Shown piece by piece: positions 1-64,000 of a stretch of DNA of 64,000 nt. The DNA is from Octopus sinensis. Taxonomy: Eukaryota. Where the stretch lies: contig NC_042998.1 in assembly GCF_006345805.1 (NCBI RefSeq), positions 84,134,001 through 84,198,000 of the forward strand. The letters run 5' to 3'. A program made the position numbers and the translations under genes. Below the pieces are notes generated by a model, which searched no databases, was not told the origin of the DNA, and was given only the letters and a program-made list of their open reading frames with translations. Every line of letters starts with the position of its first letter. Position 1 is the first letter of the stretch.

Positions 1-554
1 CTTCCATATTACCTTTGATGTAAGCTCATTTCCTTGCTATTTTACGCATTGGATTGCAGCGGAAATCGCTAGCGATGATCCATGGCAACGCTAATGCAAC
101 AGCATTCATTAATATTTAACACAACATCCACCACCTTTAAATAAAGTTAATAAATCTTTTATCTCATTCTCTCTCGTTTTCACAAGTTCTCGCTTTCTTT
201 TTCTCTACCTCACTCCCCACCCCTCTCTCTCTCTCTCTCTTTCTCTCTCATTTTTCTATTTCTTTATTCCCCTTTCTCTCCCTCTCTGTCTCCTTTCTAT
301 CTATCTATCTTTTCTACATTATGCTTGAGGACAGTTGAAAATCCATGGCTGTCTTTTATGTTCGTATGAAATGTATGTGTGTATACACACACATATATAT
401 ATACATACATACATACATCTTATATATATATATATATAATATATATATATATTATTACACATATATATATATATAATATACATAGTATATATATATATAC
501 ATTACATATATATGTACATATATATTACTACATACATATATATAATATATATAC

Positions 555-588
<34 letters not shown>

Positions 589-1637
589 GTTAATAAAATA
601 GAACATATGCATATATATAAACATATATGTACGTACCTACCTCTACACGTACATATACACGCCTCACCCTATATGTGTACAGGACACCAAAAAGACGTCG
701 AACACATAGAGAGACGAAAAAACATAGACACAAACCAAGGAACAAGACAAGCAAAAAAGAGATACAGGACAATAAGCCAACGAAAAATCCCCTTCTTCAG
801 TCGCTAAGGTTTCATCTCATAAACGTTTCGAAGGATAACAGCGAGACGTATACTTCGAAGAAAACTTCCTTCCTGCGAAAAGCAAATCAATTAAAATTCT
901 GAGATCTTTTCGCAGAGGGGTAAAAAAGCAAGACGGTAACGACAGTACAACATATAAACAGTAAAAAATATATATAAACAGTGGAAAAATAAATATATAA
1001 CAGTGAGAGACAGGACAAGGAGAACAAGATAAGAAGGCTGTTAACGCCAGACGAAAAAGCATTGCAAACGCTGGATTATAGTGGACGACGAGAGAGAAAA
1101 ATTGTCGACCAGTAGCCTTAGAAGGCGGGCGAGAAAAGACAGGATAGCAGTTACGACGGAAGTATCGTCGCAGATGGACGACGGGAATGGGAGGAGGAGG
1201 AGCAAGAGGAAGAGAGAGAAGGGAATGGTGCGAGGAGACCATGAAGAATAGTGTGAAAGGGAGAGAGAGAATGAAGAATGAGAGAGAGAGGAAGAGACAA
1301 GTTAAGTGAGGGAAAAAAGACGAAAAAGGGAATGGGAGAGAAAGAAAGAAAGAAAGATGCAGAGTCGCGTGAGAGTTAATATCAAGGCTAACTTGATAAA
1401 CGAACAATCTTACTTAATGGGTTGCGTGCGTTTAGTCGTATATATGTTAATAAAAAGAACATATGCATATATATAACATATATGTACGTACCTACCTCTA
1501 CATGTACATATTACACGCATTATTGTGTACAGGACACCAAAAAGACGTCGAACACATAGAGAGACGAAAAACATAGACACAAACCAAGACAAGACAAGCA
1601 AAAAAAGAGATACAGGACAATAAGCACAACGAAAAAT
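589..1637 (-). mobile_element. Non-coding direct-repeat retroelement (Penelope pseudo-LTR / retrozyme-like), one ~857-bp monomer plus a partial second copy
   Basis: 589-788 is repeated at 1446-1637 with small indels. The purine-rich core has no credible ORF. A hammerhead-like motif lies at 787-852. Confidence 0.6.
787..852 (-). ncRNA. Hammerhead ribozyme-like motif, non-circularly permuted
   Basis: Minus strand reads tatacg-UC-tcgctg-tt-atccttc-GAAA-cgttta-(13 nt)-tagcga-CUGAAGA-aggggat. Stems I and III pair; stem II has an A.C first pair followed by 6 pairs including two G.U. Confidence 0.55.
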
Positions 1638-1880
1638 ACCTTATATCTAATATGTGTGTGTATGTGTGTGTGGGTGTGTAGTCATAGATTTTCAACTATA
1701 ATCAGCTCAGCATAACCATTGTGAGAAATAGGGGGAGGGAGAGAAGGAGAGAGAAAGCTGTATAATAAGCCCCACCAACAAGCACACGCATGACCACACA
1801 TATGCATATGTACTTATATGTTGGTATATATATATATATATATAGAAGTATATAGATGCATTTCAATGTACAAATACGTA

Positions 1881-1928
<48 letters not shown>

Positions 1929-2014
1929 CACACATACACACATGCATAGATACATACACACATACAGACAGACATACATACACACATACACACACACACA
2001 CACACATATCTTAT

Positions 2015-2330
2015 AAGGAGCACTCCGTCGGTTACGACGACGAGGGTTCAAGTTGATATGATCAACGGAACAGCTTGCTCGTGAAATTAACATGCACGTG
2101 GCTGAGCACTCCACAGACACGTGTACCCTTAACGTAGTTCTCAGGGAGATTCAGCGTGACACAGAGTGTGACAAGGCTGATCCTTTGAAATACAGGTACA
2201 ACTCAATTTTGCCAGCTGAGTGAACCGGAGCTACGTGAAATATAGTGTCTTGCTCAAGGACACAATGCGTCGCCGGGAATTGAACTCACGACATTACGAT
2301 CGTGAGCCGAATGCTCGAACCACTAAGCCA
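2015..2330 (-). mobile_element. tRNA-derived SINE
   Basis: Reverse complement starts tggcttagtggttcgagc...gtgagttcaattccc (pol III A and B boxes), followed by gtgtccttgagcaagacact. Confidence 0.75.
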
Positions 2331-2416
2331 CCACTAGTTGGAATTTACAAAAAGAAAGACGAAGGCGGGTGTGTAAACAACAAACAGATGTATTAGTTTA
2401 GCGCTCGGGGAGAAAC

Positions 2417-2451
2417 TTTTATGTTTCGAGCCTATGCTCTTCAACAGAAAG
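2417..2451 (-). ncRNA. Degenerate minimal type I hammerhead-like motif in a Penelope-type terminal repeat fragment
   Basis: cttt-CUGUUGA-a-gagc-atag-gctc-GAAA-ca-UA-aaag; a sister copy lies at 32984-33018. Confidence 0.35.
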
Positions 2452-2484
2452 GAAGACAATACATACATACATATATATATATAT

Positions 2485-2516
<32 letters not shown>

Positions 2517-2537
2517 ATATATATATAAATATATATA

Positions 2538-2745
2538 TTCTTTACTTGTTTCAGTCATTTGACTGCGGCCATGCTGGAGCACCACCTTTAGTCCAATAAA
2601 TCGACCCAGGACTTATTTTTTGTAAGCCTAGTACTTATTCTATCGTTCTCTTTTTGCCGAACCGCTAAGTGACGAGGACGTAAACACACCAACACTGGAT
2701 GTCAAGCGATGGTGGGGGACAAACACAGACACAAACAACAAACAC

Positions 2746-2780
<35 letters not shown>

Positions 2781-2934
2781 CGATGGGCTTCTTTCAGTTT
2801 CTGTCTACCAAATCCACTCACAAGGCCTTAGTCGGCCCGAGAGTCGGCTAGAAGACACTTAGCCAAGGTGCTACGAAGTGGAACTGAACCCGGAACCATG
2901 TGATTGGGAAGCAAGCTTCTTATCACACTGCCAC
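2538..2934 (-). mobile_element. tRNA-derived SINE with internal (TA)n/(CA)n (family 'C' in this report)
   Basis: Head agtggcagtgtgataagaagcttgcttcccaatcacatggttccgggttcagttcc; same body and tail as the copies at 16070, 17626, 28300 and 36100. Confidence 0.8.
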
Positions 2935-3153
2935 TAAATGACACATAAAGCCACTAATAAAGACATATTTAAATGCATGAAATACATATGTAGAATATAA
3001 AATCTTCTGCCCTTTTACTTTTTTCACTCATTGGATTGCAACCATACTGGGGTATCACGTCATATGTGGGTGTATGTGTGTACATATATATACGTACATA
3101 TATACATATATATAAATATATACATGCATACATACACACACACAAACACCCAC

Positions 3154-3318
<165 letters not shown>

Positions 3319-3334
3319 ATACGCACTTTCACAA

Positions 3335-3405
3335 ACATAGAAATGACTTTGGGGGTTTTCTGAGTTACCTGAATTATATTTGCATGATTACAGAACAGAC
3401 GTAGC

Positions 3406-3466
<61 letters not shown>

Positions 3467-3535
3467 TACGTCTGTTCTGTAATCATGCAAACAGAATTCA
3501 GGTAACTCAGAAAACCCCCAAAGTCATTTCTATGT
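3335..3535. repeat. Fold-back element: ~69-bp near-perfect inverted repeats around a (CT)n loop
   Basis: 3335-3403 acatagaaatgactttgggggttttctgag...cagacgta versus 3467-3535 tacgtctg...ctcagaaaacccccaaagtcatttctatgt. Confidence 0.85.
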
Positions 3536-3857
3536 ATAATTACTGATTAACTGGATATTTAATACCATAGAAGAAATGACGCGGATGATAAGAATAAGAA
3601 CCAAACAGCCAGCTTTTACAAAGCCACTATTCAGCCCACTAGAAATAGCAGATAAATACCCTTAAACCAATCTTAAACCATCTTTAAACTGAACAGATTG
3701 TGTAACGAGGTTCTAGATACATTGTCTAAAATATAAGATAGGATAGTTATTATAGGAATGCTCAGATCGTAGATCTCCTTGATCAGGATTAATCTGACGC
3801 TAATCATCAACATCACTGTCGTCGAACAGATAGCCTATAGATTAACTAGGCAACAAA

Positions 3858-4646
3858 CTAGCAGAAACGTTAGCACGCCGAGCGAAATGCTTAGCGGTAT
3901 TTCGTCTGTCGTTACGTTCTGAGTTCAAATTCAGCCGATGTCGACTTCGCCTTTCATCCTGCGGGGTAGATTAAATTAAGTACCAGTTACGCACTGCGGT
4001 CGATGTAATCGACTTAATCCGTTTGTCTGTCCTTGTTTGTCCCTTCTGTGTTTAGCCCCTTGTGGGTAGTAAAGAAATAGGTATTTCGTCTGTCTTTATG
4101 TTCTGAGTTCAAATTCAGCCGAGATTGACTTTGCCTTACATCCTTTCGGAGTCGATTAAATAAGTACCAGTTAGGCACTGGGGTCGATATAATCGACTTA
4201 ATCCGTTTGTCTTTCCTTGTTTGTCCTCTCTGTGTTTAGCTCCTTGTGGGTAGTAAAGAAATAGGTATTTCGTCAGTCTTTACGTTCTGAGTTCAAATTC
4301 AGCCGAGGTCTACTTTGCCTTTCAATCAATTGGTGCTCGATAAAAGTCGATCTAATCGACTGGCCCCCTCCCCAAAAAATTCGGGTCTTGTGCTTAGATT
4401 AGAAAAGAATTTCTCAGGCGGCGAGCTGGCAAAAACGTTAGCACCCCGGGCGAAACGCTTAGCAGTATTTCGTCTGCCGCTACGTTCCGAGTTCAAATTC
4501 CGCCGAAGTCGACTTTGCCTTTCATCCTTACGGGGGTCGATAAATTAAGTACCAGTTATGCACTGGGGTCTATGTAATCGACTTAATCCGTTGTCTGTCC
4601 TTGTTTGTCCCCTCTGTGGGTAGTAAAGAAATAGGTATTTCGTCTG
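3858..4646 (+). mobile_element. Nested/tandem array of tRNA-derived MetaSINE-like elements
   Basis: Four ~185-bp bodies each start at GTATTTCGTC(T/A)G and contain gagttcaaattc (B box) and gcctttcatcctttcggggtcgataa (resembles the Meta domain). Three bodies end in a Tx1-like tail. Confidence 0.8.
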
Positions 4647-4788
4647 TGTGAGTTTGTATTTATTAGTAATTATTATTGGAGTGCAAATAGGTTTAAGTTT
4701 CTATTGACTGTTTTTGTGTTATTTTCTGTTATAATTATTGTTCCCGTTATAATTAGTTGTGTGATAGTCTTCGTTCGAAAACTATCGT

Positions 4789-6395
4789 ATGTTTTCCACT
4801 GGGGGGAAAACATTAATTGCTGGCAAGATGCCGAAAAGTGTAACTTCGTCTGTCGAAGAGTCGTCAACCAATAGAGAGGCAAAAAAGGTTGAAACCTTAA
4901 TATTTGGCGATATTTCTGATCCTTCTGAAAGTGAATTTCCCCAACCATCAATGTGTACTGTTATTTCTTTATTGCCCGCAAGGAGCTAAACATAGAGGGG
5001 ACAAACAATGACAGACAAAGGGATTAAGTCGATTACATCGACCCCAGTGCGTAACTGGTACTTAATTTATCGACCCCGAAAGGATGAAAGGCAAAGTCGA
5101 TCTCGGCGGAATTTGAACTCAGAACGTAACGGCAGACGAAATACCGCTAAGCATTTCGCCCGGCGTGCTAACGTTTCTCGCCACCTTAAATGTGTACTGT
5201 TGCAAAGAGGAATATTGACGTGAAAAGCCTTCAAACAGAAGTAAATAAACAAAAAAGAAGTTTTGCGTCGGCGGCTGGAGATGGAACCCGCCAGCTGTCG
5301 ACAAACAAAAATGACCTCATAAAGTACAAAGATATGATAACAATTGAAGACGGTGTTGTGAAAGTTCAACCCCCGGAAGAACTATTAATGTTAGAAAAAA
5401 GAAAAACAATTATTTTTAAAGCTTACTATCTAAAAGAAAAAAATTGATCGAGTGAGCGAAGAGAAAATTGAGAAGTGCTTGAAACCCATCTGGCATGATA
5501 TCAAATACCTAGCCAGAGGGAAGAAGTTTGGTACTATCGAAGTACGACTACAAGATATAGAAAGTGCACAAATGCACTCAGTTAAATCTTTAGAAGCAGA
5601 GGGCGTTGTTTTAATTCCAATATATATGGGAATGAGGATGTCAAAGATACGTATACCAAGAATCCCACCTCAAGTCGACCCTGTGTGGTTGATGGCGGCA
5701 GTCCTGGCAAAAAAAGGAAGATAATATAACGCTCCTTCAGGCTACCGTCACAGAAAAGGCTTATTGAACCGGTCAAACGGTTCACCTAATACAAGCAGAA
5801 CAATCAATTTTAGAACAGTTCCCGGAGAAAATAGAAATTGGGGAGGAATTCCTAAACGTATTCATTGAGCGACGTAAGCCCCGATGTTTCCAGTGTGGCC
5901 AGCTGGGCCATATAAAAAAACACTGTAGAGACGGCGAGGAAGAATCCGATGGTGATGAGGAGGAGAGAGAGAGAAACAGAAGAAAAGAAATCAACTAACA
6001 CAACAAAAAAAAATGGAAAACTCAAATCAACAAAAACAGGTCGAACTAAGACCAAAAAAACTGCGAAAAGAGACAAACCAAAAATAGTAAAGGAAGCAGA
6101 AGAGAGAGGGATAGTCGCGTTATACAGTAAAAATGAAGATTTAATGAGTGAAATAAAAGCGAAAAAAATCAGCCAGTAGGATTGCAGAATTTTCTAATAA
6201 ATATCAGAACTACGAGTTCTACGAAATGGATAAAAAGACTCATAATGTATTACCTAACACGTAAAGAAAGTCGGTGTCGGTGATGAGATTGAATTTTAAT
6301 CAATCCATTTTTCAAGACTTGCCTCCTTCGACCCTATGTCAAGAAAAGGTGGAGAGACCCTCTCCACAAGACACCCCGGATTAAATATGTAAGTA
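4789..6395 (+). pseudogene. Tx1 ORF1 (gag-like, CCHC zinc knuckle), disrupted by a SINE insertion and stops
   Basis: Fragments 4789-4989, 5190-5447 and 5452-5724; knuckle tgtttccagtgtggccagctgggccatata at ~5885-5930; homologous to 59897-60247 and 61882-62640. Confidence 0.75.
4963..5188 (-). mobile_element. MetaSINE-like copy with Tx1-derived tail, inserted into Tx1 ORF1
   Basis: 13-bp TSD AATGTGTACTGTT at 4950-4962 and 5189-5201; near-complete head-to-tail SINE. Confidence 0.85.
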
Positions 6396-9300
6396 ATGTC
6401 TATTCACATTGGTTGTGTAAATGTTCGTGGCGTGATGTCTAGTTGGAAGCAAAGGCGCTTCCTAAATGTCATCAGGGCAAGAACATTGGATGTGATTGTT
6501 GCAACGGAAACCTCGGTGAAAGGGCCAAGAGATCTGCTCCTCCTCCTGAACGGCTATGAGAAATACGTTTCTCCTAGTCGGGCGGGAGGTGGGGGTGGGA
6601 TATTGGTCATACTAAAAAGAAACCGGGTAGCCGAGAAAAAGTTTTTTCTGATCCAGAAGGCAGGTTGGTCGTCCTTGACCTGAGATTCAGTTGTGGCAAG
6701 ATAATCAGGGTGGTTGCAATTTATGCACCCAATGTTATGGGCCCGCAAAGTTAATATTTTCGTGACCTGGGCAAGTTCCTGGCCACGTCACATTCGCTAG
6801 TACTGATAGGAGATTTTAACACAATCTGTGACGCACTCACAGATTGTGTTGGCTCGAACATGGATAGAAAATATAACCCTGGCTTACGGGATCTGCTGAG
6901 TCACTTTCAGCTAGCAAATCCATATAGGTTGGAACACCCGAACACTCCACAGTAGACGTGGTCAAATAGTGATAGGTCTTCCAGAACATATATAGATAGT
7001 GTTTTAATTAGAAAAACAGATAAGTCCATAGCTAAGTGTCCACAGTTTTATCTAGTCAGTTACAGTGATCACAAGATGGTTACCTGTAAGCTGACTGTAG
7101 ATAAGTTGCATAGACAGGGATCGCCGTTTGGCGATTGAGGAGTACAGAAAGCGGATCGAGATGTTAATATAGAAGGCATTGACAGGTACCATCATAAATA
7201 ACAAATGGTGTTACGCCCTAAAAAGAACCATAAAATATGAGTCTATTAGGTTTAGCATAAGTTTAGCTAAGAATAAGAGACGGTCTAGTTAAGGAACTAG
7301 AAGCCTGGAGGACTGGTAATGCGGACCAAGTGAAGGTGAAGAGACTGGAGTTGAACCAGCAACTTGAAGCCCAACACATGGGAATATTGCCAGAGCTAAG
7401 TTACGTATGGTGGGAAGTAAGGAATCAAGGCCGCTGGATGGACCCGAGTGGTGGAAGCTAGACAAGGAAATAGTTTCACTATTCAGTCTTTGACGAATGA
7501 AAATGGTGTCTTGGTAAACGAACCCGAGGAAATGTGTGAAGCCTTTCAGGAGTACTTCACCTAGCTGTTCGGAGGTGATGAAGGTCCTGATGGTGGGGAA
7601 GTCCTCAAGGACTTTCTTGTCGGGCTGTCGGGCTGCCATACCTCTCGGGGTCGAATGCGGAGTCTTGCAAAGGGCCGATGACGCCTGTGAAGGTGATGGA
7701 GGCTATGACCGACTGTAAAGCGGGTAAATCGCCGGGACTTGATGGTCTTCCGTACGAGCTGTATAAATGTATGCCAGACTTGTTCGGGCACCTACTGGCT
7801 GACGTGTACGCGAACTGGCAACAGAATGGGTTTATCCCCAGGTCTGTACGCCGGGAAGTAGTGACTTTGGTCAGAAAGGACTCGGACAAGGGGGACGTTT
7901 TAGATAATTTCAGGTCCATTACTCTGTTAAACGCAGAAGTGAAGATTTTGGCCAAGGTCTTAGCAAAAAGGTTGGCGAGTGTCGTGAATGGTATAGTCAG
8001 GGAGGCACAGATATGTGCCATCCCATGTTGAACCATTCAGGATAATCTCCATCTTATTCGCTATACCATAGAGAGGGTTGGTGTTAAATCTGACAAAGGT
8101 GGGGCATTGGTCCATTTGGACCAGTCTAAAGCTTTTGATAGGGTTGACCATCGATACCTGGCGACTGCGCTTGCGCGGTTCGGCCTAGGCCTTGGCTTCC
8201 TCATGTGGTTTATCGCTTTGTATCACAACATTGACTCGATAGTTCGGGTGAACGGTTTCCTTTCGAAGCCGTTCTGCATCAGGCGCTCGGTTCGTCAAGT
8301 AAGTCCGCTCTCACCACTTTTGTATGTGGTGGCTCTTGAGCTCCAACTGCGAAGGTTGAGTGGCATCCCGAGAGAACCAGGTTTAGCGGAGTTTGTTACA
8401 GCTTACGTGGACGATATCACTATCAGCGTAACCACAGTAGCACGCCTACGTGAAGTGGATAAGGTTATTGAGGTTTACGAGACGGTGGCAGGAGCAAAGA
8501 TTAACCGGGAAAAGTTGGTCGGCTTGCAGCTCGGCACCTGGGTTGGCAAGTCCATGCCTTCAGACAGCGTTGTTGGGTGCTGGACAGAGGGACCGGTTAA
8601 CTAACTGGGAGTCTGGTTTGGACCAGGCTTCCAGATAGAGAAGAACTGGACGGAGGTTTCGAGTAGGGTGGCTGCAGTAGTCAAGACCTGGTCTTATCGG
8701 TGGCTATCCCTGAAAGGGAGGGTGGAGGTGGCCACTGTGTTTATCGCATCGGTCATTACTTACCGCCTGACCGTCGTGCCCTGTCCGGATTCGTGGTTGA
8801 TCAGGTTGGAGAGACAACTCTTTCGCTTTTTGTGGAAGAGCAGGTCACCACTTGTGAAACGCTCTGTATGTTGTCAAAAGCCGTTAAAGGGAGGTTTAGG
8901 GATGCTTTGATTAATAATGCGCAGGCATGCGTTGAGGTTGAGGCATCTCTGGATTCTCCTGGGTGGTGAACGGATGTGGTCTCTGCTGGCCAAACAAATG
9001 TTCCCTGAGTTTAAAAGTTTTTGGGAAGAGGAAGCCTGGCGTTTTCGTAGACCGAGGCCGAGTGAATGGCATAAAGAGTTCCGTAAGGCCCTCCTACTAT
9101 TCCGGCTCTCGGGCAACGCCAGCGGTGAGGGTTCTACACGAATTTTATATAGTGGGTTGGTAGAGTCTGAATGTGACGATGACCTGGGGGCGACTCTAGG
9201 TCTTGGGTATAGCCTGTTCCATCGTATATTCGGATTGAGGACATTGGACAATTTTCAAAAGTCCTTGACCTGGCAATGTTACAGAGGTGCCTTGCCCGTT

Positions 9301-9744
9301 TGGGATAAGCTCGAAAGACATGGTAAGCGTCAGCCCCCGACCTGTCCAAGATGCGGGGAAGACAGGGGAACCGTCTCTCACGCTATTGTCCAGTGTCTGG
9401 AGGTATCTGAAATGTGGGTTTATGCTGAACACCTGTTGTCCGGTGAAGGAAGAGTACGGCTGTCGACTGAGTCAATTATAAAAATTGACCCACCAGAAGT
9501 TTTAACAAGCGAAGGTAAGAGTTGTTTTCTCACGGTTGTAGCAATAGCGAAAGAGGCAGTATGGAAAACTAGGATAAAAAGCATTAAGACAGGCAACTTT
9601 ATGTTCTGTCACGATTTACGATCATTTTTTACTTTTCCTTTGAAAAGGAAGGTCTGACTGGAGAAGAGGTGTCTGTTGGAGAGTATGTTCAAAAAGAGAT
9701 GGAAGCATGTTGTGCGTGCAAGGAACCGTGTGAATAGGCTATAA
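6396..9744 (+). pseudogene. Tx1 ORF2 (APE endonuclease, reverse transcriptase, zinc finger) with several stops and frameshifts
   Basis: MSIHIGCVNVRG...ATET (APE); KSPGLDG, FRSITLLN, LDQSKAFDRVDH, AYVDD (RT); CYRGALPVWDKL..CPRC. Confidence 0.9.
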
Positions 9745-9968
9745 AAGAAGAACAAAAACAAGGTACCAGCAATAGATTGGTGGGGTTGGAGCGTGGCCTG
9801 ATCATCACTACATTTGTGTTGTCTCTGCATTGTTAATTTCATTCAATTTTTTAATATTTTATATAATTTCTATATTCATATTCTATGTAAAATCATAACA
9901 TATTACTGATCCCAATCAGTTGTTTTGTCCATTTCTGTGTTTGGCCCCTTGTGGGTAGTAAAGAAATT

Positions 9969-10310
9969 GGTATTTCGCCGAGGTCAACTTTGCCTTTCAT
10001 CCTTTCGAGGTCGATAAAATAAGCACTAGTTACGCACTGGGGTCGATCTAATCGACTAGCCCTTCCCCCAAAATTTCAGGCCTTGTGCCTAGTGAAGAAA
10101 AGATTATACTATTGCTTTGAAAGCAGCGAACTGGCAGAATTGTTAACACGCCGGGCGAAATGCTTAGCGGTATTTCGTCTTTCGCTAAGTTCTGAATTTT
10201 AATTTCACCGAGGTCGACTTCGCCTTTCAGGGTCGATTAAATAAGTAGCAGTTACGCACTAGGTTCGATGTAATCGACTTAATCCCTTCCCCCAAATTTG
10301 AGGCCTTGTG
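9969..10310 (+). mobile_element. MetaSINE-like remnants (3' part of the LINE's target SINE plus a second copy)
   Basis: ggtatttcg ccgaggtcaactttgcctttcatcc... with the standard tail ccttccccc aaaatttcaggccttgtgcc. Confidence 0.75.
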
Positions 10311-11157
10311 CTTCCCGTAGAAAGAATTATATTATTGCTTTGCATTATTCTATTATTATCCAATTATTTCAGGTTTATAGAGCTCTTTTTATGGGTTCTA
10401 AACATTCAGCAGATTCTTTCACCTTTATTGAAAGATTTAATATTTCAATATTTTCCACCTTCTTTTAATTTTCCCAATATTTTCCGTTAAAAAATAGTTA
10501 TGAAAATATCTTCATTTTGCCCCCTAGAAACGTTGTTAATGCCATATTTTCATTTGCTTCTATCTATTTTGTAACTTAACTCAACTCTCTTTTCATCACA
10601 AACCACTGCATAATTTCAATCCGCTTTCATGGGAACTTTAGCCAAATTCAATTACAGAAAACAATATAGGAGCTTTCTGTAGTTGAATTTGTACTCACAC
10701 TTTCTCTCTTTCTAACTTTCTTAAATCAGTATTCTCTTCCTCTCACTATTTTATTCACTTGTCGACTACAAACTTCCTCAACTGAACGACTTTATTTGAA
10801 CTTCTCTTCCTTCACAATCTGGACTTTTTTTCTATTTCACTTACAAAAAATTCAATTCTCATTTATTGTATACTAACTTCGTCTTAGTTTTCTTATCCGA
10901 TATCCATTTTTCTGATTTTAAAAACTAACCATTTATTTCCTTTACTGAACATGCAAAGCTCATTCTGACAAAAACATTATTGCAAAATATCACAGAATAT
11001 TTTTTCATAAGTATCTTCTCTTGATACTAAATACTTTCAGTCCATTATATTGACAGTGTCCTTCCTAGTTTCAGATTTAGCACTTTCAAATTACGAACAA
11101 GCTGAAACTTTGAAGACAAAATCACTATAAAACTTGTATGAGTTTAATAAACATATA

Positions 11158-11330
11158 GGCGCAGACGTGGTTGTATGATAAGTTTTCTTCCCGACCACAT
11201 GATTCCAAGTTCAGTTTTATTAAGTGGCTGCTTGGACAAACGTTTTCTATTACAGCCACTGGTCGACCAAGGTCTTGTGAGCGGATTTGGAAGACGGAAA
11301 CAGAAAGAAGCCCATCGTGTAAGTGTGTTC
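11158..11330 (+). mobile_element. tRNA-derived SINE family C, diverged
   Basis: ggcgcagacgtggttgtatgataag...gacggaaacagaaagaagcccatcg. Confidence 0.65.
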
Positions 11331-11944
11331 GTGTGTATGTAGTTGATTATATCAAATCCAGTATTTGCTTAGTACTTTAATTAATCTCGGAAACATGGAA
11401 TTCATAGTAAATCTGGGCAGTAATTGAACTCAGAATTAAAACTGGCGGTTCCGAGTACCACAAAGTATGAATCTACTTACAAATCCTAGCATCTACATAC
11501 GAAGCTTTCGATCATGTTTCACATTGTAAGGCTTCTGAAAATTAAAAAAACTATGTTGCTGTAAGTTGCAGCCATGTCTAATAGCATGAATCAGAAGCTG
11601 CCTGTTAGGATGTTTCATATCAGTAAGTGTCCACACTGTTCTCTCTTCAACCATCTTTCTGTCAACTTGAGTGTACTTCAGAGCTCACTTCTCTTTCGCC
11701 CTCTGCTTCTTCTCTAGATTAATGGTCTTGTAGCTGTCACCTCTAACCACTCGCATACACATGGCATCTCTCTCTCCCCCTCTCTCCATTCTCTCTCTCC
11801 CTCTCTCTCTTTGTCTCTCTCTGTTAATTTACTTAATACGCACTCACACACACACACACACACACACATTGGTTAATTTATTTGTCTACATAAAAACACA
11901 CATGCATACATGCATACATACATATATACACACACAAACACACA

Positions 11945-11984
<40 letters not shown>

Positions 11985-12339
11985 TAGATACATACATACA
12001 TACATACATAAATATGGAGAGAGAGAATGGGAAACCTTCAGAAAAAGACATATAGAACGAGGTATATATACATGTTTATCTGTGTGTATAATATTGTACA
12101 TTTCTTTCATTATAGTTTTGTTTTTGCTGGGGTTTTCTTTTTTTCCTTTATATTTCCACGCTTTTCCAGGCACTTGTTTCCACTTCTGTATTATTTGTTT
12201 GTTTATCTCTCCCCATTGCCTTAGACTCTTGTTCATGCAATTTGTGTGATTTTTATCTTTATATTGTTGTATGTGTATATGTATATATGAATGTACACAT
12301 ATAAAAATACACTCATACACAAATAAATAAAATTAAAAT

Positions 12340-12575
12340 AAATGCGGCCTTTTAAAGCCTAGCCAGGCTCATGGGCCCGGTTTCCCGGTTTCAATGGCGT
12401 ATGTGTTTGCCAGCTGGACGGGACGCCAGTCCATCTCGGCGTTACTCATTTTTGCAAGCTGAGTGGACTGGAACAACGTGAAATGAAGTGTTTTGAAATG
12501 AAGTGTTTTGCTCAAGAACACAACGCGTCGCCCGGTCCAGGAATCGAAACCACAATTCTAATCCTTATAGGCATA
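12340..12575 (-). mobile_element. tRNA-derived SINE of another family
   Basis: gctcaagaacacaacgcgtcgcccggtccaggaatcgaaacc is a reverse-complemented B-box region; body resembles that of the 2015-2330 copy. Confidence 0.6.
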
Positions 12576-12654
12576 ATGACCCTCCCAAGACATAACAGGA
12601 TAGACAGACCGACAGACAGACAGACAGGCAATCAGACAGACAGACAGACACAGA

Positions 12655-12671
12655 CAGACAGACAGACAGAC

Positions 12672-12753
<82 letters not shown>
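12655..12753. repeat. (AGAC)n/(AGAT)n microsatellite
   Basis: Read directly from the sequence. Confidence 0.95.
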
Positions 12754-12754
<1 letters not shown>

Positions 12755-12964
12755 AAATGAAATGAACGATATTCTTTAATGAAAATCACTACAAGACACC
12801 GATAGAATAAATACTATGCTTACAAAGAATAAGTCCTGGGATCGATTTGTTCGACTAGTGGCGGTGCTCCAGCATGGCCGCAGTCAAATGACTGAAACAA
12901 GTAAAAGAATGAAAGAATATATATATATATATATTATATATATATATATATTATATATTATATA

Positions 12965-13010
<46 letters not shown>

Positions 13011-13049
13011 TATATTATATATATATATATAATATTATATATATATATA

Positions 13050-13215
13050 CCGGAGTAAACACATAAATGTGAAATAAGGTGGAAAAAAGAGTACTCAAAT
13101 ACCAGTGGTAGAGTAATATGCTTTATTTAAAGCAGCAGAAAATTCAAAAACTGTCCGACGAACGGCAACGGGAAACTCAGAGTAACAGGTTTTGTTGAAT
13201 TTTCTGCTGCTTTAT
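13050..13215. mobile_element. Penelope-type terminal repeat fragment with an inverted junction
   Basis: 13050-13150 matches 18800-18906. aaagcagcagaaaattcaa (13129-13147) is inverted as ttgaattttctgctgcttt (13195-13213). Confidence 0.55.
13151..13188 (+). ncRNA. Minimal type I hammerhead-like motif, U4C core variant
   Basis: ctgt-CCGACGA-acg-gcaa-cgg-GAAA-ctcagag-UA-acag. Confidence 0.45.
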
Positions 13216-13515
13216 ATATATATATATATAACAACAATTGAGGGTAAAATTAATTAATTAATCAATTTCACCAAGTGTTCAGTATGTAAAAGGACCATTT
13301 AAGGCGAATTCAAAATATTATATTACATTATATAATTAGGGCTTAGTAAAATAAATTACTTTGCCACATACTGAACTTAGTAGAAATAGCAGCCAAAAAA
13401 AATTTTCTTAGCATTTCTACTACTTAAAGAAAATTTCTCTCAGATAATGTTTACTCCAGACAGCTCACGAAGGTTTGGGGGTAAATACAGAAAAATATCA
13501 CAAGTACATAGATCG

Positions 13516-13578
13516 TTTGAGTACGTCAACGTTTCAAGATTAACCAAATAAAATCAGCATTTCTTTCGTCAGCTCAAA
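13516..13578 (-). ncRNA. Type I hammerhead ribozyme, canonical core
   Basis: tttgag-CUGACGA-aaga-(22 nt)-tctt-GAAA-cgt-tg-acg-UA-ctcaaa; all three stems pair. Confidence 0.75.
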
Positions 13579-13654
13579 ATTTCTAATTTGGATTGGAAAC
13601 ACTAAAAAGAAGGAACTTTACCTATCAGCGAACTTGTCGCTTCAGATGAACCAC

Positions 13655-13960
<306 letters not shown>

Positions 13961-13973
13961 TAGGGAGGAGTAA

Positions 13974-14384
13974 AAAAAATGTGCACGCCCAAACTGTGGG
14001 ACCTGCACCCTCCTACTTGAAGGTTCTGAATTTACCTTCAAACAAGGTACGAAGTTTAAAATCAAGACTAACTTCTCCTGTTCCTCCGAGAACCTTATCT
14101 ACGTTCTCACATGCGCTGGTTGCCAACATAATTATGTTGGACAAACGAGTCTCCCGTTACGTAAACGAGTAGCGGTGCATAAAGAACAGATAAATCTCCC
14201 GGAATACCGACAAATTCCACTGAGTGACCACATAGACTCATGCGCTAAAGACTTAAACCCCAAATTCTATATATTCCCCTTCTACCAATGTAAAGACGGC
14301 ATCACCACACAGGAGAGAATTAACAAGGAGAATCTCTTTATTGAAAAATTCCAAACCCAACTTAATATACAAACTCCTCGTTGA
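13974..14384 (+). pseudogene. Penelope-like element: C-terminal Cys linker and GIY-YIG endonuclease (5'-truncated)
   Basis: One open frame: [11 protein letters not shown]...[33 protein letters not shown]...ERINKENLFIEKF. Confidence 0.85.
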
Positions 14385-15013
14385 TCAAACTTCCCTTTTC
14401 TACCTCATTCTTCATGGATGGACTCACACAAATATATAAGGATACCATAGATTCATCACTTCAAGCAAAAACTTATATTCTTTAAATATCCTTTTTACTA
14501 TTGTTGTTATTACCATCATCTTTATTATTTATGATATAACAATCTGAAATGCAATTGTCTATGCAAATTTATATAATTAGAAAATAATATAAATAAAGTG
14601 TTAAAATCTGAAAGTTAAATTAACAAACAATTATATAAAAAAGATAATGCAAATGAAGCTAAAATGACAATTTTATAATTTGGAATTTATCAGCAGCCTT
14701 TATTGAAGAACTCAAAAGAGCTGTCTCCCCTTATTCACAACACAGGAACTGAAGAACCACAATTACTACTACTTCCTGTTTTGCCAACATCCTAAATTAA
14801 ACCAAACAACACATGGCCTTAATTCCATTGGATCCTAATACCTCAAGGTAATTTTTTCGTGAACAATCATTAAACTCAAGATACACAACGAACTCACAAT
14901 GTATCGGAGTACTTATTTTTTAATTTTTATACATATTTATTATTATTCTTTTGCAAGAAACAATGCAACTTTTTTTCCCCTTTCTCATTTTTAAAAAAAC
15001 CTTTCCACCTAAC

Positions 15014-15055
15014 TATTCTTGATAAGTCAAACTATGACGAAAACCGGTTTGAATA
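15014..15055 (+). ncRNA. Minimal type I hammerhead ribozyme, U3-A8 compensatory variant
   Basis: tattc-UUGAUAA-gtc-aaactat-gac-GAAA-a-ccgg-t-UU-gaata; palindromic aaccggtt stem III. Confidence 0.7.
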
Positions 15056-15191
15056 AATATATATTTATATATTTTTTCATTTTCTCATTTCATTAAAATT
15101 TTCTTTCAATCGAGCATTCTGCATTTTTACAATTTTTCCTTGCTTATCATTTCTCCACGTGCGGTCAACACAACCCCGCCATTTATTGATC

Positions 15192-15222
<31 letters not shown>

Positions 15223-15233
15223 TATATATATAA

Positions 15234-15645
15234 TAACGAAGGCGGCTATACGCAATACAAAACCAAGAAGAAAAAATTCAGTTGTCACTAATTGTGACTA
15301 ACGGTGCAAGGTAGAACCTACATTGCTAAAAATAAGAGTTAAAGAACCCTTAGAGCCGCAAGGAAGCAATTTCCATATGCTGACAGGGGAGACAACCGTC
15401 CCACAGCGAGCGAGATCATTATACTAATTAAGTTTCACTTAAAATTAAAGCTCATCAGTATTGACTACTCCATCGCTAGATGGTTTGGCTAAATTCTCAC
15501 TGTCAGTATATAGATTTACCATATGAATCTATGGCTGATTCACCAAAATGGTAACGTGAAGATTATAGACTAACGGAGGCGGCTATGCGCAAAATAAAAC
15601 CGAAAACAAAACAGGAAATATTCAATTGTCAATAATTGTGACTAA
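15234..15645 (-). mobile_element. Small direct-repeat element (~337-bp monomer plus partial repeat) containing a hammerhead; retrozyme/PLE-like
   Basis: 15234-15301 is imperfectly repeated at 15571-15645; hammerhead at 15417-15463. Confidence 0.55.
15417..15463 (-). ncRNA. Type I hammerhead ribozyme, canonical core
   Basis: caata-CUGAUGA-gctt-taatttt-aagt-GAAA-cttaattag-UA-taatg; one mismatch in stem I. Confidence 0.7.
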
Positions 15646-15899
15646 GGAACCTTTTTCCATATGGCTGCAATCCAATGACTGAAACAAATAAAAGATAAAA
15701 TAACAATCTTCTAAGATTAATCTATAAGATCGTTAATGAACATACGAATAGAATAACAGAATAACAATCAATAACTCACAATGGACAAACATTTCCTGTT
15801 TTGCATACGGTAACTGCTACCCTGAAATGTCCTCCAAATAAAGGGTCTATATATTACACTTTCTAATTTTCTCGCCGTTTTCGTCTTTCTCTTTCTCTT

Positions 15900-15938
<39 letters not shown>

Positions 15939-16069
15939 TCTTTCCCTGCCTCTCTCTTTTTTCTTACCCTAGTACAAAACAATAACACCAACATCAACAA
16001 CAAACATCGAGCCTTCCATACGAACACATCTTTTAGACTTCAAAAGCATATTCATCTTCCATGAACTAG

Positions 16070-16225
16070 GCGCATGTGTGACTGCCTGGTAAGAAGCTTG
16101 CTTCCGACATGGTTCCAAGTTCAGTTCCACTGCATGGCACCATGGGCTAGTGTCTTCTACTATAGCCGCGGGTCGACCACAGCCTTTTGAGTGGATTTTA
16201 TAGACGGAAACTAAAGAAGCCTGTC

Positions 16226-16279
<54 letters not shown>

Positions 16280-16334
16280 ATATACATACATACATACATA
16301 CATACACACATACATACATACAAACATACATACA

Positions 16335-16366
<32 letters not shown>

Positions 16367-16585
16367 GGGAAATGGATTTGTGACATTCACTCAAATAATA
16401 ATATAAATGACATATATATATATATATATATATTATATGTGTGTGCGTGTGTGCATGCGTGTGTGTATGTATTTGTTTGTGTGTCTGTGTTTCACCCACC
16501 CACCATCACTTGACAACCAATGATGATGTGTTTACGTCCCCGTAACTTAGCGGTTCGACAAAAGAGATCGATAGAATAAGTATTT
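16070..16585 (+). mobile_element. SINE family C with expanded internal microsatellite, 3' end interrupted
   Basis: Head at 16070-16140, (TA)(TG)(TACA)n at 16225-16470, body breaks after gatagaataagta. Confidence 0.8.
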
Positions 16586-16589
16586 TGCG

Positions 16590-17625
16590 TTTTTAAATGT
16601 GGTTTACTGTGTGCGTGCGCGTTAGGGGGATGTATATCTATTTATATATATATGTATGCAGTGTGTGCGTGGTGGTGGGGGCTGGGGTAAGTTGCCCACC
16701 GATGGATCCTGAGGCGGCGGGAAGGAAGGTGGGACCTCCGGACAAGTCGGGGGTACTCCACTCTCCCTTCGTAAAGGAAAAAAAGAGGAGGAAGAAGAAA
16801 AACGGGGCATTGCCGACGGTTGCTGGTGTACTGGCGGCAAGTCCCGTAACCCCTTCGGTGGGATGTGTGCCACCGGAGAAGGGAGGAGAAGAAAAAGAAA
16901 AACAGGACAGTGCCGGCGGTTTGTGATGTGCTGACGGCATGTCCCGAGGTCTCGCTGGATGAAGCAATGCTACCATGCGATCCACCGACCGAGCGAGCAA
17001 GTAGAAACCTCGCCTAGTGGGAGGGATGAATTTGTGTTCTTCTATCTCAGAGGAGGGGCGATTGATGACTTTGTAGAAAATACCCTAGCTAGTCAGGAAT
17101 CGAGGGAACCGACTTGTATTGACAGTCCAGAGTGGCCTCCGCAGTTGGCTGCTCTGGTACTGGAAAGAAGGGAATTTTTCTACTTAACAGACTCCTTTTC
17201 AAGGGAGGATTACAGATTTCTCCATGGAGCCCCGACTTGCTGGTGCGGGAATGCTTGAAGACCGCAAGAGATTTAGGCGGGGACGGTGAAACAGAGAATT
17301 AGTATAAGAGGTTTATTGTCTCAAGTATATGTTTTAATTTGTAATGGACTTTTTAGCCCAAATAAATGGTATGTGTTGAAAAATTGTAAGAGGGTTAATA
17401 CCTCAATATATGTTTAAATATTGAAAAATGTAAGAGGTTAATACCTCAATGTATGTTTGTGAAAAAACAATGTTATAGAGAAGCACAGGATCAGCGGGCG
17501 TTTTCTGTCTTCTCCCATCCTTATCATCTTTGCATCGTTATCATTCATTTCATTAATATCTTGTCCAGCCCGCAAAGCTACCTTACTCTTTGTACTGTCT
17601 TTATGACAAATTTAATAGAATAAAG
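16590..17625 (+). mobile_element. Reduced non-autonomous element related to 33590-35348 (Tx1 ORF1 C-terminal region plus 3' UTR)
   Basis: Shares LRGGAI..FV / PTCI.SP.WPPQ.AA coding sequence and the 3' end (ttgtccagcccgca...caaattt.at.gaataaag) with the 35-kb copy. Confidence 0.7.
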
Positions 17626-18010
17626 TAGCTTACTTACCAATCACATGGTTCGGGGTTCAGTCCCACTGCGTGGCACCCTGGGCAAGTATCTCCTACTATA
17701 GCCTCGTGCTGACCAAAGCCTTCTAAGTGGATTCGGTAGACGGAAACTGAAAGAAGCCCGTTGTATATGTGTGTGTGTGTGTGTGTGTTTGTATAAATGT
17801 TGGTGTGTCTGTGTTTGTCCCCCCAACATCGTATGACAGCCGATGTTGGTGTGTTTACGTCCCCGTAACTTAGCGGTTCGGCAAAAGATACCGATAGAAT
17901 AAGCACTAGGCTTACAAAAAATAAGCCCTGGAGTCGATTTGCTTGACTAAAGGCGATGCTCCAGCATGGCCGCAGTCAAATGACTGAAACAAGTAAAAGA
18001 ATAAAAGAAT
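17626..18010 (+). mobile_element. SINE family C starting at tagcttacttacc (5' end of head missing)
   Basis: Complete from mid-head to tail. Confidence 0.8.
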
Positions 18011-18029
18011 GTATATATATATATATATA

Positions 18030-18161
18030 TTGTATTTCGGGACGGTCATTTTTACCCCAAATAAACACACGCACTATATATCTGTTCTTCACTCGATTAT
18101 TACAAATATCTAGTGCGTGTGTTCATTTGGCAAAAAAAAAAACGACTATCCCGAAATACAA
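18030..18161. repeat. Palindromic element, copy 1 (termini TTGTATTTCGGGA / TCCCGAAATACAA)
   Basis: Terminal and subterminal inverted repeats, aataaacacacgca / tgcgtgtgttcatt. Confidence 0.7.
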
Positions 18162-18209
<48 letters not shown>

Positions 18210-18267
18210 GCGTTTGTCGATTTGTGTTGCAAGATTCCTGATGTGAAACCGTGTGTTGAAACATAGT

Positions 18268-18414
18268 TGTATTTCGGGACGTTCGTTTTTGTTTTGTTTT
18301 GTTTTGTTTTTGCCAAATAAACACACGCAGTACATATTTGTAATAATCGGGTGAAGAACGAATATATAGAGCGTGTGTTTATTTGGCAAAAAAAACGACC
18401 GTCCCGAAATACAA
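18268..18414. repeat. Palindromic element, copy 2, inverted relative to copy 1
   Basis: Same termini; the asymmetric core is the reverse complement of that in copy 1. Confidence 0.7.
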
Positions 18415-18420
18415 GATATA

Positions 18421-18637
18421 CAAGGTGGCCCAAAATGAGGTTTACAGTTATGTAATCAACTATCCCTTTCGCATTCATATATTAACAGTTTAGATCTTAA
18501 TTATAAAAATATATGAAATCATTATTCTATGCTAATTTATGCTAAGTGTAAGATAGAAATTTGAATGTAATAAAATGTTTTAAAAGAAATTTAAAGTGCC
18601 TACGTGATAACTGTAAACCTACTTTTGGGCCACCCTT
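18421..18637. mobile_element. Tc1/mariner-type MITE
   Basis: TIRs caaggtggcccaaaatgaggtttacagttat / ataactgtaaacctacttttgggccaccctt, flanked by TA. Confidence 0.8.
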
Positions 18638-18799
18638 TATATGTGTGTGTGTGTTTGTGTGTGTGTGTGTATACATACATACATACATACATACATACAT
18701 ACATACATACATACATACATACATGCATGCATACATACGTACATAAATACAAACATTATATACATTACAGACATACATATATATATATATATATACATA

Positions 18800-18906
18800 T
18801 AAGCACATAAATGTGAAACAAGGTGGTAAAAGGAGTACTCAAATACCAGAAATAGAGTAATATGCTTTATTTAAAAGCAGCAGAAATATAACAAAAGCTG
18901 TTACTC
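18800..18906 (-). mobile_element. Penelope-type terminal repeat fragment, same family as 13050
   Basis: Matches 13050-13150 and stops at gag-ta-acag, the hammerhead cleavage region. Confidence 0.5.
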
Positions 18907-18952
18907 ACGGTCTCCAAATGTTTGTCTTTTTTTCCTATGTGCTATTTTGTGT

Positions 18953-19324
<372 letters not shown>

Positions 19325-19374
19325 CTACGATACACACGCACATACACATACATATATATATATATATATTATTT

Positions 19375-19700
19375 GGCGCATAGGTCAGCGGTTAGAGTGT
19401 CGGGCTTATAATCATGAGGGAGCGAGTTCGGTTCCCGAATCGGGCTGTGTGATGTATTCTTGGGCAAGACACTTTATTTTATGTTGCTCCAGTTCACTCA
19501 TGAGTTACGACGTCGCTGGTGCCAAGCTGTATCAGCCTTTGCCTTTCCTTTGGATAACATGGGTGGCGTGGAGAGGGGAGACTGGTATGCATGGGCCCCT
19601 GCTGCTCTTCCATAAACAACCTTGCCCGGTCTTGTGCCTTGGAGGTGAACTTTCTAGGTGCAATCCCTTGGTCATTCATGACCGAAAGGGTTCTTTACCC
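19375..19700 (+). mobile_element. tRNA-derived SINE
   Basis: ggcgcataggtcagcggttagagtgtcgggc...gagttcggttccc...ttgggcaagacac. Confidence 0.65.
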
Positions 19701-20714
19701 TATACATACGACGGGCTTCTTTCAGTTTCTGTCAACAAAGACCACTCACAAACCTTTGGTCGGCTCGAGGATATAGTAGAAGACGCTTGCTCAAGGTGCC
19801 ACGCAGTTGGACTGAACCCAGAACTATTCGGCTGGAAAGCAAACTTCTTACAAACGGATCGGCCGATTCGGTAATCGAAACCACGACCTTGCTATAAGTA
19901 CAACACCCAAACCACCAGGCAACACGCTTTCACAGATATCGTATTACATGTATGGTATACACTCGAATATAAGGGAAACTATTTGTTTGTTTGTTTGTTT
20001 TTAGTTTGTTTGTTTTTTTTTCTTTTTGTCTTTTTGTTTTGCTTTTTGTTTTTCTTTTTGTTTTTGTTATGGAACTTCAATAAATAAGGATCACATATTC
20101 ATTCGTATTATATAACAATATATAATGACTGGAATGCATAACATCTCCGTTTTGGGATTGCTTCCGTTTGTTATATTTCAGGGATTTTTTTTTAATGAGA
20201 AACAAAAACAGAACAGGCATTACTATAACCAAACAATGCACACGATGTATGTAGGTATGTGCGTATATGTTTACGCCAAGACAAATAATCACTTTGTGTC
20301 ACAAATCAGACAGCCAATATTTTATCAACATATTTTACAAATTACTCTATTTTAAATAACGAATGATACACGTATTTTTATGATTGATGAGGAATATATG
20401 GCCAGTGGTGTTGTACAAAATGATGAACGTGTGTGCTAAGTTATAGATAATATAATTTTACAAAAGAAAATAAAAGATGGTAACAAAATTATTTCGTTGT
20501 TTTGAGTCGCACATGAAAAATATTCAATCTTTCTATAATACATTAATAGTATTGGTGTTGTTGTTATCATTTAGAATTCTTGATTAGATAAGCCAGAAAA
20601 TATAGCCTCACACACACTAACATACGCATGTACTCACACAGCAACAACAAAACAATCTCGTCTCTGAGAACTTTTGCATCAATTGTAATATCTTTCGAGT
20701 TAACAAATGAATAC

Positions 20715-20757
<43 letters not shown>

Positions 20758-23459
20758 TGTGTGTGCGTGTGTTTGTGTGGAGGTGTTGTTTCTGCATGAT
20801 TTTATTTTCATTCCAAGTGTTTTCAACATAAAAAGAAGCTGTTATATGGATAAATTTCGATGAGGTTATCCTCAATTACGAAGAACTCAAAGTTACGTAA
20901 CAGAAGAAGGATTCTTGGTGTTTATTGTCTTCTTACAACATGGACAGGTGTTGCGACTCTCACCTTATCTGAGAAAACTTTTGTTATTGTATAAATAAAT
21001 TATTATTGTATAAATAAGTGAATCGGTAAATGAATATTTCCTTCCTGGTGGCTGATGGTCGAGGATCTCAGATAGTCTCTCTGATAGTTCAGAGGGCCTC
21101 GAATTCTCTTCGGACCTGATTTATTGTTGAGGGGCTGACTCCCTTACCCTTCGCTACTTCACAGGCACTGACCTTTTATTTTGGCTATTTTCCATAGCTG
21201 CTAATCCCAGAATGCCCACCTAGTTATCCTGCTGGTGAGGCTGTGGATTCAGAAGTACTTTAACAAAAGACATGCTTTAAGAAAAGCTAAGTGAAGTTTC
21301 ACTCCCTTGGTTGTTCAACATGCTGGACACTCACCTGAAATTTCTAAATCCCCGCATTCTAGCAAGATTCTTGTTGACTTCATCTGTACTTTTAGAATAT
21401 ATCTAGCAACCATACTCGACAGATTCGCCTGCCAGACAAGCCTGGTGGAGGAGCTGGTTTAATCGTCAACGATTTAGTTGCTGGATTAGTCACGTGTAAT
21501 GAGTTGTACTTGACTTCATGTTACCAGTAGCGTTCGTGAACACTCTAGAATGAGTAGTACACTGACAGTTAACGTTAACCTAGGTAAGGACCACGGTCTG
21601 TCATGAACAAATGAATAGTATAATTCCTCTTTTTAAATAACATATATTTACTGACGAGCATACTAGTCACCGACTCTCTCATGAATATAAAGTATAAAAT
21701 GTGACGATAAATAGCCAATATTACGAAAAAAGCAACAATATTACAAAATTCACTCGCGAATGTTTAATGTCTTATCGAGTTGAGGAGTTGTTATTTGTGT
21801 TTTAAGAATTCCACATTGCATCAAGATCAGATAATTTCAGCAGATAAAGACGCGGACAAGAAACCAGACAGATTTGTAAAACTGAATTAAGATGAGCAAA
21901 ACTTCAGCCTTCTTAATATGATTGGTTACTATCTTTTGAATATAGAGTAGATCTACGCCAGCATGTCTTCTGGAAACAAAGCCTCTAGGCAATGTTCTGT
22001 TTATCGATATTGGCAAGAGATGCCTTATGGTGATTTTGAGTTATGACGTTGGTTTGTAATTCTGGAATAAAATGGGCGGGGGTGAAATCTCAATTCTTTG
22101 AATGAGAATTATTTAAGCAAACAATATGAATACATGTTCGTAATAATGTTATGTTATAACAATCAGAACGATGTAGTTTAAGAGATTACAAGAAGCAGAT
22201 CAAATGCTGCACTAATGCAAATCCAAGAATTCAGCTAATACATTACATTTGTGACTCCCACTACATTAAGTATCTTAACACGAATTATCCTGTATTCCTT
22301 CGATAGAGTGGAGAGGCAATATGGTGGACTGAGATTTGGAAGATGGTAATGGCGCGAAATAATCTACTGGGAGACTTTTTGGTCTCTATCTCAGTGGTTC
22401 TCAGTCTGTTTCACTTCTTGTCACACAGGAGATCAATTATAAAGTTATTGGTGATCGAATATAGAGATGAAATAAATATATTACATAGTGGATCTCTGTC
22501 GTTAGACGAGGGGTATTAAATAGTTCGATCAACAGAATAAACTTCTGGATTAAACGTGTAAGTAGCTCTCTCTCTCTCTCTCTCTCTTTCTTTCTCTTTC
22601 TCTCTCTCTCTCTCTCTCTCACTCTCTCTCACGGCCCTTCCGCTCTTAGCCCAGCGAAACATTCAGTATATGACGGATGGAAAGAGAGAGAGAGAGAGAG
22701 AGAGAGAGCTGCACCAGTAGTATCCGGTTGGTACTCATCTATAGCTGAAAAGACTGGAGTAACGCGAACTTAAACGCATTACTCAAGAACACAATAACTC
22801 TGCGCTCCAAGAATTGAACCAACCACCATATGATTATGAGCCCAAACACTAACCACTAAACCAAATGCTTTAATGCATACATACATAGGTACGACATACG
22901 TACGTACGTACGAATTACATACATACAATCAGAAAGACACACGTATATACATACAATGCATACATACAAACATATGTACTGCATACATACATGCAGACAA
23001 GCAGACATACATGCATGCATATATACTTATATACATGCAGACGCATTCATACATGCAGGTTCGGAGGCAGACATGTATGCATAAATACATACATTATTAA
23101 ATTATTTACTTCATCATACGTCTACTTACATCAAAAAGAAGTGAAAAGCAACTAAAAAGCAGAGAATATTTCCTGTGGTTAGTATTGTACATAACTGAAA
23201 CGGTAGTGTCACGTTCCATTTGGAGATAATATCGCTGTGGACATTTGATACGAAAATATGATAATATCTTTCATACTTGAATTGCACAATAGTCACTATT
23301 TTTCTCATCGTGCTGGCCTGAAGACATTCCTGTGTCATTCATTTATTGTATATTAGGTAGCTCTCTCTTCCTGCTCCTCTATGGGAAAAGCCTATCTAAG
23401 TGCTTAGTAATGTTTCCATTAAAAGTTACTCTTCCTACCAATTTCATTTAACCGTTACT

Positions 23460-23764
23460 TTCTATCTTGCGGTGTGTTTATGCAATGGCGTAAGACCTTC
23501 TGTTGTTAAGCCAAAAATTTCTTCGTTACATTTTAATTCAACTTAAATGATAAAGCTGCTCTGGGACTGCATCGAATGTATTCATGTTCGGAATAATTAT
23601 TAAGATTTTCTCTTAAATTTAGCTTAATAATTATTCCGAACATGAATATATTCGACGCAATTCCAGAGCAGTTCTAACACTTAAGCTGAACTAAAATGTA
23701 AAGAAGAAGTTTTTGGCTTAATGACAGGCCTTGCGCCATTACGTAAATACACTGCAAGATAGAA
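23460..23764. mobile_element. Fully palindromic ~305-bp fold-back/MITE-like element
   Basis: Arm ttctatcttgcggtgtgtttatgcaatggcg...gaataattattaag pairs with cttaataattattcc...cgccattacgtaaatacactgcaagatagaa. Confidence 0.8.
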
Positions 23765-25221
23765 GACGGGGGAAAAAGAAATTTTTTTTTTCTTTCCTTT
23801 TTTTCTTTTTGCAACACACCCTTTCAAATGATGTGTAGGAGAAGCGTTTTAAGAAAAAAAAAGAATCTGGAAATTTCTAATCATTCCCACCCACTCCTGC
23901 ACTGAATTTGTCCAATTTTTTTTTTTTTGTGTGCATAACGTCCTTTAAAACAATAGGAGACGTCTTTTCAGTAAAAGAAAATTGAAAATTTAGGATTTTT
24001 CCAACCCCCACCCCGATTTTTCCCATTCTGTTTTTTCTTTTCTTTCTTCTTTTTCTTTTTTTTTTTTGCACTAGGCACTTAAAAGTGATGGGAGAAGCCC
24101 TTTGGCAAGAGGAAAAAAATTTGGAAATCGGCGATCGCCATTACAATTCCCACTTCCTTTATTTTCAAGTAGAAAATGAAATGTAATTTAAAAGCAATAG
24201 TGAATTTTATTATAATTTTTCATTAACCCCGCAACCTTCATAAATCCTAAAAAAGTTTGGCTTTTTGTTTTTTGGGGGGTTTTTTCCGAAATATTTTTAA
24301 TCATAGTTTTAAAATACGGACTGTCCGAATCTGTTATTTGTTTCTGTTTTTAATTACATATAATTTTCAGACGCAGAGGTATGTGATTTAAGGGAGATTT
24401 AGGTGTTTTCAGCATATCCTACGACCACCTGGTGCCTTTCTCGTTTCTTTGTCACTCTGACACATATTTTATTTTTATGGAATGATGATGCGGAAATAAC
24501 GGTTTTGTTTAGCTCAAAGATGGCCCATCACAGGGGTTTAAACAACAACAACAACACATTTGTAATTTAAATTTTTACTCCATCTCACTCTAAGCGAGGC
24601 AATGTGTGTGTATTTGTATGTGTGGAGGGGATTGTGTATAAGAAAAAACATAGTTACTAACAGAAAAATATGCAATTAAAATAAACTATATTTTATATAC
24701 CTTTTTTACATCACTCTGGCACCCTAATGAAATTCCTTATACATAGAGAGAGTTGGATAACTACAATGCGAATCACGAAAATTGAAAGAGATAGACAAAT
24801 AGAAAGTGGGGGATCTTTTTTATTGCTGTCACAGATTTTGAAATTTTAACATTAAGTTAAAATTTCCAAATCTGGCATATTGATGTACTTTTGTGATTCA
24901 TTTATAATGACTGAAATAAGTAAAAAATAAATGAACAAGCAGCTCTGTGAGAAAAATAACCTGAATTAAGTACATTTAAGGAGCAAACAAACAAGGATGC
25001 AATTTATAAATTGAAATAAAGTTTAAAAAAGAAAATTAGAAACCAAAGTTTGGTGTTCCAATAGCAAAACATAGAATCAGGGAAAAAAGAAAACGAAACA
25101 AACTTTTACCATTTAAAAGGAGTCGAAATTGGTAACCGGAAATTTGACTTTCACTGATAGGAATTCACACAGAAGTGTTTGACAGCCGTTGTACTCACTT
25201 ACGCACGCATTCACGCACACG

Positions 25222-25283
<62 letters not shown>

Positions 25284-26579
25284 TCTATTCTTTTTTTCTT
25301 TTTTTCCCTTTTTTAGTCTCAGCCTGAGGGCTTGCGGCCATGCCAGAGCAGTAGGACTGAACGAAGAACCATGTGGTTGAAAACTAAGCTTCTTACTACA
25401 CAGTCACGCCTACGCCAAGATTCACACTCTCCTTCGAAACAAAATTATGACTGCGAAAATGCCAAACAGAGAAAGCAAACTATATTCATTTCCCTACACC
25501 CAGAAAGACCAAACCTATAGACAACATATCGGCGGCTGCAACTTAAAAACTAAGTCTTTCACACACACACACGACTTCAGACTATATCGTACACCGTTTG
25601 GTAAGGAAGTAGTCTTGTAATAGAAAATCTTCTAATGGAACTTATTGAGTTACAATGTAACGGTATATTAACATTCAGATTTCATGCAAGGCGAATATCT
25701 CTACTAGTGTTCTACGACGAATATAATGTTGGACACAGACTTTATATCAATTTGACAGTTCATGGCATCGACGTTCGATGATACTTATATTTCTGAGCAA
25801 CTACTTTCCAAAATGAAATACACGAAAAGCAACTTAAAAATACGAATGACTGGTGGCCATTTGTAAAACGTTATGCTTCTGCCTTCCTCCAGTTTTTTCC
25901 CTTGATGTAAAATATCGAACGCTAGCAACATCAATTATCATATTAATAATTAATGATTCCATTACAACATAAGCTTCAACTTTAAATGAAAAAAATTTAA
26001 TCTAGAATTCTATGTTTTTACTGTTATTATTATTGGATAAGAGAGCAGTGCATGCCATCAAAGTGACGTCAACAAAAGAAAACATCTAAAAGTTTGTCCC
26101 TCATAGGCCTGGGTAGTTTTTTGCAGCATCGGTGTTATCTTGAAGATCATTATCAGATGAACTTAGAGTTTCTTCCATGCGTCGGTGAAATCAGTGCTAT
26201 TGTACGAATCTGTAGCTTAGACATTTATCAAACAACTGGCAACAAGAACTGATGACGGCTATACTCGCATATTGCGGACTGTTCTGAGCATCTTTGGGAA
26301 AAACTATCCAACTAAGCAAAAAATTTACGGCAATCTTCTCTCAATCATTGATACCATTAAAGAAAGAGACATGTACTTTGAGGGATATTACTGATAGGTT
26401 GAGTAAAAACTCATTAGTGACACGTATATATAGACACCACGCCCGTCATGGGAGTGGACATGCCCTAAAAAAACTATAATTGGCTAGCTTTATGCAGGTA
26501 CGGCTTGTTGGCCATCTTGTAGGGATTATGATGGATGGCGTGATCAAGTCAAGCAAATCCGAGCAGACTCGACCAGGTA

Positions 26580-26790
26580 ATAATCCTTTCTATTATAGAC
26601 ACAAGGCCTAGAGTTTGTGGGGAGGGGAAGAGTCGATTACATCGACCCCAGTAATTTATTGATACTTATTTTATCGACCCTGAGAGGATGAAAAGCAAAG
26701 TCGACCTCGGCGGAATTTGAACTCAGAACGTAAAGACAAACGAAAGTGAAATCAACCCTATCAGGATTTGAACTGAGGACGTAAAGATAG
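26580..26790 (-). mobile_element. MetaSINE-like copy with standard tail
   Basis: gatgaaaagcaaagtcgacctcggcggaatttgaactcagaacg. Confidence 0.75.
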
Positions 26791-27177
26791 GAGATAAAAT
26801 TCTGTAAATCATTTCTTTCGGTATTTGTTCCATTTCTGGTGACTCACTGATTCATTTATAATTAAGTAGTATAAATGCAATTTTGTACATAATGACTGTT
26901 CAAAATTAGAGTAAGATCTAGTTGGTTCGAGTTTGCAAACTAAAGGTTATTTCAAGCTGGAGACATTAAAGGAAATAATCAGTTCGTTTAGTCTGGCTTT
27001 CTTTCAAAACAATATTTCGCTTACGGCGGACACATCCCGTCCTTTCAGCCACATCAACGTTCAGTACAACTACGTTCAAACAAAAGCTCTTATCTTCATC
27101 TTACAACAATAGAAACGAGATAATCTATTAAGTTTATTATTTCCATGGAAACCAACTGCAATTTTGATTGAGTTATT

Positions 27178-27217
<40 letters not shown>

Positions 27218-27706
27218 GGTAATGAAGCTGTTCTGTCCTACGATAGTCATCATAATGAATTCATGTCGTTTATGCATGCAATGGTTGTATACATAAAACA
27301 TAATTGGTTGAATAGATTAGTACTTCTTCAATGCTGGATACTTCTCTTAAAGCGTCTCGGAAGGAGAGCAAATGACTTATGGCAATCGTTATTCGTAATT
27401 TCTGAATTCAAGTACAATAAATACCAGGTGTAACTGAAGTCATTGTTGTTCCCTGTTTCTTAATATTAAAATTTATGGCGGTCTTTAGTCGTTTGGAGAC
27501 AGAGTTTATGAAGTTAACGTGTATTGCTAATACTATTTGTTGTTTGGTCGTATAATAGTTTATTCTGCGTCAAAACTCACTTATATCGCTGTTAAACTGA
27601 TCCACTCTCAACGTCAAAAACCCCTTTTAGTATCCAGGCTGACACTGTTCATGTGCAATGTCCAGGAAACTTTTTTTTATTATAACTAGCCATACCAGGT
27701 ATATAA

Positions 27707-27760
<54 letters not shown>

Positions 27761-28299
27761 ATGCGAGTAACAGCTCACAGTTGATCCACTAAAATACCAG
27801 TTACTCAAGATGTTATTCAAGATTAAGATAAACAGCAGATCTATCCGACATTCTTCCATCATCGCAATATTTCGCAAAGTTTGGGGTTTTTTGTTGTTTT
27901 TTTTTTTTTAAGAGTGCAGTGTTGTACCGACGTTGTGATATAAACCGTCTAGTGTTCGAGCTGAAGGACTGTGTCTAATGATTCGGTTAATAACATCCTT
28001 TAATCAGTGAGTCATTAGGTTTTATATAATTGATTATTACAACACGTGGTCTCTTAAATATTTTGCCTTGAAAATAGGTTGCTCTAGGTACCAAGCAGTG
28101 GAATGGAACCTGAAACTGTATGGTTGCGAAGCAATGCCTGCGTGCAGGGGTGGCAACTGGAACGCTTTTGATCAAAACAACAACAATAACAGCAATTCTT
28201 ATAGAACAGTTTAAATGTAACCAGCTCTGCTATGCCCCAACTTCCTTATCTTCAAAAGTACTATATTTCATAGCATATAAGACGCACTTTCTCGGCGTG

Positions 28300-28690
28300 G
28301 CTGTATGGAAAGAAATTTGCTTCCCAAGTACATGGTTCCAAGCTCAGTCGCACTGCGTGACTCCATATACTATATCTTCTACTATATCCTCAGGCTGATC
28401 TCGGTAGATGGAACCTGAAAGAATCCCGTCGCATACATATATTTATATATACAGATGTGTGTGAGAGTGTGTGCGTGTGTGTGTATCCATGTTTGTCCCC
28501 AACACCGCTTGACAACCGGTGTTGGTGAGTTTATGTCTCCGTAACTTATCAGTTCGGTAAAAGGAACCGATAGAATAAGTACCGGACTTAACAAAAATAC
28601 ATCCTGGGGTCGATTCATTTGACTAAGAATGCTTCAAGGCTGTACCCCAATATGGCCCTAATCTAATGACTGAAACAGGTGAATAACAAA
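28300..28690 (+). mobile_element. SINE family C
   Basis: ggcgtggctgtatggaaagaaatttgcttcccaag...ctaatgactgaaacagg. Confidence 0.7.
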
Positions 28691-29397
28691 ATCGGTGCGC
28701 CAGCAAAGGCAGTGCTCCAGCATGGCCCCAGCCTTTGGCTGAAACCATTAAAAGAATAAAATAATTTTTTTTTAAACTCCACCCCGGATCCTATATGCGA
28801 AGTTGGGCCTATATTACATGCTTTGATGACACAAAAAAAGACATTTTTCCTGAATATGCGTTGTTTAAATAGGGATGCATTAGATATGCTTGTGTATTTT
28901 GATTTGTTTTCAAATATGGTGTATTTCAAAATGTGCGGTAATAAACGACCCACAGTTGATCGTTTATTACCGCTGTAGCCTTCGTTTCCATGAAGTGTAT
29001 CTGTAAACAAATCATCTAGAAGACGGCAGTATCTCCAGCCAAGCAAATGGTTACTATGGGAATTAATACAATAATTCTTAAATGCATTGCTATGCCTAAG
29101 ACGCAAGAAATCCTCTGTTTCGTGACAGATTGAACAGGATTAGGCGTTCGAGATAACTTAGCCGCTCACCCATCTGCATACAACCATTGTATTTTCTGTT
29201 TTGTGGACTGAAATACGTAGAATGGTGGGAGGAGGAAATAAATATTGTATAACATTTCAAGAATCTGAGATTAATTCTTTCGACTTCGGTCCCTATTTTG
29301 GCGAGAAACTATTGCAGTCATAACAAAAAGAAAGTGTACAAAATTTTCACAAAAGAATCTTACACTATCTATTGTTAGATAGCTAAATAGGAAGATG

Positions 29398-29683
29398 TGT
29401 ATGTATGTATGTATGTATGTATGTATGTATGTATGTATGTATGTATGTATGTATGTATGTATGTATGTATGTACGTCTGTATGTATGTATGTACGTCTGT
29501 TGTATGTATGTATGTACGTACGTATGTATGTATGTATGTATGTATGTACGTACGTATGTATGTATGTATGTATGTATGAATTTACGTACGTATGTATGTA
29601 TGTATGTGTATGTAAGTAGGTAGGTAGATAGATAGATAGATAGATTGATAGAATACATACATGCATACATACATACATACACG

Positions 29684-29714
<31 letters not shown>

Positions 29715-29960
29715 GTGTATATGTATGTATGTGTATGCATGAATGTATGTATGTGTATGCATGTATGTATGTATGTATGTATGTATTATGTATGTACGTA
29801 TGCATGTAGGTATGCATGCATGCGTGTATGTATGTATATATGTATGTATTATGTATGTATGTATGAATGTATTATGTATGTATGAATGTATGCGTGTATG
29901 CATGTATGTGTGTGTATGTATGTATGTATGTATGTATGTACGTATGTGTGTGTATATATG
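29398..29960. repeat. Compound (TATG)n/(TACA)n microsatellite field
   Basis: Read directly; source of the spurious 325-aa ORF. Confidence 0.95.
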
Positions 29961-30293
29961 TATGCATTTGCGTGTATGTTTTTGCGCCTGTATTTGTTCT
30001 CTCACAGCTTGACAACCAATTTGTTTACATGACCGTAACCTGGCAGTTAGACGAAAGAGGCGGATACAATATGAACCCAGCTTTAAAAAATAAATACTGG
30101 GGTCCACCTTTGCGACGAAGAAATCCTTCAAGACGGTGCCCCATCGCGGTCGCAGTTCAATGAATGAAGCAAATAAATACAATAACATAAAGGAAAGCAC
30201 GCGCGCGCGCACAAACACATGCATGCATACATACATACAGACACGCATGTATATATATATACATACATGTATATATATGTATGTATATGTATA

Positions 30294-30348
<55 letters not shown>

Positions 30349-30498
30349 TATATATATGTATATATTATATATATACATTATATATACATAAATATATATA
30401 TACATGTACATTTGTGTGTGTATATATGTATACATACATATATATATACATATATACATACATATATAAATAAGCAAACATGCATATATATATATATA

Positions 30499-30727
30499 TT
30501 TCTTTACTATCCACAAGGGGCTAACCACAGAGAGGAAAAACAAGGAGAGACAAACGGATTAAGTCGATTATATCGACCCCAGTGCGTAACTGGTACTTAA
30601 TTTATCGACCCCGATAGAATGAAAGGCAAAGTCGACCTCGGCGGAATATGAACTAATAACGTAACGGCAGACGAAATACGGCTACGCATTTCACCCGGCG
30701 TTCTAACGTTTCTGCCAGCTCGACGCC
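30499..30727 (-). mobile_element. Full-length MetaSINE-like copy with Tx1-derived tail, lying in (TA)n
   Basis: Head ggcgtcgagctggcagaaacgttag; tail ccccttgtggatagtaaagaaa. Confidence 0.8.
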
Positions 30728-30735
30728 TTTTGCCG

Positions 30736-31040
<305 letters not shown>

Positions 31041-31245
31041 TGTCCTACGTCCTGGTTTTGTTTTGTTTTTTATTTTTACCGTTATTGTTTTTACGTTTTT
31101 GTATTCTTATTGGTGTCACGTATTCTGTATTTTTGTTCGTGTACTTCGTTCGTTTTCCGTCCTCGTGTTGTATACATTCGAAGCTTTCTTCCAGGGGATC
31201 TAATGCGCTTGGCTTAGATTTCCCTTGGCGGGCTGCCCAAATCGG

Positions 31246-31307
31246 AGCAATCTCAAGATTAATCAGCCGAAATTGCTAAGATGATCTGGTTCTTGACTGA
31301 TGACTGA
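31246..31307 (+). ncRNA. Hammerhead ribozyme-like motif, non-circularly permuted (copy 1)
   Basis: agcaa-UC-tcaaga-ttaa-tcag-cc-GAAA-ttgct-(13 nt)-tcttga-CUGAUGA-ctga. Confidence 0.6.
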
Positions 31308-32015
31308 GGGCTTCGAATGTCCCGTCCTGTGGTTCTTGTGTCGTCTCTGTGGTGTTTCATGTTCTTGTCCATGTCTGTAATTATTTTTACTGTTTACCTA
31401 TATAATCGGCGGCTACGTATCCACAATTGTCCTTATACGATAAGTATATTTTTTCTCTAGCATTGATACGACTCTTGATCTGTCTCTTTCTCTCTCTCTC
31501 TCTCTCCTCCCTTATTCCCCTTCCTTTCTTTCCCTCTCCATCCGTCTTCCCCCCCTTCTACGTTTCTCTATCTCTCTCACCTCCAGTCCCCTCGATCTGT
31601 CTCTTTCTTCTCCTCCCTCGTCCACCTTCTCTCTCTTTTCATCTGTCCCTTTCTCCTGTCTTTTGTTCTCACGTGACCGCTAGCCACTGTTGAGCGCTCT
31701 TTTCGTTCCAGCAGTCGCCGAAGCAACACGTATTTGTTCGTCTCCCTGCGGCCATTAGGCACAACTTCATAAGCCAGCCCTAAACTCAACTCGTCCTGTC
31801 GAAAGACCCTTGTCCTACGTCCTGGTTTTGTTTTGTTTTTTATTTTTACCGTTATTGTTTTTACGTTTTTGTATTCTTATTGGTGTCACGTATTCTGTAT
31901 TTTTGTTCGTGTACTTCGTTCGTTTTCCGTCCTCGTGTTGTATACATTCGAAGCTTTCTTCCAGGGGATCTAATGCGCTTGGCTTAGATTTCCCTTGGCG
32001 GGCTGCCCAAATCGG

Positions 32016-32077
32016 AGCAATCTCAAGATTAATCAGCCGAAATTGCTAAGATGATCTGGTTCTTGACTGATGACTGA
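32016..32077 (+). ncRNA. Hammerhead ribozyme-like motif, non-circularly permuted (copy 2)
   Basis: Same sequence as 31246-31307, offset by 770 bp. Confidence 0.6.
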
Positions 32078-32187
32078 GGGCTTCGAATGTCCCGTCCTGT
32101 GGTTCTTGTGTCGTCTCTGTGGTGTTTCATGTTCTTGTCCATGTCTGTAATTATTTTTACTGTTTACCTATATATATATATATATAT

Positions 32188-32310
32188 ATTCCGCCGAGGT
32201 CGACTTTGCCTTTCATCCTTTCGGGGTCGATAAATTAAGTACCAGTTACGCACTGGGGTCGATATAATCGACTTAATCCGTTTGTCTGTCCTTGTTTTTC
32301 CTCTCTGTGG

Positions 32311-32344
<34 letters not shown>

Positions 32345-32390
32345 CATACACACACGCGCACACATCACACGCACGCACGCACGCACACAC

Positions 32391-32434
<44 letters not shown>

Positions 32435-32561
32435 TCCGCCGAGGTCGACTTTGCCTTTCATCCTTTCGGGGTCGATAAATTAAGTACCAGTTACGCACTG
32501 GGGTCGATATAATCGACTTAATCCGTTTGTCTGTCCTTGTTTTTCCTCTCTGTGGTTATAC

Positions 32562-32626
<65 letters not shown>

Positions 32627-32659
32627 ATACACACACGCGCACACATCACACGCACGCAC

Positions 32660-32735
<76 letters not shown>
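32188..32735 (+). repeat. Tandem duplication of a SINE fragment plus microsatellite
   Basis: ttccgccgagg...ctctctgtggtt followed by (TA)n aacatacacacacgcgcacacatcacacgc occurs twice. Confidence 0.8.
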
Positions 32736-32740
<5 letters not shown>

Positions 32741-32983
32741 TGCAAGTGTGGGGGAGTGGGTGGTAAAAAGTTAGCCATATTGTTCCAGGTTCGGTTCCAT
32801 TGCGGGTTACCTTGGGCAAATGTCTTCAACTGTAGACCCGATCCGATTTTGTAGGCTGAAACTGAAAAAAGACTTGCCATATATGTACATGTAGTTAAAA
32901 TTTATAGAAAAACAAAAGACGAAGACAGGTGTATGAACAGCAAGGAGGTGTATCAGTTTTACGCTCGGGGAAATAAGAAAGTC

Positions 32984-33018
32984 ATTTACGTTTCGAGCCT
33001 ACGCTTTTCAACAGAAAG
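32984..33018 (-). ncRNA. Degenerate minimal hammerhead-like motif (CUGUUGA core)
   Basis: cttt-CUGUUGA-a-aagc-gtag-gctc-GAAA-cg-UA-aatg; same family as 2417-2451. Confidence 0.3.
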
Positions 33019-33589
33019 GATTAAGAGAAAATAAGCAGAGAGAGAATGAAAAAGAACTTGTAGATTTAGCGGTTAAGCATGGCACGTGTGTGTGTGTGTG
33101 TGTCCTTGTGTTTGTTTCGTTCTGGCGTTAGTTAGTAACTTATGAGTTCTGCATTTAGAATCAAGAGAATAGGTATCAGGCTTCAAAAAGTAAGTACTGG
33201 TGTCGGCTTGTTCGACTAAAATCGTCCAAGGCGATGCCCCGACATGGCCGCCGTCCAATGACAAAAATAAATAAGATAGAAGGTATGTTAAAGTTTGTGA
33301 AGTTATATATAATTACAATTATATCTAATTAACTGCATTATACTCCAGTCGCAATAAAAACAGATTCCTAAAGAAGCAATTGTAGCGACACCAGTTAACT
33401 CATTCGCCCGCTTCAAGCATGACTGTGTTTTTCTTCGCTGCTGGAGTCACGTCTTTGTATACACAAACGTCGTGAATTATTGAAGCACAACTACCAGGTA
33501 AGACATTTGTTTTGGGGGAGATTCAGGCGGGATTGTTGCTCGTGGTTATTTATTTTTGTCGAATAAAAAATCTCCACTAAGCTCCACGT

Positions 33590-35348
33590 ATTTGTAGTTG
33601 TGTTTAAAATCTCACTTAGCGGTGAGAAGTGTGTTTTGGGGGCGTATCCCTCCTAAAATTGTACTATTTTTGTGGCTGTTTTGTGCCCTTGTCAGGTGGA
33701 TTACCAAGTTAGCCAGGAATACTAGGACAGCCAGAAGAATTTGCTGTGTTTTTTTTAACTGTTTCTTGTCTTCTTCCTTCTTTCCTGCATTTTTCTTTTT
33801 TTATTTGAACTCTGAACTTGTGATTTTTTGTGAACTTTTTCAAAAAAGAAACATGACAAAGAAGATAAATAACACTGTGTTGGAGTAAGAGATTGTCCCA
33901 CCCGAACAGTGGATGAAAGACTTTGAAGAGAGGACTGTGGTGCTGCGAACGTACTCCTAGTCACTCGACACCCTCTTTCAAAAGACTGAAATTGGAAAAG
34001 AGTTGGCAGAATATTTGCCAACTATTAAATTCATCTCCAGTGGGGTCAAATATGCAACGGTGTGGTTGCTATTTGACATTACTGAGGAGGCTCGCAAATT
34101 TGCGAGCCAGCCCTTGGGGGGCAAACAGATTTTGTTTCTTCCCACGTATTGTGGGAAGAAGTTGACAAGAGCTTGGGTCTGCGGGTTACCAACCTGGATG
34201 GAACCCGAGTGGATAGAGGAGACTATCCGCCGGGGTCTGGGTGGCAGCGGAGCCAAGCTACTCAATGTGAAAATTTTGCCTGTGGCTGATTGGGTTGGGT
34301 GAAAAGCTGTTTTGACCCTGTGGACCCAATCAGCCAAGAATCTGGTTTTTCCAGATTTTTTTTAAATGGCCTGTTGCAGATACCCGGTGATTCTTGAGGA
34401 ATGCCCTCCTCCAAGTGTCACCTGTGCCTGGGACAGGACCACATCAAAAAGAACTGTCCCCTGGACCAGAGTAGGGCCCTGGAACAGTTAGTTGTGGAAA
34501 AGCCCCCCTTCCTCCTCCGGGGAGAGAGATGGATGTAAGTGAGGAAGGAGAGACCTCCCCGGGAAAAGGGGGGGAAGGAAAAAGGTGACCAACAATGGTT
34601 GCTCACCGAAGGATCCTAAAGCTGCGGGAGGGAGCGATGTTCCTCCGATTAATGCGAAGGAACCAACCCCTCCGTACCAAAGACAAAAAAAAATAAAAGA
34701 ATGGGACAGTGCCGGCGGTTTGTAGTGCACTGCTGGCATGTCCCGAAACCTCGTCGGTGGGAATTGTGCCACCGACGGAGGAAACTGTGGCCCCTCCCAG
34801 TGAAAGTAATGAGGTATTTGTGATCTTTCTCAAAGGAGGGGCCATAGAGAACTTTGTAAGAAGTTTTGAAGGTCGGGAACTGGCGGCCCCGACCTGCATT
34901 AAAAGCCCACATTGGCCTCCGCAGGTGGCTGCCGAGGTCATGGAGGAGAGTTACTTTTACAAGATAATGGATGCCTTTTCTAAGGAGGAGTTTAATTATA
35001 TTTTCTGGGTCCCCTACATGCTACTGCGGGATTGCCCGCAGGCGGCGAAAGATTTGATCGATGAGGTGGAGTGAGAGGTCTTGGCGCCTCGATTGATTTG
35101 GAACTCTTTGACTGATAAGAGGCTCAGTGCCTCAATTTATGTTACTGTAAGAGGTTCTTTACCTCATTTGTGTTTTTAAAAAAAAGAAAAAAGAACAGTG
35201 TTCTCGAGGGGCATCGATCGGCAGGCGTCGTTTGCTTCCCTCGTCTATATCATTATTTTGCGCATCATTCATTTCATTTATGTTGTTGTCCAGCCCGCAC
35301 TTGCTTCTATCTTTGTAATGCCTTTATGGCAAATTTGATGAAATAAAG
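33590..35348 (+). mobile_element. ORF1-only (HAL1-like) non-autonomous Tx1-related element; 5' boundary approximate
   Basis: Gag-like ORF1 runs directly into a 3' UTR ending aataaag; no APE or RT. Confidence 0.7.
33853..35074 (+). pseudogene. Tx1-type ORF1 with CCHC knuckle and a distinct C-terminal domain; stops and frameshifts
   Basis: IVPPEQW..EERTVVLRTYS and TIKFISSGVKYATV..LFLPTYCG align by eye to LINE ORF1 (VQPPEE..KRKTIIFKAY; IKYLARGKKFGTI..LIPIYMG). Knuckle CHLCLGQDHIKKNC at ~34417-34460. Confidence 0.75.
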
Positions 35349-35370
35349 AAGCTTGCTTCCAGTTACATGG

Positions 35371-36079
35371 AAGATATGGAATGTGTGGTCGGTGCATTTA
35401 CAATGAGAAGAGAATGTTGCCATGGCGATACCAGCTCAGGGGCCTATGCAAAGTTGCATAAAGTGTATGGGGAAGTGTACGAGTGGTTCAGACACTTTCA
35501 AGATGGCCGAAAAAATGTCGATATTGACGAACGTTCTTGGAGACCCGCAACCAGCAGAACAGAGATATACATCGCAAACGTGCGTGAAGCTGTGAGGAGA
35601 AATCATCGAACCACCATCCGTGAGTTATCAGCGGATGTGCAAATTAGTTACGGTTCAGTTCAGTCCATTATCACTGAAGATTTGGGTATGAGACGCGTGT
35701 CTGCCACGTTTACGCCAAAACTGCTTTCAGCTGACCAAAAAGACACTCGGGTTTCAGTTGCACAAGATTTCCTTGATTATGTCGAGAACGAGGAAAACTT
35801 TGAAAACTGCGTAGGCCTCTGAGCAGGTATCGCCAGGCTTTTGGCAAAATTCGATACAGGTCTTCTGCTCAACTCTCTGTTTCATGGTCAATGCGACGAT
35901 CACACGCTACACACCTTCCTTCTAAGCACTACTATAGACAGCAGAAGTGAGCTAGAACGTTAAAACTTAGTACGCATACACAGCAGAGTGCAAGGTCAAT
36001 CTGTGCCAAGTGGTTTCACTGTGCGTGCTTTAACTTCGTTATTATGGGAACAGTCCGGATACTTATTGATCAGACCACA
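35371..36079. mobile_element. Rearranged mariner transposon remnant
   Basis: Plus-strand transposase HTH (VYEWFRHFQDGR..DERSWRP..TIRELS..LGMRRVSATFTPKLL). TIR gtggtctgatcaataagtatccggac and start MKQRVEQKTCIEFC are on the minus strand at 35810-36079. Confidence 0.8.
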
Positions 36080-36099
36080 TAAATATGTATATATACTCT

Positions 36100-36500
36100 T
36101 TTTTTACTCTTTTACTTGTTTCAGTCATTTGACTGCGGCCATGCTGGAGCACCGCCTTTAATCAAGCAACTCGACCCCGGAACTTATTCTTTTGTAAGCC
36201 CAGTACTTATTCTATCGGTCTCTTTTGCCGAACCGCTAAGTAACGGGGACATAAACACACCAGCATCGGTTGTCAAGCAATGCTAGGGGGACAAACACAG
36301 ACACACAAACACACACACGCATATATATATATATATACGACGGGATTCTTTTAGTTTCCGTCTACCAAATCCACTCACAAGGCTTTGGTCGGCCCAAGGC
36401 TATAGTAGAAGACACTTGCCCAAGGTGCCACGCGGTGGGACTAAACCCGGAACCATGTGGTTGGTAAACAAGCTACTTACCACACAGCCACTCCTGCGCC
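36100..36500 (-). mobile_element. SINE family C, intact-looking
   Basis: Head ggcgcaggagtggctgtgtggtaagtagcttg; used as the reference for the other copies. Confidence 0.85.
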
Positions 36501-36508
36501 TATATATA

Positions 36509-37590
36509 TCATCATCATCATAATCATCGTTTAACGTCCGTTTTCCATGCTGGCATGGGTTGGACGGTTTGACTGAGGACTGGCAAGCCAGTAGGCTGCA
36601 CCAGGGTCCAATCTGATCTGGCAAGATTTCTACAGCCGGATGCCCTTCCCAATGCCAACCACTCCGAGAGTGTAGTAGGTGCTTTTTACGTGCCACCGGC
36701 ACGGAAGCCAGTCAGGCGGCACTGGCATCGGCCACGTTCGGATGGTTCTTTTTTACGCGTCACCGGCACGGGGAGCCAGTCGGACGTCACTGATATCGAC
36801 CTACGCTTGAATGGTGCTTATTACGTGCCACCAGCACGGGTGCCAGTCAGGCGGCACTGGCATCGGCCACGACTACGATCTCCATTTTGATTTCGATATT
36901 ACTTGACTCAATAGGTCTTCTCAAGCACAGCGTGTCGCCAGACAATTCAAGGGTACTTTTAAATGGGCTGGTTATGCGAAACTAGTATCGGCCACGGCTG
37001 TGAGCTCATTTTACTTGCCAAGTCTTCTCAATCACAGCATATCTCCAAAGGTCTCTATCTCTTGTCATTGCTTCCATGAGGCCCAACGTCCGAAGTTCGT
37101 GCTTCACCACCTCGTCCCATGTCTTTTGGGTCTCCCTCTTCCACGAGTTCCTTCCACTTCCAGTTAGTGTGTGACACTTCTTCACACCCTTATCCATACG
37201 CAGCACATGACCATACCAGCGCAGTCGCCTCTCTTGCACACCACATCTGATACTTCTTATGTCCAACTTTTCTCGCAAGGTACTTACACTCTGTCAAGTA
37301 TGCACACTGACATTACACATCCAGTGTATCATACTAGCTTCATTTCTTTCAAGCCTACGTATGTCCTCAACAGTCATGGCCCATGTTTCACTGCTATGTA
37401 GCATGGCTGTTCGCACACATGCATCATACAGTCTACCTATCACTCTGAGCGAGAAGCCTTTTGTTACCAGCAGATGTAGGAGCTCTCTGTACTTTGGTCA
37501 GGCTATTCTTATTCTAATGGCAACGCTCTCAGTGCATCCATCCCCACTACAGACTTGGTCACCTAAGTAACGAAAGCTATCAACTACATT
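36509..37590 (-). mobile_element. RTE-clade LINE 3' fragment with (TGA)n tail
   Basis: VDSFRYLGD, RRLRWYGHVLRMD, TWDEVV..RDRDLWR; tail ggacgttaaacgatgat. Confidence 0.85.
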
Positions 37591-37881
37591 TAGTTTCTCT
37601 CCAATATATATATAGTACAAAGTAAGATAGGGGTTATGGGTGTAACCCAATATGGGATAGCATTTATCCAATATAGCTGTAAGTGATTTTAATGATTTCA
37701 ATAATTTATATTATGACTTTTATAATTTGTATTCTTATCTTATATGTATTGAATTATAAGATATATATGTATGCTATTGATGTTCTCATTTTGTTAAATG
37801 AATAAATAATCCAACATTATAATATCCGAAAGTTGATGAACAAACTAAATTTGTTTCCCCATTTTCTTATTTGTATTATAT

Positions 37882-37931
<50 letters not shown>

Positions 37932-38034
37932 ATATATATACATACATATGTATATATGTATATGTATGTATGTATATACTTAGAAATGGATGCGTGGCGT
38001 TCAGTCAAATAATATAAATAATATATATATATAT

Positions 38035-38310
38035 ATCATCATCATCATCATTTAGCGTCCGTTTTCCATGCTAGCATGGGTTGGACGGTTTAACTGGGGT
38101 CTGTGAAGCCGGAAGGCTTCATCAGGCCCAGTCAGGTTTGGCAGTGTTTCTACGGCTGGATGCTCTTCATAACGCCAACCATTCCGTGAGTGTAGTGGGT
38201 GCTTTTTACGTGCCACCTGCACAGGTGCCAGACAGAGCTGGCAAACGGCCACGAACGGATGGTGTTTTTACGTGCCACCGGCATGGGGGCCAGGCGAGGC
38301 TGGCAACGGA
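38035..38310 (-). mobile_element. RTE-type 3' UTR/tail fragment
   Basis: Same tail as 36509. Confidence 0.75.
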
Positions 38311-38995
38311 CTATATATATATGCACACATATATATATAATTTATATTACATGCATGCATGCATACATACATACATATATACACACACACATATATATAT
38401 ATATATATATTCCAGGCGTGGAAAGCAAATCCCGTCTCTTTTTCTTTTGTATTAAATTAAATCAATTAATACTATTCTAAACCATTTAATATTATTCAGT
38501 AGAGGTTCAGAATTCGGGTATAAAATTTAAGATAGCTAAAGCCATTAAGCTGCAGCGTCAGTAATGAAAGTTACTTCCCTTACATTATACAGTTAAACTG
38601 TAATTATCAACTCCAATTTTTCAATTACATAAAATAACTCCAGCCAATAAGTAATGAACCTAACCTCTTTAATCAATACATTGCACTAGATGTTCTCCTC
38701 ATACTTGCAATCTCCGTGGCTTTGATGTTGTTAATAGTGGCTTAATAATCTACGCATTAATGGTTATATATTTTCAGAATAATTAAAATGTCTAGATACT
38801 AAAGCTAAAATATTTTACTTTGAAAATCAGTTTGAATGAAACTAAAGTTTCTTTGAAGATTTTCAAAATAGTAATTGTAAGACATTAGAAATACTGCGAA
38901 AACATATAAAAGAATCATGTTTTCCTCGTAATTCTTTTTCTCCCTGGATTTATGCATTCAAAGTTGATTTAAAAGTAACAAGAAAGCCTTTACGC

Positions 38996-39234
38996 CTGTG
39001 GTTCTCAGCAATTTTTTACCTATGGATCCTTTTGGCTCTTATTCTACTTGGATGGACTTCCATAGCCATTCGATGTTTAAAAAGTCCTTTTATATTTTTG
39101 TAAGTAAATATTATCAGGAATTATTTATTGAAAAATTGTTAAAATGTTTTGTGTGTTATTGTAAGAGAATACCCAATTTATTACACATAAATTTTAGCAA
39201 TGAAATCTTAGATCATAAGGACCCTGGTTGAGAA
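38996..39234. mobile_element. Possible hAT-type MITE
   Basis: ctgtggttctcagc ... ggaccctggttgagaa imperfect TIRs. Confidence 0.4.
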
Positions 39235-39886
39235 AAATGATATCGCTTCAATGGCAGCTATTTTGGCTTCACACACCTATGCTCTTTCCAAAACTTGCAC
39301 CATAACCCCCTCAAAAGTTTCAGACCCCGCCCCACACTTCTCCGATTTCTCTATTGATGTTCTCCTTCAGTTGCACCAAGGTCTCCAGCTGGGTTAGTCA
39401 AGTCTGGGGCCAGTTGACATTGCCGTACTGGGAGATTATTCTCTCTCCAAAGCAGTGCCATAGCAACTGTACTGTTTCTCTTGCGGTATGAGCAGTTGCC
39501 CCATCTTGAGGGCACTATGTGTGAGGTCTTCTTTGAATAGCCTACATGTTCCCCAGATTTTTTTGTGAGGATACCTGCTAGAGAGGGTTTGCGTCAACAA
39601 ATCAGAGACCTTGGTGCAACTGAAGGAGAAATTAGAGGAGTGGGGCCTGAAAGTCTTGAGGGTGTTATGGTACAAGTTTTGGGAAGAACACGGGCGTGCG
39701 AAGCTGAAAATGGCTACCATTTAAGCGATGTCATTTTTCGTGTGACGTAGTAGTGTTGCAAATTTGACTTGTGCATATTAATTTCCATTATGTCCTTTAT
39801 ACCGTTTCAAAATTTCATGCATTTATTTGTAAAGTTAAGGAAGTTATTAAAAATTGAAACCCATCAGTGACTTTTGGGACACCCTA
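39235..39886. mobile_element. Tc1/mariner remnant with an inverted duplication of the transposase C-terminus
   Basis: ETLVQLKE...VMVQVL.R...CEA.NG.HLSD.IF occurs on both strands (39235-39395 minus, 39605-39745 plus). The right end is ttttgggacacccta followed by TA. Confidence 0.6.
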
Positions 39887-40753
39887 TACTCGTTGGATTG
39901 CAGCCAACTTGTGGCATTAGTACTTTATTTATTAAAGTTAGATACTTATTCCACAGGTTTCTTTTGCCGACAATTTACAGTAAACAAACGTAAACAAACA
40001 CACACGTGCAATATACACCCATAAAAATATTTAAAACAGGATTTAGAAACTTTGATAATTCCTCTTAGGAACGGTGAATCTCGAAGAAAATAAAGCTATA
40101 AATAATAGCGTGTAAATATTAGTTTGAAATAAGTTGAGATAAAGGGCTTCCATACATTTTCTATCTACCAAATTCACTTACAAGAGATTGCTTGCAAGGT
40201 TATTATAGAAAACACTTCTTCAAGGGCCGCACGAGGGGACTGAGCCTGAAATTACGTGGTTGCAAAAAGAACTTCCTAACAACACAAGCATTCCGTGTCT
40301 AAATATTGTATTAGCTTTACTAACATGATATTGAACTTTTCAAATATACCTCTTCGTAGGAAATGCTGCGCTGATTTGTAGAGGGAGAGAAATGCTGTTG
40401 ATTGGCGAAATACGCATTTTATAATGTGAATTTATAAAGGGAGATAACTCTTCATTCACTTTTCTAACATAGCATTACATAAAATACGTGTTGATATGTG
40501 ACGAATTTCATCATCATCGCTTAAAGTCAGCTTCCATGCTGACATGAGTGGGAACCCTTTACCGAAACATTACATTGTGATTTTGATAAACATATAATGC
40601 ATTGTTTGCTAGATAGATGTCCTGCAGTAATTTGCGCAAGCATATAATTAATAGAAAAATCCATCCGAAAGTAGACATATTTCTATAATATATATTTGTT
40701 CAATCTATGCCAGCATAGAAAACGGATATTAAAATTATTATATACATACACAC

Positions 40754-40787
<34 letters not shown>

Positions 40788-40974
40788 ATGTGATTCTACT
40801 GCTTCAGATCTTAAGTGATTTGGAGTAAGAATTGAAAGCAACGTCAATATATTAAAATCTGCCATCCAAATAGCAATTCAAAATGTTTTAGAATTTTTTC
40901 CATGTCAAGAAGTCAAACAAGTTATTAAATATTTTAATATTTAAAAAAGAGATAACATGACCAAATACAATATA

Positions 40975-41343
40975 CCCAGTATATTCTGTACCGGCGTTTG
41001 GCGACGGACTTGGTAAACACCCACAAAGTTATCAACCACCTCACCAACAACAACACTGAACACCTTTTTGATCTCCATGTGTCTAACACACGTGGACATG
41101 CCTACAAAGTCAGAAAACAATACAGCTCCCATGACTTTCGGAAACATTTTTTCACGCTCAGAGTTGCTGAAGCATGGAATAAACTGCCTGCGTCAGTTGT
41201 TGACTGCCATGACACTGCATCTTTTAAGGCCCTCATGCTTTCCGAAATCCGCCAAAACTACACCTGATTATATATACACTTTAGATGAGTTGTAGTGCAC
41301 CTGAGCACTGTACACAATTATTATTATTATTATTATTATTATA
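40975..41343 (+). mobile_element. CR1/L2-group LINE 3' end with (ATT)n tail
   Basis: TRGHAYKVRK..RKHFFTLRVAEAWNKLP..VV....FK. Confidence 0.85.
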
Positions 41344-42475
41344 AGTGGTTGGTGTCAGGAAGGGCATCCAATTGTAGAAACCTTGCCAAAATTGGAGCAT
41401 CCACTCAACACCTAGACCTACAGGCTGTCAAAAGAGCAATAATTCCAAATAAGGGATCAGCCCATGCCAGTATAGAAAGCAAACAATATCTACCCTATGT
41501 TGAGTTCAATTACCCAATGTTTTCAAGAGAAACATGAAGGACAGTTTTTTCATATATCTTATGGACCAGGACACTGCATGTGTGATGCTACCTGAGGTCA
41601 TTGGATATTTGGAGTCATTCAGCAATTATACACCTAGCCAGTATTGGTCAAGTCCCAGTTTGTGTCCAATAGGCACTACTCCATCCAGGGTTCACGTTTG
41701 ATTCAGTCGCCTGTCATCTTCTGTCACCACAGTTAACCTGACTCCCTTTCACTTATTGGTCCCTATGATGCTCAGCATGCTGCAAGTTCTACTGAAAGGG
41801 ATCATCTGTGAACCCCTCACATCCCACCTCAATGGATCCACATCTTGCTTGCCATCTTTTGCTTCAACATAACTCCACCAGATCAGCATACACTGATCTC
41901 TTCCTCTCACCTCTTCGATAAAGTTCTCTCATGAAATGGAAACTTCTAACAGAACCACCAGCTTGGATGCTTCAGAGATCAGCACCACATTTGGCCTAAA
42001 CGATGTTGAAGCAGACAGACACAAAACAAATGTAGTATTAAAAAGCAATTGCTTTTTAGATTTCAGTGTTCAAGATGTAACCAGCTTTTGCTAAAATTTC
42101 AACACGCTAATGGGCTAGATTCAAATCAGACATAACTAGCTAGATCTAAAAACATAATGAAATGTGCTTATAAGAGAAAAGAAAGAAATGAAAGTAAAAG
42201 ACCATTAAGAAAAAAATTGTTTAATAAGATTTTCACCAAAAAATGTTAGTTTTTAAATACAATATATATGAACATTTTTCATTATGTACATATGGCCGAG
42301 AGAGAGAAAAAAAAACAATTAAAAACATGAAATTATAACTTGCATTGAATTTTTAAAATTGTTTAAATATAGTTCTTGAGCTGATCAATCTTGAAACACC
42401 AACACACACACAAACATTCATGACTTTTTTTTTTAGTTTCTTTTTTTACTTTCTCAATGATGTGTAATGAAATTT

Positions 42476-43933
42476 TCATCCAACATTAGACTTTGTGTAG
42501 TAAAGAGTACCAAACACTGATGTGGTAAACCAAGCAGCTATAATCCACCAATTCAAAAATGACAGTAATCCACGATACCAAATGGAAGTAAAGATACCAC
42601 GAATGTTTGCTATAGCTGTTGTCACCTGGGCCACAGGATCTGCATGAGTGTTATTCAATTGCGAAAGTAGTGTCGTTGGTTTCATGACATGTTCTACACC
42701 TAAGATGCTCTCCCAAGAGTAATCACCCAAAGTCTTCAACAGAAACGTTAGGAACAATACAAGTAGAATCGGTGTGAAGTACTGAAGAGCCACAAAACAA
42801 AGATAATAGTAAACCCGAGCAATCATCTTCTGGATTTCAATGTTTGAGATACGGCCACTCTCCTTGCGCATAATTTCAACACGTTCATACGCTAGATTCA
42901 AATGGGACTGTAGATATGTACTCATAAGGCCAAAGCGTAACAGAAAAAAAACAGCTATAACTATTAGGCGAGTTGTTTCAAATGCTGATTCACTCATAAT
43001 TTTTGCAGGAGTTCGCCAATGAAGTCCACATAAAAGATCTCGAGCCACTGGCTTCACCCACATTAATAAAATAAACATTGGAAAAACAAAACTGATGTAG
43101 AGAAATGACTGTAAAATAGGCTGACCTTGACTATAGTTTAGAGCATCAACATGCATCTTACCTAAACGAAGTCCAGGAAAAGTGACAAATGCTCCTATAA
43201 AGGCGCATAAAATAGCAAGTATTATTTTGAAAGTTAAAAGGCTTATCGGCCCCTCAGATCCTACCCCTTGTTCTTTCATGAAGACCATAGCGTTTTCTGA
43301 GAAATTTTTATAACCTTTCTCCAAGCCAAATTCCAAGTTATCTTCACTGACAATTAACACTCCCATTGCTGCCACCAAAAAGAAAAATGAGAAAGTGATG
43401 CAGAGAATTCTTTCACCACCATCTTCGGTTTGAAAATAAACAGAAGTCTGCATAAGGAGGATTCTAAAACAGAACCCAAGAACCAACAAACACCAGAGGA
43501 TGCTGACATTTAGCTCTGATCGAGATAATACAGAATAATAAATCTCTGTTATAATGTAGACAATCAAAGCACATAATGAAAAATCCATGAGCCACTGAAA
43601 TTCACCAAAATAGTGGAGTGGTAAAAGATCTTTGGCTTCAACCTTGGCAGTCTCTAAGGTAAAAGAAACACTCCGAGGTACAGTAAAAGACTCCGTTTTT
43701 ACTGCTTCTTGGTTGTTATTCCGTCGATAATCCCTTCGATGTCTTGCTTTTGTTCCTCCACCTCCACTCGAGGGTATTCCAGCAGCAGTCTTTAGTTCTT
43801 CATTTGTAGGATGGAGGTAACGTACCAGACGATTTGACAGAATCCACCTCCCAAACGAGTAATAGCGAGACAGTTTGTACAGAAATGTAAAAGCTATTAA
43901 GCTAAAAATCATCTGCAAACCAAGAACAGCCAT
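42476..43933 (-). CDS. TMEM161B: Transmembrane protein 161 (TMEM161A/B family), 485 aa, uninterrupted CDS
   Basis: Recognised family motifs: YSFGRWIL..RYLHPTNEELK, F.LETAKV....LHYF.EFQWLMDF, GGER..C..F.FFF, TFPGLR, LQSHLN.A, RVYYYLC.VALQY..P. Multiple hydrophobic segments. A/B paralogue label is by resemblance only. Confidence 0.92.
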   Translation of the reverse strand: MAVLGLQMIFSLIAFTFLYKLSRYYSFGRWILSNRLVRYLHPTNEELKTAAGIPSSGGGGTKARHRRDYRRNNNQEAVKTESFTVPRSVSFTLETAKVEAKDLLPLHYFGEFQWLMDFSLCALIVYIITEIYYSVLSRSELNVSILWCLLVLGFCFRILLMQTSVYFQTEDGGERILCITFSFFFLVAAMGVLIVSEDNLEFGLEKGYKNFSENAMVFMKEQGVGSEGPISLLTFKIILAILCAFIGAFVTFPGLRLGKMHVDALNYSQGQPILQSFLYISFVFPMFILLMWVKPVARDLLCGLHWRTPAKIMSESAFETTRLIVIAVFFLLRFGLMSTYLQSHLNLAYERVEIMRKESGRISNIEIQKMIARVYYYLCFVALQYFTPILLVLFLTFLLKTLGDYSWESILGVEHVMKPTTLLSQLNNTHADPVAQVTTAIANIRGIFTSIWYRGLLSFLNWWIIAAWFTTSVFGTLYYTKSNVG

Positions 43934-43952
43934 GTTTCTAAACTTCCAAAAC

Positions 43953-43973
43953 TTAACCAGCCAATGACATCAT
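43953..43973 (-). promoter_or_regulatory. Short upstream ORF (MMSLAG*) in the TMEM161 5' UTR
   Basis: ATGATGTCATTGGCTGGTTAA ends 19 nt before the main ATG. Confidence 0.4.
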
Positions 43974-43980
43974 GGGAAAT

Positions 43981-44010
43981 CTACAAAATAAAAAACATGA
44001 AAAGAAAATA
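43981..44010 (-). promoter_or_regulatory. Putative 3' splice site of a 5'-UTR intron
   Basis: tattttcttttcatgttttttattttgtAG|atttccc, 47 nt upstream of the ATG. Confidence 0.6.
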
Positions 44011-44869
44011 CTTTAATTAACAAAATATACAATAATTGTATTTGGCAAATTCTTAACAGTTGAATAATCATAATATTGCATTGACAAATTAAACAATAAT
44101 ATACATGTGATTGGTAAGCCAAATCCTTGCCTTCCTAACATGGTTTTAGGTTCAATCCCACTACATGGTACCTAGAGCAAGTAGTCTTCTATGACAGCCC
44201 CTTGTGGACCAAAGCCTTGTGAGTGGATTTCGAAGATGGAAACTGAAAGAAAACTGACGTGTGTGTGTTTGTGTGAGGGGGGGGGGTGAATGTGTGTGTG
44301 TAAATGTTACTGTTGCCTTGCCTTGACATCATGTGATAGTTGTAAGCAAGTGTCATCTTCATATAAGTGGTGTCCTTCATTTCTTAGAGAAATATTACCT
44401 TACTTGGAAACAGGTGAGAGATGGTGACAAGAAGGGCATCTAGCTGTACAAAATTTGCTTCAACAAATTCCATCCAACCCATGCAAGCATAGAAATATGG
44501 ACATTAATACGATGATGATGGTGATACTCAATAAACGATTTTCAAAGTTTTTATATATACAACATACTGATGTTCCAAACAGTTACATTAATTCTAAAGC
44601 AATGTAGTGAAATAGTGTAGAGAAAGATAGTCTTTTGGGGACATAAGCCTTTATCATTCAGATTACTCAAATGTCAAATGTAAAGCTTATTTATTCACAT
44701 TGCTTTGAACTAATCTCACATTGTTTTGTAGCTTTGAGATTTTGATGATCTGAATGTTTATTTTTTTAGACTGACATTTTAGCATAGGCGTGAGAAGTTG
44801 AATCTGGTCAGTTTGAACATAAAACAAGTGAGATATTTTGGCCAGACATGAGTTAAGACTCATTAAAAC

Positions 44870-45490
44870 ATCATCATCATCATTTAGTGTCTGTTTTCTA
44901 TTCTGGTATGGATTAGACAGTTTGAGTGAAACTGATCAGCCAGAGAGCTGTACCAAACTCCAGTCTGATTTTGGCTTGGCTTCTTTGGTTGAATGCACTT
45001 CCTAATACCAACCACTCCAGGAGTGGAGTGGGTGCCTTTTACAAGTCACCTTCACGGGTGCCTTTTACATGTCACCATCACGGGTGCCTTTTTATGTGTC
45101 ACCGGCACAATCCATGACCATAATTTCACCTGGTCTGACGAGTCTTCTCAGGCACAGTAAACTACCAAATGTCTCAGTCATTTGTCATCGCTTCCGTGAG
45201 ACCCTACATACAAGGATCATGCTTCACCATCTCAATCCATGTCTTTCTGGGTCTACCTCTTCCACAGGATTCCTCCACAATTAGGAGTCAGCAGTTATAC
45301 AGCTGTCCTTGTACATATGCATCGCATAACCATACCAGCTCAGTTGTCTCTCTTGCACACCTCATCAGATGCTTAATATTTCCTTCAAGATGCTTACACT
45401 CTCCTGTACATACAAACTGACACTGCACATCCAGTGAAGCATATTAGCTTCATTTCTTTCAAGCCTTCGCATGTCCTCTGCAGTCACAGC
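44870..45490 (-). mobile_element. RTE-clade 3' fragment, CpG-decayed
   Basis: Homologous to 36509-37400, with (TGA)n tail. Confidence 0.7.
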
Positions 45491-47789
45491 CTATGTATCC
45501 CCACTAGCATTTGATGGAATCTATTTTCTGTACATTTCTTGTGTCTATTGTACCTGTACATCTGCCACACACAAAGACTATTTTCCCTGTTAACCTTCCT
45601 CTGATATTGCTGCACCTCTTATATGTCCATAGCTTGCACCTGGTACACCTTAAAATAAATTCAGCATTCAAAATAATTCATGTAAATGAGCTGGTATCCT
45701 AACAAACTATTTTATTAGGATGCCTGAAAACCTAATGGGGAAAGCGAGTGGAAATTATGAATAAATTTTATTTTATGACAAATCTTTCACTAAAATAACA
45801 TTGAAAACTTAATGCTCTATTACCACCATTTCTACCTATGACTATAATGAATATGTAATTACATTATTTTCGATGTTAATTTATTTACAAATTGGTTTTA
45901 ATTTGTTGGTAGCGATTCACCTTGGAAAGACAAAGCACAGCATTTTCTTTCCAGGAATTTCCTTCAGAATCAAATAACATCTATAATTATGTGATATATT
46001 TTATTAATCTATTCATGAACTAACTACTCAACTAATTAATAATAAAACTGGAATTTAATACAACCAGTTCACGTGGTTTAATTGGTAATGTAACCTAACT
46101 GACGACGCCAATTTCTCCTTAAAATACTGTTGAAAGAATTATCTCCCTTAGACTGCTTTACGTTAAGACGGGGAGCAACACAAACCGATTTTTTTTTTTA
46201 CAACACATACCTAATTATATTTCTCAAATATATATAATTAAATACATATCAATACGTATGTATTCACACACAAAGATTCATATATATTTTCAAGAAAACA
46301 CACGGAAGAGAGTTTTGTAGAAAATGTAAAGTTTACAAATCTGTTGAAAAAAGTCTACCTTCACTAGAATCAATATAATCGAAAATGCTTGAAAGTAGCT
46401 CCCAGACATGAAAGCTGTCCAATGACAGATTATTACTAGTGCATAATCTTAAAGCTTGCAAAACCTCCAGCCAACCGCTTCTGCTCACCTTGAATCTTGG
46501 GGAGCCACGAGGACGACTGATCGCTACTATTTATCTTTTTGCGGTTCCTGTTGATCATTTTCTCTCTCCTAAATGCGTAGTTCCACTACAAGAGCATTCT
46601 CTGCGCCACCCAACCCCTCTTTTTTCAATACCTCATTACCAAGCATAAAGCCCCTTTTCCACTTCCTCAGGGTTCGTAGTCTTGATAACTGCATGGTAAC
46701 CTCAAAAGTGCTGGTAGCATGAATACTAACGCTGTCAAGTGGTTACCATTAGGAAGAACAATCAGCCTCGAAACCATGCCAAAGCAGACACTGAAGCACT
46801 GCTTGCAGTCCATGGACCCATCGGATTCTTGTCAAACCGTCCAGCTTACGCCAGCATGGAACAGGGATGTTTAAAGATGATATCTTCTTTGACCTGTAAG
46901 CTTTATCATACCATCTATATACACTTCTTACTTCAACTAATAAGTAACTGAATTCTATTATTACTGAATAAACATCTATTTTAGTTACTCAATCTGGGCG
47001 ATAATTTGATAGAATCATTAGAGCATTGGATAAAATGCTTTGGAATATTTTTTCCAGCACCTTATGTTCCAAATTCAAATCCTACAGACATCAATTATGC
47101 TTTTCCTATTAAACTGACCCCAGTCAAGTACTGGGGTCAATTTCATCAACTAAATTCTCTATTGATATTTCTGAGCTTGCACTTATATCAAATTCCGAGT
47201 TCAAATCCCACAAAATCAACTTTGCCTTTCATCTCCTGGGTCGATAGCATAAAGTACAGTCAAGTAATGAGGTCATTACTCATTTAACCTATCTCACCCA
47301 AATTTCAAGCTTTGTACCTAAGATCAATAGCATAAAGAACCAATCAAATACTGAGGTCACATTAATCTACCAACCTCTAACTCAAGATTTCTAGTGTTAT
47401 ACCTATGTTTGAAACAATATCACTTACTCGACTTCGTCAACTATTGCAGTTGCAAAACAAATTCTGACAAAGGCTGGATATAATTGTATTAACTTTGCTG
47501 CATTCCTGTCTGTTATCAAGCTATCCTTTACTTAGAATGGCTCACTCTATTCTACATACTATTTCAACACATCTATATTTAAGTAAATGGTGAGTTAACA
47601 TGTCACCCAGAAAACTACTTGCAGTTGCTATGTTTACTTACGTAATTCTGTACAAGAGATACAATTGTTAAATTGAACAATAGATTCTTTTCAAAAGTAG
47701 ATCAGTGTCCAAAAGAATTTGGTAGCCAGAAACTGTAGAATCCGCTTACGCGTGTGTGCATACACAAACACATACACACACATTCTTTT

Positions 47790-48075
47790 AGTCTTTTACT
47801 TGTTTCAGTCATTTGACTGCAGCCATGCTGGAGCACTGCCTTTACTTGAACAAATTGACCCCAAGACTTATTCTTTGTAAGCTTAGTACTTATTCTTTCA
47901 GTCTCTTTTGCCAAGCTGCTAAGTTACAGGGATGTAAACACATCAGTTGTCAAGCGATGGTGGGACACACACGCATATATATAAATGACGGGCTTCTTTC
48001 AGGCTTTGGTCAGCCTGAGGCTATAGAAGACACTTGCCTAAGGTTCCATACAGTGGGACTGAACCTGAAACCACT
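47790..48075 (-). mobile_element. SINE family C, CpG-decayed
   Basis: gactgcagccatgctggagcactgcc versus gactgcggccatgctggagcaccgcc at 36131. Confidence 0.75.
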
Positions 48076-48536
48076 GGCAACAACCACACTTGAATGATGT
48101 TTTTCACGTGCCACCAGCACATGTGCCGGTAAGGCAAGCTGGCAACGATCACGCTTGAATGGTGCTTTTCACAAAACAAAATTGAAATGGAACACAAAAA
48201 AAAAATCCTTCTCCTCAATATTGTATCACTGCCTCAAGTCAACTAGTGAGATTATGTAATTACTCAGGGTGCAAGAAATAGCAGTTAAATTCCCCTCAAA
48301 TCAAGATTTACTGTTACAAATTGAAGAACACATTAACAAATATGGTCCTGGATATAGTCCAAAAAATATAACATGGCCACATCTAGAATGTCCTAGAACA
48401 AAACTGATCATCAGTCTGCCTTAATGGCAGACAGATTCAGAGACTCAAAATTGATAATCTACAAAAAGCAAGTTTCACTAACCCTAAACTAAAATTCAGA
48501 GAAGCAATATAAAACCAATATATTTCCTATCATAAG

Positions 48537-48750
48537 GGGGCAAGCTGGCAGAAATGTTAGCACACTGGGCGAAATGCTTAGCAGTGTTTCGTCTGTCTTT
48601 ACATACTGAGTTCAAATTCCAACGAAGTTGACTTTGCCTTTCATCCTTTCAGGGTCGATAAATTAAGTACCAGTTGCATACTGGGGTTGATCTAATCTAC
48701 TGGCCCTCTCCCCAAAATTTTCGGGCCTTGTGCCTAGAGTACAAAAGAAT
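48537..48750 (+). mobile_element. MetaSINE-like copy with standard tail
   Basis: Full head-to-tail copy ending ccttgtgcctagagtacaaaagaat. Confidence 0.8.
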
Positions 48751-48879
48751 ATATTTCCTATCATTAAATATTTCCTTATTTTTTCATATTAGAATGGTTC
48801 CTAGGATAGTATCCTCCAATATAGCCCCAAGCCAATCAAAACTTAGGGAGTGGATTCAGTAGACAGAAACTGAAAGAAA

Positions 48880-49092
48880 CCTAGCTGGCAGAAACGTTAG
48901 CACGCCAGGCGAAATGCTTAGTGGTATTTCGTCTGTCTTTACGTTCTGAGTTCAAAATCTGACGAGGTCGACTTTGCCTTTCATCCTTTTAGGGTCGATA
49001 AATTAAAGTACCAGTTGGATAATGAGGTCAATCTAATCTACTGGCCCCTTCCCCAAATATTTCAGGCCTTGTGCCTAGAGTCGAAAAGATTA
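48880..49092 (+). mobile_element. MetaSINE-like copy with standard tail
   Basis: Same structure as 48537-48750. Confidence 0.8.
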
Positions 49093-49277
49093 TCTTTTAT
49101 TTGTTTGTCATTAGACTGCTGGGGTGCTGCCTTAGAGAACTTTGGCTGAGAAAAAAAAAAAATCGATCCAGTACTTTCTATTGATGTCTTTTGTTGAACT
49201 GTTAAGTTATAGGCACATAAATACACCAACACCAGTTAAGAGATGATGGGGGACAAACATTGATACACATACACACA

Positions 49278-49510
49278 CAGGGTGCTGTAGAAGGGTTGCC
49301 CCGATTTCAAAGGTTAATGAAAAACAAAAACATGAAGATGCATGTAAAAACTTTGTATTTCTATGAAGTTCATTAAATGCTATTTTTTTTTCTATTTTAG
49401 GCAGTACCCACCATGGCCTGGAGTGGAGAGCATCATTTTTTTCTTGAATCTTCATGTGTTTGTTTTTTCATTAATCTTTGAAATTGGGGAAAACTTTCTG
49501 CCGCACCCTT
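49278..49510. mobile_element. Tc1/mariner-type MITE
   Basis: ~60-bp imperfect TIRs cagggtgc...ccgatttcaaaggttaatgaaaaac / gttttttcattaatctttgaaattgggg...gcaccctt. Confidence 0.65.
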
Positions 49511-52500
49511 TATGACTGGCTTCTTCCACTTTCCGTCTACCAAATCCACTCTCAAGGCTTTGGTCAGCCCAAGGCTATAGAAGACATTTGTCTAAGGTGT
49601 TGCATAGTAGGACTGAACCCAAAACTATGCAGTTGGGAAGCAAAAGATTTTATGTCTCCTTGACTTAACATCACAGCAGATGTAAACAAGCATCACCATC
49701 ATACAAGCAGTGTTGTTCATTTCTAATATATTAGGGAAACATGTCTGGCCATGGAGAACTATTACTTTTGGTTGGAAACAAATGAATATCAGCAAACAGG
49801 AAGGGCATCCAGCTGTCAAAAACCTGCCTCAATGATTACCACCATCTGACCAGTGCAACAAATCAAAACAATGATGGTGATGATGTCTATACTAGAAAGG
49901 TAGACATGGACAGTATGAGGTCCATACCAATATGTTCTGAGTTTCAAAAACATCAATCTCAAATTTTGGCACAAGGTCAGCAATTTCGAGTAAGGGAGGG
50001 AGTCAATTACATCGACACCAGTACTCAACTGGCACTTACTTTATTGACCCCTGAAAGGATGAAAGGCAAAGTTGACTCAGTAGCATTTGAATCCAGAATG
50101 TAGAGATGGACAAAAATGTTGCTAATTATTTTGCCTGCCATGCTAATGATTCTGCCAGCTTGCCATATTATCTGAGTTACAATAATATCAAAATTGGGTT
50201 TTTTTTTTATGTTGCATCATGCGATATGATATGCTTGAGAAGACCTGTTGAGTCAAGTAAAACCAATATCGTAGCTGTGGCTAGTACCCCATCACTGGCT
50301 CCCGTGCCAGTAGCACATAAAAAGCACCGTCCGATCGTGGCCGATGCCAGTGTCCACTGACTGGCCCCCGTGTCGGTGGCATGTAAAAGAACACCATCCA
50401 AACGTGATCAATGCAAGGCTTGCCTGACGGGCTTCTGCGCTGGTGGCACATAAAAAGATCCCACTACATTCTCAGAGTGGTTGGCATTAGGAAGGGCATC
50501 CAACTGTAGAGACTCTGCCAGACCAGGTTGGAGCCTGGTGCAGCCACTGGCTCTCCAGACCTCAGTCAAACTGTCCAAACCATGTCAGCATAGAAAACAA
50601 ATGTTAAGCGATGATGGTGATGATGTTGCTGGAGTTGATTAAAAAAAAGATATATTGATTTCAATTCAAACAATTACTCAGTCTCTTACAAAATCTTGAG
50701 TCTAATCAAAAACATTTTGGTCCTTTAGCATTCAGATTCCTCTGTCAAATATATTATCAGTTATCGGCCATTGTCCATGCTGGCATGGGTTGGACAGTTT
50801 GACCAGGGTGGCAAGCTGGAAGGCTGCACCAGACTCCAATCTGATTTGCCTTATTTTCTATGGCTGGATGCCCTTCCTAATGCAAACCACTCCAGGAGTG
50901 TAATGGGTGCTTTTATGTACCACCAGCACAGGTGCCATTTGCATGATACCGGTATCTGCCACAACTGTGAATTTAATTGGCTTGGGCCCGACACTCGAAA
51001 GGTGAATGTTTGTTTATTCACATAGTTCAGGATTATTCATACATTATCTCATAGCTTTGAGATTTTGATGATGTGATTGTTTACTTTTAGAATGACACTG
51101 TAGGGTAGGTATGAGAGGTCAGATTTGGCCAGCTTGAACATAAAACAGGAAGAATATTTAGGTCAGATACAGTAGGTGTAAATGCTAAAGGGTTATATTG
51201 TTTTGGTGGGTACAATTCCTACTGCAAATACATTAATGAAAATAGACTGAGCTTTTCCAAGACACAAACTTGAATACAACACATAAAATTTCTGTCTATC
51301 ATTATCGTCATTACTTTAGTGATCACTTCTCCATGCTTGCATAGGATGCTGAGAATTAGATGAGACATTTTCTACAGCTAGATGCCATCCCTGTTGCTAA
51401 CCCTCACAAGCAGGGTAATATTTCCTCTACCCACCCACCCATATTCTCCTGGAAGACTAGTAACAAACAGCACCACTTGTACGACAGGGATGCTCATTTA
51501 CGATTAACATGTCACTATTTGCTACGAAAACAAAGGAGACACTTTATACAGTTATTTTGCATAAATCTAAGTAATTTCAAAAAACTCTCCAGACCAAGTT
51601 GTTTTGCATGTAAACCTATCTTAATTATTAGATGTTTGTTGTATTATTATTCTTAAAGATAGTCCTCTCACAGACAACAAAGCTCTACAGAGCAATACCA
51701 GATATACTTAAAGTATATTTGGTCATAATAATTATGAAATATTCCTATAACCCATAGTTTTTCTTATTGTAATACATTCAAAAGAACTATCAAGAAACGA
51801 TTTTTTTTATTGCCTGTCTGCAAACTATGGCCTTGTGAGGAAGATCAATTAATCCCATTTTGTAGAAAGCCAAAAATATATATATTCTAAACCAGTCGTT
51901 GGAATTTTGCAAAGAAATTTGCTTCATAATCATTTGTGAAAAGTAATAAATAATCTTTTACAAGAACCAGGACAATGTAATTATACTAGTGTAGTACAAT
52001 ACTAAGGAAAAAAACGGACATAACCACAGACATTTCATAAATATATATATATATATATTGACAAAACGGATACGAACCACATAGACGACATACTGGAATC
52101 TCTGAATGTTTTTAAAAATTCTAAAGTATGGTGTTTATTGTTTATAAAATATACTATAAAATGGTAATTAAGTCATTTTAAATAGTCTTAGAAACCAGAT
52201 TCCCTCACTGGCCCATTAAATTTTATTTACAGTATGTGTGCAGAATCCCCGAAAGTCTAAAAAAAAATTCTAGCAGACGACAAAACGGTAATTAAATCAG
52301 TTTAATTAATATTATGCAAAACGATTATATATTTGTAAATTTGATGAAAGTTGCATGTCAAATCTAGTGATAAATAGAAAATAAGTCAGGGACCGTGAAT
52401 AACAGTCGTGCGATGGAATACAAGATTTGGACACAATTAGCGACACCTATGTCCTTGTAAGTACAAGTCATAAATACAATAATTGAAACTAAAGGTTGTC

Positions 52501-53934
52501 TTGTCATAATCGATAGACCTCAAAGATCTATGGTATTTCGAAGGAACAACTTGAGATTTTTGTACAGAAAGGAATACATTAGAATTAACAGATTGTATAT
52601 TTGATTTTAAAAATTTATAAGGATCGAAGATAAATTTTAAGGGGGAAAAATTCCAATGTGTACAAATAAGTTAAGGAGTTGGGTACTGAATAATTATGTA
52701 AGCAAAAAATCCTTCAACTAATTGAAATTTTTCCACAGAGAAAGAGAAATAAACCAAATATAAAATAACTAAGCATGCGACTAGGTTTCGAGTTTTAACT
52801 GGATCCAGTTCAGTTTGGGAAAAAACAATGCTTGAAGTATAATCTCCTTTTCTCTTTAAAAGAAAATACTAGGAAGCCCTGTGCGACGTGAGAAATCAAT
52901 ATTGCAAATAAAGAGTGCTACAAAAATAAGTAGCAACTATAAATAAACTATGTAACTGAGACGTTTTAGTCGAACAATGCCTACATTTGGCCCTAAAATT
53001 GGCACAGGTTTAGTACAAATTTTGCGTTTTTCACCTGGGATGAGAGGGTACCTTAATGTGACATCAAGTAAGCCTATGTTTGACTACAAATGCAAAACTG
53101 TTATAATTAAAACATTAATTTTGTAAAAGGTTCAAAATATTAATCAAATGAAAGTAAACATCTAAATATTCTTAAATAGAATAAAGGGCACTACAGATTA
53201 AGATGACGGAGATGCCGTGACTGAAAATATGGCAAAAAAAATCTTTAACATTTTCACAGTAGCTAAAAATCTGATTATCTCAGTGTTCGAAACTGGTGAT
53301 TGATTTATAAAAATGAAAACAAAATATTCACTTTACTTTTTGATTCGAAAAAAGATGATATTCGAATCATATTTTCTTTAAGCTAAATATTTATTTCGTC
53401 TCAATGACTCTTAACATGCGCTTTTTCAATCAAAATTTTTCTAACTCTATAGATTTACATAATTACCATGTGAAATTACTAAAATTAGAATCACTGCAAT
53501 TTATTTGACAGTGTAATATCAGCGGAATGTGACCATCTCGTAGACTAGCTACAATTAGTGGAATTTTTTAGTGCAAAGTAAAATTTTCGGCATCGGAGAA
53601 AAAGAACTATTCGGTTTAAAATCCTGCTCGAGCCTTTTCAAAAGCATGAACATCACAGATTCTCCATTTATTTCGGCCCTGTGAACTTGACACAGTGTTT
53701 CTATATTAGTAATTCTTACTATTAATTCAATTAGCGTAAAAATTTGTAATTTGCACACAAATGTTAAGCGACAATACGTTTGATAAAACAATTAAAACAC
53801 TGTTTAAAAGCAACACTATTATTATCTTCTATCTTCAAACGATTCCACGAAAGAAAATTTTCTATTTTTAATTTCTGCTTACGAGGAGCAAATCATAAGA
53901 TATAGAGAAACCAATAGAGAAGAAGTGAGGTTAC

Positions 53935-54102
53935 CTGTGCAATGCGATTCCTCAGCGCACATGGCCGGTTTGGAGTTAACGTTGAAGACCGACCCTCACT
54001 GAAGGTTAATACGATTCGACAAGGTTGTCTGTAAAAGCTCTTGTGATTCGTTGTTTCTCAGTTTCAGAGACACCGCTATACACATTGTGATTTCCGCTTC
54101 CG
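53935..54102 (-). promoter_or_regulatory. Candidate TMEM161 promoter and non-coding first exon
   Basis: Tandem ETS-type CGGAAGCGGAA at 54092-54102; donor CAG|GTAACC at 53935/53934; unique, CpG-retaining sequence. Confidence 0.4.
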
Positions 54103-54799
54103 ATTTTCAGTTCTAAACAAGGATTTAGGTTTTGCTAACTACAGATCCTTTCGTCTCTTCCACACTTGAGGCAGCTGTTATTATTGTAGAGATGTATATT
54201 TTGATCGTAGATAATCAAGTATTATCCCCTGAATTTACCAAATACAAACGAATATCATTTTTTTTTTGCTATTATTGCAAGAATCATCAGCAAGCCGGGC
54301 AAAATACTGAATGGCATTTCGTCCGTCTTTACGTTCTGAGTTCAAATTCCGACCTTTTTAGTCGATGAAATCAGTACCGGTTGGACACTGGGGTCGATGA
54401 TCTCGACTCACCCACCTCCTCCGAAATTGCTAGCCTTGTACCAAAATTTGAAACCATTTTTATTCATTATAAATATATTTTAAACATATAGATATATTGT
54501 TTACTATAAATATCGCCTGTTTGGCGATCTTATCGAAAGATCGCCATATGTATGTTTTGTTGTTGTTTCCTTAATTTCTTCCAATCTTTGTACTTTATTT
54601 TCTTTATTTTACGCTTAATTTTTTTAATTGTACTTAGAAAGAATGGTTAAGAAGTTCGCTTCGCAATCACAAGGTCCCGTATTCGATCCCATTATGCAGC
54701 ATCTTATCCAAGAGTCATTTACTGTGGTTTTGGATCGGTCCAAGTTTTGTAAGTGTAATTTGGAGAGACGAAGACTGCAATTCAAAAGTTGCCAATCAA

Positions 54800-55020
54800 T
54801 ATCCTTTTCTATTCTAGGTGCAAGGCCCGAAGTTTTGGGGGGAGGAGGAGGGCGGTCGATTAGATCTACTCCAGTACGCAACTGGTACTTAATTTATTGA
54901 CCCCGAAAGAATGAAAGGCAAAGTTGACCTCGGCGGAATTTGAACTCAGAACGTGAAGACAGATGAAATACGGCTAAGCATTTCGCCCGATGTGCTAACG
55001 TTTCTACCAGTTTGCCGCCT
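54800..55020 (-). mobile_element. MetaSINE-like copy with standard tail
   Basis: Full copy. Confidence 0.8.
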
Positions 55021-55299
55021 TGCCTTGCCAAACAATATCATTCGGATTCTGTGAGAAGCTTGCTCTAAAAGAACACACGTCTGTGGGATAATCTGCCACT
55101 TGCACGATTGTTCAATAAGCAGCGAGCATATAGTCCAGTTGGGCTATCAGCTGAAAACTTATCGTCGAAACCGACGGAGATCCATTTGCTCATCGCAGAA
55201 CACTATTTTTGATTTGGAAATAAATAAGGAAAGACAACTCTCATAAGTAAATATTTTCTTCAGATGTTCTCCAAACACTCGTTCCAAATAAAGCTTTCT

Positions 55300-55585
55300 A
55301 GTTTAGGGGAGGAGGTAAGTGATACCAGCGACTCCAATATTTGACTGGTACTTTAGCTTCTCGATCCCAGTAGGATGAAAGGTAAAGTTGACTTCTGCGT
55401 TATTTGAACTCAGAACGTAAAGAGCCGAGCGAAATGCCTATTTCTTTATTACCCACAAGGGGCTAAACACAGATGGGACAGACATGGGTATTAATTCGAT
55501 TACATCGACCCCAGTACGAAAGGATGAACGGCAAAGTCGACCTCGGCGGAATTTGAACACACAACGTAACGGCAGACGAAATACG
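55300..55585 (-). mobile_element. SINE array 3' of the LINE: a Tx1-tailed unit followed by the remainder of a standard SINE
   Basis: Minus strand: gtatttcgtctgccg...ccccttgtgggtaataaagaaatag|gcatttcgctcggctctttacgttctgagttc. Confidence 0.75.
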
Positions 55586-55861
55586 AATTTCTTTATTGCC
55601 CACCGGGGGCCAAACATAGATATGGACAGTACAACTGATGGGATCAGTGAATCGATATGATTTTACATAAATGTGACATCAAAAATAAAATACAATACAT
55701 AAAAATCGAATGGAATACACAGTACAAAAACAATACAAATGAAGCGATGATCAAGTTACGCTCCGATCCCACAAGCCCCGATCTACCGCTGATACCTTTT
55801 TATTTTTCCTTTTTTTTTTTTTTTCCTCGTCTATTCACACGGTTCCTTGCACGCACAACAC

Positions 55862-57952
55862 TCATGCAACATACTTCCATCTCTTTTGGAACGTACACTC
55901 TGACAGACACCTCTTCTCCAGCCACAGTTTCCTTTTCAAATGAAAAGAAACAAAGGATCGTAAATTGTCACCAGAGATAAAGTTGCCTGTCTTAATTCCT
56001 TTTATCCTAGTATTCCATACAGCCTCTTTTGCTATTGCTACAACCGTGAGAAAACAATTCTTACCTTCGTTCGTTAGAACTCCCGGTGGGTCAATTTTTA
56101 TAATTGACTCAGTCGACAGCCGTACTCTTCCTTCGCCGGACAACAGATGTTCAGTATAAGCCCACATTTCAGTTATCTCCGGACACTGAACAATAGCGTG
56201 AGGGACGGTTTCCCTGTCCCCACCGCATCTTGGACAGGTCGGCGACTGACGTTTACCATGTCTTGCGAGCTTATCCCAAACGGGCAAGGCACCTCTGTAG
56301 CATTGCCAGGTTAAGGACTTTTGGAAGTTGTCCAACGTTCTCAACCCGAATGTACGATGAAACAAGCTGTCCAGTTGAATAAATCCGAGACCTAGAGTCG
56401 ACCCCAGGCCATCGTCGCATTCAGACTCTACCAACCCACTATATAAAATCCGTGTGGAACCCCCACCGCTGGCGTTGCCCGAGCGCCGGAACAGCAAGAG
56501 GGCCTTACGGCACTCTTTATGCCACTCACTCGACCTCGGTCTACGAGAACACCAGGCTTCCTGTTCGCAAAAACTCTTGAACTCAGGGAACATTTGTCTG
56601 GCCAGCGGAGACCACACCCGTTCACTATCCAGGAGAATCCAGAGGTGCCTCAACCTCAACGCATGTCTGCGCATCATTAACCAAGGCATCCCTAAACCTC
56701 CATTTAAAGGCTTTTGACAGCAGACAGAGCGTTTCACAAGTGGCGACCTGCCCTTCCACAAAAAGCGAAAGAGCTGTCTCTCCAACCTGATCAACCACGA
56801 ATCCGGACAGGGCACGACAGTCAGGCGGTAGGTAATGACCGATGCGATAAACACATTGGCCACTTCCGCCCTCCCTTTCAGGGATAGCCACCGCCAAGAC
56901 CAAGTCTTGACTACTGCAGCCACCCTGCTCAATACCTCCGTCCAGTTCTTCTCTATCTGGAGCCCTGGTCCAAACCAGACTCCCAGAAACTTAACCGGTC
57001 CCTCCGTCCAGCGCCTAACAGCACTGTCTGAAGGCATCGACTTGCCAACCCAGGTGCCGAGCTGCAAGCCGACCGACTTTTCCCGGTTAATCTTTGCTCC
57101 TGCTACCTCCTCGTAAGCCTCAATAGTCTTACCTACTTCACGTAGGCGTACCACTGTGGTTACACTGATAGTGATATCATCCGCGAAAGCCGTAACAAAC
57201 TCCTCTAGTCCTGGTTCTCTCGGGATGCCACTCAACCTTTGCAGTAATGGCTCGAGAGCCATCACATACAAAAGTGGTGAAAGCGGACATCCTTGACGAA
57301 CCGAGCGTCTGATGCAGAACGGCTTCGAAAGGAAACCGTTCACCCGAACTATCGAGTCAATGTTGTGGTACAAAGCGATAAACCACCTGAGGAAGCCAAG
57401 GCCCAGGCCAAACCGTGCAAGTACAGTCGCTAGGTATCGATGGTCAACCCTATCAAAAGCTTTAGACTGGTCCAAATGCACCAATGCCCCACCTTTGCCA
57501 GATTTATTACCAAACCTCTCTATGGTATAGCGAATAAGATGGAGGGTATCCTGAATGGTTCTGCCTGGGCTGGCACATGTCTGTGCCTCCCCGACTATAC
57601 CATTCGCGACACGCGCCAACCTTTTTGCTAGAACCTTGGCCAAAATCTTCACTTCTGCGTTTAACAGAGTGATGGGCCTGAAATTCTCTAGAACGTCCCC
57701 CTTGTCCGGGTCCTTTCTGACCAACGTCACTACTCCCCGGCGCACAGATCTGGGGATAAACCCATTCTGTTTCCAGTTCGCGTACACGTCAGTCAGTAGT
57801 TGCCCGAACAAGTCTGGCATACATTTATACAGCTCGTACGGAAGACCATCAAGTCCCGGTGACTTACCCGCTTTACAATCGGCCAAAGCCTCCATCACCT
57901 CCTCAAGTGTGATTGGCCCTTCGCAAGACTCCGCATCCGACCCGAGAGGCAC
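55862..57952 (-). CDS. Tx1 ORF2: reverse transcriptase and C-terminal zinc finger (696-aa open segment; the parent ORF2 is frameshifted upstream)
   Basis: KSPGLDG, FRPITLLN, LDQSKAFDRVDH, SVRQGCPLSPLLY, AFADD, KFLGV, CPRCGG.ETVPHAIVQC. Confidence 0.9.
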   Translation of the reverse strand: MPLGSDAESCEGPITLEEVMEALADCKAGKSPGLDGLPYELYKCMPDLFGQLLTDVYANWKQNGFIPRSVRRGVVTLVRKDPDKGDVLENFRPITLLNAEVKILAKVLAKRLARVANGIVGEAQTCASPGRTIQDTLHLIRYTIERFGNKSGKGGALVHLDQSKAFDRVDHRYLATVLARFGLGLGFLRWFIALYHNIDSIVRVNGFLSKPFCIRRSVRQGCPLSPLLYVMALEPLLQRLSGIPREPGLEEFVTAFADDITISVTTVVRLREVGKTIEAYEEVAGAKINREKSVGLQLGTWVGKSMPSDSAVRRWTEGPVKFLGVWFGPGLQIEKNWTEVLSRVAAVVKTWSWRWLSLKGRAEVANVFIASVITYRLTVVPCPDSWLIRLERQLFRFLWKGRSPLVKRSVCCQKPLNGGLGMPWLMMRRHALRLRHLWILLDSERVWSPLARQMFPEFKSFCEQEAWCSRRPRSSEWHKECRKALLLFRRSGNASGGGSTRILYSGLVESECDDGLGSTLGLGFIQLDSLFHRTFGLRTLDNFQKSLTWQCYRGALPVWDKLARHGKRQSPTCPRCGGDRETVPHAIVQCPEITEMWAYTEHLLSGEGRVRLSTESIIKIDPPGVLTNEGKNCFLTVVAIAKEAVWNTRIKGIKTGNFISGDNLRSFVSFHLKRKLWLEKRCLSECTFQKRWKYVA

Positions 57953-59228
57953 GGCAGCCCGGTAAGAAAGTCCTCGAGGGCTCTCCCACCACCAGGACCG
58001 CCGTCACCCCCGAACAGCTGGGCGAAGTACTCCCGACAGACCTCACCATTTTCTCGGGCGTTTATCAAGACACCATTTTGATTCGTCAAAGACCGAATAG
58101 AGGAACTATTTCCTTGCCGAGCTTCCACCACTCGGGCCCATCCAGCGGCTTTGATTCCTTCACTTCCCATTGCACGTAACTTAGCTCTGGTAATACTTCC
58201 CATGTGGTGGGCTTCAAGATGCTGGTTTAACTCCAGTCTTTTCACCCTCGCTTGGTCTGTATTACCAGTCCTCCAGGCTTCTTCTAGTTCCTTAACTAGA
58301 CCATCTCCTATTTTACGTCCCTTCTTAGCTAAACTTATGCTAAACCTAATAGACTCATATTTGATAGCTCTTTTTAGGCTCATTTGTTATTAATGATGGT
58401 ACCTGTTAATGCCCTCTGTATTAACATCTTGATCCGCTTTCTGTACTCCTCAATCGCCAAAAGGGACGTATTGAGTTTCCAGTAGCCAGATCCCTGTCTA
58501 TGCAACTTATCTACCGTCAGTTTACAGGTAACCATCTTGTGGTCACTGTAGCTGACTAGAAAAAACTGTGGACACTCAACTATGGACTTATCTTTTTCTC
58601 TAATTAAAATCCTATCTAGATATGTTCTGGTAGACCCGTCACTATTTGACCACGTCCACTGTGGAGTGTTCGGGTGCTCCAACCTATATGGATCTGCTAG
58701 CTGAAATTGACTTAGCAGATCCCGAAAGCCTGTGTTACATTTTCTGTTCATGTTCGAGTTTGAGCCAACACAATCTGTGTGTGCTGCACATATTGTATTA
58801 GAGTCTCCTAACACTACTAGTGAATGCGACGTGGCTAGGAACTTTCCTAGGCCACGAAAATATTCAGTTTGCGGGCCAATAATGTTTGGTGCATAAATAG
58901 CGACCAGCCTGATTGTCTTGCCATAACTGAATGTCAAGTCGAGAACGACCAGCCTGCCTTCTGGGTCAGAAAAAACCAACTTTTTCTCGGCTACCCGGTT
59001 TCTTTTTAGTAGGACCAACACCCCACCCCCACCTCCCGCCCGACTCGGAGAAACGTATTTCTCGTAGCCGTTCAGGAGGGGGAGCAGATCTCTTGGCCCC
59101 TTCACCCGGGTTTCCGTTGCAACAATTACATCCAAATTTCTCGACCTGATGTCATTCAGAAAGCGTCCTTGCTTCCAGCTTGACAACAGGCCATGAACAT
59201 TTAAACAACCAATGTGAATAGCCATCAC
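57895..59228 (-). pseudogene. Tx1 ORF2 N-terminus (APE endonuclease and linker), broken by a stop and a frameshift
   Basis: IGCLNVHG..ATET..AIYAPN..LGDSN..WTWSN..YLDRIL..SDH..GYWKLN. Confidence 0.88.
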
Positions 59229-60790
59229 TTACCTGTTTAATTAGGATTGTCCGGTGGAGGGGGACCCTCCACTTTTTTTTATCCAGGGTCGGAGGTGGAC
59301 GGTCTTGGGAAATAGATTTGTCAAAATCCCGTCTCACCACCGACACAGAATTATCAGGTGGAGGGGGAATCTCCACCTTTTCCTTTTCTCGCGGGATCGG
59401 AGCTGGTAATCCATGAAATATCGACTTGTTAAAATCTAATCTCAATGAAGATACAGTCTTTCTGTACTTATTTTGTAGAATTCTATAAGTCTTATTTGAG
59501 ACTTCATATATGTCGTAATTGATAAATTCCTCTGAAAGGTTATCAATTTTTTTTACAGTCTTTATGAGTTGAATGTCTCTCATGAGCTCAGTATCTTTAG
59601 TGTATACGGCTATTATGCCTTTTTCTTCTTTTTCTCTTCTGGCAGTCTTTTTGGTCGTTGTTCTGTAGTAGTCGCCGCTCTCGGCTGGGTTGCTGGTTGT
59701 ATTTTTCTTTTGTTTGTTGTTTTTTTCTCATCTGTTTCTTCTTTATCTTCTTCCTCTTTGTCTTTTTTCCTCTTCCTCCTCTTCTTCATTTTCCTTGCAG
59801 TTCCTTCGAATGTGGCCTAATTGACCACATAAAAAACATCGAGGTTTTCGGCCCTCAACAAACACCACGAGGTTCTCCTCCCCTACCTCAATTGTCTCAG
59901 GAATTGTTTGAATTATTTAGGGTCCGCTTGAATGAGAAGATTAATTGTTTTACCATCCCAGCGTGGGTTTTCCGTAGCGGTAGCCTGGAGGAGAGTAATT
60001 TTTCTACCTCTTTGATTAGGACTGCCGCCAACAACCACATAGGTTCGACCTCTGGCGGGACCCTTGTAATTTTTATTCGCGACGTCCTCATCCCCATATA
60101 ATAGGGTATTAACTCCACGTCGTTCGTTTTCAACGTTTCTACTGAGTTCTTGTGTGCTATTTCTTTATTGGTGAACCTTACTTCCACCGTTCCGAATTTT
60201 TTTCCTCTTCTCAGAAATACTACGTCGCCCAAATTGGCTTTAAGCACTTTTCTATTTTCTCTTCTGACATTCTTTCAATTTTTCTATTTTGTAGACAATA
60301 TGTTTTGAAAATTATGTTTTTTTGCTTTCTTCTGTAATAACTTTTGCGGAGGTTCAATTTTCACACTGTTGTCATTATTTCCATCATTTTGCTGTATTTC
60401 ATAATTTCGCTTTTATTCGTCGACAGTATCTGGGTTCCACCCCCAGCAGCCAACGCAAAACTTTTTTTTCCATTTTTTAGTTCTATCTGGATGCTAGGCA
60501 CATCAATTATTCTCTTCGACACAATGCCTTTGTTCTCTGGCAAAGTCGGACTCTTCTGGTGAAAGTTCTGACGAGCTCTCGACACATCTCCAAAAATATC
60601 AAATATATTATCCTCTCTGCTATTCCTTCTTGTAGGGGAAACCCTATTTCCTTGTCTGTAGTTGGCTCCTCGCCGGACATGTATTTCCTCCTCTCAACAG
60701 GAGAAACAAGTATTTCTGCTCCAACGGTAGGCTCCATGCTAGACGACATTCTTCCCCCCAAAGGGGGAATGAACAACGCGTGCTACCACA
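59226..60790 (-). pseudogene. Tx1 ORF1 (gag-like), disrupted
   Basis: FLRRGKKFGTVEVRF..LIPYYMG; knuckle near 59810-59860; homologous to 4789-6395. Confidence 0.75.
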
Positions 60791-60913
60791 AGCACTAAGT
60801 GTTTTCAATTGAAAACTCCAACAGTTAAGTTATTCAACAGTTTAACAAGAAACAACAGTTGTTAACAATATTAACACCACGAAACAGCAATTCTTACTTC
60901 ACGAACACATGTG

Positions 60914-60975
60914 CGGCAGACGAAATACGGCTACGCATTTCGCTCGGCGTGCTAACGTTTCTGCCAGCCCGCCGC
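60914..60975 (-). mobile_element. 5' head of the SINE split by the LINE insertion
   Basis: ggcggcgggctggcagaaacgttagcacgccgagcgaaatgcgtagccgtatttcgtctgccg. Confidence 0.85.
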
Positions 60976-61265
60976 CGTTTCCAAAACGGGCGAAATACTG
61001 TTTGCAGATACTAACGATTCGACCCGTTAGCACGTCGGGCAAAATGCATAGCGACATTTCGTACATCTTTACGTTCTGAGTTCAAATGGCGCCGGGGTCT
61101 ACTTTGCCTTTCATTCTTTCGGGGTCGATAAAATAAATACCTGTTCAGTAATAAGGTCGATGTAATCGACTTACGCCCCTGTCCCGAAACTGTTGAACTT
61201 GTACCAACGTTAGGTAGGATCGGACTTGTACCACGTTTGGTGGGGTCGGAACACTAACTGCGAGA

Positions 61266-61355
61266 TTCCTGTTTTCACTGGCAACCCGCCATGCAGAGAT
61301 AACTGGTAAGTCTCGTGAGGGCGCTCGGCTGTTCCAGCGCATCAGCCTCGCCATC
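61266..61355 (+). mobile_element. Possible CRE-clade retrotransposon C-terminal fragment
   Basis: FLFSLATRHAEITGKSREGARLFQRISLAI resembles the recalled CRE C-terminal motif. Confidence 0.4.
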
Positions 61356-61689
61356 ACCGGCGTGTCTCAATGGCCATTAGAAAGGTTTCCCTGCGTCCCT
61401 GACTTTTCAACCCAATGTCGTGAATTGTTTTGTTTTGTTTTTTAATTTTCTATTTTTTCAATTGTGTTCTCTGTTTTGTCCAGTTTTCTAGTTTAGTTTT
61501 GTAAAACGGTAAATACTGTGAAGGTAATAAAACTGCGCGTTATATTTACTTATAATACAAAATAATCCTTTCTACTAAAGGCACAAAACCTAAAATTTTG
61601 GAGAAAGGGGTGAGCCAATTGTATCGACCCCAGTATTAAACTAGTACTTATTGACCTCGAAATAATGAAAGGCAGAGTTTTTCATGCGT

Positions 61690-62640
61690 ATGACGCTGTG
61701 TGTGTGTGTGCTACTTTTTCGCAATAACACGTGTACCATCCTAATTATTGCTTCTTGTCCGCTACCGATCGATCCCAAAGCCGAATCAGTGTGTGCCAGT
61801 TGTAATTTTGTGTCGGTAGGTTTATTTAGATGGTTTTTTGTGCTTTCTCTTCACGTAAGAGAAGAGACAGCTGGTTGAAGAATGTCTGAAGACAGTTATA
61901 GTTATTCAGACATGTCATCGTCCGAGGAGTTGTTGGAGGCAGTTAAGACAATGGACCAGAAACTGATAAAAGAGAAGGGGAATTTTGCTGATGCAGTAAG
62001 GTGCAAGGAAACAGAAGTGGATATCAAGGAATTCGGAAGACACAAAGAAGAAATGAACCGAGATGGGTTCGAAGTGAAGCTGTCGCCCCCGCAAGAGGTT
62101 AAAAACGGAATAAGGGAAAAGGCGATAATCTATCGAAACTTTTCGATAAATAAAGAAAGAATAAACGTCGCCACGACAGAACAAATAGAAAAGGCGTGAA
62201 AGCAGATTTGGGAAGACATAATATACCTGACTAGAGGCTCAACATTTGGAACAGTTGAAGGAAGGTTTCGTAATGCAGTAGCAGCAAGGAAACATGCAGC
62301 GTCGACAATTCGGAGTGATGAAGTGGTGCTTTTGCCCATGTATAGAGGCATGAGAGCAATAAGGGTCTTGGTTGAAGGAATCCCACCAGAGATTGATGTG
62401 ACCTGGGTGGCAGATGCGGTCCACTTTAGTAATGAGGACAACATAGTGGTACTCCAGGCCAAGAAAAAAGATTGCGTCAACTGGAGAGGTCAATCACTAG
62501 AGATGATAGTCCAGGGTTCAAAAGAAATGATGGAAAAGATTACGGAAACAATAATTATGAAAGAAACAATTATGACTGTCAGGGTGGAAGGAAGAGTGCC
62601 ACGCTGCTTTAAATGTAGCCTGAAGGGACATGTAGTGGAT
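61690..62640 (+). mobile_element. Diverged Tx1 5' fragment (ORF1 61882-62640, one in-frame stop, truncated within the zinc knuckle)
   Basis: IIYLTRGSTFGTVEGRF..VLLPMYRG..IPPEIDVTW..PRCFKCSLKGH. Confidence 0.75.
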
Positions 62641-63811
62641 GCGTGGATGTATTAATAAATACATAAGTGCTTTGTAATAAATTAAAGATTTATTATCACT
62701 ACATCAATTTGTAAGCAATGTTACACATCGCTTGTACAAAATGCATATTAAATAGTGGTTGCAAATAATACATATTAAAGGAATGCATAATACAGGATAC
62801 ACATTAAAGCAGTATATGTTTGATGGTGTGTGTGTGTGTGTAAATCATGCATGACAGAGTCACCTTTCTGATTATTCTTTCGTCGTCCTCATAAATGCGT
62901 GGCGTTCTCTTAAACGTTGGTTCGGGTTCTCTCCAGATACCTATTTCTCCGTTCTATTTATAACATCTCAAATAGCCAGAAAAATAGATATACCGCAAGA
63001 GTGTTATTGCGTACAGTAGGTCGCTGGTCGTCCTGTTAAACTTCGCCTGACCTGCTCGGGTCAGAGGTCGAAGGGAGACGATCCATCATTTTTTGTCAGA
63101 ACAAAGAGATTCTGATTTCGCGCCTTTTTGTGCATTGGTATTTTACGACCAATGATTCTTGGGTCTGATTTCGAATCCAAGCTTTGAGAAGGAAGTGCTA
63201 ATTCTTACACTACCCCCCTTCTAGTGAGAAAGCCACAGAGATCGAACGATATTGGAAATGTATTATTATTATTATTTTTATTATTTTTTTTTTTTTTGAT
63301 TGTGTGCATGTAGAAAAAAATTTTTTTTACACATTGAACGATAAAAATATGGATGAAAGGTTTACAATTTGTATGTGCTATATGGTGGGCAATATGTATA
63401 TGTGCCCAGGCAGAATTATGTTGGCGCGTTGAAAGAGATGTGCGTCTATTGATTACTCGACCTACTAGAGGTCTAATAGAGACAAGGTATCTTTCAGTGG
63501 CGAAAAAAAAAATCGAGTGATAGCACGCATGAGAACAAGATTTGTAAATGTGTGTGGATATACAGTTAGCAAAAAAATATATTTATGAGAAAGCAAACAT
63601 TTTGAAGAGAAAACAAAAAATATGTACATGCAAAAATGAAAGAAATGTTCATCGGCAAAGTTCGATTTTGAAATGTTCCGTAAAAGTTCATACAGACAGT
63701 TTTTGTTTTCATTTTTTTTTTCTTTACGTACACAAATGTTCTTTGATTTCTCTGGGTGGGTGATGCAGTTATGTGTTCATTAGGAAGATGGATACGTTAG
63801 GAGTTCAGAAC

Positions 63812-63920
63812 TTACCCGAAAAACTTGCACAAACCTTGCTGGCCATCGAACTGTTCTTCCTGATTTGGTGTGTCGGGGTTGTGCAGCATCTGTGGTGTTC
63901 GCTGGAGTTGCCGAGTCTGT
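63812..63920 (-). mobile_element. Possible Gypsy pol C-terminal remnant
   Basis: HTKSGRTVRWPARF resembles the TRSGR.V..P.R motif that follows Gypsy integrases. Confidence 0.3.
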
Positions 63921-64000
63921 TTGAGGAAAAGAGGGGACTGAATGTAAGTCCTCCTCGATGAAAGCTTTTTTTAAACGATCAATCGAGACCGTATTTCGTT

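What the first reader, a model, noticed from the sequence alone, without database searches (positions are those of the whole stretch)
3858..4646. A SINE that carries the LINE's 3' end and stacks into its own head
The MetaSINE-like family has two tails. The standard one is ...ccccctccccaaaatttcgggccttgtgcc. The second, ttgtttgtcccctctgtgtttagccccttgtgggtagtaaagaaatag, matches the last ~45 nt of both Tx1 LINEs (9925-9968; 55586-55630). Tx1-tailed units at 4080, 4264, 4634 and 55440 are each followed immediately by the GTATTTCG-type target and the rest of a SINE. This fits a SINE that uses a site-specific Tx1 enzyme and contains that enzyme's target, so each insertion regenerates a target and builds arrays. 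Shared SINE/LINE 3' ends are established; the self-targeting loop is inference. Two tailed copies (4963-5188; 30499-30727) sit off-target, so the preference is not absolute.
Basis: partly seen in the sequence, partly recalled or inferred. Interest (0 to 1): 0.8.

Follow-up and report, generated by a model that had tools for sequence, protein, structure and literature searches.

The report
Site-specific LINE targeting its own SINE
In this octopus region, a jumping gene (LINE) and a short parasite of it (SINE) that carries the LINE's 3' end both insert at one exact spot inside copies of that SINE family, building stacked arrays; this is a new twist on known target-specific retrotransposons.

Summary
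The window is Octopus sinensis. A SINE family has two 3' ends, and the younger one shares its last ~46 nt with two full-length but broken L1-group (Tx1-like) LINEs (41/46 and 35/46 identical). Eight such 3' ends lie in the window, and six are followed within 1-2 nt by G[T/C]ATTTCG at SINE position 45 (chance about 3e-19).

Both LINEs sit in that same SINE site, with the SINE head and a 13-15 bp target-site duplication (GTATTTCGTCTGY) upstream of their 5' ends. The two LINEs are different subfamilies, so these are independent insertions. At 4634 the "rest of a SINE" is in fact 13 nt of target followed by LINE1; the SINE resumes at 9970.

Adjacent array units are no more alike (91%) than dispersed copies (86-94%), so recent unequal crossover is not supported. 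A further on-target composite lies at another locus in O. vulgaris. Three off-target copies have ordinary 13-19 bp duplications.

Best reading: a sequence-specific LINE uses the SINE as its landing site, and the tail-sharing SINE follows it. Homology-guided 5' joining then gives in-register arrays. Tx1-clade membership, genome-wide ratios and the joining mechanism remain untested. This is a new variant of a known kind (compare Tx1-Mar/SINEU).

The parts
3858..3896 (+). Head of resident SINE T_a, ending ...GCTTAGCG directly before the target
   Evidence: blastn to the full-length SINE, q11-44; sequence
3897..4080 (+). Array unit u1: SINE positions 45 to the end, with the LINE-type tail, ending ...GGGTAGTAAAGAAATAG
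4081..4264 (+). Array unit u2: same structure. It is 91% identical to u1 and shares only 2 derived bases with it
4265..4412 (+). Unit u3: the remainder of resident SINE T_a from GTATTTCG to the standard tail, with an internal deletion
4418..4634 (+). SINE head of T_b plus an in-register LINE-tailed body (u4). The tail carries a 14-nt internal deletion
4635..4647 (+). GTATTTCGTCTGT: left copy of the target-site duplication of LINE1
4648..9968 (+). LINE1: full length, about 5.3 kb including the nested SINE. ORFs are broken. The 3' end is ...CCTTGTGGGTAGTAAAGAAATT
4963..5188 (-). Off-target full-length LINE-tailed SINE nested in the 5' region of LINE1. Its 13-bp duplication is at 4950-4962 and 5189-5201
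9970..10107 (+). Right half of resident SINE T_b: GTATTTCG, then SINE position 77 to the standard tail. About 24 nt are deleted at the junction
10122..10330 (+). Separate standard-tail SINE with an unoccupied target at 10162-10181. It is inserted directly after T_b's tail, with duplication ATTATAYTATTGCTTTG
60929..60976 (-). Head of the resident SINE at the LINE2 locus
60914..60928 (-). GTATTTCGTCTGCCG: left copy of the target-site duplication of LINE2. The identical 15 nt follow the LINE2 3' end at 55584-55570
55586..60913 (-). LINE2: full length. Its pieces are an APE endonuclease (58380-59228) and RT plus zf-RVT (55862-57952). The frame is broken between pieces
55439..55584 (-). LINE-tailed SINE unit, from position 45 to the tail ...GGGTAATAAAGAAATA, with an internal deletion
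55300..55438 (-). Old standard-type SINE body starting G-GCATTTCG: the original resident target
30498..30727 (-). Off-target full-length LINE-tailed SINE in a TA microsatellite. An orthologous copy is present in O. vulgaris (L247 20806-21026)
32188..32558 (+). Two identical fragments of a LINE-tailed SINE (32188-32313 and 32433-32558), cut at both ends by microsatellites. They are part of a 245-bp tandem duplication, and the target is not assessable

Best explanation
An L1-group (Tx1-like) LINE family of Octopus inserts sequence-specifically into an abundant SINE family. The site lies between the SINE's A-box-like and B-box-like motifs.

Shown: the bottom strand is opened just 5' of GTATTTCG (SINE position 45), because the LINE-type 3' end always abuts that base. 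The second nick falls 13-15 nt downstream, because both LINEs are flanked by duplications GTATTTCGTCTGY.

Shown: a younger SINE subfamily carries the last ~46 nt of this LINE. Inferred: the LINE's reverse transcriptase recognises that tail and copies the SINE RNA at the same site.

Inferred: the SINE cDNA is homologous to the target, so the cut top strand (...head+GTATTTCGTCTGY-3') anneals to the matching internal part of the cDNA. The 5' junction is then made in register. The product is head-(body-tail)-GTATTTCG-body-tail with no second head.

Shown: each event duplicates the recognised 13 nt, leaving two sites. All three occupied SINE loci in the window carry two insertions (SINE+SINE, SINE+LINE1, LINE2+SINE).

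Inferred: each in-register event puts a LINE-type tail behind a resident promoter-bearing head. That rescues 5'-truncated copies and converts old SINEs into potential new source genes.

The preference is strong but not absolute. Three copies sit elsewhere with ordinary 13-19 bp duplications.
For: - Shared tail: 41/46 and 35/46 identity at the exact 3' termini. The core of the tail is also conserved in Argonauta and in another O. sinensis LINE.
- 6 of 8 tail ends are on target, with chance about 3e-19.
- Both LINEs have the SINE head plus a 13-15 bp duplication upstream and the target downstream.
- The LINEs are independent subfamilies.
- ORF2 carries Exo_endo_phos, RVT_1 and zf-RVT. Human L1 ORF2p is the best solved-structure match at 1.5e-40, against 3e-21 for R2.
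- LINE-tailed units are mutually 86-94% identical, while the resident standard halves are 69-84% identical. This fits young inserts in old targets.
- u1 and u2 differ from the consensus at 14 and 15 sites and share only 2. Both shared sites lie in the first 37 nt and are also shared with the resident unit u3.
- An independent on-target composite with an outer 15-bp duplication lies in O. vulgaris, in a segment absent from O. sinensis.
- Eight GTATTTCG octamers outside SINEs are unoccupied.
- Precedent: Tx1-Mar LINEs and SINEU share one transposon target (PMC4494074).
Against: - The sample is small: 3 occupied loci in 64 kb plus 1 in O. vulgaris.
- 3 of 8 assessable SINE copies are off target (window 4963 and 30498; L248 6072).
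- The three related LINE 3' ends found elsewhere (O. sinensis L003 and two in Argonauta L001) are not in a SINE. Specificity may therefore belong only to this subfamily.
- No intact LINE copy was found. The closest database proteins are about 61% identical.
- At the LINE2 locus, the inserted SINE unit does not share the resident unit's first 13 nt (GTATTTCGTCTGC against GCATTTCGCTCGG). No simple duplication is visible there.
- The tail hairpin is weak and shows no real covariation.
- Clade assignment to Tx1 was not tested.
Confidence: 0.72

Rival explanations
1. After one on-target insertion, the arrays grew by unequal crossover, replication slippage or gene conversion between the homologous units, not by repeated insertion.
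For: Units u1, u2 and the resident u3 share one private transversion (attcAgcc) seen in none of 13 other copies. The 5' part of u2 is of the standard type (TCTTTAYG), like u3. A 245-bp tandem duplication of a SINE fragment exists at 32188-32558, so local duplication does occur in this region.
Against: u1 and u2 are 91% identical, no closer than dispersed copies at 86-94%. They share only 2 of about 14 derived bases, both within the first 37 nt. This model cannot explain two different LINE subfamilies with duplications at the same nucleotide. It also cannot explain the independent O. vulgaris locus.
Confidence: 0.1
2. The SINE-only composites are made in a single retrotransposition event and not by integration into a resident SINE. 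Either the reverse transcriptase jumps from a SINE RNA (stopping near position 45) to the 3' end of a LINE-tailed SINE RNA, or a dimeric master SINE is transcribed through and copied as a unit.
For: The O. vulgaris composite is flanked as a whole by one 15-bp duplication. There is no TTTT terminator between the LINE-type tail and the next unit, so read-through transcripts are plausible. Template jumping is a known route to chimeric SINEs (PMC4824008).
Against: Both LINEs have the SINE head plus a duplicated 13-15 nt of target upstream of their 5' ends. That is the signature of staggered cleavage of resident DNA, not of a jump. The standard halves are much more diverged (69-84%) than the LINE-tailed halves (86-94%), whereas co-inserted halves should be the same age. 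An outer duplication is equally expected for a resident SINE that was hit later.
Confidence: 0.1
3. There is no real sequence specificity. The enzyme has a loose preference for T-rich sites such as TATTT, and the SINE is so abundant that hits at this spot recur.
For: In Argonauta, a related SINE and a related LINE end next to TATTTCAAGG and TATTTTTAAA, which resemble the target. Off-target copies exist.
Against: Seven junctions across four loci and two species fall at exactly the same nucleotide, against about 5e-4 per end by chance. Eight GTATTTCG octamers outside the SINE context are empty.
Confidence: 0.05

Closest known systems
Tx1-Mar LINEs and SINEU SINEs of crocodilians (Kojima 2015, PMC4494074)
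   Same: A target-preferring L1/Tx1-type LINE and non-autonomous SINEs land at the same positions of one repeated element. Nested clusters of LINE and SINE copies build up at that target.
   Different: There the target is a third party, the DNA transposon Mariner-N4_AMi, and no shared LINE/SINE 3' tail was found. Here the target lies inside the SINE family itself, the SINE carries the LINE's 3' end, and joining is in register.
Xenopus Tx1L in Tx1D, and other Tx1-clade specialists: Keno in U2, Kibi/Koshi in microsatellites, Mutsu in 5S and Dewa in tRNA arrays (my own knowledge)
   Same: An APE-type LINE with sequence-specific insertion into a multicopy sequence.
   Different: None of those targets is the LINE's own SINE partner. 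Clade membership of the octopus LINE was not tested here.
Stringent-type LINE/SINE pairs with a common 3' tail, such as eel UnaL2/UnaSINE1 (Kajikawa and Okada 2002, cited)
   Same: The SINE's 3' end is copied from the partner LINE. There is no poly(A), and the element ends in a defined sequence.
   Different: Those pairs insert without site specificity and do not stack in register.
R1/R2 elements of rDNA and their non-autonomous derivatives (established knowledge)
   Same: Site-specific target-primed reverse transcription. The 5' junction is helped by homology between the template or cDNA and the upstream target. Repeated use of a multicopy 'safe' target.
   Different: R2 uses a restriction-like endonuclease, and the target there is a host gene. 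Here the target is another parasite.
Alu landing in the A-rich tails of older Alus (established knowledge)
   Same: A SINE creates sequence that attracts further insertions of its own kind, giving clusters.
   Different: That effect comes from low-complexity TTAAAA-like sites and gives tail-to-head stacking. It does not use a unique internal 13-nt site or give in-register units. The standard-tail SINEs of this window do show the tail-to-head kind.

Membership tests
SINE/LINE pair with shared 3' tail | The 3' terminus of the SINE is homologous to the 3' terminus of the LINE | tested here: met
   41/46 identity to LINE1 and 35/46 to LINE2, both at the exact ends
SINE/LINE pair with shared 3' tail | The SINE is short and non-coding, with a small-RNA-derived head and an internal Pol III promoter | tested here: inconclusive
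   The element is about 226 nt. A-box-like TTAGCACGCCGG and B-box-like GTTCAAATTCC can be read in the sequence. ARAGORN and Rfam find no tRNA
SINE/LINE pair with shared 3' tail | Copies are flanked by target-site duplications | tested here: met
   13 bp (window 4950/5189), 19 bp (L248), 15 bp around the O. vulgaris composite, and 12 bp in Argonauta
SINE/LINE pair with shared 3' tail | The SINE is mobilised in trans by the LINE protein | not testable with these tools
   This needs a retrotransposition assay
Target-specific non-LTR retrotransposon | Independent copies sit at the same nucleotide of the same target sequence | tested here: met
   LINE1 and LINE2 are different subfamilies and both sit at SINE position 44/45
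Target-specific non-LTR retrotransposon | More than 20% of flanks genome-wide are the same repeat (criterion of PMC4494074) | tested here: inconclusive
   2/2 LINEs and 5/8 assessable SINE copies qualify, but only about 100 kb of Octopus sequence could be examined
Tx1 clade (L1 group) | ORF2 has an APE endonuclease and a reverse transcriptase | tested here: met
   Exo_endo_phos, RVT_1 and zf-RVT
Tx1 clade (L1 group) | The RT domain groups with Tx1 references in a phylogeny | not tested
   No Tx1 reference sequence was available. L1 ORF2p is the best solved-structure match. Cephalopod L1-like LINEs are annotated L1-Tx1 in the literature
MetaSINE superfamily | A 66-bp central Meta-domain | not tested
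   The consensus sits in figures that are not held
Tandem repeat made by unequal crossover | Adjacent units are more alike than dispersed copies | tested here: not met
   u1/u2 are 91% identical against 86-94% for dispersed copies, with 2 shared derived bases out of about 14

The most novel reading that the evidence does not exclude
A self-reinforcing parasite-on-parasite loop. The LINE uses its own SINE partner as a genomic safe harbour. Every in-register SINE insertion captures a resident head (promoter), converts an old standard-tail SINE into a new LINE-tailed source gene, and doubles the target. The subfamily therefore spreads by overwriting its relatives and builds arrays without unequal crossover.
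Probability: 0.35. Interest if true: 0.7.

Novelty: new variant of a known kind. Interest (0 to 1): 0.55.

Why it matters
- It would be a clear case of an APE-type LINE whose chosen landing site is its own non-autonomous partner. That arrangement limits damage to the host while feeding both parasites.
- It offers a mechanism for SINE clusters and for turnover of SINE tails. SINEs make up about 12% of the O. vulgaris genome (PMC13282606).
- It warns that repeat annotators will fragment or miscount such in-register arrays.
- A 13-nt-specific APE endonuclease is also of interest as a natural model for targeted retrotransposon insertion.

Tried and rejected
- Scans of metagenome contigs and genome contigs for the junction 17-mer gave only chance hits in microbial contigs, none containing the SINE.
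- Three protein searches with LINE pieces, meant to fetch more copies, found nothing closer than about 61% identity. The C-terminal 137-aa query found nothing. The exact LINE ORFs are not in the collection.
- Orthologous loci of O. vulgaris and O. bimaculoides could be fetched only within 10 kb of TMEM161B. The arrays themselves could not be compared across species.
- ARAGORN and Rfam do not recognise the SINE head as a tRNA.
- A conserved tail hairpin is at best weak, at -3.5 kcal/mol with no meaningful covariation.
- I first took the shared GTATTTCA variant in both units of the O. vulgaris composite as proof of a target-derived duplication. I dropped this because the same variant marks a source subfamily (it occurs in the O. 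bimaculoides off-target copy) and sits at a CpG.
- Priming by base pairing between the RNA 3' end and the target was considered. The primer strand (...CGAAATAC-3') resembles the tail (AGAAATAG) and is not complementary to it, so simple annealing of a non-read-through RNA does not explain the site.

Full report
**What the region is**

The window is eukaryotic. Its only intact gene, a single-exon TMEM161B at 42476-43933 (-), matches Octopus sinensis chromosome CM016860.1 exactly. BLAST with a full-length SINE copy (window 5188-4963, 226 nt) finds about 20 copies or fragments of one SINE family in 64 kb. A multiple alignment shows two 3' ends. The standard tail is ...CCCCAAAATTTCGGGCCTTGTGCCTAG..AGAAAAGAATT. 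The second tail is ...GTTTGTCTGTCCTTGTTTGTCCCCTCTGTGTTTAGCCCCTTGTGGGTAGTAAAGAAAT.

**The LINEs**

Two 5.3-kb elements end in the second tail. LINE1 lies at 4648-9968 (+) and LINE2 at 60913-55586 (-).

- LINE2 pieces carry Exo_endo_phos (58380-59228) and RVT_1 plus zf-RVT (55862-57952).
- The best solved-structure relative is human LINE-1 ORF2p at E = 1.5e-40, against 3e-21 for R2. The element therefore belongs to the L1 group.
- Published octopus repeat annotations list L1-Tx1 and no other L1-type family. I had no Tx1 reference sequence, so clade membership is not tested.
- Both copies are dead, with frames broken into several ORFs.
- They are 86% identical over 3.8 kb of ORF2 but only 67% in the ORF1 region, and their 5' UTRs cannot be aligned. 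They are therefore two subfamilies and two independent insertions.

**Checking the observation**

The consensus of the second SINE tail matches LINE1 at 41 of the last 46 positions (31/32 over the last 32). It matches LINE2 at 35/46. The 21-nt core occurs seven times at up to 3 mismatches, against none expected. LINE2 makes eight LINE-type 3' ends in all.

Six of the eight are followed, after one or two bases, by GTATTTCG or GCATTTCG. These are the ends at 4080, 4264, 4634, 9968, 55586 and 55440. That octamer is SINE position 45-52. It occurs 20 times against 1.9 expected. The chance of six of eight ends being on target is about 3e-19. Counted conservatively as 3 of 5 loci, it is about 1e-9.

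After 4634 come only 13 nt of target (GTATTTCGTCTGT, 4635-4647) and then the 5' end of LINE1. The rest of that SINE resumes at 9970.

**The decisive evidence: the LINEs themselves are in the SINE site**

- Upstream of LINE2's 5' end lies a SINE head (60976-60929) followed by GTATTTCGTCTGCCG (60928-60914). The same 15 nt follow its 3' end.
- Upstream of LINE1 lies GTATTTCGTCTGT. Downstream lies GTATTTCG and then the SINE from position 77 to a standard tail, with a small deletion at the junction.

A head plus duplicated target on the 5' side is the footprint of staggered cleavage of a resident SINE. The first nick falls at position 44/45 and the second 13-15 nt downstream. Off-target SINE copies show duplications of similar size: 13 bp in the window, 19 bp in O. 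bimaculoides and 12 bp in Argonauta.

**Anatomy of the arrays**

Three resident SINE loci in the window are occupied, and each is occupied twice.

- (a) 3858-4412: head, two LINE-tailed units (u1, u2), then the resident body with a standard tail.
- (b) 4418-10107: head, one LINE-tailed unit, the duplication, LINE1, then the resident body.
- (c) 60976-55300 (-): head, the duplication, LINE2, one LINE-tailed unit, then the resident body.

No inserted SINE unit keeps a head of its own, so all junctions are in register. Of nine recognisable head+target sites, three are such junctions and six are unoccupied. Eight GTATTTCG octamers outside SINEs are empty. Four of those are terminal repeats of a small MITE at 18032-18412.

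**Insertion or unequal crossover?**

- Adjacent units u1 and u2 are 91% identical. That sits within the 86-94% range of dispersed LINE-tailed copies.
- Against a consensus of nine copies from three species, u1 and u2 have 14 and 15 differences and share only two.
- Both shared differences lie in the first 37 nt and are also shared with the resident unit u3. This fits a 5' segment derived from the target, or a short conversion tract, better than duplication of a whole unit.
- The resident standard halves are far more diverged (69-84%) than the inserted halves. This is the pattern expected for young inserts in old targets.

**Independent locus**

In O. vulgaris (L247 17755-18165) a full LINE-tailed SINE is followed by AAATAG|GTATTTCATCTG and a standard body. 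The whole composite is flanked by a 15-bp duplication, ATATCC[A/G]AA[T/A]GAAGT. It lies in a 2.4-kb segment that O. sinensis lacks.

O. bimaculoides has an off-target copy with a 19-bp duplication (L248 6072-6303). The window's off-target copy at 30498 has an ortholog in O. vulgaris.

**Relatives**

The LINE-type tail core (…TGTG.TA.TAAAGAAAT) is conserved in a 56%-identical LINE of O. sinensis (L003) and in Argonauta hians LINEs and a SINE (L001). Those three LINE ends are not in a SINE. Site specificity may therefore be confined to the LINE1/LINE2 lineage. Other lineages that share the tail could account for the off-target SINE copies; this last point is an untested idea.

The standard tail (GGCCTTGTGCCTAG..AGAAAAGAAT) itself resembles the LINE-type tail. 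Both SINE tails therefore probably come from related LINEs.

**Mechanism**

Shown:
- the shared tail;
- the exact common junction;
- the duplications around both LINEs;
- the in-register structure;
- the independence of the LINE insertions.

Inferred:
- The LINE protein recognises the tail on SINE RNA.
- After the second nick, the top-strand end (...GTATTTCGTCTGY-3') anneals to the identical internal stretch of the SINE cDNA. The unit then starts at position 45 and any head on the cDNA is lost.
- Each event leaves two targets.
- Each event places a LINE-type tail behind a resident head. This rescues truncated cDNAs and creates candidate source genes.

At locus (c) the inserted unit does not share the resident unit's diverged first 13 nt. 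Joining can therefore also occur further upstream, in the head.

**Rivals**

- Unequal crossover may have contributed, given one private variant shared by three units. It cannot explain the LINE duplications or the unit divergence.
- Template jumping, or retrotransposition of a dimer, remains possible for the SINE-only composites. It is contradicted for the LINEs and by the unequal ages of the two halves.
- A loose T-rich site preference does not explain identical junctions at four loci.

**Comparison with the known**

Tx1-clade LINEs are known for sequence-specific insertion, including into other transposons. Crocodilian SINEU elements share the Mariner-N4_AMi target with Tx1-Mar LINEs (PMC4494074). 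Shared LINE/SINE tails are classical.

Three things differ here. The target lies inside the SINE partner family itself, tail sharing and target sharing coincide, and homology makes in-register arrays. Six literature searches found no report of this. Repbase Reports could not be searched. I rate it a new variant of a known kind, of moderate to good interest. It rests on few loci, and a genome-wide count can test it at once.

Noticed in passing
window 4412-4418 and 10107-10122: Standard-tail SINEs stack tail-to-head. T_b starts 5 nt after T_a's tail. The SINE at 10122-10330 starts right after T_b's tail, with duplication ATTATAYTATTGCTTTG beginning at that tail's end. This suggests the partner enzyme of the standard tail prefers sites next to an existing tail.
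   Followed up: partly
window 18032-18159 and 18269-18412: Two copies of a small MITE-like element with terminal inverted repeats GTATTTCGGGACG... These account for four of the GTATTTCG octamers outside SINEs, and none is occupied by a LINE-type tail.
   Followed up: partly
window 26745-26800 (-): A standard-tail SINE starts at position 48 (TTTCG...), close to the LINE target. It is directly preceded by a diverged SINE fragment (positions about 58-100), with no LINE-type tail between them. This may be a deletion derivative of an old array.
   Followed up: no
window 32188-32558: A 245-bp tandem duplication carries an identical fragment of a LINE-tailed SINE plus TA and CA microsatellites. The fragment is 98% identical to the off-target copy at 30498.
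   Followed up: partly
window 3340-3545: A near-perfect inverted repeat of about 65 nt flanks a (CT)n tract. It could be a hairpin-forming element or a MITE.
   Followed up: no
window 42476-43933 (-): An intact single-exon TMEM161B gene (485 aa; Pfam Tmemb_161AB, E = 6e-176). Orthologs in O. vulgaris, O. bimaculoides and Argonauta are more than 90% identical. It identifies the window as O. sinensis CM016860.1.
   Followed up: yes
L247 17534-19924 (O. vulgaris) against L249 20612/20614 (O. sinensis): A 2.4-kb segment is present in O. vulgaris and absent in O. sinensis. O. bimaculoides has a different breakpoint, so this is a site of nested insertions and deletions.
   Followed up: partly
window 35367-35822 (+): A 151-aa ORF resembles the N-terminal part of a mariner-type transposase by eye. 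It has no Pfam hit at E <= 0.01.
   Followed up: no
SINE tail variants (window 4963, 55586; L248 6287; L003 6053): Copies with the ...GGGCAATAAAG or ...GGCTAATAAAG tail variant are mostly off target. Copies with ...GGGTAGTAAAG are mostly on target. LINE2 is an exception, and the numbers are too small to judge.
   Followed up: no
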